The position numbers were made by a program, and so were the translations under genes. From Yuukianura sp. NJ FZ-2021 (taxonomy: Eukaryota): a stretch of 64,000 nucleotides of DNA. The notes under the pieces were generated by a model. That model did not search any database. It had not been told where the DNA came from and saw nothing but the letters and a program-made list of their open reading frames with translations. The DNA lies in contig CM102285.1 in assembly GCA_046563655.1 (NCBI GenBank), positions 7,006,001-7,070,000 of the forward strand. Direction: 5' to 3'. This document shows, in pieces, positions 1 through 64,000 of this stretch. Position 1 is the stretch's first letter. Each line of letters starts with the position of its first letter.

Positions 1-2993
1 CACTATTACGAAATTCGACGTCAAATCAAGATACCACGAATACTGTGTTTCAGTCAAAGTTCGTCCCGTCGTCGATGCTACATTGGGCAACAAGTTACTC
101 AAGCTTTTTCCTGACATGACCATCACTCGAGCCGGCGGGCGTAGACACGCTGACCGTTCCTACTGTGGAATCACCTGGTTAAACTCTCCACCAAATTCAT
201 CAAAAACTTCAAACCATTCTCACAAGGACGACCTTGGACTGTTGCTGGCCAAACTGAAGACATCAATTCCCACCCTCAAACATGTTCCAAAGGGAGCCAG
301 ACGTTCAACGGCGGAATGCCTTTCCAATTTGATCAATGATGTCACCTCATCTAACTCCAAGGAATCCTGGTCAAACCTTTTATTATTTCCTTTCTTCATC
401 CTATCTTCACCTAAGAAGTCTGACAACGTTTCCAATCTAACAACATGGGTGAAGTCCAAGATTTCTAACTTATCATCATCATTACCTTTAAACCTGCACT
501 CATCTTCAATCTCCAACTCCGTTTTCCACTCCAGTCAGAGAAAACCTTCAGACTTTAAATTGTCTTCTCGGATTCTCTCCAAGCTTGCTGATGGCGACAT
601 CCACGGAGCGGTTCGTCTACTCTGCTGCGACGACACTTTGGCTACCGAAGATAGTGCCACACTTGACGCCCTACAGCTTCTACATCCAAAACACCCCGAA
701 CCGTGTCAACTTCCTGTTCAAACACTGCCAAACGAAATCCATTTTGAAGATCAACAAATAACAAAGTCAATCCTTTCATTCCGGAATGGTTCTTCGGGAG
801 GCCTAGATTCTTTGCGACCACAAATTCTCAAGGAGCTAATCTCAAAATCAACGGGAGATGCAGGCATCAACCTCATATCTTCAATTACGAAGTTAGCCAA
901 TCTCGTTGTCAATGGTTCTCTTCCTAATCAAATTCGTCCACTCTTTTTCGGAGCCTCGCTCGTTGCCATTGAGAAGAAAACTGGAGGCATCCGTCCGATT
1001 GCCATTGGTTTGGTTTGGCGACGCCTAGTCTCGAAACTCGTCCTGTCCGAAATGATGAAGAATCTTACCAACTACCTGAGTCCTACACAAGTTGGCGTTG
1101 GCGTGAAGAACGGAGCAGAAGCAGTCGCCCATGCTGCTAGAATCTACGTAAATACTCCTCATCCATCCCCTAAGGTGCTGCTCAAGATGGACTTCCGCAA
1201 CGCATTTAATCTTATTCGAAGAGACAAAATGCTGCAATCAGTAAAGGATAGCTTCCCTGAGTTCTACAACTTCGTATCTCAATCCTACTCAACGGATTCC
1301 GACTTGTTCTATGGATCCTGCCGATTAAAGTCCAGCCTAGGTGTGCAACAGGGGGATCCCCTTGGCCCAGCCCTCTTTGCCCTGACAGTCCATCCCATGG
1401 CTTCTTCTATCAAGTCCGAATTCAATGTCTGGTATCTCGACGATGCTACTATTGGAGACTCTCCTGATGCCGTCTTATCTGAACTGAAGCGAATTGATGA
1501 AGATGCTGCTAATTTTGGCCTACAGCTGAACTTCAAGAAGTGTGAAATTATTGTCGTCAGCGCAAGTCCATCTGAAAGTTGCTCCATTGTGAATTCTTTT
1601 CGTGCGTTTGCTGCCGACATTGGTGTCGTTAACGAAGAAACCGCCGAACTCCTTGGTGCACCTCTAACCACTGCTTCCTGTCGTCGTATAATCAAAAAGA
1701 AAACAGAAGATTTCAGTCGCCTCTCTGCAAGGCTCTCTTTACTACCTGCCCACGCCGCTCTATTCCTCCTAAGAGCTTCTATTTCTACCCCGAGGCTGAT
1801 TTACTTCCTACGTTGCTTCCCATCGTTCCTGGAAATCGATCTTCTGACAACCTACGACAATTGTCTTCGTCAAGTCCTAGTGAACATCATGAACATCAAC
1901 TTATCAGAATCCTCTTGGCAACAATCTTCTCTTGCTGTCTCCGAAGGAGGTCTGGGAATCCGTCATGCAGTTGATTGTGCTACTGTTTCGTTTTTGGCCT
2001 CAATCCACTGCTGTTCTGATCTGGTCAACCTCTACCTGCCAAGCGGTCTGTCACCTTTCGATCTCTCTTTTGATCTGGCTTCGACACAATGGATGGAGAA
2101 AGGCTTCCCACTCCCAGAAAATCCAAAACTACAAAGACAATGGGACCTTGAAATCAGTAAAAATACCTCGAACGAACTGCTTCACAAGTGCTCAACACCT
2201 ACTGAAAAAGCTCGCCTCCTTGCTGTCGCTTCTGCACATGCAGGTGACTGGTTAAACGCGATTCCTTCACCTCAACTTGGAACTCTGCTAAATAACGAAT
2301 GCTTCCGAATCTCATGTGCTCTGCGCCTCGGATCAGATATATGCCTTCCACACAAATGTGCTTGCGGAGCTCAAGTTTCTACCGACGGACTTCATGGCTT
2401 AAGCTGTTTGAAAAGCGCTGGACGACACTCAAGACATAACTCTGTGAACGACTTAATCTTCCGTGCGCTTCGCTCAGCAGGAATCCCAAGCATCAAGGAG
2501 CCGCCCGGTTGCTCGAGATCTGACGGAAAACGACCGGACGGCATCACATTAATTCCTTGGAAGTCTGGTCGCTGCTTAGCGTGGGATTTTACATGTCGGG
2601 ATACGTTTGCATCATCCTACGTTCACTCATGTTCAAACGTCTGCGGGCATGCCGCTGCTCTCGCCGAAACTCATAAACACAACGTTTATGCAGACCTTCA
2701 AGATCGTTTCATTGTATCAATCATCGCTACTGAAACATCTGGGGTCATTGGAGACGAAGGTATGAAGACGCTGAAGTCTATTGGCCAACGGATTGCTGAA
2801 TACACTGGTGAACAAAAAGCCACGTCGTTCCTTTTCCAGAGAATTAGCCTTGAAATGCAACGTGGTAACTGTGCCTCCATCTTAGGAACGCTTCCTCCCG
2901 GAAGAGAATTATTCGAAATATTCTATCTCTAGTATTTAAGTTTCATTCAAGTGTTTTTAAATTAAGGTTCAGTAAAAATAAAATAAAATAAAA
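1..2993 (+). mobile_element. RLE-type non-LTR retrotransposon, 3' part with short UTR and (AAAAT)n tail
   Basis: ORF as above, followed by a ~40-bp UTR and aaaaataaaataaaataaaa at ~2975-2993. The 5' end lies outside the window. Confidence 0.88.
2..2932 (+). CDS. Non-LTR retrotransposon single ORF (CRE-clade-like): RFX-like winged helix, reverse transcriptase, Zn-knuckle, restriction-like endonuclease; 5'-incomplete
   Basis: Frame is open from base 2, so the TTG at 83 is probably not the true start. RT motifs: GLDSLRP, KKTGGIRPIAIG, LKMDFRNAFN, GVQQGDPLGPALF, WYLDD, GLQLNFKK, GGLGI. C-terminal CACG..HGLSC, RHSRHNSVNDLI, RPDG, WDF and AETHK fit a CCHC knuckle plus PD-(D/E)xK RLE. No stops or frameshifts. 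Confidence 0.93.
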   Translation, partial: TITKFDVKSRYHEYCVSVKVRPVVDATLGNKLLKLFPDMTITRAGGRRHADRSYCGITWLNSPPNSSKTSNHSHKDDLGLLLAKLKTSIPTLKHVPKGARRSTAECLSNLINDVTSSNSKESWSNLLLFPFFILSSPKKSDNVSNLTTWVKSKISNLSSSLPLNLHSSSISNSVFHSSQRKPSDFKLSSRILSKLADGDIHGAVRLLCCDDTLATEDSATLDALQLLHPKHPEPCQLPVQTLPNEIHFEDQQITKSILSFRNGSSGGLDSLRPQILKELISKSTGDAGINLISSITKLANLVVNGSLPNQIRPLFFGASLVAIEKKTGGIRPIAIGLVWRRLVSKLVLSEMMKNLTNYLSPTQVGVGVKNGAEAVAHAARIYVNTPHPSPKVLLKMDFRNAFNLIRRDKMLQSVKDSFPEFYNFVSQSYSTDSDLFYGSCRLKSSLGVQQGDPLGPALFALTVHPMASSIKSEFNVWYLDDATIGDSPDAVLSELKRIDEDAANFGLQLNFKKCEIIVVSASPSESCSIVNSFRAFAADIGVVNEETAELLGAPLTTASCRRIIKKKTEDFSRLSARLSLLPAHAALFLLRASISTPRLIYFLRCFPSFLEIDLLTTYDNCLRQVLVNIMNINLSESSWQQSSLAVSEGGLGIRHAVDCATVSFLASIHCCSDLVNLYLPSGLSPFDLSFDLASTQWMEKGFPLPENPKLQRQWDLEISKNTSNELLHKCSTPTEKARLLAVASAHAGDWLNAIPSPQLGTLLNNECFRISCALRLGSDICLPHKCACGAQVSTDGLHGLSCLKSAGRHSRHNSVNDLIFRALRSAGIPSIKEPPGCSRSDGKRPDGITLIPWKSGRCLAWDFTCRDTFASSYVHSCSNVCGHAAALAETHKHNVYADLQDRFIVSIIATETSGVIGDEGMKTLKSIGQRIAEYTGEQKATSFLFQRISLEMQRGNCASILGTLPPGRELFEIFYL

Positions 2994-5414
2994 GTTTATT
3001 TTTATATGCGGTTGACAATACTATTCTCAAAAGCACTGTTATGTGTATTACAGCGTCAGCTTACTACACACAATCCAAATCACAGTTATTCGACCCTTAC
3101 TAAACCCTCCACTTCCTCCGCGTCCAAATGTCCGCTTTGTTCCATTTCATTTCACAGTGTTCAAAATAGTTATTACCCTAGACGAAAAATGTAATTCTGC
3201 CAACTTAACAGTGAAAAAAAGAGCAAGTTGACCTACACTAAAAAGTTACAAAAGTTGTTTGTATTTTTTAAGGCTTCTGTTAGTTCAACACTTTGCAAGT
3301 AGAATCACAAAATTCATTTCAAACGTGTAGACCTTTTACCTTTGCTTCATTTTAATGTTAGAAATGATAGAAAAATTAGCCAACAGCTCAGTTTAAAACC
3401 GCTTCACACCCAAGTTGAGTATCAGTAGCAGGGAAAAACTGCCTAAATTTTGGCTCTGGTGTTGTGCTTTGTTGCCGCCATATGCCGAGTATGGTCTACT
3501 ATATGTTAAATATTTAGAAGATATCGTGAAACAGTATAGGAGGATTTGTTTACTACAGCCTTATGGTTGTTTTAGCGTAATTTTAGAATACATTTTTCAA
3601 ATTTTGTCGGTAACTACTGATTCAGATCGATACAAATGGTGCGCCGTGCTCAACTTAGGCAACCTACAGATACCTTTGGAACCTTTGGAGAACGAGGAAT
3701 TTGTGTGTTACCAAGTAGCGTGTCGTGGTATGTATTAATTAAGTCGTTTCTCTTCTGCCGACTAGAACTAACGTCCCTGTCGAGGTAGAGGCGAGAAAGC
3801 TCAGGTGAAAGCATTAGAATCACTTGGGGAATTCTAAATTCAATTTCACTTTCTCATTTTTCACAACCCAAAGACATTAACGCCCTCCTGGTTTGCCTGA
3901 TTTCCCGACTCTGCTCTATTGACCTTTGACCTCTCATCAGCCATGAGTCGCTTAACCGAACGCAATCCTAACATAAGCCTAATCCTTCCACAACTTTTTG
4001 TAAATAATTTGTTCCACTAGCTCACCTTAAAGTAAAAATCAATTCCTTACTAGACCACAAATATTCTCCTCACCCAGCAGCACTACTCCTCGCGTTGCAG
4101 TTTTTTTAACGTTCGTTTACGTGGGCCGAATCTAAACATTTCTCTGGATTTAAACATTCCGCTTAATATAACTGTGTGTAACTTTTTTCGTTTGTTAAGT
4201 TTAAATTTTTATTCTACTCGTTCCTTCTTTTTTGGATTTTCAGAAGCAGAAAAGTGTTTTTGTTCTTTTTGTTTGAGAAAGCAAATTATTCCACAGGCAC
4301 GACCACTTTCTGTCTCTTGTTCCTCTTCGTTGGTTGCGTCAAGTAACATGTGGATTTTTGTGAAAAATCCGATTCAGCGAAATGGTGTAAAAAAGACAAA
4401 GACAAAGAAGATGCCAGATCGTATTTGCCAGATCAAGTAGTTTCTCCTTCATCGAGAAAATTTATGTCCCTCTGTCCTCCTGTACTGAGATATGTACTTT
4501 GGTCTCTCGAACTTCTTCAAGGAACCATATGAGGAGACTTCTGGAAGTTCTGGACAAAGGAAGTGTGATAGGACGTTCACAAAGCGAAAGTGGCCAAAAC
4601 CCAGCTTCACTTTCACTTCTCCCAGAAAAACAGGATAAGGGTATCCGTCTATGAAGTTTCTTACCGGGAAAGCTCACATTCTAAATCCAATTCCGTCCAT
4701 TGAAAAAGTAAAATCCACTTCACAAGCTCCCTTTTCCCCAGTCTATCTTTTTCTCAAATCTCATGACGAAAAGGGACACCCTCCACTTTGGACTCTAACT
4801 GCCCATCTCTAGGGCTCGTCCCTTTTTTAGGACTTGTACATCCGGACTAGACGGAGAATAGACGGGAAACATAAGCGTTTCTTTGCCACTTCCCAATCCC
4901 TTCAAATTTTCCATTTTTTGTTGATGTTCTCTTTTCAAAATTATTTGGTTCCATATCCATATCCTTACCCGACAAACACCAGCTTGATGGCATCATGCCG
5001 GTTAGGTGATGGAATGATGGCATTCTGATGGCACCGAGTCCGCCATTACGACCATGCGTAGTCCCAGCAATGTACCGGTGCAATGAAATGTTACGGGAGT
5101 TTAGTGCCAGCAATTAAGGCTGAATTCAGGACTACCCGCGCTGGTACAATACAGCGGAGAGATGCAATACCGACTTTACTGGTCGACAGCATCTCCCCAG
5201 TACCAAGCCAATGTAAGTTGAGAAAGGTGTTTTACATTTGGCGTGCCGGTACATTTCCAGTGTTGGGCCATTATGTGGATCTGAAAATGTTTCCCGCCAC
5301 TTTCAACAATGGGATATATTTGAGGTTGTATAAAAAAGGAGGTGTTGCATCATCTCTTTAGCTCAATTGAGCTTTCCTGTATACTTGTACTCAGTCTGTT
5401 ATATAATAATTGAG

Positions 5415-6305
5415 ATGACTCAGTTCAAGTACGCCGTTGTTCTGTTCACCGTTGACAATTCCACTTCAGTGGTACCGAAGTCGTGGATTAGTGATTGTGA
5501 AAACAATTGTCTTATCCCTCCTGACCTCACATCGAAAAAGATTATCAAAGGGATCCCGCCTGGACCGGATTCAACCGCATATGACATCGTTGTTCTCAAA
5601 AAGTTTGGTAAGCTTAATAATTGCATGTCATCATTACTTATGTATTTTTTTAATATTGAGAATTATTGCACTTTTGTAGATGACTACAGTTGCACGACTG
5701 GACTTCAAGTACGACGAAGCAGTCGACATACCAAGTCTAACAGTTTTAACTAATGACGAACTGCTTTTGCTCCTATCTTGGGTTACTGGACAAAGAGACA
5801 ATCGCCAGAAACTGGTAATTTGTACAGTCAAATTATACTACTTTGTCTCACAAAGTGAACGATTGGTAACAAATGACAACATTTGTTGAATTTTTGCAGG
5901 TGAATTTGCTCTCTCGTGTTGGAGGACAGACGTTTGGCCAAACTATGTTCAGCATTTTACAAAAACTCATGCACCACGACTTATCGCTTCAATACCGTCA
6001 TACGAACCACAGTGGAAAGCTAGAATTTGGTGTATTGGAGCTACGAGTGGTCGTCATTGGCAAGTGCTATGCTTACAAATAATTTTTAATTTATAACTGT
6101 GATATAAGTTAAATGAATATTAATTTTAATCGTTTTTTTTTGTTCCTTAGATGCTGTTTTGAAAGCTCATCCAAATACTTCCGAACAGCTGATCAAAACA
6201 AAAATAGGAAGTTGGTTCCGTTGTACTCCTGATCGGAAAGGAGGAAGGAAACATCGCATCCATCCAAGAATCTCTGCTACTGAACATGTCGTCCAGACAC
6301 CTTAG
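5415..6305 (+). pseudogene. Spliced DUF4806/BEN-like accessory gene of the CACTA element, apparently frameshifted or deleted in exon 2
   Basis: Exons 5415-5607, 5680-5814, 5900-6059, 6151-6305. N-terminus YAVVLFTVDNSTSVVPKSWI; C-terminus LSRVGG..ILQKLM..KIGSWFRCTPDRKGG resembles DUF4806. The reading frame shifts just after the exon 2 start. Confidence 0.65.
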
Positions 6306-6620
6306 AAGAAAAATTCTTACAGCGGCACTTCAATCACTTCACGACATTAATTCTCTACTTAACCAAAGTCCAGCACAATCAATGCATGTTCCTGTGGTGA
6401 GAAGTTTAGATATTAGTGATCAGGACAGTTACTCTAGCATTATCGACGTAAATGTTCATAGCTCTGAACTTGACGATTTATCAGATTCCAGTAATGTTGT
6501 GGATTTAGTGTAGCCAAAAAATTCAGTTTTTGTGACACTTTAGGAAACTGGGCAGTCACAAACAACATTTCACATAAAGCTCTTAGACAATTAATTTCAA
6601 TCTTAAATACCGAGTTTAAA
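6286..6620 (+). pseudogene. Truncated N-terminus of CACTA/EnSpm-type transposase
   Basis: MSSRHLRRKIL start overlapping the upstream stop. Out of frame, FCDTLGNWAVTNNISHKALRQLISILN resembles the conserved WA..NI...L..L..IL segment of animal EnSpm transposases. Confidence 0.55.
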
Positions 6621-7542
6621 TAGTTGTTAGTTTTTAACAGAAAATTAAATAAACTGATTGGTTCAAAAAGTGTATACTCTTTAACATGTTTTATTAGCAC
6701 AGGCGCGTGATTTTGTGCTGGGGGAGTCGTTTTTGCCAGTATAGGGAAGGTACTGGTTGTGTACAGGCGAATGCCGTCATGCTGGTAAATGTGCATAAGC
6801 CGGTATCGTTTTCTTACTGGCGACATAATGGCAAACCGGTATAACATTTTACCGGCATCATACCATTACCGAAACAGCACTGGGAGAGTACATGTTACGA
6901 TGCCGAAAAAGCGGACATGCCCAACATTCTCCCATCATTAAGATGCCGGGAGTAAGCCGGTAATGCGCCAGTACTGGGGTGTTTGTCGGGTACCAAGCTG
7001 ACTAAAAATTTTGAGCAATCTCTATGCTCCGAAAGGAGCAAACACTTTATTAAAGTTGTAAGTTGAAAGTTTTGTAAGTGTAATCTTCATACAAATGATA
7101 CGAACTTTTTGATCTGTGATGTATTTCACTTTTGATCTTTTTGACCAACTTATTTAATGAAGGGTACAAAACTTTCTTTTTTGTCAATACTTGAACACAA
7201 TTTATTTTTCAAAAAAAAAGAAGAAAAAAGGCCAACCAAACCCTTGCATGTAAGAAAATAGCGCTTGTGTAAGAAGATTCTTTACAAAGCGTCAACTGTC
7301 TTTTTCACGGTTCTGTACATACTCTTCTACAATTTTAAGCGTTTTGTTTATCTGTAGTCTAGATGAATCCTTAACATACCTTCCAAATTCCTTCAATTTG
7401 AGCATTCTTCATCATTTGGACTTGTTTTTATGTTCACTTGAAAACATGAATTCTTCGAAAGTGAAGACTACTGGGAGTGGGTAATAACTAATTCACTGAA
7501 ATTACCGCAAGTGGTAACGATACCTCAAAAGACACTTCAGGA

Positions 7543-8192
7543 CGAAGCACGCCAATACATAAAAAAAAAGACATCAACTGAAAAGACATCAACACAAAAG
7601 ACATCAACCAGAAAGACATCAACAATGCAAACACATCAACTATAAAAACACATCAACACAAAAGACATCAACAATGCAAACACATCAACAATGAAAAGAC
7701 ATCAAAACAAAAACACATCAACAGAAATTTTATTTTTATACCCAAAATTGAAATTTGGGAATTTTTTTTTCAAAATTTTGAAAAAAGTAAGTCTGGCCAT
7801 ACTATCACAGTTAGCAATACTGATGACGTGTGGCTAGCTTAGCCTGCGGTACCGCGCCGAAGGCGCGGCGTTAGGTTTGGTAAAGCACGCCATAGGGATT
7901 ACGTCTGTAGGTTGGATTGTCTACGTCTGGCTTATTAAATTTTCAAAATTTCAAAAAAAAATTCAAAATTTCAAAAGAAAATCCTTATTTCATTTCTGTT
8001 GATGTCTTTTAGTTTTGATGTCTTTTCATTGTTGATGTGTTTGCATTGTTGATGTCTTTCGTGTTGATGTCTTTTGGGTTGATGTGTTTTTATAGTTGAT
8101 GTGTTTGCATTGTTGATGTCTTTCTGGTTGATGTCTTTTGTGTTGATGTCTTTTCAGTTGATGTCTTTTTTTTGATGTATTGGCATGGACCC
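7543..8192. mobile_element. Foldback/MULE-like non-autonomous element with repeat-containing long TIRs
   Basis: Arms made of (aaaagacatcaac)-type tandem units, inverted at the other end. Direct 8-bp flank cttcagga at 7535-7542 and 8193-8200. Confidence 0.8.
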
Positions 8193-8259
8193 CTTCAGGA
8201 GGATATATTCATTTCACCTCAAACTAGACAACCTTGAACATACATTTGTCATTTCCTTT

Positions 8260-9172
8260 AATAAACGGTTGTAAACCGGTGTACGGAAGTAGCGAAGAAA
8301 ACGCCCCCCCCCTGGGGGGATTGGGGGTGGGTTCCCCCATTTCCCCCCGGGGGGATTGGGGGTGGGCACTTTCCCACCCTCCCTGGGAGAGTGAGGGTGG
8401 TTCCCCCGTGGGAGTGGAGATGAGTTCCCCCCAGGGGAGTGGAGATGGGTTCCCCCGGGGGAGTGGAGATGGGTTTCCTCTGGGGAGTGGAGATGGGTTC
8501 CCCCCGGGTGAGTGGAGATGGGTTTCCCTGGGGGTGGAGATGGGTTCCCCCGGGGGAGTGGAGATGAGTTCCCCCGGGGGAGTGGAGATGAATTCCCGCG
8601 GGGGAGTGGAGATGGGTTCCCCCGGGGGAGTGGAGATGGGTTCCCCCGGGGGAGAGTGGAGATGAATTCCCCCCCGGGGAGTGGAGATGAATTCCCCCGG
8701 GGGAGTGGAGATGAATTCCCCCGGGGAAGTGGAGATGGGTTCCCCCGGGGGAGAGTGGAGATGAATTCCCCCGGGGGAGTGGGGATGAATTCCCCCGGGG
8801 GAGTGGAGATGAATTCCCTCCTCCGTGGTAAAACGACGTTAAAATAAAAAAAAGTTGACCTTTGACCCGGATGCAGGTCACTTGGGGTTATGTACACAAA
8901 AGTTGCTTGTCTCGATGAGACGAACAACTTTTGTAGAGGTCATTTTCCATGTTACGGGGGATGAAGCCGGTTGACCTTGACCTTTGACCCGGAAGGAGTT
9001 GACCCACCGGGATGATATTCAATAGTGAACATCACCGGGTTACTAGGTGTCCACCGGTGAAAACAGATCCCGGATATGTTGAGCGGATCCCGAGATAATT
9101 GCCGCTGACGGCCGGACAGACAGACAGACAGACAGACAAGGTCAAACCAATAAGTAGCTTCGCTACTTAATA
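8260..9172 (-). mobile_element. Non-autonomous Helentron/DINE-1-like element, family A copy 1
   Basis: subTIRs aagtagcgaag (8287-8297) / cttcgctactt (9158-9168), terminal hairpin cggttgtaaaccg, (GACA)n microsatellite at ~9115-9138, central GC-rich minisatellite, A/T-rich flanks. Confidence 0.8.
8408..8817. repeat. GC-rich ~26-28-bp minisatellite (ggggagtggagatg..ttcccccg)
   Basis: About 15 tandem copies. It explains the repetitive spurious ORFs at 8214-8927. Confidence 0.9.
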
Positions 9173-10993
9173 AATATGTATCATACCAATTACTGTTTTT
9201 TGAACTGCCCTACTACGAATTTACCGATTGCGTTAGTACTAGCCCTAATGAAACCTCAATTTTGAGGTATATAGGCTCAGGGGTAAAGGATATTTCTCAA
9301 AGAAGCGCTTTCAAAAAGTGAAGCAAAATTGGGTCAGGCATTTGAATTTTGATGCTATAGTTACGGTGTAAGACTAGATGTGTCAAGTTAGGTAAAGTGT
9401 TGGTGCTGTTTTACTGTTCACACGCAGCATTTATATTGATCTTTTGTGAAACATAAAAAGCTACAAAGCGAAAAGTTACACATGGAATATTGGACATTGC
9501 CCTAGTCACGTAGTTCTGTCACCCACTTTCACGTTTCCCTCCCTGTATTTCAATTTCGTTTAAGTTTTCAAAGTTAGGGCAATAACTTTCTCCAAGGAAA
9601 TCCATAACTCAATTTCCAACCACGAGAGGTGGAACCCCATCCTAGGTTATGTGTGCTTCAGTCAAAATTTCAGTGTGGGTAACTTAAAACCACCGTGACC
9701 TAAATTTCACAACACGTCACAGGTGACGTGACCTCTCCCTGAAATTTCAGTTTTCGTAGATCCCTTGCTCTCATGCCTACATCGTGCTGTGTTTCCATTT
9801 CAGATCAACACAAGAGCACATTATCAATTCCCACTTGCTTCCATTCAGCTAACGTTAAAGTTTTGTAAACAGCTCTAGTCGCTTCAAATTTTGTTGCAAA
9901 ATTAAGTTATGTCATTTTGGGTTATTTACTACAATTTAGCTATTTTTGGTTGTGATTGGCCGTTAGGATGAGAATAGTAAGCTATGTTAATTTAAGCTCA
10001 TCGGGGTTGTTAGGAATAGAATAATGAAATACTCAATTGTTGGAAGGTCTAACTTGGAACAATGCGGTTATAAACTCCGAACTCTCGTTTTTAAGTGGTC
10101 GAGACTTTCAAACCTCAAAAAATTTGAAGCCGTTTCAAGTCTTGAAGCCGCATCAAATTGAGTTTCAAGACTGCTACAAGGTTTGGAAATTTTACACCTC
10201 AGAAATCCTTGTTCATTTTTTTTTCAAAAACGCTGGAGCGCTAATCCCCCACTACTGCACAGGCCAGAAACTAATTAATTAGAAAAGAAACAAGTGAAGG
10301 CTCTAGCATCTAGCATCTCGGAACTCTTTTCAAAGGAGAAGACAGGCAACAGATTGGTGGCCAAAGAAAAATCTAACTTTGGGTTCAAATACCCAAAACT
10401 AAGAGAAGCGAAGAAGAGAAACTCAAGTGTGGCAAATTAATTTCCTTTTGAAACAGGAGACACTCTTTAGTTGGACACTTTCGTTTTCTGGAAAGAGATT
10501 AAACGCACGATTTTCTCAAACGATGTTTTGAAAAACCTCCTTACCAGGCCGAAATTGGTTCTGAACTGACGTCAGAGGAGCAATAACTTGTCTATCGATA
10601 TCTATCTAGTATTGTTGAGCGATATGGCATTGAATTGTTTGAAAAGTTTTCAAGACCCGTTTTTGAGAAAAAAAAATTGGCAAATAGTGAAAGTTAGTAT
10701 TTGCACAAAAGATAGTAAATGTCAAGAGATGGTAAGAGGCTGCGTTAATCAAACACTTATCCCCTCTGATCATGTCAAATTCATCTTGAGGATGTTCCTC
10801 TTCCTAACGTTAAGTTGTGCATGACAATGTCTCATTTTCAATATTTGAGTAAGGTGGATCTTGGAAGTTCCTGGAGGGTTCAAGGGTTGTTAGGTTCGTG
10901 TTCCTGCGGGCCTCATAACTCCATTGTTTGTCATTCATTACAGAGACTGACAGGAGTGATTAAAGTCAGGAATTGCTGGGTAAGCACTAGGAT

Positions 10994-11381
10994 CAGTGTT
11001 GGTGGATATCCGCTTTTTCGGCATTTCATCCACGGCTGGATATCCAGTGGAAGAAATGGATGAATCCAAAAGGGCGGAGTGTTGCCTGCGGGATTTGAAC
11101 TAGTTAAATACAAAAAGGTTAAACAGTTCAAAATACCGTACAAAAACGAAGGAAATCTCGTTTTTATATGAGTTTTAAATAAATAATTAATTTTAACGAT
11201 CAAGGGAACTCATTTTCATATTATTTTGTAATTTTAAATTTGAATTTTTTGTATTCCGCGCTAAATTCTTCATTTCTTCCATCCACTACAAGTTCCATCC
11301 ATTTCGGGAGCATTTCTTCCAGTGGATATCCGGTGGAAGTATCAGTTAAGCCAATGGACGTTTAAGCATCCAGCAACACTG
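10994..11381. mobile_element. hAT-type MITE
   Basis: TIR cagtgttg(g/c)tgga; exact 8-bp TSD actaggat at 10986-10993 and 11382-11389. Confidence 0.88.
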
Positions 11382-11390
11382 ACTAGGATT

Positions 11391-11607
11391 AACTAGACGG
11401 AACCCGTGATGTTCACACATCACGAAATTTACTTGAAGCACTAGGTCATCGTTGGGTCAAACGAAAGAGCTATTCGATTTTTCACATGGAGCAAGAGGAT
11501 TTTTAACATTTTGTCAAAAATCTCCTAGCTCTTTCGTTTGACCCAACGATGACCTAGTGCTTCAAGTAAATTTCGTGATGTGTGAACATCACGGGTTCCC
11601 TCTAGTT
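11391..11607. mobile_element. Palindromic MITE-like element
   Basis: ~80-bp near-perfect inverted arms (aactagacggaacccgtgatg... / ...catcacgggttccctctagtt) with a ~45-bp spacer. Confidence 0.75.
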
Positions 11608-14600
11608 GAATTAAAAACATATTGTGGAGGTCTGGGGGGGGGGCTCCCCTCCCCATGAATTTGAGTTGAGATAGAATTTTTGGAATCCTGTGCTTGGAGA
11701 ATTAATGTAAAAGGGACACCCCCAGAATCGTTCCACTCTTCCACACAGAGAGTTTTTTCTACCTACAGTTTGCATGGCCATGTTATTAGCATTGTGACAG
11801 AGCAAGCTTCACTCAATTAGAGTATGATTTTCAGCAGCAGGAAGAAGGGGCTTAAAGAGAGGCTGGGGTGTACCGGAGGCCATGAGATTAAAGGCACGCG
11901 CGAGACCAAGTCATCTTTCACTTTCTGATGTCATAATTCAAAATTCTAGGAAGGTTGAAGCAACAACTCAAAAAACTCTTTAAATCCACTGATATTTTCA
12001 TTCCCATGAGGTAAATGAGCAGCACACCAAAAATTACAAGCAAAGAAACAAGCATTTTGGAGATTTGACTTTTTTTCCATTTGAAAATTGTGTTTTATTT
12101 GCTGTCTTCTCTTTATTCCACTAAAGTTTTAGAATTTTGACAGTATTTTATTTTAGACATAAAATTTAATTTATGTGACAAGGAAGTACTACTCTCAGAA
12201 CCTTAAGAAGACTCTGAAACTAGACCCAGAACATGTCTTTTTTAAAATTATACACTCAATAAGTGAAAGTGACTTTCCATTCTGTGACAATAAACAGTGT
12301 CTTGTAGCAATTTTTACCAAGTTTCGCATAGGGAAATTTCCAATTGACTTGCAGAAATTAAACTCAAAGAAATGGGAGAGACTCAAAATGACCTTTTACC
12401 TTTCAACTTTAAGTCAAACTGATGGAAACTTTGGATTACTGTACTTTTTTCGTTTGACATTGCTCAAAGAATGTGTCTGTGTAATAATGGACGGTGTCCT
12501 TACTGCCAGACTTTCGTATATTGCTGAGTATATAAAAATGTGCTCGGAGGAACAAAATCCCTCACTTTGCCTAAAGTCCTTCGCAGCTTTACTTAATCTT
12601 AATTTACAACATATCCAGAGTCACGCGTAGCGTTCAAAAGTGGATCTGAAAAAGATGCAGCAGGATAGGAGGCTTTCACTTTCTACATTCTTTGCTGATA
12701 AACCATTTTCCGAAGTTCCATTTTTATGTCGTTTCGAGACAGAAGGGAATCTTCCAAAGAATAAGCCACAGTACAGCTCAATTTTTATAGGTACAGATTT
12801 TGCTGTTGACTATTCCTAGAAATCGCCAAATTTAGGCCTATCCGTCTCTCCGAACTCAAAATTTTACTACCTCATATTTTGTCATGAAATGTAAGCGCAG
12901 AACAATCGGTATTCAAAAAGCTCGATTCCTAAAATAAAAATCTGAAACTTTCTTAATTTAAATAGGGACCAGAATGAAGGTATTAGTGGATAGACCAGCT
13001 TTTCAAACATGAAACCTAGAAATTCTACACACAGCAAAATATAATTTTAAAAATGTGAAGTTGTAGTTTACAATGTGAAGCAAAGTGAAAGTGTTTTATG
13101 CTCTCTAACTTAACCAAATAACGTGTTTAGGTTTAATCGTTGAAATTTAATGTAGTGTTTATTGCCTTTTCCAGTTTAAATTAATGCCAACCTAGTCCCA
13201 AATTAGGCTAATTTTCAATTTTATTTAACCTGACCAATTGTAGCCTTGCAGTCCTAAATTAAACGTTCAGAAGGGAGGGAAAGAAGCCTTGGGAGTTACA
13301 CTGAATCAAAGTCTTTGTTTCTCTGTTTCCATTGTTCCATTGGCCCATTCATTCCTCTCACTTTCACGTTACACAAAAGCACTCTATGGACCTCCTACGG
13401 AGACAGAGAAAGAGAAAGTGCCTGACTTGGCACAATGAGAGTATCAAACATAATAGAGATTTCCTCTCTGGAATCTCAATGGACCCCATTATATTTCATC
13501 TGGGCAATGACTTTGTGAATTAACTAATTCACAGCATAACCTGTACTAAATTTCAACACTAACCTTCAACCATCCATCCAATGAAGATGCTTGGAAAACT
13601 TTAAATGTTGGAAGAACATATTCAATAGATTTAGGCGTGCGTTAGCCTAGAAGTTGTGATTGTGATGCTCTGGATTGGTTGGGTTGCGTGCGCATCATAG
13701 TTATACGTTAGCCTGTAGCGCTTTGTATCCGAAATAGTTACATTGCGCAAGTTAGTCACCTTGAAACTTCTCAATTGGAAAGCTGTATTTGCTCAGCGAA
13801 ATTTTCCTTCCTTGTCGTTCGCTGAGTAGAATCAATTGTTAGGATTTCGTTGGGCAGAACTGGACCAGATTTCCATTTGATTTGAACTTCGTCTTTTTCT
13901 AAAAATTCTTTCCTTGAACATTTAAAAGTAAAAGCAGTATTACATTTTAAAACCAGAATTTAAAAACCCTTAGAAAACTTTTTCTCGCTTTTTCCCTACC
14001 TTCCTTGCCTGAAGCTCAATTTACCTAACTTCACTTCACTGTATCGCTTACTTACACATCCGATATTGCCTATTGCGCAACTCCACTCTGTTTATCTAAC
14101 AAAATCTGTTTGTTGTTCAAAAAATAAACTGAAAAAAAACAGAGTTGCGTGTTTCATTAAAAAAGAAGCGAAAGTAGGTTTCCATTTTTTGAAAAATGTA
14201 AAGAATGGTGCACCGGAAGTGAGCTGGAGATCGTGCCAGAAGAAGCATTGAATCCTTGACATGTTCGCGTACCTTTAGATTAGACTTTCAATAAGTCAGG
14301 GCTGAAAGTCTTTGCCTTTTCCTGGAATCAGCGAAGGGAGTAGTGAAAGCAGGAGGAAGAAATAAAATTCCCGCCTGTCAAGAATTTACAGTAAATTGAG
14401 AAGCTTTGGAACACAAGACACTCATTAGACTTTCCTTAGCAGTAGAAATGTTTTCACTTCTCCCTCGTTCCCTTTTTGTCTTTTTTTTCCACTATGCTTT
14501 TCATTCGCCTTCGTCAACTGTAAATCCTAGGCTATGACAGGCTAAAGTCAAATAAAAAACCATCCGATGAAGAATTGACAGGTGGGTACAGAGGATGCAA

Positions 14601-14711
14601 TTCTGGTTTACTTCAGCCGAATTTTCGTCTTTTCATTTTTGCTCAAAGTTGAGAAGAGAGGAAAAATCTGTGTTTGGAGAAATGTGTATGAACTCCTACC
14701 GTGGTCCTTTC

Positions 14712-15890
14712 TATGGAGGGGGAATAACGACTTTCACTATTAATTATTTTTATGTTATAATTAAAAAAATTTTCCTTAAAATAAAAAAAAAAGTTTACAA
14801 AAAGAAAAAAAAAGTTTTGAAAAAAAATTTTTTTTTGTATTTAAAAAAAATAATTTTTGTACTTAAATGTATTTTTCTAAATTAGAAATATTTTTCTATA
14901 TCTAAAAAAAGTTTTTCAAAAAAATATTTTGCTTAGGTATAAAGTTTATTTTCGCTTAAAAAAACTTTATTTTTGACGGAAGAAATATAAATGTGGAGCA
15001 CTGTGAGAAAACTTTTTTTTTTAAAAAAAGAAAAAATTTTTCTTTGGGATTGTGTCGTCATAAGCCAGGATTCGGTGGCCAGTTGTGTTCTCCCAATTGC
15101 TTACCACGCGAGTCCACTGTTGTCGGTTTTGAAATTCAGAGAGGGCGAGGGCAAGGCAGTTTTGTCTCGTGCCTTGGGAGCGGGGGGTGGGTGGTCCAAA
15201 TGCTCGGTGGACAATAGACTTGCATAGAGCATAGGTAGCGCTAGTCTGGCGGAAAGAAGGAGAAACACACGATATCAGCAATAAAAGGGGCCAGAATTGA
15301 TAACGCTGGAAAGAAAAACATGTTTCTCATTCTTTCCGCCAGACTAGCGCTACCGACATTCTATGAAAGTCTATTGTCCACCGAGCATTTGGACCACCCA
15401 CCGCTGCTCCCAGGCACGAGAAAAAATGCCTTGTCAATGGCGGTGTGGTCCTCTCTGAATATCAAAACCGGCAACAGTGGAGTGGCGTGGTATGCAATTG
15501 GGAGAACACAAGTGACCACCGAATCCTGGCTTATGACGTCACAATCCTGAGCTCAGGATTTCTCCACATTTTTATTTTTTTGTTGCAAAAGGTTTTCTTT
15601 ACAGTGCTCCACATTTATATTTTTTCGGCCAAAAACAAAATTTTTTTCTATACGAAAAAAAAAACTTTACAACTAAAAATATTTCTTTTAAACTTTTTTT
15701 TAAGTTTATAAAAAATTTTTCTAATTTAGAAAAATACTTTTAAGTACAAAAATTATTTTTTTAAATACAAAAAAAAAAATTTTCAAAAACTTTTTTTTCT
15801 TTTTGTAAACTTTTTTTTTATTTTAAGGAAAAAATATTTAATTATAAGATAAAAATAATTTATAGTGAAAGTCGTTATTGCCCCTCCATA
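14712..15890. mobile_element. Foldback element with TATGGAGGG termini and 5-bp TSD
   Basis: ~550-bp diverged inverted arms; termini tatggagggg / cccctccata; ctttc repeated directly at 14707-14711 and 15891-15895. Confidence 0.85.
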
Positions 15891-16973
15891 CTTTCCATTT
15901 CTCCAAGCACAGCAAAAAATAAGAATAGTTTCACCATGCGACGACGCCCTTTGCATCGGAAGAGGACAAACAGATGTATGCACGGTGTTCCATTATGAAG
16001 TAGATAGTATAGATATTCTGTAGTATTCTGTATAATTTGGGCTAACATGCCCATCCAAACTAACAATTTAAACTTTGCGGAAAGTGGCTGGAAAACAACG
16101 CACAATTCTCATTCTCATTTGAAGTCGTAGTATTTTTCGTTTTTCTGAGGAAGATAAAACGGGCTTTTACGTGAGTGCGTCTTTTCAAACTAATGTGAGA
16201 ACAACAGAAAGCAATCAATCTCCATTCCACCTTTAAAATTCTTAAGCATACGCCTGCTTTCTTCTTGTACCTTTTGTTGCAAAAGTAATCATTATAAAAT
16301 TAACCTACTACATGTGTTGAAAATTGTTGGCCTAACCTAACCTAAGAAAATGCTTTTTAGGGCAATACTGGAAATTGAAAAAAAGAAGAATGGAAGGCAC
16401 ATGAACATAAAATGGAATGTTAAACATTTGCAGTGTATTTGAAATTAGTTTTCTCGAACGGAAGGAAGAAAATTGATTTACAGCGTTGTGGTTTGAAATG
16501 CAGGGGAATCAAAGGAATAAATTGGGATGTGGCTCAAGACCTGATTGAGAGAATTCAAGCCAACCAAAAACCAAAAGAAGACAAGCGAAAGTCGCCTAGT
16601 CTTCTCCGCTGTATAAAACTTTGACCATAGCTAGAATTACTACATATAGAGTACATGGAAATTAACAACAACATACATCTTATAAACATATTATACCGAC
16701 ATCTGTATTATTACCATACATGTTGCGTATATTGCTAATGGGAGAATTTTTGTACACTATACCTAGTTTTCCGGTTAAAGATAGCCGGTTGTCGCGGCTC
16801 CAGCCTATGTATATGCTCAAGTTCATGCTGGAGGGCAACGTAAAGTTGCGCTCATGCGTGTTCGTCGCCCGCCACTGCGAGGAGTGTCGAGGTGACAGGA
16901 ACGAGAGTAGCGGAATGGTCGACAAAGGACAGTTTCGATTATTGAGGTGAACTGGGCCCACTAAAATCTGAAG

Positions 16974-17068
16974 AAGGACTACTTACAACATAACAAAATT
17001 TTTACGGTTGATCAACCATAGGCTTACCAGGTAAGGGCCAAAATTTCGTGATGCTGTAAGTAGTCCTT
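16974..17068. repeat. Short inverted repeat (MITE remnant)
   Basis: aaggactacttacaacataacaaaatttt / aaaatttcgtgatgctgtaagtagtcctt. Confidence 0.6.
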
Positions 17069-17477
17069 GCATTTCAAATTGCTCCAACGAAACTTTCTCT
17101 AAAAATCCTGAAGACATGCCTTAGCAACAGTTGTCGCTTGACCAAAATGGGCTACAACTTGTGTCTTTGTTTACAGTTTTTTGAATTTGTAACTTGAAAA
17201 ATCAAAATTTTTGTTTTTGGAGTTGTGCAAAACAAGAATGCTTTGCATTCTTCCCAGGGCGTCGCCCAGTTTGTTCTTTGTATTGCAAAAAGGCATGCTT
17301 TCTTTCGCTTCTGCAAAGAAATCTACCACGAATGTTAGATAACGAATAAACATATTATAAATATATATTAAGTTGCATTTTAGATTTGGATATCCGCCAG
17401 TTGTAGTAAAATTCTTTATTGAAAAAGATCCTAGCTTTCGGACAGAAACTTTGTCCTTCTTCAGGGAAAACACTTAA

Positions 17478-18043
17478 GGCATCTCCACACTACCAATGTT
17501 CTTGGCAGCAATATCGGTGCACATCAAAATCGGCAGAAAGATTGGTGGTGTGGGATACAAATTCTCACGCCACCAATATCGGTGCCCGCCTTGCACTGAT
17601 ATTGCTGCTGCACTTTTCTAGGTTCGAAAATCAAATCTAAAACAGTGCAGCAGAATTATTGCCGGACCGGGATTGGAGGAGCCATTGAGAGTAGGAGTGG
17701 CTTCTTGTCTTTTGAATTACTTCATTATTGTTTATGAATTACTTAATAATTAATTACTTACTTAATTTTTAACTAAACTTATTAACTTGATTAATTAATT
17801 AACCTAAGTTATTCATGAATAACTGCCTGAATAAAAAGTGAGTTGTGTGACACAACTAGTGTCAGGATCAGAATATAAACAAAAGAGCTTTAAAACAGCA
17901 GATTCCCGCTCTTCAATTTACCAGAAAATTGGCAGTGCTTAAAATTGGTAGTGGGAACACGTTTCCGATATCGACGACGCCCGAATCGGACAATGAATCT
18001 GGCCTTGCAATTGCTCCTAGATAATTGGTAGTGTGGAGACGAC
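17478..18043. mobile_element. TIR MITE flanked by TTAA (PIF/Harbinger- or Kolobok-like)
   Basis: ggcatctccacactaccaat / attggtagtgtggagacgac, with TTAA on both sides. Confidence 0.72.
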
Positions 18044-19189
18044 TTAAAAGAAACACTAAAACACTAGTAATGCGATAGACACTGACACCAGACGCCGATA
18101 GACCCTGGAAAAGAAATGGTCAAGTGGCTACCTGCACAATAACGGGTATTGTAAATCTCTATTTTACACACGTTGGAACTTACAGCCTAAATTAGGTCGG
18201 AACTTGCATCCAAAATGTTTTGTTCACATTATGGTTGCGATCTTTCGTCCAAACTTTTGAACTGGATTGATGAATAGTACTTTGGCATCTAAAAACGACG
18301 AGAAGATATTCAAAAGCTCGCCACCACTTGTGTTTCGATTACGGTTTTCATCAACCCTTGGTCATCCTCATCATTGGACAGTGTAGGAACTGGAAATCCA
18401 ATTTACCTTTTGGTGTAGCTTAATTGACGATTTTCAAACCGAGTAAAACTAACCGTTGGCAAACCGCATGATAAAGACCGACCTGACAGGCACAACAGAC
18501 AATGAGTAGTTTGGTTTCAGTTTTTTTTTTGAAAGTACGCTAAATGTTTTCTCAAGGTATAACATCAAGTTGACGGTGCAAAAGCACAAATTTGCAAAAT
18601 TATGATTATTGCAGCCAAGAAAATAAACATGAATTCTGAAATACTTTGGATAATCATTGTGCCTTAATTAAGGGGAATTCCGCATGAAAATGTCGAAGAC
18701 CAAGTCTTCAAGAACGCTAATAATCATTGGGCTTTTCATTAAAGGGTGAGGCATTTCTGGCAAAAAAAAATCAATCGGTACCTTATTTTTCGGGTGAAAA
18801 TGTCACTGATACGTTAGTTGGTATACAAAATTTATTTGATACTCTGAGAAGCAAAAATGACAAAAACAACCATAGTGCAACTGTAGCAAACTTTTAATAA
18901 AGGATCCAGTCAAATCTCTCTGAGAATTTGTTAAATATACTTTTTATTTCTACCGTATTAGAATAAATTGTATAGAGTAACCGCTGCTTTGAATTACTGA
19001 TTCGACTATTACTTCTACCCGCTACCAGCAGATTCGCAGTTATGCCTGGCAATTAGGAAAAGTCTTATGCAAATTATAATATAATTAGGGATTATAGAAT
19101 ATAATTAGTGAAACTACATACTCGGACTGTAAAATAAAAGCGGCATATAAAGCGGTATATGTTTGTGCAGGAAAGCGACGTTAACGAAA

Positions 19190-20700
19190 ATGCTTTCAAA
19201 AAACGAATTTGGCCACTGCCAGACAATCTTAAAATTCTTTTCAAAGGTTAAGGTGTGTGAATTTAGTTCCAAAAGCAATTTGTTGTGTCGAAACGAGTCA
19301 ACGTTGAAGAGATTTTGGAATGCTTTCGCTGTTGTGGCTTACGCCTTACAATTGTGGCAACTGTTTTATGCAATCCAGCGAAAATCTGCTGTTGAAAATT
19401 ATTTTCATAGAATTTTTCAATGTGGAACCTTTTCGTATATTGTAGGAAGATTGGCAGTCTGGGCTACTCTTCGTGTGTATGAAAGAGAGACGGTGCAGCT
19501 ATTCAATATGGTGTTGCTGATGCAGAAGGAAGGTGATTACCATGTTTTATAAACGTATTACAAGTGATTCGGTTTAATAGGTAATCAGGAGGTTAGGATG
19601 AGGCCGTGTTTGCATATAATTTTCATGGGTATGCACAAAATCCTTCTCATTTTTCACTTAAACAAAAGAGTGCAAAGTTCGCAAAATTTTTTGTTTGAAT
19701 AGCAAGAAATTTGGAATAAAAAATAAATAATTCTTTTTCCGTATGACTTACATTAAATGTAACAGTTGTGAGTTATAATATATTTTATTTTGAACTTGGG
19801 GCTAAATGTTTTGAGTAATTTCTATGAGAATATACTTTAATTTCCAGGGCTACGCTATTTTGGAACAGAATACTCTGCTGACACAAATATTACGAGTAGG
19901 GCTTCGCTGTGCCTCAAGTCCATTTTGTATTTCATCTACATAGCTCATTTCATGTTACAATTTTCCATTAGAAATGAAGTGTCGACTCTGTTTCTGGACG
20001 TCAAGGAGTGTCTGGGGTTGGGCTACATCAGTAGCACTCTTCTGTTCTTGACAGTACATGGAGCTTTACATATCGACTTGGCCATCCATATACATTTCTA
20101 TATCTGTCTAATATACATGGTCCAACTTTGTCTTTACTTTTGGACTAAAGCTTCTTGGTAAGACAAAAGCATGAATTATAAGCTTGTAAGAATATGCTGT
20201 TACAAAATATTTGTTTCAGCGTCACTTGGCCGATGGAGGGAAAGAATTGCGCTGGCGTTCAAAAAATGTTGCATGTTTATAGTCAAGTCAGAATTTTAAA
20301 CTACATGAGCAATACAGTGATTGGAAAAATTGGTGGATTAATTTGGAAGATTGCTAGTATATTATCAGTGTCAATTGCTCTATACATTCTTATTCGGCTG
20401 AACGTCAAAATCAAAGACATAGGCTTATTGATCACTCTGTTCATATTACTAACCGGTGGTACATTTGCGTCATTTGTTATCTGTTGGATTATGGCCAAAT
20501 TGTACAAAGTCTCGTCCGCCTTGAAGTGGAACTTCTTGCCTAATACGGAGCTTTCAAACAATAAACTGAATAGAAAGCTGATTTCGGGGCTCCCCGTAGT
20601 TCGTTGTAGTTTCGGCGGTGCCTACTACATAGAGGATAGAGCAAGACTTAGGCTATTGGACACGATCATTCAAATTGTGGTCTTCTTGTTGTTGGCTTAA
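19190..20700 (+). CDS. Putative arthropod chemoreceptor (gustatory-receptor-like multi-pass protein), 377 aa
   Basis: Exons 19190-19532, 19848-20157, 20220-20700, all GT-AG, 1134 nt in frame. Several hydrophobic segments and a C-terminal LPVVRCSFGGAYYIE..LLDTIIQIVVFLLL resembling the GR/OR TM7 region. Confidence 0.75.
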
Positions 20701-21058
20701 AACAAAATTTCGAGCTCCATTCAGAAACATGGTATCAAAAGTTGAAAACATTTGTAGCTCAAAGTGATTGGTAGCTTTGTAGTGGTACACTGCATTATGT
20801 GAAACCTTGTTGTAAAGAATTTGTTTTTAAAGTCGTAGTCGACACAAGTGCTCTCTTAACATAAAATATTGTTAATATATAACATATTGTCCTAAAAATA
20901 CATCGGTTTTCAATGAGGGAAAATCGGACTCTGGAGCTTTTCGATCTAGAGTTTCCTAATCCTAAATGAAAACCCATTAAGAACGGAATCAGAAAGGGAG
21001 CGCAACGGAAAAGAAACCTTAGTGGATGCAACTTTTAGTGGGTGGTAAAAATTAATTA

Positions 21059-21293
21059 CAGGGTGTGGCACGTAAAAGTATACACTTCAACAATAAACAA
21101 TTTGTTTATTTTGCGGAATTTGACTTGGTATGTTCGAAAAATTGACGTTTTATGAATGTAATATCATGGTTTATATCAAGGAATGCAAAAATTGAAGGTC
21201 TAACTCCCAATTTTCGACGGGAAAGTCGGTTATCCAGGTCTTGTAACCAATAGCAACTAATTATAAGTGTATACTTTTATGTGCCACACCCTG
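21059..21293. mobile_element. Tc1/mariner-type MITE
   Basis: 29-bp TIR cagggtgtggcac(g/a)taaaagtatacactt with one mismatch; TA TSD. Confidence 0.88.
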
Positions 21294-21549
21294 TATTTAG
21301 GCCGCGATGTAAGAAATAACCTTTAAAATTGCCAAATAACACCAAAACACTTTATTCCCATCGTTTTGTTGCAAAGAATTTATTGTATTCGGTATTATCA
21401 AACCCCTTGCACTTTCTAGTTATACAATTGGATTTTCCCCTTTTTTATCTCTGTTTATTCAAAACTAGTGACGAAGCTCCGCTCCTTCGGATTTATTTAT
21501 TGTGCACATTTTTTACACTGGGTATGCCCATTTTTACACTGGTTATACA

Positions 21550-21853
21550 ACCGTGGATATGTATATATTGGAATAAGATCTGTTTTGACGGACGGACGAA
21601 AACGGACAAAGCTCCGCCCCTTTGGAAATTCATTTCTTCTATTGGCTACCCGGCAGCGGACGAAATGTCGAAAAAATGGATATCCAGCATCACTTGTGTT
21701 AGTGAATCTACTTGTTGACGTTTCGTCCAGTGGATATTCATCGGATAATATATTTCATCCGGTTTCATCGGGAAGAAAAGAACTATTGCTACCAGATATT
21801 TCCGCGTATTTTGATATATGTGAAAGAAATATTTTATCCATCTAGTAGCACTG
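21550..21853. repeat. Degenerate relative of the hAT MITE family
   Basis: Repeated ggatatccag / tccagtggat motifs and a catctagtagcactg end resembling the right end at 11367-11381. No TSD found. Confidence 0.4.
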
Positions 21854-22169
21854 GTTTTAATAATTGTTGTTTAAAAGAGTTCAATTGTACAAATATCAGC
21901 CTATTGAATTTATTCTGGTTCAATTTTTCACCTTTTGTTAATTTTTGTTAATTAAAGAAGTTTTTCGGTATTTTATCCAGAATATCCAGCGTAAGAAATT
22001 GCACATTCAAAAGCGGATTTGCGAGTGCATTTTTAATTATTTTGAACTGTTTTAATAGATACAAAATATATGTAATGCCGTTTGTGCAGTCATTTTTTAG
22101 AACAAGGGATATCTAATAAGATTTCTCGTTCTTTAAATTTGTGCACACGGCCAAATAACCGCTACATTT

Positions 22170-23592
22170 TAGTCTTCTGGAGACGCATGTCTACGACATG
22201 CTGAAGAAAACTATTGATACGACTTTGTCCGTCACACTTTTTAGGATCCTTTGCACTGAAACATGAGTCCCATTTTGTACGGGGGGTACTGTATCGCTCG
22301 ATTATTTTTGTTAGGTCTACATTGTACTGAAAGTGTTATAATAACAACGGAGAAATGGGCGGCCACTTTACGTACGCGCAATATCGTGGCTACCCGGACA
22401 CGTTTTGGTTTCAATTGCACTCAAAATATTTTTAAACAACCAAGTTTTGACCTGGTCATTTTCTGGTAGTATGTTTAGTTGCGTTAGTCAACCACAACGA
22501 CAACCCGATCCGGAACTTACGTTGTAGACAGGAAGATGTATCATCCGAGATCCTTCATTCCCACGGTTTCAAGGTATATCATGGCCTTACCCACTGAGCA
22601 TCGGTCAATGCTGTCCAACGCATTTCCAACTAAAATACGTGCAACTTTATTCAAATTACTTCTCCAGTCTCAGCGAATCTCGGAATCTAAGATATTGGAA
22701 CAAATGGACGATGGCCTTGGACTGCTACTCCATATTTTTAACACATCTTAATAATTTTATAAATTTCAATCTCAAAATCAATTTCACAATTTAAAATTAT
22801 CTACCATTCGCAATATAAATTACTTTTCAACTTAAACCTTATGGTAATTACAAATGCTAGTAGCTGTAACAACTACTCAATTTACCAATCCACGGTGTAA
22901 TTAGCTGCAACGCAGGATGCCGGTGGTTAATAAATCAATCAATCAATCAACTTAAACCTGATTAGAGGGAAGAAATTCCGGCTTAAATTCTTAACATGTA
23001 AACAGTGCATGACAGGGGTCAAAATTGCGTTTACAAGAACTTTGTATAATTTTGATTTTAAACAAGTGATTTTCGACTCTATAACTTATGCACTTAATTT
23101 AACACATGGCGCATTTATTTGAACCGATTTAGACTTTTAAATAAGCTGTATTCGACCCCTGCCCCTCAACGTCCAATTTTGTGCACATTTTTAAGTAGAT
23201 GCACATACATGTCGAATTGCGCAGGTATTTTGACGCTGGGTAATGAACGTTGTTATTTCGAAATTTGTGCATACTGGAGAACAACTGCACATACATCTTT
23301 TAGAATGGTGATTACATCCGAATTACATTAGTCAAAACTGCAGAGCATAATGTTTACAACATTTTAATGCAAACGGTTTTTTAATATTTTCTGCTATTGC
23401 ACAATTTGATGCAACTTATGCACAAAGTAGGACCTCATATCCGCACTGAAAATTTTGAGCGATGTTTTGTAGGATAAAATACATGAAAACGGTTTTTCAT
23501 CGTTTTGTTACACGTTTTTGCGGCCTGCCGTATAAATTGTCAACTACCTCCAGAAGACCTATGCTCAACCCTTGAGCATCGCCCTACATTGT
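22170..23592 (+). mobile_element. Non-autonomous Helentron/DINE-1-like element, family B copy 1
   Basis: subTIRs gtcttctggag (22172-22182) / ctccagaagac (23548-23558), 3' hairpin atgctcaa-ccc-ttgagcat, T-run flanks. Reverse-complement homolog at 34678-35631. Confidence 0.8.
22488..22950 (+). mobile_element. 5'-truncated LINE 3' end (CR1/L2-like) inserted in HINE-B
   Basis: Absent from the 34678-35631 copy. ORF remnant RSFIPTVSRYIMALP, then AATAAA and an (ATCA)n tail at ~22928-22950. Confidence 0.6.
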
Positions 23593-26396
23593 TTTAGTAC
23601 ATCATGGAAAAGTGTCTGCACTTCGGTGCAGAACCACATTAAATCGCACATAGGTTCACCAACCCATAAAAAAAGTTGTCTCCTAGGCGACAATTTTACT
23701 GAAACGGCGTTAAGTTAGGCCAAGGGATTAACGCAACGAGGAGTGCATTTGGGCCCAAATTCCTATTCATTTCCAAATTATGGAGCAGATTCGTGACTCC
23801 TGTTCCGCTCCTACGTTGTGTATGTCTTCTCGAGCTAAACAGGGCTTTGGTTAATTTTTCATTATGGGTTGATCTCATCCAGAGATTGAAGCACATGGAA
23901 AGCTGTTTTGTGGAGGCGTGAATTTTAATAATGTGTCAAGAAATAATCACACTTTAACCACTTAGCATCAAAAGCAGAAATTAGAATTCGATTGGTAATC
24001 AACCCTCTATACTTCATATTATTTTGTGCAAATCAGTTAGGACGTTAAAAAAATCAAAGGGGTGTTTTTGAATATTCAAGTAAAGAAGTGTCGCTGAAAG
24101 TTTGAAAAGTTCTAAGTAATTATGAATGAGAACAATAGAAAAGTGAAGACTGTTAGAAAAGGTAAGTATCCTGTATCCTATGTGAAAGCAATTAATACAT
24201 TGAATTTCCAATGAAAGGTTCAAATTTCAAAATTGCAAAATTGACATTCCTTACTCTAAATTAATTGAAAGTTGTTTTTGTTTATACCTTATTAAAATTA
24301 AAAGCGGGGTTTATAATATTGAGTTAGTTTGTAGCAGAAAAAAGGAAAAATTCAAAACCCGAATTTTCAAAAATGGCAGAAAGGTTAAAAATGCTTGAGA
24401 AGATGAAATTCTATATTTGATGACACTGGAGGGCTTTTAGACTGTTGAAAGAGATTTTCAGAGGGATTTTTTTTGGATTTGAGTGGAAGTGAAGAGATGA
24501 CAGCGAAAATGGAAAGTAAAATGTTTTTTATTACACAGGAAAAGAAGTCTTATTAGCCTCCATGGCAGGAAACAAAATCATCTTCAAACTCCATTAAAAC
24601 ATCACTGACTCTTCAGTTTTCCTTTACAATTTAAGTAGGAATTACTCCATAACTGTTATATGTATTAAATGCGACAATTCAAAGTCATAGGTGCGAAAAG
24701 GTTAAGGTCGTCATTCGAACCAGTGTTTCACAAAGTCCAGCAAAAGTCGAGAATGAAAATACAATAGGTTTTCAGTTGCGCTTTGGCACAATACTTTGAT
24801 AACGATCTTTGCAGCCTCTTGTCCTTTTGCACCTCATGGCCAATTTTTCTAATTTTTCACTGCTTACCGCGCGTGCATTGAGATCGGGTGAAACTTTTCG
24901 CCGAATACGGAAGCAATCCTTGTTCCACTTCCACCGTATCGCTGAGCTATCGCGTGTTCTAAAAGTTACTTTCATCTTTCTTTGCACTCGACTCATAAGA
25001 TCTGAAAAGTAAATGGTGGGAGATGAGAAATGTGATCGAGAGGTTACACAGTGAGAAAAATGATTAAACGAACTGTTGGAACCACCAATATGTCGCATCA
25101 CAATCAAAGTTCGCTCTGAGTACTACACAGATTTTGCAGCACAGATTCTTTAAATTTTACTCGTTAATGTGTCAAACGTAGATATATTGTTAAGTTTGCG
25201 TTACCAGATAATACAAAATGTTTAGGGCAGATTTGACAACTATCTTTGTCCTCACTCCGAACAATTTTAGTTCGTCCGCGTGGAGGTATATTGTAGCGAA
25301 GAATCACCCAGAAAAAACTCGATATTAATATACGCTATTAAGATTTTAGAAAATTTGAGCAAAAAAGGGCTGATCTTTTCTTATTGAAAAGAAATCTCAA
25401 TATTGAAGCGAAAGTGTTAATATTTAATCCGTGAAGGCGACAGAATAAAAGAATCCCATTAAAGTAAAGGTGTTGGTTATACCATTAGGTCGCACGTTGC
25501 GTGGTCTTTTCCCTAAACGCTTTTAAGCAATCCCTTCTCAATATTAATCAGAATTTATTATGGGAAAAGATTTTCTCATAAAACCTACACTTAAATTTGT
25601 AATCTCACGAATGGCACCGCATCACGAGCAAAATTTTTATCATTATATTTTAAATTAAATTACAGTAACTTTAATTGTAACTTAAGTTAACGTTGCTTTC
25701 TATTGCTTATTTTAATATTACACATGCTCGCGCTAAATATAAATAGTTTTCATTACTTCATTTTATTTTAAATTAGAAGAGTGCAAAAGCCGTTTCTTTT
25801 TTGACGTCAATTAGTTGGGCACTTGAGTTCTTTTTTCATTTCCTGCTGAGAGTCCCATTCTCCGTCGGCTTAATTTTCTTTCCTTGTGCCAATCTGATTC
25901 TTTTCTTCTAAAGATGTTTCGGACTTTCTCTCAAAAGCTGCTTTCCTTATGTTATCCTAACGTTGTGTTAAGGTTAGGGTAGGCTGCACTTTTTTGCGTG
26001 TCTCTTTCCATTCCTTATTTCTTTTTGCAGGATTAGATCTTATGGGTGCTTTTTTTTAGCTTAGAGGAATGAACGCGCATTGTGCTTTTGTTGGGTTAGG
26101 TTCAAAAGGAAATAAAACCAAAAAGGAATTTAGTGCGCCTCATCCCATTCAAGCTTAGAGCTGAAATTGGGATTTAGTCGAATGTTGAATACCCTCTGAC
26201 CCTGCAATTAGTTCAGTCTACCTAGGCGGATGGAATCGATGTTCAGTGAAAGAACTAGATTTCCAGACATGTCGAAATTTTGTTTTTAAAAAAAAAATAA
26301 TTCTTTTTGTTTGATTGAATTCTGAAAAGTTACTGTAGAATCACAGGTCTTATGATCAAGTTAGTTTTCACAAAAATATTTTGCTCCGGTTTTATA

Positions 26397-27061
26397 TTAC
26401 ACCTTTGGCAAAACACTTTCGCGGAATGTGACCTTGAGGTCAGCTGCATAGCCTTGACCTTTCTTTGATGTGTGTGATGAAGCTTGATCATGGTGAACAA
26501 TGACCTTGTTGACCTCGTTTCCGTAAATTTCAGGCACGTACACACCCACCAAAGGCTTCAGAATGTGCTCAATGTAGAGTTCAGCGTTGACCTTGACCTT
26601 TGCGGGGGCTTTGATGAGGGGTAATACGCCCTTCCCGCACATTGCTCAAACTTTTTCTCAAAACTTTTTTTCCTATGGAAATCCAGCTGTGAGGTCTCTT
26701 GCTCTTTTCGGGCAAAATTGCGGTTTGCGACGAATGACAGCACTATTTTTGCCGGTTTCTTGAATTTTACCTTTTCAATTAACTATATTAACGATTGGAG
26801 ACGCGTTGACACTGTGACCTTTGACCCTGCGCCTTTTTTGAACTACTTTGAGCCTTAAACCTTCACTGGAAACTGTTTTTTGATGGTGTTAATTTCGAAA
26901 CTCAATATCTTTGGCATTTTTCTGCCGATTTGTATGAATTCGCGCCACATATTCCCAACAATATTATGAATAAGTGGTTAAAATTTTAAGACTCTAGAAA
27001 TTACAGGACAATAGCAATTAGACTTCAAAGTTGTCCAAATAAAGCTGCCCCACCCTCTGTA
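26397..27061 (-). pseudogene. Tc1/mariner transposase remnant with 5' TIR
   Basis: KVNAELYIEHILKPLV...VIVHHDQASSHTSK matches the region around the second catalytic Asp. The minus strand begins TA-cagagggtgggg at 27061. Confidence 0.7.
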
Positions 27062-28173
27062 CTGCTACTCATTTTTCAAATACACAGATTGGCAGCACGG
27101 AGAAGTGAAAGTTGCAAATGAACCAGGTTTTCATCTCCACGCATTTCCAGCATCACAAAAATTTGAATTTTTCATTTCTCAACCTATCCAGCGTGGGGTG
27201 AATTTTTTTGTCAAAACTGTGAATTGTAAATTGCAGAGATGTTTGTACTGGCTCTGCGCCTAGAAAAGTGGTGCTCCCCTCAACAGAGATATTCTAGCAG
27301 TATGTGACACACTACGTTGTGAGTTAGAAATTGAAGCTGACCAACTGCTGTCCGTCAAATGCTTTAAAGATGACTACGAATTTTTCAGCTACTCTCCCAA
27401 CAGAGCACTCCACACTCCACACCCAACGTGACCAACTCCCAAGAGTATTCGTCCAGGTAGAACTAACTTAACATAACTCCACGGTCATTCCTCTTAGCTT
27501 TCGGTTTCCTTAGCTTGACCTGACGTTGTCTTCCAGAACAATGCCACATAATGAATAGAATAACTCTTACTACTCTGACGCCCCAGGTCGACTTATCAAT
27601 ATTTAGCCGACCGTGGTAGGCCCTCCCGGCAAAAAAATTCAAAAGTTACTGCATTTTGTACTTATGAAGCGAGAGTAAGGAGTGTCGTAGGAATTGTTGC
27701 AAATCCTACCTCACTCCTTTCTCTTGCTCTTGGCTCTCCATAGAGAACTTTCTTGTGGTAGCCAAATCCCTACCTATGCAGAGTTCCGCCCCTCGAGCGT
27801 AGAGTGACGTATGTGACAAATCTACGGATCCTCGAGGGGTGCGCTAAAGTTACTGCAGTGGCTCTTCTTTTAGTTTAATTAAAGTTAATTACGAAAGTAG
27901 CAATTCACTTAACTAATCTAAGTCCGTTCATTGTTAGTTTAGTTACTGCTTCAGTTTTTGTGACGTTGAACGGGCATGTCAGGTCATTCTAATCATCCCT
28001 ACGTTCATGTGGAGGGTCGTTCGATTTGTATTAGGTATATTGTGACCTTTATTTGTCAATAAAGGTCAATTTGTTGAGGTGGAATGACTATTCAATTAGA
28101 TTTGTATCTAGTAGGTTTCCGAAGGTCATTACATCCGTATCACTGGAGGTAATTTTCGTTATATTGTCATAGG

Positions 28174-28569
28174 CAGTGTTACTTTTTTGACATTTCATCC
28201 ACGGCTGGATATCCAGTGGAAGAAATGGACGAAATGGATGAATCCAAAAGGGTGGAGCTAGACCGAAAAGGGTGGAGCTACACCAGCGGTTTTTGAATTG
28301 TTTTAAACTTAACGAATAGAATAAATTCAAATAAGCGCCGAAAAAAACGGAAAATTGTGTTGAAATATATTTAATTTAATGTAATTAAATAATTGATATT
28401 TAATTACATTATTTTATAACATAATGTAAATTTATTTGAAATTTGCGCTTATTTTCTAAACTCAGCTGATTTCTTCCATCCACCGTCCAGTAGGACCCCA
28501 TTTCATCCACTGGATATCCAGTGGAAGTGGCAATTAAGCCACTGGACGTTTAAGCATCCAGCAACACTG
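28174..28569. mobile_element. hAT-type MITE (same family as 10994-11381)
   Basis: cagtgtt / aacactg termini; exact 8-bp TSD gtcatagg at 28166-28173 and 28570-28577; shared internal catttcatccacggctggatatccagtgg. Confidence 0.88.
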
Positions 28570-30311
28570 GTCATAGGGCACTATGTAGGCTCAATTAAGT
28601 GACTCTATTTGTAAGGAAGCATGACAGGGTCACTGGGTTCGTGTTCCTAACCACTGTCAACCGAATAGTAATGAATATGGCAATTGTTGAATGATTAGTG
28701 GTTATAGTAATCATTGTCAGTGGCTATATTGTCATAAACATGATGACGCAGCTGATCTCTGTTTTGTTTTAAAACTGAAATGTTTTGGCGCTGCGGAGAC
28801 TGCGTACTCCGCTCCAACCCCTCCACCTCACCTACCTGAGAGAAAAGTTCCTCAAATCTACCACAATGAGAGAAAGCCTTTGATAGTACCACATTCTGAG
28901 TGCGGTAAGCGATTCGGGTAAAGTTAGGCTATGCCAAACTTAGGCTAACCTATGTTGATAAGTAAGCTTCCAGTCTGATAGGAACTACAAATGTGATGCT
29001 TCGCAGGAACGTAATTCCTACCGCACCTTATCCAAAAATGGCAATCTCACAATCGTTGGTATGTGATTTTACATCATAGAAGTAAAAGATAGTCGTAACT
29101 TCCAAGCAATTTATTATTTCCGGTTGTAAACCTTGTGTTATGTTAATAATTTGAACCCTAAATCAGAGCAACCTTGTTTTAAAAGGCTTTTAAACATGTG
29201 GGTTTAAACGTACGGTTATAACAAGTCGTATGTCTTATTTTCAGCAAACCACGGGAAATTTGCTGCAACAATAGCGCTAGATTTTAAAAAAAAAATTAAC
29301 GACAAAATAATTTCTCAACGAATACTTTTTAGTAAGAAGTGATCGAGCAGGTCAAAGGGAGTTTCCCAATACTGAGAGATATATTTCTGGAACAAGGGAG
29401 TAGTGCCGGAAATAAGAGGGACACCCTCTGCCACTCCGTCAGAAGCAAGGGGTGGGACAGAGGGGGGGGGGGTGGGGGCAATCGGCTTTTTTCCGCTTCG
29501 ACCCGCTTTGGATTTGCTTCAAAAATTTTGTTTGAAAAATGCCAAATGTCCAGTCTAGTTAAAAGAAAAAGACGAAAAATTGTCCTGAGAACCCTATGTC
29601 CTTAAGGACGTGTGTTAGTCGTCTAATAAACAATACTCGTTAAATTTAGTAACCACGATAACCTAACTTCCGCCGTTAGTAAAAGTTGCAGACATCGACA
29701 AAACGAAGGTGAGTGAGTGGTAGAAAACGATCAGTTAATGACGAATTTACACATTCCCATGCCGTTCTTCTTTCTGTTGTGATTTCTGCTTTCCTTTCCG
29801 ATTTTTCGGTTTATAGTTGCCTTTCTGGTGACAACAGAATTCCTCACATCCTTCTGATGTGAAACAATCAGGAAACGGAATTGCATTTATAACATTTTGT
29901 TCCTATGCCATTTCTTTTTACTTTCCTTCATTCTCGGTTGAACTCGGTTCAACTTTTCGAAGGAAGGTAGAGGGGAAAAGATTTAAATAATAATCTCCGT
30001 GTGTTGCTCAGGGGATGAGCTATTTTCCTAAATCAACGGTTTACACTTTCTCTGCAGAATTCAGCAAAGAAAGAAGAATGGCGTTGGAAAAAATTCCTCC
30101 CTGTTGAATTTTGGCAGCAAGTATAAATGAAACACTGAACGTAAAGGTAACGGCATGGGAACGTTCACGGCATGGTAACAGAATGTCTAAATTCGGCATA
30201 AAGATGATAAAAAAGTACAAACTTTCAAAAAAAACAAAATACGTACTCAAGTTCTGTTGCCGTCGTTTGTGTTTTGTAAACAACTTTTTTTAGACTGCGA
30301 CATCGCCAATG

Positions 30312-30571
30312 GAAAATGGTCTTGTTCAGCGTAGGAAGGCCGTACAGTGACCCACAATGTATCAAATTTTAGAGAAGGCGTGATCTAGCATCACACAAAA
30401 CGGAACTACAAATTTTTAATTTTAACTTTGAAAAAATCGGGGACGAACGTTTGGGTCTATTTTTCTAAAGGTTAGAATTAAAATTTTGAAATTCCGTCTT
30501 GTGTGATACTAGATCAAGTCTTTCCCTAAAGTTTGATATATTATGGGTCACTCGCTGAACCAGACCATTTT
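30312..30571. repeat. Diverged palindrome (family shared with 49213-49454)
   Basis: ~110-bp imperfect inverted arms: aaaatggtc..gtgacccacaatgtatcaaa / tttgatatattatgggtcac..gaccatttt. Confidence 0.7.
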
Positions 30572-31887
30572 TCAATTCATGAGTCACTGCGGAATTTTGC
30601 CCCCCAGTTTCCAGGGTATTCGCAAGCCTTAAATTCGAATAATTTTTGGTTGGAAATTCCAATTGTGGAAATAAACAAAAAGTTGCGTAGGTTTTGTTTT
30701 TTGTGATTGTCTCAATTTTCCAAAAGAAAAAAAAAAGCTGTAGATGGACAGAAAGATATTTCTGTGTTGTATAATTTATAGCAGGAAGAAGACAGGAGGC
30801 CGCGACGCGTTTTGAACCGTGGAGTAGCCGAGTACTTCTTCCTTGTTTTGAAACCCAAGAATTTTTGTTCTGAATCAAAATTTTGAATAAAAATACTGCC
30901 CCGCTATTTCTTCCACTTCCTCCAGAGAAACTGGATATCTCGGCATATACCAGTATTGAGTCCATGTTCTTTTGTCCGAAGGGGAAGCCGAGATTTGAAG
31001 AAAGAAGAAAAATGAGGCCATAAATCTTAGTGACCGTGTCGACATGAATATTAACCTCAGCATGGCGAACCATTTACCATGTTGTCATTGCCGTCATGTT
31101 ACAAATGTTGTCGGCAAACACCCCGCGGAGAGTATAAAAACATTCACAACATATGGCCATGGAGTCAAAAATCAGTTCAAGCATCCATTTCATTTTTCTC
31201 CTGCCGGAATGCCCCCAAAAACTGCCCACTCTTGGATTTTCCCCCGTATTTTGGATTTTAGCTTTTATGCTGTTTTTACACAAAATGTTTTCCCTGTCGG
31301 ACCTTAAAAAAATGCAGAAATACAATACAAGTAAACATCATACGAGATTCATGAATTATTTAGCGATTTGACTAAATTGAAAACTTGATCATAACTTAAA
31401 GAAGACAAGGCGTGGATTTTAGTATTCGTTAAATATGAGCACACGAACAGTTGCAACCCGAAAAAGCCACCACAATTAAGAATGTAGATTTGTGGAATTG
31501 AAATTGCAAACATCAGTGGTGCCTGCACGACTCATGCGTCAAATTCCACTTTGCTCTCTGATTTCCTACTCGTGCCATGTAAACAACTGAATTGTTTCCT
31601 CAGTTGGGTAGGGCTTACATAATGCGGCTAATGTACCCAACCCATATAGTCTATAAAAAAAATTCATTTGGATTGGTGAAATGCATCTGGTGAAAGCTGG
31701 ACTTACCTACGTATAGTGGATGGTAAGCGGGAGGCGGCACGGTTTCTCTGATGAGATGATTTGATTTACGATCTCGCTTCCGCACTTTCACCTAAACCAG
31801 TGCACCAACGGTGAAACGACTTCGGCTACCCACGGTCAGAGAAGCTCTTTCACGGAAGGTAATAAAGTAGACGGAGGAGTAAGAAAG

Positions 31888-32217
31888 TAGCTTGTTTCAA
31901 ATAAAAGATTATAATCCTCCGCGGATTAACCCGGCTTGGATTATAATCGATTAATTTGAGTGTATCCGATTTTTTCGGACGATTGTCAGCTGATGTGGAA
32001 TGGCGGGAATTGAAAATTTCAAAAATAACAACAGTGGGTGGTGATGGTCGGGTGGAGGGAGCAGATTAATCCAAGAGAATCGTGGTTTTTGTGGATTCTT
32101 TTTTGGCCGATTATAATCCAAAAAGTGGCGCACAGCGCCTGCGCACCACCTCAGATTAATCTGACTTGGCAGATTAATCTGAAAAGCGATTATAATCGCT
32201 TTATTTGAAACAAGCTA
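31888..32217. mobile_element. MITE with TAG..CTA termini and gattataatc/gattaatc subterminal palindromes
   Basis: 18-bp TIR tagcttgtttcaaataaa / tttatttgaaacaagcta; no TSD seen. Confidence 0.7.
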
Positions 32218-33339
32218 GTGTTATTTTTCCCGTTGGATTCTGTTGGCTCTCTGTATACTTTCAAGGCAAACACAAGGGTAATCCAATCCATCTCCCCAAA
32301 TGTAAAGACAAGGCACTTGAACCCTTCGTTTTGAGATATTGCCGAAAGCGATTGAATCAAATGAGCAAAGTGTCGTTTCATCTTCAAACTTTTTACTAAT
32401 GTAAATAAATTTTAACCGTAGACCCAAACGCCGCTAACGCAAAATTAACTTAATCACATTAAAAAGGAGACATATTTGACTGATTAGAAAAATTCACCAG
32501 CTTTTTAGTCTCATCTCCACGTACGTTTTCTCTAACTCCCTCAATTCAAAAATATATTTTTATTTTTATTATGGAGTACATAGCTGTAAGCTGGTCCTTT
32601 CTGGCTCGAAATCCATGAGCTTGAACTGGGTACATTTCGAAGTATTGAAATATTTTTGTTGAGAAAATGTTTTTGCGGTACCTTTTCTTCTCAGAGAAAA
32701 CAATTCAAACACGAGAAAGTAGTAGGAAAGGTTTCAAAAGAGGTTTTCAAAGAGGAAGATGTAAAAAAAAGTTTAAGCTTTCTCATTTACTATTTTCGTT
32801 TCTTTATGACGGAAAGGGATATTCTTCAAAAGTGAAATGTGGAGATCGAAAATATCCAAAAACTTACTTTTGGCTTTTGGTGGCGGGTCTATGCAAACTG
32901 TCGACGTTCTGTGTTTCATGACTTTGGAGTTTTTATGGCGAGCTCACACTAAAATAGCAGCGACGCGAGAAGAAGTGGGTATTGGTGAGAAGGCTGAGCG
33001 GAAACTGTGATGATTGATGAGATGAGACAGATGATAAACATTCTCCTGGACCACAGGAATTGGACATGAAAGTTTTAAGAGAGGTTTGCAGGTGTGAATG
33101 GCCTTTGGCCAAATGGTTTATATCGACACGTCATCTCCTCTTTGGAATCTCAAAAATATATTCTTGAAAAAATTGAAAAGTTATAACTTTTCAATTTTTT
33201 AAATTCCAAACAGCACAAAGCGTATTTAATCAATAAGCATCTCAAGCGCAAGCTGCCAACTATTGAGTCGATATATTTCTACTTTAGCGTGTGACAAATA
33301 TTATTAATATTTAATATAGGATATGGGTCAAACCCCAAT

Positions 33340-33885
33340 TAAAGTGCCACAGTGGTATTTCAGTGAATTTTTACCAGTTGTTTAGGTCAATATTAGCGTC
33401 ATATTTGCAAATTTTCAGCCCCGCAGAGAAGATAGGTCAAGGGTTACAGGGGTCAGACGTCACCTTGCCATCCTATTACCACCCCATGCGAGTATATATA
33501 TATCGTTGAAACAGGCTTGACCCGGAAATTCAGAAAATGTATATACGTCGATATATATCACGTAAGACAACGAAGTTATGACGCCAAACGTAAAAATTTG
33601 AATTCTCAATAACCCCCTTTCGAATTTCACATTCTTGGACATTAGGCGCCATAACTTTGTCGTTTTATATCATAGATATCAACATATACCCCTTTCCCGA
33701 ATCAGCATGTCAAGCACGTTCTAATATATGATAATCGCATAGGGTAGTGATAGGATGTGGCCTTGGGGACCCCCCGCAACCCTTGACCTATTGTTTCTGG
33801 GGAGCTGCAAATTTGCAAATATGATGCTAATATCTACCTGAACAACGGGTAAAAATTTCATTGAAATATTACTATGCATTTTCGA
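33340..33885. repeat. Old inverted-repeat element
   Basis: ~100-bp imperfect arms: tagcgtcatatttgcaaattttcagc..ataggtcaagggtt / aacccttgacctat..gctgcaaatttgcaaatatgatgcta. Confidence 0.65.
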
Positions 33886-34246
33886 AGGGTTTTGGCAATA
33901 CCCTTTGTGTAATTTAGTGTGAACTTTCTAGAACCAAAGAATTTAACCATATTTCTCGCATATTATATTCATGAAGTACAGCCCATTTTTTGTTTTTACA
34001 GGCTTTCGTTCGTACAAAACAAAGAACTAAACAGGGACGACACATATGACATCATTACCCATTTACTACAAGAAAGAACGTCTTATCCCGAAGGAAAGTT
34101 TACTTTCCCCAGTAGAGAAAACTGCAAATTTTGCTATAATTCTGAAACAAAAGTTTTGAAACGATGACTTTTTCAAATCGATGTCTCCATGGGAGGAACA
34201 AACCGAGAGAGCATGAGGGCAAAAGTTTTGTAACATTGCACATTTA

Positions 34247-35892
34247 AATAAACCGGTTGTAAACCGCGCATAACGAAATAGCTCAAGCCAGAAGGCGGTT
34301 TCCCCCCAGGTGGGGAATGTGGGGTTACCCCCGGGGCGTGGGGATGGCTTCCCCCACTTTTTTGCTCCGCACCCCATGGGGGCGTTGGCGTGTGTTCCCC
34401 CCGCTTATTTGCTCCGCACCCCAGGGGGCGTAGGGATGGGTTCCCCTTACTTTTAGCTCCGCACCCCAGGAGGCGTTGGGATGTGTTCCCCGGGGGAGAG
34501 GGAGTGGGTTCCCCGGGGGAGGGGCGTGGGCTCCCCCAGTGGTGTGAGTCACCCGGGGTGTGTGACAGTGGGTCACCCGGGGGTGACAGTGGGTCACTCG
34601 TGGTGACGGTGGATCACCCGGCGCTGTGGGGTGGGTTCCTTCCGCTTCCCAGCTAGCAGGACGTTAATATGAAAAAACAAGGTAGGGCGATGCTCAAGGG
34701 TTGAGCATAGGTCTTCTGGAGGGAGTTGACAATTGATACGATATTTAGACTGGCCTACCGCAAAACTGTGGACAAACTGAAAAACAGTTTTCATGGAGGT
34801 GAAGCTCTAAAACGTCGCTGAAAATTTTCAGTGGGAATATGAGATCCTATATTTTGTGCATGAGTTGCACCAAATTTGTCTTAGGCAAATCTTACCGTTT
34901 AATTGAACCAAAATCATGTTAAAGTTTTGAGGCCGAAAACATCTGCACTGATTTGATATTGTTAATTTGTTGTGCACCAAATGCACAAAATTGAACGTTT
35001 AGGAGAAGGGTCGAATATCGTTCTTGATTGATATTGTTAATTTATTGAAGATTCACATAATGTATTGTCGATGTTGTCATAGCAATGCTCAAGGTAGTTC
35101 TCAAACCTGCAAACCTGCACAAACCTTCAATTGTGTGCATCATGCACAAAATTGTTCGTTGTGGGGTAGGAGTCAAATATCGTTTCTTTAAAATCAAAAT
35201 TATAAAAATTTCTTGCAAAAGCAAATTTGAACCCGGCCATGCACTGTTTACATGTTACGAATTTAAGCCGGAATTTCTACCCCCTGACAAGGTTTAATTT
35301 AACAACGTAATTAAACATACTGCCAGAATATGACCAGATCAAAACTCCGTTGTTTATAAATGCTTTGAGTGCAATCGAAACCAAAACAGTTTTGCGAAGC
35401 CACGATACTGCGGGTACGTAAAGTAGCCCCCCACTTCTACGTTGTTAATGTACGACTTTGAGTGCAATGTAGACCTACTGAAAACTCTTGAGCCATACAT
35501 AACCCCCCGTCAATAATGGGGCTAATGTTTCAGTGGAAAGGGTACTAAAAAACGTTACAGACGGACGGACGGACAAAGTCGTATCAATAGTCTTCTTCAG
35601 CACGTCGTAGACGTGCGTCTCCAGAAGACTAAAAGTTGACCTTTGACCCGGAACTAGGTCACTTGGAGTCATGTGATGTAAACAAAAGTTGTTGGTCTCG
35701 ACGAGATGAGCAACTTTTGTAGAGGTCATTTTGCGGGTTACCGTGGATAAAACCGGTTGACCTTGACCTTTGACCCGGAAGGAGTTGACCTACCAGGATA
35801 ATATTCAATAGTGACCAGGTTGGGGTCATGAGGTGTTGATAGGAGAAAACCGGAATCAAATCCGTCCAGTAGTTTCTGAGATAATTGAGGTG

Positions 35893-35926
<34 letters not shown>

Positions 35927-36120
35927 AAGACATGAATCAAATTATTAAATAGCTTTCGCTATTTAATAATATTCAATAGTGACCAGGTTGGGGTCATGAC
36001 GTGTTGATAGGAGAAAACCGGAATCAAATCCGTCCAGTAGTTTCTGAGATAATTGAGGTGGACAGACAGACAGACAGACAGACAGACATGAATCAGATTA
36101 TTAAATAGCTTTCGCTATTT
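34247..36120 (-). mobile_element. HINE family A copy 2, with nested family B and a duplicated end
   Basis: Starts aataaaccggttgtaaaccg; shares the core ttgacctttgacccgga..aacttttgtagaggtcattt and (GACA)n with copy 1. The last ~160 bp is duplicated in tandem (35803-35966 / 35967-36121). Confidence 0.8.
34678..35631 (-). mobile_element. HINE family B copy 2, nested in the A-run of family A
   Basis: Reverse complement of the 22170-23592 termini. It interrupts gacgttaat..aaaaaa|aaaagttgacc, which is continuous at 8836-8860. Confidence 0.82.
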
Positions 36121-37075
36121 AATAAACCGGTTGTAAACCGCCCATAATGATAATAGCGAAGCAATAGGCCCCCCGACGGGGGTTTGTTCCCCCCACTTTC
36201 CCGCCTCCCCCCCCGGGGGAGTGGGGGCGTGTTTCCCCCACTTTCCCGCCCCCCCGGGGAGTAGGAGTGTGTTCCCCCACTCTCCCGCCCCCCCCAGGGG
36301 GTGTTGACAGGTGAGACGTGACAGCTGAGGCGTGACAGGTGGCAGGTGAGACGTGACAGCTGAGGCGTGACAGGTGACAGGTGAGACGTGACAGCTGAGG
36401 CATGACAGGTGAGACGTGACAGCTGAGACGTGACAGGGGACAGGTGACACCCGGCAACTGAGAGGTGACAGGTGACACCCGGCAGGTGACAGGTGACAGG
36501 TGAGACGTGACAGCTGAGGCGTGACAGGTGACAGGTGAGACGTGACAGCTGAGACGTGACAGGTGACAGGTGACACCCGGCAACTGAGAGGTGACAGGTG
36601 ACACCCGGCAGCTGACAGGTGACAGGTGACACCCGGCAGGTGACAGGTGACACCCGGTGGACACAGTGCATGAGTGTGTGAAGTGTATCTGTCAACTGCG
36701 TAATAGATTTTTTGCTAAGCAGAGAATCAAGTCCCATGCCAATTGCCTTTCGAGTCTCACAAGCAGAGTTTTTGTACCCACACTTGCATTACAAATGACC
36801 TTTGAAATCAATTTTGACCCGGAAGGAGGTGACCTAGGGTCACACATTAAACACAAAAGTTGTTCCACTCGATGAGATGAACAACTTTTGTAGAGGTCAT
36901 TTTCCCGGTTACCGGGGATAAAACCGGTTGACCTTGACCTTAGACCCGGAAGGAGTTGACACCCGGGGGTCATATTCAATAGTGACCTAGTCCGGGTCAT
37001 GACATGGTCACTGGTGAAAACCGGAATCAAATCGGACCAGTAGTTTCTGAGATAATTAATCTGGACAGACAGACG

Positions 37076-37110
<35 letters not shown>

Positions 37111-37143
37111 CACTTTTATCATAATAGCTTCGCTATTATAATA
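36121..37143 (-). mobile_element. HINE family A copy 3, head-to-tail with copy 2
   Basis: subTIRs aatagcgaag / cttcgctatt, hairpin cggttgtaaaccg, central (gtgacag)-based tandem array at 36303-36660, (GACA)n. Confidence 0.82.
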
Positions 37144-38538
37144 AACAGGCATGATTCAAAGTAAATAGGAGGATTTATAAATTATAAAAGGATAATGTTA
37201 GTGTAGGATCCACATACCTCTGTTACCTTAAGTTAGAACAAAACAATAAAGATACTATTGAGGAAAATCGATTACTATAGCGGATCTGTAACTTCTGCGT
37301 CAAGTGAATTAGGTCAAGGTACCTAGTTTAATAATTTTTCTGCGCGTCATTGATGACGCATGTACATGTATTAAATTGCAATATTCAACACTAAAACCGT
37401 TGAAACAAAAAGAGAATTCCTCACATCAGCGATGAATAAAACAAAAACACGTTTGAGTTCAGTAGCTGGCGTTTGTTGTGTTTAACTAAATACGATTAGC
37501 TATAACTTGTAGCCTATAAGTAAGTTAAATCAGCTTCCGTTGATGTGAATAGTTATTCCCGAATTACTTAAAATGAAGTGTATCATCATCTTATTAGTAC
37601 AATGCCTATTTCTCCTTTTGAGCTGCGATTTACCAGTAATTTTAACAGGTAACAACGCTAATAATACATTAAACTGAATAAACAAAACTTTTTTGTCGAC
37701 AAAGATTTCAAGACTTATTTTGAATTTGAAAAAGCCGGAAGGTCACCTGATCCGTGTGAGAGGACATATTGCCCAAGAGGCTATGCTTGCAGTGTTGTCA
37801 AAAATGTCAACTGCTCCAAGTCAAATCCCTGTCCTTCAGTTGGGAAGTGCATACGCTTTGGATCTGGAGCCGTATGAAACAGATTCAGAGCAAAACTTAT
37901 TCCACGATATATTTAAATTCTTATACTTAACATTAAACGTACTATACTTTGTCGAGAAAAAAGGAATGCAGCAAATATTCAATGAAACAAAACTGTCACC
38001 TTTGTCTGCATTTGTCACTTCCGAAATCAACTAATCTTGATACTCTTTTGCTTGATCTTTTCCGAGATCAATGTTTCGTAATGCACACGAATTACATCTA
38101 CATGAAAAACAATATCATTATGTAAGTAACATTGTGGTAAATTCTCATTAGTCGGATGTTTAGAGAGACATGGATAGATGGCGTTTTTAGTGAGAATGGT
38201 ACAACACAATACACAATGCCTTCGGGATTCCAAGCTTGTAATTACTCAATCGGCAAAGCCACTGCTCGCGTTCGTCTCAACTCGCAATCGCAATTGCAAA
38301 CTTGAACAACATTTTCAGCCATGTAACTTTACATACCATTAGAGTATTATACCATTAGATGTAATTAGAGGCCATGTCGCAGTAGTATTTGCGGAACATA
38401 ACTGCATACCTTTACATGGGCATACCGTTTTATCATCTTCATCCTGCTCCTTTTTTATTACATAGTACAGACAGAATTGATGTGGAGGGCCATTTTAGAC
38501 AGAAAACCTGACACAGTTATTTAGTACGAATTAATATT

Positions 38539-38672
38539 ATATATACCGAATAGTCTGTTCATCAGTTTGGAGTTGATTTTGAGTATAGGAGAGATATAGG
38601 AGAAGGCCTCCGCTATATCTCTCCTATACTCAAACTCAACTCCAAACTGGTGAACAGACTATTCGGCATATA
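38539..38672. repeat. ~130-bp hairpin / mini-MITE downstream of the AKR gene
   Basis: ~58-bp near-perfect arms: ccgaatagtctgttc..ggagagatata / tatatctctcc..gaacagactattcgg. Confidence 0.8.
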
Positions 38673-38857
38673 TAGTAATTGAGGTAAAACCATGGATCTA
38701 AGTTTGAATATAGGTTTTTTATTCTCGAGATATACATCTTGGTAACCAAACATTGGATAGAATTCGATTTTGGTAATCAATTCTGTTTTGGATGGAGTTT
38801 AATGCTTTGAACGAAAAAGTTAAGTGTCTAGAAGAGACGATTAATTCCGATGAACAC

Positions 38858-41355
38858 TTACGACTTGTATGGCATCTCCGGATGCTTTTCGGCACTAAAC
38901 GAAAAAAAAAATTATAGATATTAGGTAAACCATACGACGTGTTAACACCCAATCATGAACGTTTACCCTTTAAATGCAGTGAAACTGAATGTACGTCCAG
39001 CAGCACCACGGTCCAAGGCTTCTAGTCTCTTCATTTCATCCGTTGTTAGATTGAAATCAAAAATCTACAAGTGAAATTATAAAAAAAAAGCAGTAGAAAG
39101 ATATATTGTTCATAGACAGTGTGATTAAACAAAACATTCATGTTGAAAATTGAAAAAAAAAGTTAAAATTTACAAAAATGCTAATACCAATAGATTACCT
39201 GGGCGTTTTCAACGATTCGTTTGGCATTTGTGCTTTTTGGAATGACCACAATATCTTGTTGAGCCAAAAATCGCAGCAGAACTTGACCCGAAGTTTTACC
39301 ATGAGTCTGTGCAATCCCACAAACCACAGGATCATTCAGAATTCCAGGATCGACAAATGTACCCCTGACAGATGAAAACAAATGAGTAGTTATTACTTTG
39401 TGCTACCTTTTGATTAATCAAAGTCAAATTAGAAGAGAATTCTTACATGCCACGTGCTTTATACAACTGGGCGCGACCAGGGCTTCCGAACGGAGCATAG
39501 GCACAAAACGTAATTCCATGTTTGGCGCAAGTAGCTCTCAGCGATTTTTGTTGAAAGTAAACGTTAGCTTCCACTTGAAGATTTGCCGGTTTCACTTCGG
39601 CAGACGCTACTATACGATCAATTTGCTCCTCGTTGAAATTAGAAACACCAATGGCTTTAGCTCTTCCCGCTTTCACTTGAGCTTCCATTCCTTTCCATAC
39701 TTTGATAAGGTCCGTGCTCATGTCCAAGGCCAATTCACCATTCTCCATTGGAAACAGGGTCGCATCGTCGATGTATTTCAAACCGATTGGCATATGGACA
39801 AGATACAAGTCAACATAATCCAGTTTCAGAGCTGCCAACGAAAGTTTTAGGAAATGTTCAACGCGACTTTGTTCCAAACCAGTTCCAGGAAGCTGCAAGT
39901 CAAATACAAGTATATCGTTTTGCAAAGGAATTCATCAATGATCATGATCAATGATCAAGAAATAATAAAGAACTTGATTTCATTATAATTGTGCACGATA
40001 TTTTTCACAAAGACTTTCTTTTCGATTCCAATTTTTTGATTTATTGTTTAGAGGTAACTTACTCCCAGGGTGTGTAGTTCTTTTTTTCCCAAAAAAAAAA
40101 ATCAAAAACCATTGGGTTTTGGTTGAAATCATTTTTTTTTTCGTTTAAACCAAATTCGAGAAAAGGATGCGAAATGTATAAACGGACTCAGATGACTCAG
40201 ATCAAAAACAAGAAAACGAAGTTTTATAAGCAAAAAATACTTTGAGATAATTTAAAAAAGATAAAATCAGCACTTCATGTAGCAAAACGCAATAGAAAGT
40301 ACATTTTAATCGCATTCTTTTGTGCAAATACGAAATCTGGTCAACCATATATGTTGGCCTAAACCAAATTACTTCCATTTAAGTCATTTTCCGTGAAATT
40401 TCTTAAAACTGACGCGTTTTGTGCCTAAATTTCGTCGGTCTGAGTCTTTTTCTGCCGATATTTCTTCCACATGAGCCGTTTTTCGCCATTTTATACAATG
40501 TGCATTTAAACCGGGTTTTTATATAAAAAAAAAACGTTCCGGTTTAAATCACGGTTTAAACCATGGTTTAAATTAGTTGATTTATACCAAACACACCCTG
40601 CTCCGGAATTTCATTGTACAGATGCAGTTCGCGTTATCCCGATATTTCATAATTACTGTTTAAAGGTTAAGGTGTAGTATTTGAATATTGCGTAGAAAAA
40701 AAACTACTTTCGTCAGTGACATTTCAATTTAAATTCTGCAACAACCTAACCTAACCTTTGATTTTTAGCTCTCATTTCTATATCCTTAAGGGATTTCATG
40801 TAATTTGCCCAAAAGTGAAATAACCAAAACGGAAAGGCCAGAAAATAACTAAAAAAAAAACTCAGGTAACTGACCTAAGGTCCTTCAATTTCTGGCCATT
40901 TCACTTCAAGTTTGTTTCACATTTGGGCCAGCTTTTTTGTCCATTTAACCTGCTACGCCTTAAGGTTTGCTTTTTTTGCAAATTCAAATATGCCTGCAAA
41001 TTCGACGTAAATTCCGTTCTAATGCCTACTAACCTTCGTGACTATGAAGAGCTCTTCTCTTTTTACTTTTCCAGCGTCCAGCCATTCTTTGATGACATCA
41101 CCCACGATGTGCTCATTCGTGTAGTTGTAGGCTGTGTCAAAATGTCGGTAACCGGCTTCCAGAGCAGCATGAAGCGCCTTTGTTAGTTCTTCCCGATCAG
41201 CTGCCTGGAATCAGAAGATTTGAATAAAATATTGAGTTATTAGGTGTCAATGATAGGAAGAAATTAATAGGAAAGAAATAACTCACCTGCCACGTTCCTA
41301 ATCCCAGAACTGGCATTTTCTGCCCGTTGTGGAACTGGACAAATCGATGTGTCAT
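38858..41355 (-). CDS. Aldo-keto reductase (AKR1/aldose-reductase-like), 328 aa
   Basis: Exons 41355-41287, 41204-41034, 39892-39447, 39364-39199, 39064-38967, 38894-38858, all GT-AG, 987 nt. Motifs MPVLGLGTWQ, GYRHFDTAYNY, ELFIVTKL, LDYVDLYLVH, KAIGVSNF, VIPKS, HPEMPY. Confidence 0.95.
40066..40600. mobile_element. TIR MITE in AKR intron 2
   Basis: 10-bp TIR cagggtgtgt / acacaccctg, subterminal ggtttaaa repeats, ctcc on both flanks. Confidence 0.6.
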
Positions 41356-41821
41356 TGTCTCAGCTGGAAAGTGTTGATACGAATTGTAAGTTTACAATTT
41401 GTAACCTGCTGGAACTGTTCTCAACGAGAGTGAACCGAGAAGTGAAGAGAGGAAGCAGAAAACAGAGTTTATTTGGAGGTGACCTCGCCGGTGCGGTGTA
41501 ACATTGTAATATTTCCAATCCAAAAATCATTGGTATGCAATTTTTCTACTGGAATTCATATGAGGTTATAGCTCAAGGTTAAACCACTTCGCGTACTCCT
41601 TTCGAGTTTTTTTTTGGCTGATGATTTCACGCTTTACATCAATCTGAGAAGGACACACACGCTTTTTAGTATTGAACTGTGAAGTGGGGAGATGAAGAGC
41701 TCTGACGACATAACAGTCACGATGACCGGCAAGTTTCAAGGCTGGCCTATTGGCAATAGCATTTGCCAATGTACTTACTAGGAATGTATATGTAATGTTA
41801 CTGTAATGTTACTGTAATGCA

Positions 41822-42282
41822 TATGGAGGGATATTAGTAGCAAAACTAATTAAACTTTCCCCCGCCAATTAAAGTTTCCCCAATTAAAAAAGTTAATTTT
41901 CGCCAATTTATTAATTGGCGTAAACTTAATTGGCGGAAAGTTAATCGGGGAAATTTTAAACGGCGAAAAGTTAATTGGGGGGAATTTAAACGGCGAAAAG
42001 TTAATTGGGGAAATTTTAAACGGCGAAAAGTTAATTGGGGGGAATTTAAACGGCGAAAAGTTAATTGGGGGAAATTTAAACGGCGAAAAGTTAATTGGGG
42101 GGAATTTAAACGGCGAAAAGTTAATTGGGGGAAATTTAAACGGCGAAAAGTTAATTGGGGGGAATTTAAACGGCGAAAAGTTAATCGGGGAAACTTTAAA
42201 CGGCGAAAAGTTAATCGGAGAAACTTTAAACGGCGAGAAGTAAATTGGGGAAACTTTAATCGGCGAAAAGTTTACGTTCCCC
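41822..42282. mobile_element. Solo left arm of a TATGGAGGG foldback element with 30-bp tandem array
   Basis: Same terminus as 43864; ~12 copies of aaacggcgaaaagttaattgggg(g/a)aattt. Confidence 0.8.
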
Positions 42283-42338
42283 AATAAACTTCATTCGCCA
42301 GAAATGCCAGGTGGTGTAATGTTATGGTAGTAAAAAAT

Positions 42339-43863
42339 GATATAGGGATACGGGCCCGAGTTCGAATCTCGCTAAGGATATTATTTTTTTTTGTGCTCCA
42401 ATTAATTTTTAAAATACAACCATCAATTTTTTTATTGAATGCCATATTATTAATGATAATAATAATAATAATAATCATCTCTATATATAAAATCGAGACT
42501 CTGTTAATCTGTGTCTTTGTCCTGCTACTCCTCCGAAACTACTGGACCGATTTGGACAAATGAGGTGTCTTTTTCTTCGTCAGGTCACCCCGAAGAGCAC
42601 TGGTGATGTCGCATATTGACCCGTGACCTTGGACCCTTGACCTTGCGCGGTGACCTCACAAAATCATACCAAACACAAGCAAGTGGCATGCTATTCTAAA
42701 GCAGAGGTCAAATGGAGTTCATTTGTGTATGACATATCGACCTATGACCTTTGACCTTTGACCTAGGGCAGTCACCCCATAAGAAGTATACGCAAACATA
42801 GGCATGTGATATGTCATTCGAAAGCGGAGATTCAGTGGAGTAGACCTTGACCTTTGACTTATCGCTAGGGCGGCAAAATATATACTTTTAAACGTAAAAT
42901 ATTTTAACATTAAAAAAAATATGTATCTAAATATTTACTAAAATGGGTACTATTTATCGCAAAGAAAGTTTAATTTGCGTTAAATAAGGTCAGAAATTTC
43001 CACGAATTTAGCGATGTACTCAATTACTTCGGAAGACAGAGTGTAACCTCATACTCTCTTTTAGAGAGAACCTTTACAAAAGAAGATTCGCACAAAAGAA
43101 AAACGTCACTGTTTTTCGGAGTGAAACTTTTTGCCAAGATATCATAACAAGCCATTTAATTTTCAAGCTCTTTTCAAAAATTGGCAAAACATCATGCTAA
43201 TTTCTTGATTTTTTTTAAAAATGAAGGTAAATATTTAAAATTTTCGTAAATATTTCTAATTTCCTTTTTTGCTCAAATATTCTTTTTAAATATTAAAATA
43301 TTTCATGTTTAAAAGTATATATTTTGCCGCCCTAGCGATAAGTCAAAGGTCAAGGTCTACTCCACTGAATCTCCGCTTTCGAATGACATATCACATGCCT
43401 ATGTTTGCGTATACTTCTTATCGGGTGACTGCCCTAGGTCAAAGGTCAAAGGTCATAGGTCGATATGTCATACACAAATGAACTCCATTTGACCTCTGCT
43501 TTAGAATAGCATGCCACTTGCTTGTGTTTGGTATGATTTTGTGAGGTCACCGCGCAAGGTCAAGGGTCCAAGGTCACGGGTCAATATGCGACATCACCAG
43601 TGCTCTTCGGGGTGACCTGACGAAGAAAAAGACACCTCATTTGTCCAAATCGGTCCAGTAGTTTCGGAGGAGTAGCAGGACAAAGACACAGATTAACAGA
43701 GTCTCGATTTTATATATAGAGATGATTATTATTATTATTATTATCATTAATAATATGGCATTCAATAAAAAAATTGATGGTTGTATTTTAAAAATTAATT
43801 GGAGCACAAAAAAAAAAATAACATCCTTAGCGAGATTCGAACTCGGGCCCGTATCCCTATATC
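42339..43863. repeat. Inverted duplication, ~555-bp near-identical arms, containing a Helitron-like 5' end
   Basis: 42339-42893 is the reverse complement of 43307-43863. A|TCtctatatataaaa...aaactactggaccgattt at 42478 resembles insect Helitron 5' ends. Confidence 0.9.
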
Positions 43864-45854
43864 TATGGAGGGATATTAGTAGCAAAACTAATTAAACTTT
43901 CCCCCGCCAATTAAAGTTTCCCCAATTAAAAAAGTTAACTTTCGCCAATTAATCAATTGGCGAAAATTTAATTGGCGGAAAGTTAATCGGGGAAAGCTAA
44001 AACGGGGAAAAGTTAATTGGGGGGATTTTAAACGGCGAAAAGTTAATTGGGGGGATTTTAAACGGCGAGAAGTTAATCGGCGAAACTTTAAACGGCGAAA
44101 AGTTAATTGGGGGGATTTTAAACGGCGAAAAGTTAATGGGGGAAATTTTAAACGGCGAGAAGTTAATCGGCGAAACTTTAAACGGCGAAAAGTGAGTGTT
44201 TCCCGTCAATAGATTTCTCCCCCCAATTGAGTTTCCCGTCAATAGACTTCTCCCCCCAATTGATTTCACAAAAATACTCAGAGATGATACCGGGCACCTG
44301 TAATATATGGGCACCCAAATTATATCATATTTATTTCAAATCTTATGTTAATTAAATTAAACTAATTTCAAAACTAATTAAAATTTTCAATTATTTTTAA
44401 TTAATATTTAGCACACTTAGTTTATCATTAATTAACTTATAATACATTAATGGTTGACTTCAATGTTGCCCATGTATGATGTAGGCGTTGTGACGTGGTA
44501 AATGACTTTTTCATTTACCATTTTGTTTTGAAATCATATAGAAACAAGTTCTTAGGTTTCAAACCAATTTAACCATTTTTAATTAAGTTTAAGTTTCTAA
44601 GTTGAAGTCAGGTGCCTGGTCTAAAAAAAAGTCATGTCAGTTGCAGCAACTGCTGCTGCAAGCAATTTCTGGATACCATTCTCTCATCAACGTTAAGGTC
44701 AGTGCATAATGAATTTGTAAAGGGCCCCTTATTTTTCAATCGTGTTTTTGACCTTAACCAAAGTCAAACTTAATGCTGTATATTAATTCACTTTTCAGAG
44801 CAGCAAACTTGAATCATTATTTGGACAATGTCATTCCGGCTTTTCCAGACTGTCCCCGGATTGCTAATGCTGAGGAGAATGAAGACTCAGACTCAGAAGA
44901 CTCAGGAGACTCAGAAGTTTGCTGCTCTGAAAAGTGAATTAATATACAGCATTAAGTTTGACTTTGGTTAAGGTCAAAAACACGATTGAAAAATAAGGGG
45001 CCCTTTACAAATTCATTATGCACTGACCTTAACGTTGATGAGAGAATGGTATCCAGGAATTGCTTGCAGTTGCTGCAACTGACATGACTTTTTTTAGACC
45101 AGGCACCTGACTTCAACTTAGAAATTTAAACTTAATTAAAAATGGTTAAATTGGTTTGAAACCTAAGAACTTGTTTCTATTTGATTTCAAAACAAAATGG
45201 TAAATGAAAAAGTCATTTACCACGTCACAACGCCTACATCATACATGGGCAACATTGAAGTCAACCATTAATGTATTATAAGTTAATTAATGGTAAACTA
45301 AGTGTGCTAAATATTAATTAAAAATAATTGAAAATTTTAATTAGTTTTGAAATTAGTTTAATTTAATTAACATAAGATTTGAAATAAATATGATATAATT
45401 TGGGTGCCCATATATTACAGGTGCCCGGTATCATCTCTGAGTATTTTTGTGAAATCAATTGGGGGGAGAAGTCTATTGACGGGAAACTCAATTGGGGGGA
45501 GAAATCTATTGACGGGAAACACTCACTTTTCGCCGTTTAAAGTTTCGCCGATTAACTTCTCGCCGTTTAAAATTTCCCCGATTAACTTTTCGCCGTTTAA
45601 AATCCCCCCAATTAACTTTTCGCCGTTTAAAGTTTCGCCGATTAACTTCTCGCCGTTTAAAATCCCCCCAATTAACTTTTCGCCGTTTAAAATCCCCCCA
45701 ATTAACTTTTCCCCGTTTTAGCTTTCCCCGATTAACTTTCCGCCAATTAAATTTTCGCCAATTGATTAATTGGCGAAAGTTAACTTTTTTAATTGGGGAA
45801 ACTTTAATTGGCGGGGGAAAGTTTAATTAGTTTTGCTACTAATATCCCTCCATA
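43864..45854. mobile_element. 2-kb foldback element with TATGGAGGG termini
   Basis: ~945-bp near-identical arms (43864-44810 / 44915-45854), ~105-bp spacer, 30-bp subterminal tandem repeats. Confidence 0.9.
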
Positions 45855-48131
45855 ATAAATGACAATTATAAAATACTATATAATTTAGAATTTAAACAAG
45901 CGATATTCAAGGCCTCACCCTCAACGTTCGATTTTGTGCACGACGTAAACTTATGACTACGAGCGATACAAAGGTTGAGTTGTGCATTTAGGTGAAACGA
46001 TTTTGAATTTAAGAAAACGATATTCGATCGCTTTGCTCAACGTTCATATTGTCATATTGTGCAGTTATTTTGACGCTGGGTAAGCGACGTTGTTATTTCA
46101 AAATTTGTCCATACCAGAGAACAATTGGGGGGCTTAGACGAAGAAGGGCGTAAATCGTTGCTACGGAAATTCTTTAGCAAATAAGTTTGCAAACAAGCAA
46201 TTTTTGCAATCGAAATGAACGCAAAAAAGTATCGAAAATTAGAATTCAGTTCGGAGATCATTAAAGACATTAACGATATTAGCTTTTACCAGGGTTGCGT
46301 AGTTTTTGCTTAAATAATAACAAACACCAAAAAATTGGAAAAAATCCTTCGGCGACAATTAAAGACAAAAATAAGGGGTGAGAATCCTAAACTAAGCTCA
46401 CAACGATTTGGCCCTGATTCGGCTCTATTATTTTTTTTTTGTGTAAATTGTGCAATAAGTGTGGCGCTTCCATATTTCAAAATACAGAATATGAATATAA
46501 AATTTATATTTATATTCTGTATTTTGCTCTATATTTCGGTTTGCAATTACTCTATAATGTCTTAGGTTCATGCAAATGCTGTCCAACTCGCAACATTTAA
46601 AATCTAGTTTCTGAGACTCCACGCAAACACAAATTGGCTTGCTTTGGCGCTTCAGAAGTGTCTATAGTATAATTTCCCCGAAACGCCATTATAATATGCG
46701 CGAAGACCAACGCCAATTTGAATTGCCAAGAACTAGAACCATGTCAAAAATGCTGGATTTGATCAAATCTTTTCCTGGATTAATGTAAACGTTACACAAA
46801 AATAAAGAAAACGGCATCGGTCGTGACTCAAAGGAATGCTCGTGACTCAATGGAAATAGGGTGTGGTAGAGAGCTTCGCGTTATTACCGAGATACAACTG
46901 CTCGGACTGGTTTTTAGTTTGGAACTAAAATCTGGTTAGAAAAGTGAGGTGTGATCTCCAAACTTCTAAATCGGTAATAAGTTTGAGGCCGATCACACCC
47001 TAACCAGAATTTTTGGGGTTATCTCAAGATTATTTAACGATTAAGGATAATCGGGAAAAATCAGTTTTGCGGTTTTGGTGTGATCGTCCTTTTTTCCTAA
47101 TCCGGCATTACAATCTGCTAATGCTCAGCACAGATCGTGGCTCCAGGATTTTTCGTCCACAAAACAGGTTTTCTGGAAGACGTTAAAGAAATCCTGCGGT
47201 TTTCTGCCTTCTTTTCCGACACACGGCAAACCGGTTGAAGATTCCTCCGGGATGTTTCGGAGAGAACTCTCGGGATGTGGATCAGCGTATGGTAATACAA
47301 AAATTGTGGCTGTAGTTTTCTGAGGTTGTAACCAATCATTCAGGAAATGCACCTGAAAATTGAGTCGAAGTCGTCGAATTTCTTGTTTTCAATTTACTAT
47401 TTACGCATTACGTCACTAAGAGTTGGGATGACTAGAGAATTGAGTCTCAGAAGTGGCTCATCCACCTCGCCATACCCATTTAGAAAAACCAGCGAATGAT
47501 GCTCAAATGTCAATTTCAATCGTAAATAATCCCCTCGTTCGCCCCTCCCTGGTTTTTCATGATTACGTATTGTGTGAATTCTCAATTCTCAGTCGTTGCC
47601 AGGTCTACAAAACGTTCTTTGGCGTTATTTTTATTCGCCACGAGTCATTCAGTGCCTCAGCTCCTCGGTTCTCGGAGCGTAATTTTTGTTTGACCAGGTT
47701 TGGTTACTATCTCCTTAACTTCGGCTGCGAAATCTTGCGCTTAAAGACTTACTGTAGTACTCTTAATGTCGGCTCACTTTTTTGTAAGTCTGGTCTCAGA
47801 CCAGACTTAACTTTGGAAATTAGTTGAAAATTAATTAATTAGTACATAAAATACCTCTTTTGGTAATACGTTACGTTTACCGTTGGCCTACGCTAACACT
47901 AAACGCGTTGTACCAACCCGTTCTGGCAAACTTTTGAAAATTTGTCTTTTTTCAAAATAAAAAATTCAAAATTCTTCTTCGAAAATTTTAGTTTTTCAAA
48001 AAAAAAAATTTTTTCTCGTAAATTTTCTTAGTTCAGAAAATTTTGTGTGTAGAAAGTGTTCATAAGTCTAGAAATTTATTTTTGAAAACTATTGTTCATA
48101 AAACTTGCTCAACGCAGTGTTCCTTGTTTAC

Positions 48132-48225
48132 CAAGGTTCCTTGACAACGTAAAGTTGTTGTTTTGTTTGTTTTTCGTTAACGAAAAACAAACAAAACAAC
48201 AACTTTTTGTTGTCAAGGAACCTTG
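48132..48225. repeat. 94-bp spacerless palindrome
   Basis: Centred on gtt|aac (48178/48179), with two mismatches. Confidence 0.9.
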
Positions 48226-48438
48226 CTTGTTTACATTGTTGAATTTGGAGGTGCGCATGCGCTTTGGTGTAAATCTCGAACTCATTTCAACTTGAGTCGC
48301 ACTCAAGTGAGTGTGACTTCACATTTCATTAAAAATATCAAATCCTCGACTGAACTGAGATGAGCCCGGCTCACCTCACGACGATTCATTAGGAATACTG
48401 CAGTTTCGGTTAGGCTAAGGCGACTACGGGCGCTGAAT

Positions 48439-49163
48439 GGGTGCACGCCATTGCATCAATTGAATTGTGTCAACGACAATTGTATCAATTGAATTGTATC
48501 ACTTTGAATTGCATCAACGGCTAATTGTATCAACGAGGCAATTGTATCAACTAGAGAATTGTGTCAACTGGCGAATTGTATCAACTATGAAATTGTATCA
48601 ACTGGGCAATTGTATCAACTGGGAAATTGTGTCAACGGGTAAACTATGCTTCAAATTTTTATTTAGTAAAACAAACGTCATTAATTTTTTTTTCTAGTCA
48701 ACTAACTTAATACTCAAACTTTGTTCTATAAAAGAAAACTATGTTTAATTTGATTTTTTTTCGGTTAGGTTTCTAATATTAAGGTAAAGTTTTTGAGGAT
48801 ACAATTTAGTTTTGATTTAAGTGCTTTCAAGTGGTTGAGGTATTAGACTGTGCTAATGCAGCGTAAAATTTTTGTTTTATTTTATGGAAAAATGTTTGAG
48901 TTTGACTAGAAAAAAAATTAATGAAGTCTGTTTTACTAAATAAAAATTTGAAGCATAATTTACCCGTTGACACAATTTCCCAGTTGATACAATTGCCCAG
49001 TTGATACAATTTCATAGTTGGTACAATTCGCCAGTTGACACAATTCTCCAGTTGATACAATTGGCTCGTTGATACAATTAGCCGTTGATGCAATTCAAAT
49101 TGATACAATTCAATTGATACAATTGTCGTTGACACAATTCAATTGATGCAATGGCATGGAAAC
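48439..49163. mobile_element. Foldback/MULE-like element with (aattgtatcaac) tandem arms
   Basis: ~260-bp inverted arms. Termini gcacgccattgcat / atgcaatggcatgga resemble those of 7543-8192. No TSD seen. Confidence 0.78.
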
Positions 49164-49212
49164 TGGGGGTCAAAGTGCGACTGAAAATGATGAATTTTCA
49201 CGCGGCCTGGTT

Positions 49213-49454
49213 TAGCGTTGGAATGTCGTACAATGATCCACAATATGTCAAACTTTAGGAAAAGACTTGGTCTAGTATTATTGGGAAAAAAATTTTGAAA
49301 TTTTTATTCCAAATATGAAAAAAGTCGCACGAAATGTTCCAGATCTATTTCTTCATAGCACTAACGTTTGATAACTTTTTTCCCGTCAGTACTAGATGAA
49401 TTCTTTTCCTAAAGTTTAATATATTGTGGATCTCTGCACGACATTCCTACGCTG
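49213..49454. repeat. Diverged palindrome related to 30312-30571
   Basis: gatccacaatatgtcaaactttaggaaaaga / tcttttcctaaagtttaatatattgtggatc. Confidence 0.65.
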
Positions 49455-50894
49455 AACTAGAAATTTTGTAAATTTAAATGTCGCAGTTTCAGAAAAATTG
49501 TTTACAAAACCCAAACGACGGCAACCGAACTTAAGTCAATACTTTGTTTGTTTGAAAGTTCATGCTATTTTTGATTATCTTTGCACTGACCGTTTTTGAC
49601 CACTCACGAGGGTGTTTCTTTTTGTCGATGCCTGCGACTTTTATTAACTGCGCAAGTTCGGTTATCGTGGTTAGTAAATTTAACGAGACGATTTTTTATT
49701 AGACACGCATAGCAGCCAGGTATCCTTGTTTTAAACGGACGTTTTAAACATGCTGTTTTAAACGTTTTAAACGCTTGTTTAAAGCAAAGGGTAAATCTTG
49801 TTTTAAACTAAACTTCAAAAATTGGCAAAATTACGTGGAGACTTGGCAAAATTAAAGGGGAAACCCTAAATTTTTTGAAATTTTTAGTGAAATAAGTTTT
49901 AAGCAGAGACAGGAGATCAATAAAAATAACGCCAAAGAATGTTTTGTAGACATGGCAACGACTGAGAATTGAGGATTTACACAATACGTAATCATGAAAA
50001 ACCAGGGAGGGGCGAACGAGGGGATTATTTACGATTGAAATTGACATTTGAGCATCATTCGCTGGTTTTTCTAAATGGGTATGGCGAGGTGGATGAGCCA
50101 CTTCTGAGACTCAATTCTCTAGTCATCCCAACTCTTAGTGACGTAATGCGTAAATAGTAAATTGAAAACAAGAAATTCGACGACTTCGACTCAATTTTCA
50201 GGTGCATTTCCTGAATGATTGGTTACAACCTCAGAAAACTACAGCCACAATTTTTGTATTACCATACGCTGATCCACATCCCGAGAGTTCTCTCCGAAAC
50301 ATCCCGGAGGAATCTTCAACCGGTTTGCCGTGTGTCGGAAAAGAAGGCAGAAAACCGCAGGATTTCTTTAACGTCTTCCAGAAAACCTGTTTTGTGGACG
50401 AAAAATCCTGGAGCCACGATCTGTGCTGAGCATTAGCAGATTGTAATGCCGGATTAGGAAAAAGGACGATCACACCAAAACCGCAAAACTGATTTTTCCC
50501 GATTATCCTTAATCGTTAGATAATCTTGAGATAACCCCAAAAATTCTGGTTAGGGTGTGATCGGCCTCAAACTTATTACCGATTTAGAAGTTTGGAGATC
50601 ACACCTCACTTTTCTAACCAGATTTTAGTTCCAAACTAAAAACCAGTCCGAGCAGTTGTATCTCGGTAATAACGCGAAGCTCTCTACCACACCCTATTTC
50701 CATTGAGTCACGAGCATTCCTTTGAGTCACGACCGATGCCGTTTGTGGGTGAGTGGCTAAGTGAGTTGAGTGGGTGAGGCTAAGTGGGTGAGCCATTTCT
50801 TAGCCTCAATTCTCAGGTTGCCCCAACTATTAGTGACGTAATGCGTAAATAGTAAATTGTAAACACAAAATTCGTGAACTCTTACCCAATCTTC

Positions 50895-51203
50895 AGGTGC
50901 ATCGCCTGTATGATTGGTTGGGCGCTCAAAAAACTACGACCACACTTTTTGCGTTAGCACATGCTAATATTGAAAACATCGGAAGACTAGGTGACGACAA
51001 CAGTACCGTTCGTCCAGAAAACTTGGGTTTTCTGGATTTTTCCGAGGATTTCAGAAACATTTTTCCGAAAACCTAAGTTTTCTGGACGAACGGTACTGTT
51101 CTCGTCACCTGGTTGTCCGATGTTTTGATTATCAGCTTGTGCTAATGCGAAAAGTGTGGTCGTAGTTTTTTGAGCGCCTCACCAATCATACAGGATATGT
51201 ACC
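50895..51203. repeat. Imperfect palindrome, ~130-bp arms
   Basis: ctgtatgattgg..cagtaccgttcgtccagaaaactt / aagttttctggacgaacggtactg..ccaatcatacag. Confidence 0.8.
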
Positions 51204-52508
51204 AGAAGTCTTATGGGATATTGCGTATCAGCGAATTTGTGCATCGTAATCTTAACAGAATACTTTTTACAAAAACATTGAGAAACAGGTCATAGGGACC
51301 TTTTCCAAGACCTAGAAACGTTTTCTGGAGCATAAGTGGACGTTTTCGGACCTTTTAATTTGGCGGTCTTGTGTTTCTATTCGTCGAAAGTAAAAAAAAA
51401 AAACGTTCAAAAAACGTGTTTTAAGGACACCCCGCATAGCACACGTCCTTAATAAACCAGTGTAAACGCAGTATGTAGCAAAAAGAAATTAAAGTGCACA
51501 TCCTGGAAGTTGTGCACTTCCGATCAACCCAGAAACCGATTACAGATCTGTAATCACCCCTGGACCGTATGAAGTTCATCCGTCGACAGATTAAAAATCG
51601 GTCTTGTGGTTCCGGATTTATGGACGCGCTTAGGATGAGTGACGCCACTGTGTAATTTCTAATGACTATATCTCCGGATCCGAAGGTCAAAAGTTAAGGT
51701 CAGCTACACAAACTTTGTTCGTCTCAGTAAGATGAACAACTTTTGTAGAGGCGATTTTTTCAATTTCCGCCAAAAATGAACTTGACCGTTAATCCGGAAG
51801 GGGTCTACTTCCGGTTAAACTTGAAACCGAGTAGTCACTCCTGGACAATTTGAAGTGCATCTGCGAAGACAGATTAACCGTAGGATGATCGACGACATTT
51901 TGCAATTTCAGACGTTTGTATCTCTTGATCCTAAAAGATTAAGGTCTCATACACAAAAGCTGGTCGTCCCAATCAGTGAACAACTTCCAGATTTCCGTTT
52001 CCAGAAGTTCCAGTCAAACTCGACACATATTTTTCACCCACATACTGTGTGAAATGCATCTTTGTAGATATATTCAAAATCAGGCCATTGGCTCCAAATT
52101 TCTCGTGTCCGGCAGAGAGACAGACCGACAGGCTAGGGGGAAAACATAAAGTGGTTCATTCTTTTAATGAATTAGTTCTGGAAATGTGTTTTTATTACAG
52201 CATTTATTATATGAGACTGATTTCACCTGAAGGAATGAACTTTTAACTTCCTTTGAATAATGGGTTGTTTTACTAACAAAGGATAATAACCTCGAATAAT
52301 ATAGAAAGTGTAAAAGTGATATGTGTCACCATTCTACCATGCTAGGATTATAAACTTAAGTGAAGTTAACTACCTATACACTTTTACAAAAGCTCAATCC
52401 TGAAAATAAGCCTAAATCTTAATTACATTCGAAAACTCTTTGTACTAGAAAACCTGTTTTAATTAACACTGTACTTATGTCAACTCCTTCCAAACGGAGC
52501 CTCCGAGT

Positions 52509-53602
52509 CTATACTACTGATACGGGTCGGAGTTTCACATCTTTAAAATTCTCAACGCCTTTTCCATTGTTGTTTGGGGCAGTGGCGAGGGTCGTCGTGT
52601 ACCCTGGCGGACTATGGTACACATGCGCTGCACCAGTATTCTTTGCGGCGCTGCTGTTGTCATCGTCTTCGTCGGCAAATGCCCAAGAGTACACAATCCA
52701 CATAAAGAAGATTATGAGCAAGGCGTCAATTCCAGTGGTGATGACAAATATTTGAATGGGACCGTCCAGTTGCAGTTCGTTTGTGAGGACGCAGAGTGTC
52801 GCACTTCCTATCATCAACATCACGACGACGTGAACGTACACCCAGAGTTTCCCCATGAATCTGCCCCAACAGCCTCCCTAAAAAACAAAGATCATGTCCG
52901 GTCACCTTCCATGAATCATTCTTAATATGAATGGAGTCAATAATTACATACCAGTCTCGTAATTAAGCTATGGCTACTGAAAGTTGACCTTTGAATTGTT
53001 CAACATACCTGAATCGTAGCTAGAAACAAAGTCAAGGAGAAAAGTAGTTGCAATGCACCACCAGCAAGGGCGGTTGCGGAGTTTGCAATGAGAATGCGGA
53101 AGATAGCTTCGTAGTTGTAATTAAAGGGGCCGCTGGAGCCAAAGAATGGATTCACTTGCGACAGGAATTCCGTCGAACTCATGTAATAATTCTTTTTCAT
53201 CTGAATAGATTTATGCAGAATCCAACTGCTCAATCCGGAAATCCCAATTCCAATAAACTAAAAACAAAAAAATTAAGAAGTTTTTACTTTTTAAACCTCA
53301 ACCCAATTCAACATATTTTGAGCTCTCATTCCACAAATAATTTCTCGTTTTCCATGTTAGGGATAACCACTGTATGAGGTTTCCCTCGTCGTAAATGTAG
53401 AATGTTATTAAAAATTTAACTTAAACTAAAGTTAGTTCTTGCATTTGCGGTATTGCATGAAATAAATGCAAAGTTATGAGAAAAACGCCAACTGTAATTA
53501 GTACAAGACTTTGTATTTGTATTAAATAGCACTTACCAAGGAGCAAAGTGCCACAATTCTGACGCTGTGTCTTAGCGCTGATTTAGATCCGGAAGAACAC
53601 AT
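52509..53602 (-). CDS. Uncharacterised four-transmembrane protein, 227 aa
   Basis: Exons 53602-53537, 53257-53009, 52877-52509, GT-AG, 684 nt in frame. Four hydrophobic segments and a tail containing PPGY. Confidence 0.75.
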
Positions 53603-54360
53603 TTTTGCGTAAATTTTTAACTTCAAACAATATAAAAACTGTTGATCCCAAATCTGGAGAGATAGGTATGGTTGAAGCGTCAAGCACAGACTTACTGAAC
53701 GAGTTTATAAAAGTGACATTACAATAGAATTTGGCTGAGTCACACGTTGGCCCAAGTAAGTTTCAGGGTCTTCTGGGAGCAGAATTGAAGAATGAGGCAT
53801 CAAATCTTACTCACAATTCTTCGAGAATTTCTTATTGCTCCTCATTGTCTCACTTATAGAGGTACACTTTCTTGCGCTTCTTCTGTATTGCCAATTGCAT
53901 TGCGTCACTCAAAGTGAGTGATTCGCCGACAGCGCGTAGTGACTAGTGAGTCAGAGCCCAGGTAGTTTTTCCATCGTCTTGGATTTAGAAATACCCATTA
54001 GAGTCCATAATAACTTTGAAGACGAACGTGACAATACGAGAGTTGTGCAAATTAAGAACAATCGCAATAATGAGCCTTCTTCTTATGCCCGAAATATGCG
54101 GAAACCAAATAATATTTTATTGCGATGTTTGGAAAATAAAAATTATTTTTATTGGCGCATGTTACTAACCAATGAGAATGCTGCAGTTCGTAGGGAGGGC
54201 AGGAGGCTTAAATCGCAAAGTCTTCTAAAATACATTTTATACTTCAAACAAACTTTCAATCCATTATAATTACTGTTAAACGATATTAAGTAAATGCAAG
54301 ACTTTTCAGCACATGCAAACCTAACCTAACCCTCAAATCAAGTCTCCCTTTTAAAATATT

Positions 54361-55573
54361 TCATTTTGATTTAAAAATCAGTAGAGAACGCGCCGTCCAA
54401 TAGATCATGAGGTGAATTAATTTAAGTACTGTTGGTTGCCTTATAAAAACTTGACCAACATTAACCCTTATGGGACGCAACGATCGCGTTGTTTTTTTCA
54501 ATGAAAAGTTTTGCTCTGCTCGAAGAAAGTGCACAATTTTAACCTTCCTAACGTAAGCAATTGAATAAGTATATAGAGACGCTGCAACCGGAAAGGCAAA
54601 TAAAACAATACAAAATGCAGTTAGCGATACCAACCAACGCCAATGTAACAATCGTCAGCAAATTCAGAGATTCATGGGCGCGAATAATCAAATGGTTACA
54701 AACTGCAGGTACCAAAATACAGCTAAAATGAAACCATGGAAGTGCAAATCCCGAAACCGCTTCGGTAAACGCTTTCTCCAAAATCTGAAGTGATCGGATC
54801 ACTTTCAATGAATGCTGAAAATTCCACCAACTCAAGTTTCTTCTAGAATTAAAAAAAAATAGTATGTACAACCGTCATGCGTCACATTAGCGTAGTACTA
54901 AAATAAAATTATCTCACATAATATGGCGTAGCCAAAGCGAAGTCGAATACCAGAAGCTGAATAGAACGATGATGTTGAGTAGCGTTATGTGCCAAACGGC
55001 AACCAGCAAGGCGTATTCGACAGCACAGTAGACAAATTTCGAGTCTAAACCTACCATTTTAAATTGTTTGAACAGGGGATAGCGAGGTGATGTTGGATTT
55101 GATAAGAACAACAGTGGACCAATCACCATCGTTTCAGCATAAGTTAGAACAAGACAGGTTAATAGTAGCAAGTCACAGATTGTGCAACATGGTTTTTCTT
55201 TGGATGTTGAATTGGATGCAGTTTTAAGTATGTTTTTCTGAAGAGCAAAGAACTGGTTGATGTAACATGATATACCGCGTCTATTTAAAAGATTCGTTCC
55301 ACCCATCACAACCGCAAGGACCATGGCCATGACGAAGAACAAATGAATCGCTTTGTGCGAGAAACTACTGGAAGTATCTCGTTTGAAAGCAAATGTAACG
55401 TTGATAAGCTGAATCCAAAAAACACCATAAATCCCAGCAGAGGGCAACAAGGCATGACCCTTTAGAATTGTTAGTTTAGTAGAGTTCGGATCCCAGTGAA
55501 ATGGTATTATTCGCAAATATGTTTGATGTCGCAGAAATATGCTAATTATTCGCAAACTACGTTCTGGCAACAT
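54361..55573 (-). pseudogene. Chemoreceptor-like multi-pass gene with a single +1 frameshift
   Basis: Exons 55573-54918 and 54842-54361 total 1138 nt (3n+1). The frame switches near 54612-54615. C-terminus SLRPIRVNVGQVFIRQPTVLKLIHLMIYWTARSLL parallels the 19190 gene. Confidence 0.72.
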
Positions 55574-56728
55574 ATTGATTAGTTCTTTTTCTTTTTACAC
55601 AAAACGAGGACTGTTCCCTAGAAAAGGTGACTAAAGAATTTGAGTTTCAACGATACTCTGGTGCGCAAAGTGAAGAAAGAAAATTTGGTATTTTGGAGAT
55701 GATGTTTCGATCGGAACAGGCAGAGTTAGTAGGCGTGGCTAAACAAAATTAATTAAGGTATATTCTCTCTTATTGCAGTTGAATAATTGAATCTAAAATG
55801 GTAGATTGCGGAGGTTACTATTATTGAAGAAATCGCAGAAATTGGAACAATTTCGCAATTTAAAAGGTTATAGGTTCCGGTAAATTCTTGCACCTTTACT
55901 ACGTTAAGGCGTCACAAATACTTTTTGAAACTAAAATTGCAACATTGGATGAGAAAGTTTGCACAATTTACTGAGAAACGGACACCGAATTTATACATTT
56001 CACGGGAAGCTTCAGACACTGAATGAGATAACCCAATTTTGAGTTGAAACTGAGATATGAAACTCATTTTTAAAATCACGGAATACCTCACATTCTCGAA
56101 CGAGCATTGATTGGTTAATGAATTAAAGAGAAAGCTATTTCTGGTAACCGTGAACTACTTGGTCCAATTACATATGGCAGTAAGCGCTGAAACTTAAAAG
56201 GATGTTTTGGTTTGTTACATAAGATCAAAAGATTTTCCAAACATCCAAAATTGAGAAAAGGAATTGAAAACATAAAACGAACCTAAGCAATCAATTTTAG
56301 AGGTTAATGGATAGAGGTTAAATATTTATTTTGTGGGTTATAACAATGACGAAAAAGCGATTGTTGTGAAAGTTTTTAAAACACTGCCGGAGTAATATGG
56401 GAGTAGCATTTCGATTACAAATCCATACTTGGCCTCACAATATAATGAGCCATTACAAATTCCATGAACATTAAAATTTCGAAAGTTTTGGAATGAAGAA
56501 GGAGGTTCTATAGCTCTTTTTTTTAGTGTTATGAAGAAATATTAACGATTTAATTGTCTGAGGAGATGGAAATGATACTAGGTTTTAACAAATATTAAAT
56601 TAAATGGAATATAATCTAAAATTAGAAACAGGGAGACATCAAAGCGAAAATATAGAATTTAAAATTCAATTTTTATGCAAAGCTTCAAATGGCTTCGGTA
56701 TAACAGCAAGAAAGAAAAAAATTGCTCC

Positions 56729-59700
56729 TCATTGGACTTTGATGTCCAGATTCCCATCATCTCTTGATTTGACTTGAAAGGGAGTGACGCTGTTGATGAC
56801 CTCTCTAACAACTTCCAGAAATCGCTGGAACCAACCCTTTTGTTTCCGTCGCTTCGCTCCATTGGAGGCGCTGCTTCCAGCACCACTACCTCCACCTTGT
56901 ACAGCTGGAGCCACTGGAGGCTTCCAAGTCGAAGTGGTACTTTTAGTTGTATACGAATCCAGCGACTTGGCGGCATCTCTGTCTTTAGGCTTCGACGTAG
57001 TTTCTGGTCCACCATGTTCATAATTTCCAGCTTTCTTCAAATCCTCTGTTGGAATTTTGCCTGGGGTGCTGAAGTTCGATGTTATCAGTTCCCTCTGCGT
57101 CACACCATCGCTTGCAGTAGGTTGGGCAGGAGGTGGCGATGTGTTTTGGAGAACGCCAGCATCAATTGCAGTATACTCTGGGGAACGCGGTGGACCTGTT
57201 GTTTGATTGGTGACTTGTTCTCGAACTGCTGGATTTTCACTCGGTTTAGGAAATTTTTCAGAATACACATTAAGTGTTGTTCCCATAGTCACTGGCGTCC
57301 GTGGAGTAGTACGCGATGGAATCGTCGTGCTGCCTCTATACCCAACTTGAGTTGAGGTAACTTGGTCAGAGTAACCTCCTTCAAAAGTGTTCACCGTGGG
57401 TTGTGTAGCAGTTGGACTTGGACTGGATTTCTCGGGAACTTCAGCGTGTGCGCCTTGCGAGCGACCGATAGATGAAATTGCACTTTCCGGTGTAGTGGGG
57501 GAGTCGAACATTTGGGTGTTAGTAGTAGACATCCCGTCACTTGAAAACCCTGTATGAATGGACTCAGTAGCGGCCATAGTTGTCAGCTCAGAAGGAGTAC
57601 TTGCAGCTCCAGTTGTCAAACTACTTCCGTTTGTGGTATCCTGGTCCAATGTTTCAGTCGAACGATACTCGTGTTCGTGCCTCCCTGTTGTAGTAATTGG
57701 TGGCGATTGAGATGAATCACTTCCAAAAGACGCTGAAATTTTTTTTGAGAAAAATTTGAACAAACGCTTGGCATTTTCTAAATAATAATAAATAATAAAC
57801 ATTTTCCTCTTAGGTTCTTAATTCCTCTAATTAAGTACTCAATCAGGACTACCTTCGGGGGAGGCGGTAGAAGTTTCCATTTCATCAGTCATAGAAAGCG
57901 TGGTCCTACTGACCCCTTCGTCGGGGTCAGCGATATCACTAGTATGTTCGAAGGACGCGCCACCAGCGGTTATTGTGTTGTCACTGAAAGACGTTTCTGC
58001 TCGGGTATTAAGCTCCATAGATTCCGTCGACATAGGCCCCACAGATTCCGTCGACTTATGCTCCAGCGAAGACTCTGATGAAGGTACTGTTGGAATTGGA
58101 TCATCGAACGAATCGTTTGTAAATGAACCTAAAATCAGTAGTGGTTACAACATAAGCTTCTTTCTCTGCAAGAAATTGTGAGAATGTATTTAGCATTTTA
58201 CTTTGAGTGACTAGCGACGAGACTGGGTCGTCCTCGGTCCAACCATCCGCTTTCGCCAAAGTGCTTGTCGACTGCGCATGCGCTGTGGGAGTAGGAAAAG
58301 TTTCTGATCGGAAAGAGCCTTCATTTTCAGTTGTTGTAGGGACAGCATCCACTGAAGAAGGTATTTCCGTAGTAAGATCTCGAGGCGACACTCTAATCAA
58401 ATTTTCAGGTACATTTGGAGAAGTTGTGTTATTCGTCGCATTCCCGAACGAAATATCGTAGTCCAGCGGCTCGGACGAAAGGAACGGATCATCTATTCCG
58501 TTATCCAATTCACGACCTCGTCGGGATGCCGCAGTAGTTTCCACAGTTTCATCCTCGGACGTAAATCCAGTCATTTTCTTGCACATTGCCAATTCTGATT
58601 TGCATCGGGAGGCCTAAAATTTCGAAATTAGAAAATACACTTTGCCATACTACCAATAGAGATGATTACTTTTAGATTTAGTAAATTGGCTTTTTAAATC
58701 TTGAGTTTACTTACAATTTTCTCGAACTTGGTTCTCTCACTCGATTCGTACGTCGTGCAAGAATCGCTAAGTTGTGGATCACGTTTTCTGAAATATGACA
58801 AAAAAAAAATATTTAAAAACATTCGTAAAAACCAAGAGTAGGCAGATAGCTTTAAAAATATGAAAATATATTTTACGTGTTAGTATTGTTGGACGTTTGA
58901 CTTGCAGCCAGAGCAATAGAGTCGCCATCACAATCAGTTTGCTTCCAAGTTGCTTTTGCGATAATGAACATCAGTAGGAATCCGACGAATAGGCCAACTA
59001 TGAACCACGGAATGGCCACTTTCGCTCTGCACACTCCTGAAGGTTTATGCTGTTCAATACTTTTGGAGTGGTCACCACACAGCGCATGCGTGTCATCAGT
59101 AATGGTCAATTTTGAATCAAACGAGGCCGCTGACAGTGTTGAGATCTTTCCCGTGAGGAGACTTTGCTGTGTTCCTGGCCTCCAGTCATCAAGGTCAAGG
59201 GACGGTGCTGAGGGTGGAGGCACAGCACAGAATCTGCCCACTAACTTGTCGTTTTCAAACCCTTTGCTCCCGGTTGAATTGAAGCTCATGAGCGTCTGGT
59301 ACATTGACTGTTGCTGACTCTTGTGGGACCCTATTCCGACATCGTGCGGCGGTGGTTTCAAACTATCCAGGTCTTCCAACTTGTCACACACGTCTTCCCG
59401 GGAATTTACTCCCATTCCCAATCCCAGTCCAAAATTTGGTCTCCATCTTCCGTTCATCGTATCTTGAATAATTGACCTTTGACCGGTAGGGACGCTATCC
59501 ATGTCCAGTACTTGAGTTGTTTTGTACTCAATGTCATCCTGGCCGCCACTGCGTGATCCTGCGCTGTCAGAACCATCTCCATCTTCGCCTCTTGACCTTC
59601 TGCCTTTGGCTGATCCAAACGGATCGTCTGACTCACCCCCTCTAAGTCTCCCTTGTCGCAGATGAACTGAACGGTTACCGTAGTTAGGCACAGGAATAGA

Positions 59701-59808
59701 GTTACCTGAGGGCTTCTTGGGTTGATTACTACCGTCCCCAGCACCTAGACTCTCACGTAACCTTTGAACTAGAGTAAGGGCCTCTGCCTTACGGGTATGC
59801 ACGGCCAT
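56729..59808 (-). CDS. Type II single-pass membrane protein with Ser/Thr-rich mucin-like region, 898 aa
   Basis: Exons 59808-58877, 58787-58715, 58613-58202, 58128-57853, 57732-56729, GT-AG, 2697 nt in frame. One TM segment, VAIPWFIVGLFVGFLLMFIIA. Confidence 0.8.
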
Positions 59809-60022
59809 TTTGCAACGCTTAATTTGTTGAATTCAAGTTTTCAGTTGTATAAAGTGAAAGGTGAAAGCTGTGCGGGCAAATTCGCCCACTTGTAAACTGT
59901 TTGCCTAAATGCTAAAGGCGCCTGAAATTCCGAGGCTCCACTACAAATGAAACATTGCATTAACAATTCATCTGTGGCGTGTTTACCAGGGCTAGATTCT
60001 CAATGTCACCGTAACTGTCTTT

Positions 60023-60668
60023 AAGACGCTACGTCCCGAGAGCCTACTCCCCTTCCCCGACTTTATTAGTCCGACCCAACTGATAAGGTGCTCTGTCTGT
60101 CCAGTGTGATAGTGGGATCTTGAAGGCTGAGACCTGGGGTCCAGGTCTTAATGTGCGGGGGCCTGTGGGGTGTGTGGCTAGGCCAGTCACACGGAGGAAG
60201 CAAAGTCTGGTTGTTCGCCTCTAGTGGGCCAGGAGGTAGCCATGGTGCAGTGGACAACACTGCCAACCTTACTTTTGCTTCCTCACATGTGGGGGCTCAG
60301 ACGGGTTTCGATTCCCCCGTGGCCAAGAAAATTTTTCTTGTCATACCCTAGCCTGAGCCGGGTTGACCATTGACTGCTGGACAGCAGAATAGATAATTGT
60401 CGAAAGACGCTACGTCCCTGATGCCTACTCCCCTTCCCAGACTTTATCAGATCCGACCCAACTGATAAGGTGCTCTGTCTGTCCAGTGTGATAGTGGGAT
60501 CTTGAAGGCTGAGACCTGGGGTCCAGGTCTTAATGTGCGGGGGCCTGTGGGGTGTGTGGCTAGGCCAGTCACACGGAGGAAGCAAAGTCTGGTTGTTCGC
60601 CTCTAGTGGGCCAGGAGGTAGCCATGGTGCAGTGGACAACACTGCCAACCTTACTTTTGCTTCCTCAC
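60023..60668 (+). repeat. Tandem 381-bp unit (1.7 copies) with tRNA-derived Pol III head (SINE-like)
   Basis: 60023-60287 repeats at 60404-60668. Head at 60238-60324 has A-box tggtgcagtgg, B-box ggtttcgattccc and acceptor-like stem gccatgg/ccgtggc. Confidence 0.75.
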
Positions 60669-61333
60669 ACACGTCAATTCCATCGATCCAAGGTTTCGAA
60701 CACTCCAATATGGAGCGACTAAAAGAAAACTTTTGAGCTGGTTCACCCGAAGTATTGGAACGTTCGAAGAGTAAGTGGTCATTAGTGATTCATAGGTGCT
60801 TGAATTTGACATGAACATTCTATGATACCTAGGCCTTTTTTTTTGGGAAGTTAAAGGGTAAAGTCAAAGCTAGGGCGCAAATCGGTAGGAACACGTTCGA
60901 GTCTGATTTATCTCCTTAACGGGCGATGAGCAAGCTTGTTACGTTATGGTATCACAAACTTTTAAAATTCAAACCATCTAAACAAAAAGAAAATCCGATT
61001 TTTGTGACGTTAACTCAAGCTATTTTCTTACAGAGTTTCTCTTTACCGCTTTGTTTTTGCTACTAAGTATTACTTAAGCCTTTATTTCTGTAAGAAGTTC
61101 ATAAAATTCAATACTGCACTGTATAAAATTCATAACCTCATTGTTATTTGAAACCTAACGAAAAACTTCTAATAACAAATAACAAAAAAAATTATGTAAC
61201 AGTTAATACATAGGTATGTTAGGACCATTTTTTGTTATGCATTGTTTTTTGTATTTCTGCAAATGAAAACCGTGAGAAGTTCTCATTGAGAACTTACGGT
61301 CCTAAATCTACTGATAACCGCATAACATACTGC

Positions 61334-61882
61334 TTACATTTGGTTTTCCATGTAGAAGTGCCCGGATCCGTTCCCTTCCACTATAATGGCTTCTACAAGA
61401 GCCTCATTAATAATGTTTGTGGTTGGAAGCATGGACTTTGGTAATATAGTCGCTCTTGTAATCAAGGGTCGTCGACGCTTCAAAATGGTGATTTCGTTTT
61501 TCCTGACGGATTCCGCCAATTGTGCAGCCTCCAACTGTCTTCGGCGAATGGCTATCGGAACCTGAAGCGGAATACCGTAACAATGGGTCTGCTTCCCATC
61601 AGGCGTTGAAACTGTCTTGGTTAATTCATTTTCTGGCGGAAGCACCTGGACGGCACCACCGTTTTGAACAAATCTAGTAAGCATCTCTCCTGTCCCGGGC
61701 TAAAGCAACATAAAATTGATAGTTTATAATCTGCTTACATAGAAAGAAGTTTCAGGTTTCGAATACAATTACACTTTAAGGCTCCATATCTCGCTCGTAA
61801 GTTTGTTAAAAAGAAAATGACACTCTATACGAATACAAAATCTTACCGACATTCCCGTCCGCTCGGACTCGGACAAATCCAT
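61334..61882 (-). CDS. Possible small spliced gene of unknown function (3' end uncertain)
   Basis: 36-nt exon 61882-61847 (ATG..|gtaaga) splices in frame to 61699-61334. A donor-like gtaagc at 61337 suggests further exons. Confidence 0.4.
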
Positions 61883-62398
61883 ATTGGCCTGTGTCCGAAA
61901 ATCTAATCTTCACCGTATGAGTTCAGTTCTTATATTCCTTCCAAGGAGTTGAATCTCAAATCCGCGTGGAACTTAAATTCTGAATTGTAATTGAATTGAG
62001 CACTGTTTAAAATAATCTTTCTTAATCTTTCTCCCTTAAAAAACACGCTAAGGTCGGCACTCCTAACCTAACCTAACGCCTGTAATTAATAAGAATCACC
62101 TCCACCTTAGCTACTACTAAATTCTACGTCTTACACCTGTCATGTCGTGTCGAGGGTGAGATGTGGTAAATGGTAGTATTGCGGCTTTGTTTGAAACGTT
62201 ACGTTAGTTGGTTAGTTTCCTTTCGTTGGTTATAATCAGTGTTACGTTGGGTCTTCTCGGGTGAGAACTCTTTATCACTAAAATGAACGCTTCTTGTCTT
62301 CTCTGGTCTCAGTCAGTTTTGTTTGTTTACATTTGAGGGTTTGTGCCTTGAAGTTGAAGTTAACAACCCTCATTGTACCCTCGTAATATAGATAATAA

Positions 62399-62600
62399 AG
62401 GTTGCTAGATATTCACTTTTTCGACATTTCGTCCACGGCTGCATATCCAGTGGAAGAATTGGATGGATTCAAAGGGGCGGAGCTTTGCCCGCGTGGTCTA
62501 AATTAATTAAATACAAAAAGGTTAAACAATTCAAAATAGCGTATAAAAAAATTTCGTTTTTGTATGAGTTTTAAATAGATTATTCATTTTAACGATCAAA
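62399..62600. mobile_element. Partial copy of the hAT MITE family
   Basis: Matches 11014-11202 (catttcgtccacggctg..aaatacaaaaaggttaaaca..ttttaacgatcaa); no right TIR. Confidence 0.65.
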
Positions 62601-62691
62601 CCAACACTTTTTTTTAACATGGTTTATCTCCGGCAAACTTGCATCGTGATTCGTGAGTTTGCCGAAGATGAGCATCTCTATTAATTTAGTT

Positions 62692-63478
62692 TTTTACGCT
62701 GATTCCGAATCTCAAACGGTTTTGATCGATCTTGTCGCTTTCTAATTTTTTTTGTTGATTCGCAAAAATAAATTTAAATCCGCATTTCAGAATTTTGGAC
62801 TTCCCGTACGTTTATGTTGTATAGGTTGCACTAAAACTAAGAATGCAGATTATATTATCAATCAATCATATTCCGAACAAAAAATACTTTTCCCAAAATT
62901 CCTTTCGATTCCTCCAAAAATCCATTGTAATTCCACACTATGACCTTTCTTGTATTTGCGTTTCCCGAATTTACTTCTGGCAGTTTCCTGTTCCAGACGC
63001 GCCAATTTTTGAGCCGTACTAACTGCTCAATCCTCCATCACGTGCAAAACCATTACTAACAAAGATGGCTGGCTTAGCTTGCGTTACCATTAGGTTTGTT
63101 AAAGTACGCAATAGTGTAGGTTTTTATTATTAGGTTTGATAAAGCAGGTTAGGCTAGTTAAGGTAGGTTAAACCTGTTTCACAAAACTCCATTTAGACGT
63201 CATCTCAAAGCTCATCCTCCATCCTCTGCCCGATACACGTCACTGTAATTTGGTTTCCGCTTTGGGCGCTAACAACCTAACACTTACGGTCAGCCATATT
63301 GAAATTCCAAACGGCACTGATTGTTCTATATTTTCTATCTCGTAATTGACTCATAGAGAGGGGGACCCTAAAATTCTGAAACGCGGATTATTTTAATTAT
63401 TCAAAAATCAAAATAAAATCGAAAGCGATGAGAGCGGTCAAAACCGATTGCAGATTCCGAATCAGAGTAAAAAACTGA
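62692..63478. repeat. Old inverted-repeat element
   Basis: ~115-bp imperfect arms: tttttacgctgattc..aatccgcatttcagaattt / aaattctgaaacgcggatt..gaatcagagtaaaaa. Confidence 0.55.
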
Positions 63479-63534
63479 GTTAGGTTAGGTTTGAGATATA
63501 ATCATATATAATTTAAATATTTATCTCAATTATA

Positions 63535-64000
63535 CAGGGTGTACCACCAGAAAGGAAACGCCAAGAATTCGTTGCTATGAGCAACTTAACAAAAACTTGT
63601 AAACATGGAGGGGAAAACGTGCTCAATAATAACGAGCTTTAAAAAATTTTTTTTTTAATTTCTGCATATCTCATTTAAACAATATCGACCCAAGTTGTAA
63701 CCGCTTTTTCAAAATGCCTCAGTTTACGGTGACAGAGAAAGCTGCACTGGCTAAAATTTACTACGAACAAGGAAATTACCGAAAGGCACAAGATTTTTAC
63801 GCAGAAATTTATCCGAACAAAAGCATGCCGTCAATTAAAGCGATTCATGGAGCGGTGAAGAAGTTGGAACAAAATGGTAACATGGCAAATCGAAAACAAA
63901 AGAAACTCAAATCTGAGAGAAATGATGTCATGTCGGCTAGTGTTTTAGCATTTGTCACCTCTTATCCGAATTCAACATTAAGGAGACCAGCGTAAATTCT
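63535..64000 (+). mobile_element. Tc1/mariner-superfamily element, 5' end with transposase HTH (DUF4817-like)
   Basis: TA-cagggtgt terminus. ORF 63714-63995 (MPQFTVTEKA..YAEIYPNKSMPS..VKKLEQNG) resembles the N-terminal HTH of these transposases and ends in a premature stop. Confidence 0.75.

What the first reader, a model, noticed from the sequence alone, without database searches (positions are those of the whole stretch)
2..181. RFX-type winged-helix DNA-binding domain fused to a CRE-like RT/RLE retrotransposon
Seen: the frame is open from base 2 and reads ITKFDVKSRYHEYCVSVKVRPVVDATLGNKLLKLFPDMTITRAGGRRHADRSYCGITW. A Ser/Asn-rich linker and an intact RT-CCHC-RLE follow. Knowledge: the RFX DNA-binding domain has the pattern Y..(H/Y)C......P...A.FG......F......R.G.R.....Y.G(I/L). 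By eye this segment matches it with no gaps over ~59 residues (Y, C, P, A, G, F, R.G.R, Y.G in register). RLE retrotransposons normally use zinc fingers or Myb domains for targeting. Inference: this lineage may use a captured winged helix for target-site recognition. The ORF track truncates the domain by starting at 83.
Basis: partly seen in the sequence, partly recalled or inferred. Interest (0 to 1): 0.85.

Follow-up and report, generated by a model that had tools for sequence, protein, structure and literature searches.

The report
RFX winged-helix domain on a retrotransposon
The window starts inside a jumping gene that copies itself through RNA, and where its relatives carry zinc fingers for gripping DNA it carries a DNA-binding domain otherwise known from RFX transcription factors, which suggests these elements change where they land by swapping such domains.

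Summary
Confirmed. Frame +2 is open from base 2 to the stop at 2930-2932, 976 codons, and is cut at its 5' end by the window edge. Residues 3-58 match Pfam RFX_DNA_binding: 31.5 bits alone against a cut-off of 27, but 25.1 bits in the whole ORF. They also match human RFX5 in the PDB at E 8.3e-5. About 20 N-terminal profile positions lie outside the window.

The rest is an intact R2-like protein with a reverse transcriptase, a CCHC motif and a restriction-like endonuclease (RLE). Its AlphaFold2 model has pLDDT 93.6 and aligns with R2 structures to their C-termini.

The fusion is not a chimera of this copy. Relatives at 43-56% identity, from springtail, soil metagenomes and Logan assemblies, carry RFX at the same in-frame place, often after an ING-like PHD finger. 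The RFX domain of relative P0004 superposes on RFX1 bound to X-box DNA, with TM 0.92 and rmsd 1.1 A. All RFX carriers fall in one 26-row clade of 192 rows, where other members have C2H2-like fingers at that place.

DNA targeting by RFX is inferred, not shown. The "CRE-like" label could not be tested. Six full-text searches found no description. I rate it a new variant of a known kind.

The parts
2..181 (+). C-terminal three quarters of an RFX winged-helix DNA-binding domain (helices H2 and H3 and the beta-hairpin wing). Helix H1 and everything upstream lie beyond the window start.
   Evidence: Pfam PF02257, profile positions 21-76 of 79: 31.5 bits alone, 25.1 bits in the whole ORF. RFX5 8zjr_M at E 8.3e-5. 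The AF2 model gives H4-17, H25-35, E40-43 and E52-55, with block pLDDT 88-90 over residues 1-40, 68 over 41-50 and 85 over 51-60. The fragment aligns in register with 12 element RFX domains.
182..241 (+). Ser/Asn-rich, predicted disordered linker (residues about 61-80).
   Evidence: pLDDT under 50 at residues 65-73. Identity to relatives is only 0-37% here, against 22-51% in the RFX part.
242..967 (+). Conserved N-terminal extension of the RT (residues about 81-322).
   Evidence: Conserved across the 11-row and 116-row alignments. Model residues from 81-111 onward align with LINE-1 ORF2p and R2 proteins.
968..1570 (+). Reverse transcriptase domain, including YLDD at residues 478-481.
   Evidence: Pfam RVT_1, residues 323-523, E 6.1e-19. 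D480 is invariant and D481 nearly invariant in 116 sequences.
2357..2407 (+). CCHC zinc knuckle (C786, C788, H798, C802).
   Evidence: C786, H798 and C802 are invariant and C788 is at least 90% conserved in 116 sequences. Also conserved over 192 rows.
2498..2689 (+). Restriction-like endonuclease core (E833-P834, R844-P845-D846, W861-D862-x-T864, K892, Y896).
   Evidence: D846, G847, W861 and Y896 are invariant; E833, P834, D862, T864 and K892 are at least 90% conserved. R2 structures align with the model up to residues 968-975 and to their own C-termini, Z 22-24.
2930..2932 (+). Stop codon TAG.
2933..2996 (+). Short 3' UTR ending in GTTCAGTAAAAATAAAATAAAATAAAAG. This is the probable 3' end of the element; the boundary is approximate.
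   Evidence: The nearest relative L001 has a similar ...GTTCAGATAATAAAAAG 65-81 nt after its stop. Contig pieces of three runs begin at 3004, and 2966-3003 is flagged as a repeat where reads are cut.

Best explanation
Window 2-2996 is the 3' part of a single-ORF non-LTR retrotransposon with the R2-like architecture: an N-terminal DNA-binding module, an RT extension, the RT, a CCHC knuckle and a restriction-like endonuclease (RLE).

In this lineage the DNA-binding module is an RFX winged helix, not the C2H2-like fingers seen at the same place in sister and outgroup elements. Complete relatives add an ING-like PHD finger upstream, giving PHD - RFX - linker - RT - CCHC - RLE.

Shown here:
- the identity and fold of the RFX domain
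- its fixed, in-frame position in a clade of elements 43-56% identical overall
- its conservation at about the level of the neighbouring N-terminal region and above the linker
- intact catalytic motifs
- other, diverged copies in sequencing runs

Inferred by analogy with R2:
- The element integrates by target-primed reverse transcription.
- The RFX domain, through its wing and helix 3, anchors the ribonucleoprotein on target DNA.
- Where a PHD finger is present, it biases integration towards H3K4me3-marked chromatin.

The bound DNA motif is unknown. It need not be the X-box, because the wing is the most variable part of the domain among these elements.
For: RFX identity:
- Pfam and PDB matches of the window fragment.
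- A profile of 13 element domains hits RFX5 at E 7e-17 and the RFX1 DNA-binding domain (1dp7_P) at E 5e-15.
- The AF2 model of relative P0004, residues 50-200 (pLDDT 88.3), matches 1dp7_P at E 3.4e-7, TM 0.92, rmsd 1.1 A and 41% identity over 75 columns. Its PHD part matches ING1/ING4/ING5 PHD fingers bound to H3K4me3, TM 0.72-0.78.

Stable fusion:
- Pfam RFX at or above the cut-off, together with RVT_1, in P0002, P0003, P0004, P0005, P0009, P0015, P0121, P0123 and L003.
- In L064 the RFX hit is above the cut-off and the RT stands in a later, 3'-open frame, read by eye.
- Below the cut-off in P0001 and P0122.
- A PHD lies upstream in P0003, P0004, P0005, P0015, P0123 and L064, and in L001 in another frame.

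Phylogeny: in a 192-row core tree all 12 RFX rows lie in one starred 26-row clade. The window is sister to P0001+P0002 (100*), then P0004 (97*).

Constraint: identity of the window to P0001 and P0002 is 45-51% in the RFX part, 17-32% in the linker and 47-50% in the next region.

R2-like body: the whole-ORF model has pLDDT 93.6 and pTM 0.89. Foldseek's top 7 hits are R2 proteins, E 6e-22 to 1e-17 over 866-1017 columns. VIA-align gives Z 22-24 with ranges reaching model residues 968-975.

Other copies: X1 records 1 and 2 both cover 1442-2184 with 68 and 52 differences, so at least two further diverged copies exist. Of the 269 X1 contigs laid on the 6-kb stretch, 103 are 90-95% alike.
Against: - No DNA binding or target preference was measured.
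- Only two 3' junctions were available (window and L001). Neither has an X-box nearby: the nearest GTTGCC half-site is about 470 bp away in the window and there is none downstream in L001 (the motif was recalled from memory).
- The wing, which contacts the major groove in RFX1 (PMC2533330, passages read), is the least conserved part. It has deletions in P0001, P0006 and P0122, and in the window it reads RRHADRSY where the RFX1 chain has RGNSKYHY. The window's domain scores only 25-31 bits, against 70-80 for P0004 and P0121.
- RFX versus C2H2-like needs 4 changes on the 28-row IQ-TREE, at least 3 of them forced by starred branches. The module is therefore gained, lost or swapped repeatedly and is not indispensable.
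- The 5' end of this copy is outside the window, so its start codon, helix 1 and any PHD finger are unseen.
- In L001 the PHD ORF is out of frame with the main ORF.
Confidence: 0.75

Rival explanations
1. The RFX domain is a genuine, retained part of the element but does not choose the integration site. It might bind the element's own DNA or cDNA, compete with host RFX factors, or serve nuclear or chromatin retention.
For: No shared motif is seen at the two available 3' junctions. The insertion is not in a multicopy RNA gene: 0 Rfam families in the whole 64-kb window. The wing is variable and sometimes deleted.
Against: The RFX domain occupies exactly the slot of the N-terminal C2H2-like fingers of sister elements. 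In R2 the N-terminal domains contact target DNA; this rests on established knowledge of R2 and on the titles of the PDB entries listed.
Confidence: 0.2
2. In the window's own sub-lineage the RFX domain is a decaying relic that no longer binds DNA.
For: The Pfam score is low: 25.1 bits in the whole ORF and 31.5 alone for the window, and 18.9 for sister P0001, which has a wing deletion.
Against: The domain is conserved above the linker level between the window, P0001 and P0002. It is folded with block pLDDT 85-90 in the model, apart from 68 over residues 41-50. R43, G45 and R47 (R-x-G-x-R) and Y54 and G56 (Y-x-G) are retained in register with RFX5. The 976-codon ORF is uninterrupted.
Confidence: 0.12
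3. The fusion is a chance chimera: a 5'-truncated element landed in frame behind an exon of a host RFX gene, or the assembly joined them.
For: Only one copy lies in the window, and its 5' part is unseen.
Against: More than ten independent relatives from other sources have RFX at the same in-frame position, with colinear full-length alignments. A 532-nt contig of run X2 spans window 1-334 with 0 differences and runs 191 nt further upstream, although it may come from the same sample as the window.
Confidence: 0.02
4. It is a domesticated host gene, an RFX transcription factor with an RT tail, as RefSeq's name for the Folsomia relative ('RFX-like transcription factor daf-19') implies.
For: NCBI gives P0009 that name.
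Against: No RFX activation or dimerisation family is found in the window ORF or in the relatives scanned (window ORF scanned up to E 10, relatives up to E 0.01). The RT and RLE catalytic positions are intact. Several paralogues come from one springtail species, with truncated forms (P0005, P0009, P0010, P0013, P0024). Diverged extra copies stand in the runs. The 3' end is an A-rich tail.
Confidence: 0.03

Closest known systems
R2 non-LTR retrotransposons (R2Bm, R2Tg, R2 of Platysternon; PDB 8gh6, 9nl3, 9nl2)
   Same: Single ORF in the order N-terminal DNA-binding module, RT extension, RT, CCHC, restriction-like endonuclease. The model aligns over 699-752 residues, Z 22-24, through to the C-terminus. 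The presumed mechanism is target-primed reverse transcription.
   Different: R2 uses zinc fingers plus a Myb domain and sits in 28S rDNA (PMC13188248 and PMC13580325, passages read). Here the module is RFX, with a PHD finger in relatives, and no rRNA or other Rfam family is in the window. Sequence similarity is remote: E 1.9e-5, RT part only.
NeSL/Utopia, CRE, R4 and HERO clades of RLE-bearing non-LTR elements
   Same: RLE-type elements with N-terminal zinc fingers and, in some, an added Ulp1 protease (PMC4640811, passages read). The wider family found here also has C2H2, Ulp1 (P0093) and OTU modules.
   Different: That paper does not contain the word PHD (0 occurrences); RFX was not among the terms searched there. 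Which of these clades the window element belongs to was not tested, because no reference sequences were on hand.
Cellular RFX transcription factors (RFX1-8, DAF-19)
   Same: The same DNA-binding fold and signature. The profile of element domains hits RFX5 at E 7e-17 and RFX1 at E 5e-15. The model of P0004 superposes on the RFX1 DNA-binding domain at TM 0.92.
   Different: No other RFX-factor family was matched. The domain is followed by RT and RLE, the genes are multicopy, and the wing sequence is divergent.
ING/TAF3/BPTF-type PHD fingers, which read H3K4me3
   Same: The PHD upstream of RFX in relatives matches ING4/ING1 PHDs by profile at E about 1e-12. It matches by fold at 41-48% identity and TM 0.72-0.78 to H3K4me3-bound structures.
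   Different: It sits on a retrotransposon protein and histone binding is untested. It is not visible for the window copy because it would lie upstream of base 1.

Membership tests
RFX DNA-binding domain (Pfam PF02257) | Profile score at or above the curated cut-off of 27 bits | tested here: met
   31.5 bits and E 2.7e-7 for residues 1-60 alone, but 25.1 bits (E 2.7e-5), just under the cut-off, when scored inside the 976-aa ORF. The match is truncated by the window edge. Relatives score 32-80 bits.
RFX DNA-binding domain (Pfam PF02257) | Winged-helix fold with three helices and one beta-hairpin wing, superposable on the RFX1 DNA-binding domain | tested here: met
   Relative P0004 matches 1dp7_P at TM 0.92, rmsd 1.1 A, 75 columns. 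The window's own fragment shows H2, H3 and the hairpin at block pLDDT 68-90, but it was not fold-searched on its own and lacks H1.
RFX DNA-binding domain (Pfam PF02257) | The nine DNA-contacting residues of RFX1 are conserved | tested here: inconclusive
   PMC2533330 says nine residues contact DNA but marks them only in a figure, which is not held. R-x-G-x-R and Y-x-G are kept. The wing segment differs from RFX1 and RFX5.
RLE-bearing (R2-like) non-LTR retrotransposon | Reverse transcriptase with a catalytic YxDD | tested here: met
   RVT_1 at E 6e-19. YLDD is present, with D480 invariant.
RLE-bearing (R2-like) non-LTR retrotransposon | C-terminal CCHC motif followed by a PD-(D/E)xK-type endonuclease | tested here: met
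   C786, C788, H798, C802, D846, D862 and K892 are conserved in 116 sequences. The fold aligns with the C-terminal part of R2 proteins up to model residues 968-975. No sequence-level PDB match covers this part.
RLE-bearing (R2-like) non-LTR retrotransposon | N-terminal zinc-finger and/or Myb DNA-binding domains | tested here: not met
   An RFX domain stands in that place. The part upstream of base 1 is unseen.
Site-specific RLE elements (R2, CRE, NeSL/Utopia) | Insertion in a multicopy RNA gene (rDNA, spliced-leader, U2 snRNA) | tested here: not met
   0 Rfam families at gathering score in the whole window. The 3' flank is unannotated sequence.
CRE clade | RT groups with CRE1/CRE2/SLACS/CZAR in a phylogeny with reference elements | not testable with these tools
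   No reference sequences of CRE, NeSL, R4 or HERO could be fetched. Only R2 is in the PDB.
Cellular RFX transcription factor | The RFX DNA-binding domain is accompanied by RFX-factor domains and not by transposon enzymes | tested here: not met
   The window ORF and the relatives scanned match only RFX_DNA_binding, RVT_1 and PHD-type families, plus a sub-threshold RdRP_1 hit over the RT part of the window ORF (E 0.084). No RFX activation or dimerisation family appears.

The most novel reading that the evidence does not exclude
A lineage of RLE retrotransposons replaced its zinc-finger targeting module with a transcription-factor DNA-binding domain (RFX), placed behind an H3K4me3-reading PHD finger. 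Integration would then be steered to RFX-type motifs in active promoter chromatin. That would be a natural case of retargeting a target-primed reverse-transcription machine by swapping whole DNA-binding cassettes. The C2H2-like and RFX modules interleave on the tree, which would mean such swaps happen repeatedly by recombination between co-resident elements.
Probability: 0.25. Interest if true: 0.8.

Novelty: new variant of a known kind. Interest (0 to 1): 0.62.

Why it matters
RLE-type LINEs such as R2 are the model for site-specific target-primed reverse transcription and are being engineered for gene insertion. How their target choice evolves is usually discussed in terms of zinc fingers and Myb domains.

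A clade that carries an RFX winged helix, often with an ING-like PHD finger, at the same slot shows the N-terminal module is an exchangeable cassette. It also offers natural pairs, RFX-bearing against C2H2-bearing sisters, for testing how the module sets insertion sites.

There is an annotation consequence as well. At least one such element is named 'RFX-like transcription factor daf-19' in a springtail RefSeq annotation, so RFX gene counts in arthropod genomes can be inflated by transposon ORFs.

Tried and rejected
- **Whole genome.** None is held for this window. The upstream sequence and other copies could not be fetched.
- **Sequencing runs.** 5 DNA-type runs from 2 studies; no RNA holder is listed.
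- **Depth of laid contigs.** The summed contig depth is very low in bin 1-200 (21, 79, 0 and 2.6 in X1-X4) against 201-400 (937, 734, 210 and 28), and it falls again after about 3000. The tool warns that contig depth cannot rank parts of a gene and that filtered records make dips meaningless. I therefore draw nothing from the dip over the RFX-coding part. It stays open whether other copies in that organism share the RFX segment.
- **Search with the RFX part of P0004** (residues 112-198) in the 5.8-billion-protein index returned only P0004 itself. The word index is too insensitive, so this is no evidence on spread.
- **X-box scan.** It gave one full match at 21243, far from the element, and no half-site within about 470 bp of either 3' junction. 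GTTGCC/GGCAAC occurs 24 times against about 17 expected. With two junctions this is no test.
- **3' flanks of 7 metagenome loci plus the window** showed no common target.
- **Other ORFs in the window.** Pfam on 11 ORFs gave 0 hits.
- **Fell et al. 2025** (Nature), which inventoried RLE elements, is not held. Its text and supplements may bear on novelty.
- **Repbase** could not be consulted.
- **Clade assignment** (CRE, NeSL, HERO or R4) was abandoned for lack of reference sequences.
- **Representative search.** It lists only the best 150 of 28,328 hits, so RFX carriers outside the clade seen here are not excluded.
Full report
**Observation.** The + strand is open in frame 2 from base 2 to TAG at 2930-2932. 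That is 976 codons, and the reading frame runs off the 5' edge of the window. The ORF "starting at 83" only reflects a TTG being accepted as a start.

Pfam RFX_DNA_binding (PF02257) matches residues 3-58 to profile positions 21-76 of 79. The fragment alone scores 31.5 bits (E 2.7e-7) against a curated cut-off of 27. Scored inside the 976-aa ORF it reaches 25.1 bits (E 2.7e-5), just under the cut-off. The fragment alone also finds human RFX5 in the PDB at E 8.3e-5, the only hit below E 0.1. About twenty N-terminal profile positions (helix 1) lie outside the window.

**The rest of the ORF.** RVT_1 matches residues 323-523 at E 6e-19. In alignments of 192 and 116 family members the following are invariant or at least 90% conserved, and all are intact in the window:
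- the RT motifs, including YLDD
- a C-x-C-x9-H-x3-C knuckle (C786, C788, H798, C802)
- an E-P ... R-P-D ... W-D-x-T ... K ... Y block (E833, D846, D862, K892, Y896)

An AlphaFold2 model of the whole ORF, built with 116 relatives, has mean pLDDT 93.6 and pTM 0.89. Only the Ser/Asn-rich linker at residues 65-73 falls below 50. Foldseek's seven best PDB matches are R2 retrotransposon proteins, at E 6e-22 to 1e-17 over 866-1017 columns. VIA-align gives them Z 22-24 with 699-752 aligned residues, and the ranges run to model residues 968-975 and to the C-termini of the R2 chains. LINE-1 ORF2p scores higher (Z up to 30), mainly over the RT part: five of its seven rows end at model residues 722-774, and two reach 967.

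By sequence R2 is remote: E 1.9e-5, RT part only.

**Is the fusion a property of the element?** Only one copy lies in the window and no genome is held, so the evidence comes from relatives.

The word-indexed search gave 377 hits. The closest are 43-54% identical over the full length. They come from soil metagenomes, Logan assemblies and the springtail Folsomia candida.

Pfam results for RFX_DNA_binding:
- At or above the cut-off, together with RVT_1: P0002, P0003, P0004 (69.8 bits), P0005, P0009, P0015, P0121 (79.6 bits), P0123, and locus L003.
- At or above the cut-off in locus L064, whose RT stands in a later, 3'-open frame read by eye.
- Below the cut-off: P0001 and P0122.

A local HMM built from these domains adds P0006. 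P0017 aligns over the region but is degenerate.

The exhaustive representative search found 2,529 family representatives below 1e-30. Among the 150 listed, only five align from query residues 2-9: P0002, P0015, P0017, P0121 and P0123. In 80 metagenome loci the local HMM finds RFX upstream of the RT in L001, L064 and L003, and weakly in L002.

In every case the domain is in frame, at the same distance from the conserved region that begins near window residue 78. Window identity to its nearest relatives is 45-51% in the RFX part, 17-32% in the linker and 47-50% in the following region. This excludes a chance chimera and argues for constraint.

**Fold of the module.** I aligned the PHD+RFX regions of 12 relatives with the window fragment. 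The profile hits RFX5 (8zjr_M) at E 7e-17 and the RFX1 DNA-binding domain (1dp7_P) at E 5e-15. Its N-terminal half hits ING4/ING1 PHD fingers at about 1e-12.

The AF2 model of P0004 residues 50-200 (pLDDT 88.3) matches the RFX1/X-box co-crystal at TM 0.92, rmsd 1.1 A and 41% identity. Its PHD matches ING1, ING4 and ING5 PHD fingers bound to H3K4me3 at TM 0.72-0.78.

The window's own fragment has the matching H2, H3 and hairpin elements in the whole-ORF model. It was not searched on its own.

**Full architecture.** PHD precedes RFX in P0003, P0004, P0005, P0015, P0123 and L064, where an intact ORF starts at an ATG.

In L001, the window's closest relative with upstream DNA (53% identity, residues 2-976), a PHD ORF at 1070-1384 begins MGPKRARR... 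It ends 7 nt after the main RFX-RT-RLE frame opens at 1378, in another frame. This could be a frameshift mutation, an assembly error or something else; I could not tell.

The window copy therefore probably had a PHD finger upstream, but that is unseen.

**Place in the family.** In a FastTree of the conserved core (192 rows) all 12 RFX rows fall in one starred clade of 26. The window is sister to P0001+P0002 (100*), then P0004 (97*). The other 14 rows of that clade are:
- seven N-terminally truncated predictions, which carry no information
- six with C-x2-C...H-x3-5-H motifs where RFX would be: P0018, P0012, P0011, P0016, P0019, and partly P0008. These were read by eye. Pfam gives only a sub-threshold zinc-finger hit for P0011.
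- P0017, counted above as a degenerate RFX

Outgroup elements carry Pfam-supported C2H2 fingers, with OTU, Ulp1 or PHD modules in front, and some have a C-terminal UCH domain.

On a 28-row IQ-TREE, RFX versus C2H2-like needs 4 changes, at least 3 of them forced by starred branches. The slot is therefore an exchangeable cassette. One capture with several replacements, or several captures, both remain possible.

**Copies, ends and target.** Contigs of four runs from two studies lie on the element at 85-99% likeness. For example, two X1 contigs both cover 1442-2184 with 52 and 68 differences, so further diverged copies exist. One X2 contig spans window 1-334 without a difference and continues 191 nt upstream, but it may come from the window's own sample.

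Contig pieces of three runs start at 3004, and 2966-3003 is flagged as a repeat. The window's ...GTTCAGTAAAAATAAAATAAAATAAAAG resembles L001's ...GTTCAGATAATAAAAAG. I therefore place the 3' end near 2996.

Rfam finds nothing in the 64-kb window, so this copy is not in an rRNA, snRNA or spliced-leader gene. No X-box lies near the two available 3' junctions (the motif was recalled from memory). Two junctions are no test.

**Mechanism.** Shown: the domain identities, order, conservation and intactness. Inferred from R2: target-primed reverse transcription, with the N-terminal module holding the protein on target DNA. Here that module is an RFX winged helix, helped in complete elements by a PHD finger of the H3K4me3-reading type.

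Against a simple "X-box targeting" reading, the wing is the most variable segment of these domains, with deletions in three members. In RFX1 the wing contacts the major groove (PMC2533330, passages read). The window's domain is among the more derived. I put about 0.75 on the overall statement. Within it, the identity and architecture are near certain, and the targeting role is roughly even odds or better.

**Comparison and novelty.** The element works like R2 and like NeSL/Utopia- or CRE-type elements. Kojima and Jurka (PMC4640811, passages read) describe one to three N-terminal zinc fingers and sometimes a Ulp1 protease for Utopia/NeSL. The word PHD does not occur in that paper; RFX was not among the terms I searched there. 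The R2 papers (PMC13188248 and PMC13580325, passages read) describe zinc fingers and Myb.

The "CRE-like" label could not be tested.

Full-text searches returned the following:
- RFX with non-LTR and restriction-like endonuclease: 0 papers
- RFX with retrotransposon, reverse transcriptase, winged helix and endonuclease: 0 papers
- "RFX DNA-binding domain" with reverse transcriptase and transposable: 0 papers
- non-LTR with restriction-like endonuclease, PHD finger and N-terminal: 0 papers
- RFX with non-LTR as whole words: 9 papers. None is about an element-encoded RFX domain, judging by titles and abstract starts only.

Fell et al. 2025, which inventoried RLE elements, is not held, and Repbase was not available. 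The architecture may therefore be present but unremarked in those resources.

RefSeq names one Folsomia member "RFX-like transcription factor daf-19". The fusion has thus been seen by a pipeline and misread as a host gene.

**Verdict.** I rate it a new variant of a known kind, interest 0.62.

Noticed in passing
L001:1070-1384 and L001:1378-4872: In the window's nearest relative the PHD-finger ORF and the RFX-RT-RLE ORF overlap by 7 nt in different frames. This could be a frameshift mutation, an assembly error or programmed frameshifting; it is not resolved.
   Followed up: partly
Proteins P0027, P0031, P0036, P0093, P0065, P0096 and others: The wider family carries varied accessory modules: N-terminal OTU or Ulp1 (C48) proteases, PHD fingers, C2H2 or BED fingers, and in some a C-terminal ubiquitin hydrolase (UCH) domain after the endonuclease.
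   Followed up: partly
Protein P0009 (Folsomia candida): RefSeq names this 1101-aa RFX-RT-RLE transposon protein 'RFX-like transcription factor daf-19'. P0005 is named as an R2 polyprotein and P0024 as an R1 one. These are probably annotation errors that inflate RFX gene counts.
   Followed up: partly
Protein P0081 (tree): A protein attributed to the plant Castilleja foliolosa nests inside a fully supported 8-row clade. Five of the other seven rows are named as Lepidoptera (Plutella x2, Cydia, Tuta), and three are unnamed. This points to contamination of the plant assembly or horizontal transfer.
   Followed up: no
window:8214-8939 (-) and window:36093-36788 (-): At both places all three minus-strand frames are stop-free for about 570-720 nt, which suggests low-complexity or biased sequence. 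The longest frame of each has no Pfam hit.
   Followed up: no
window:54914-60789 (-): A run of five minus-strand open frames (226, 362, 170, 319 and 168 aa) has no Pfam match. It may be an unannotated gene or a decayed element.
   Followed up: no
window:3004-4800: The 3' flank of the element is itself covered by several diverged contigs with internal skips in the laid runs (tables 5 and 8). The element may sit in another repeat.
   Followed up: no
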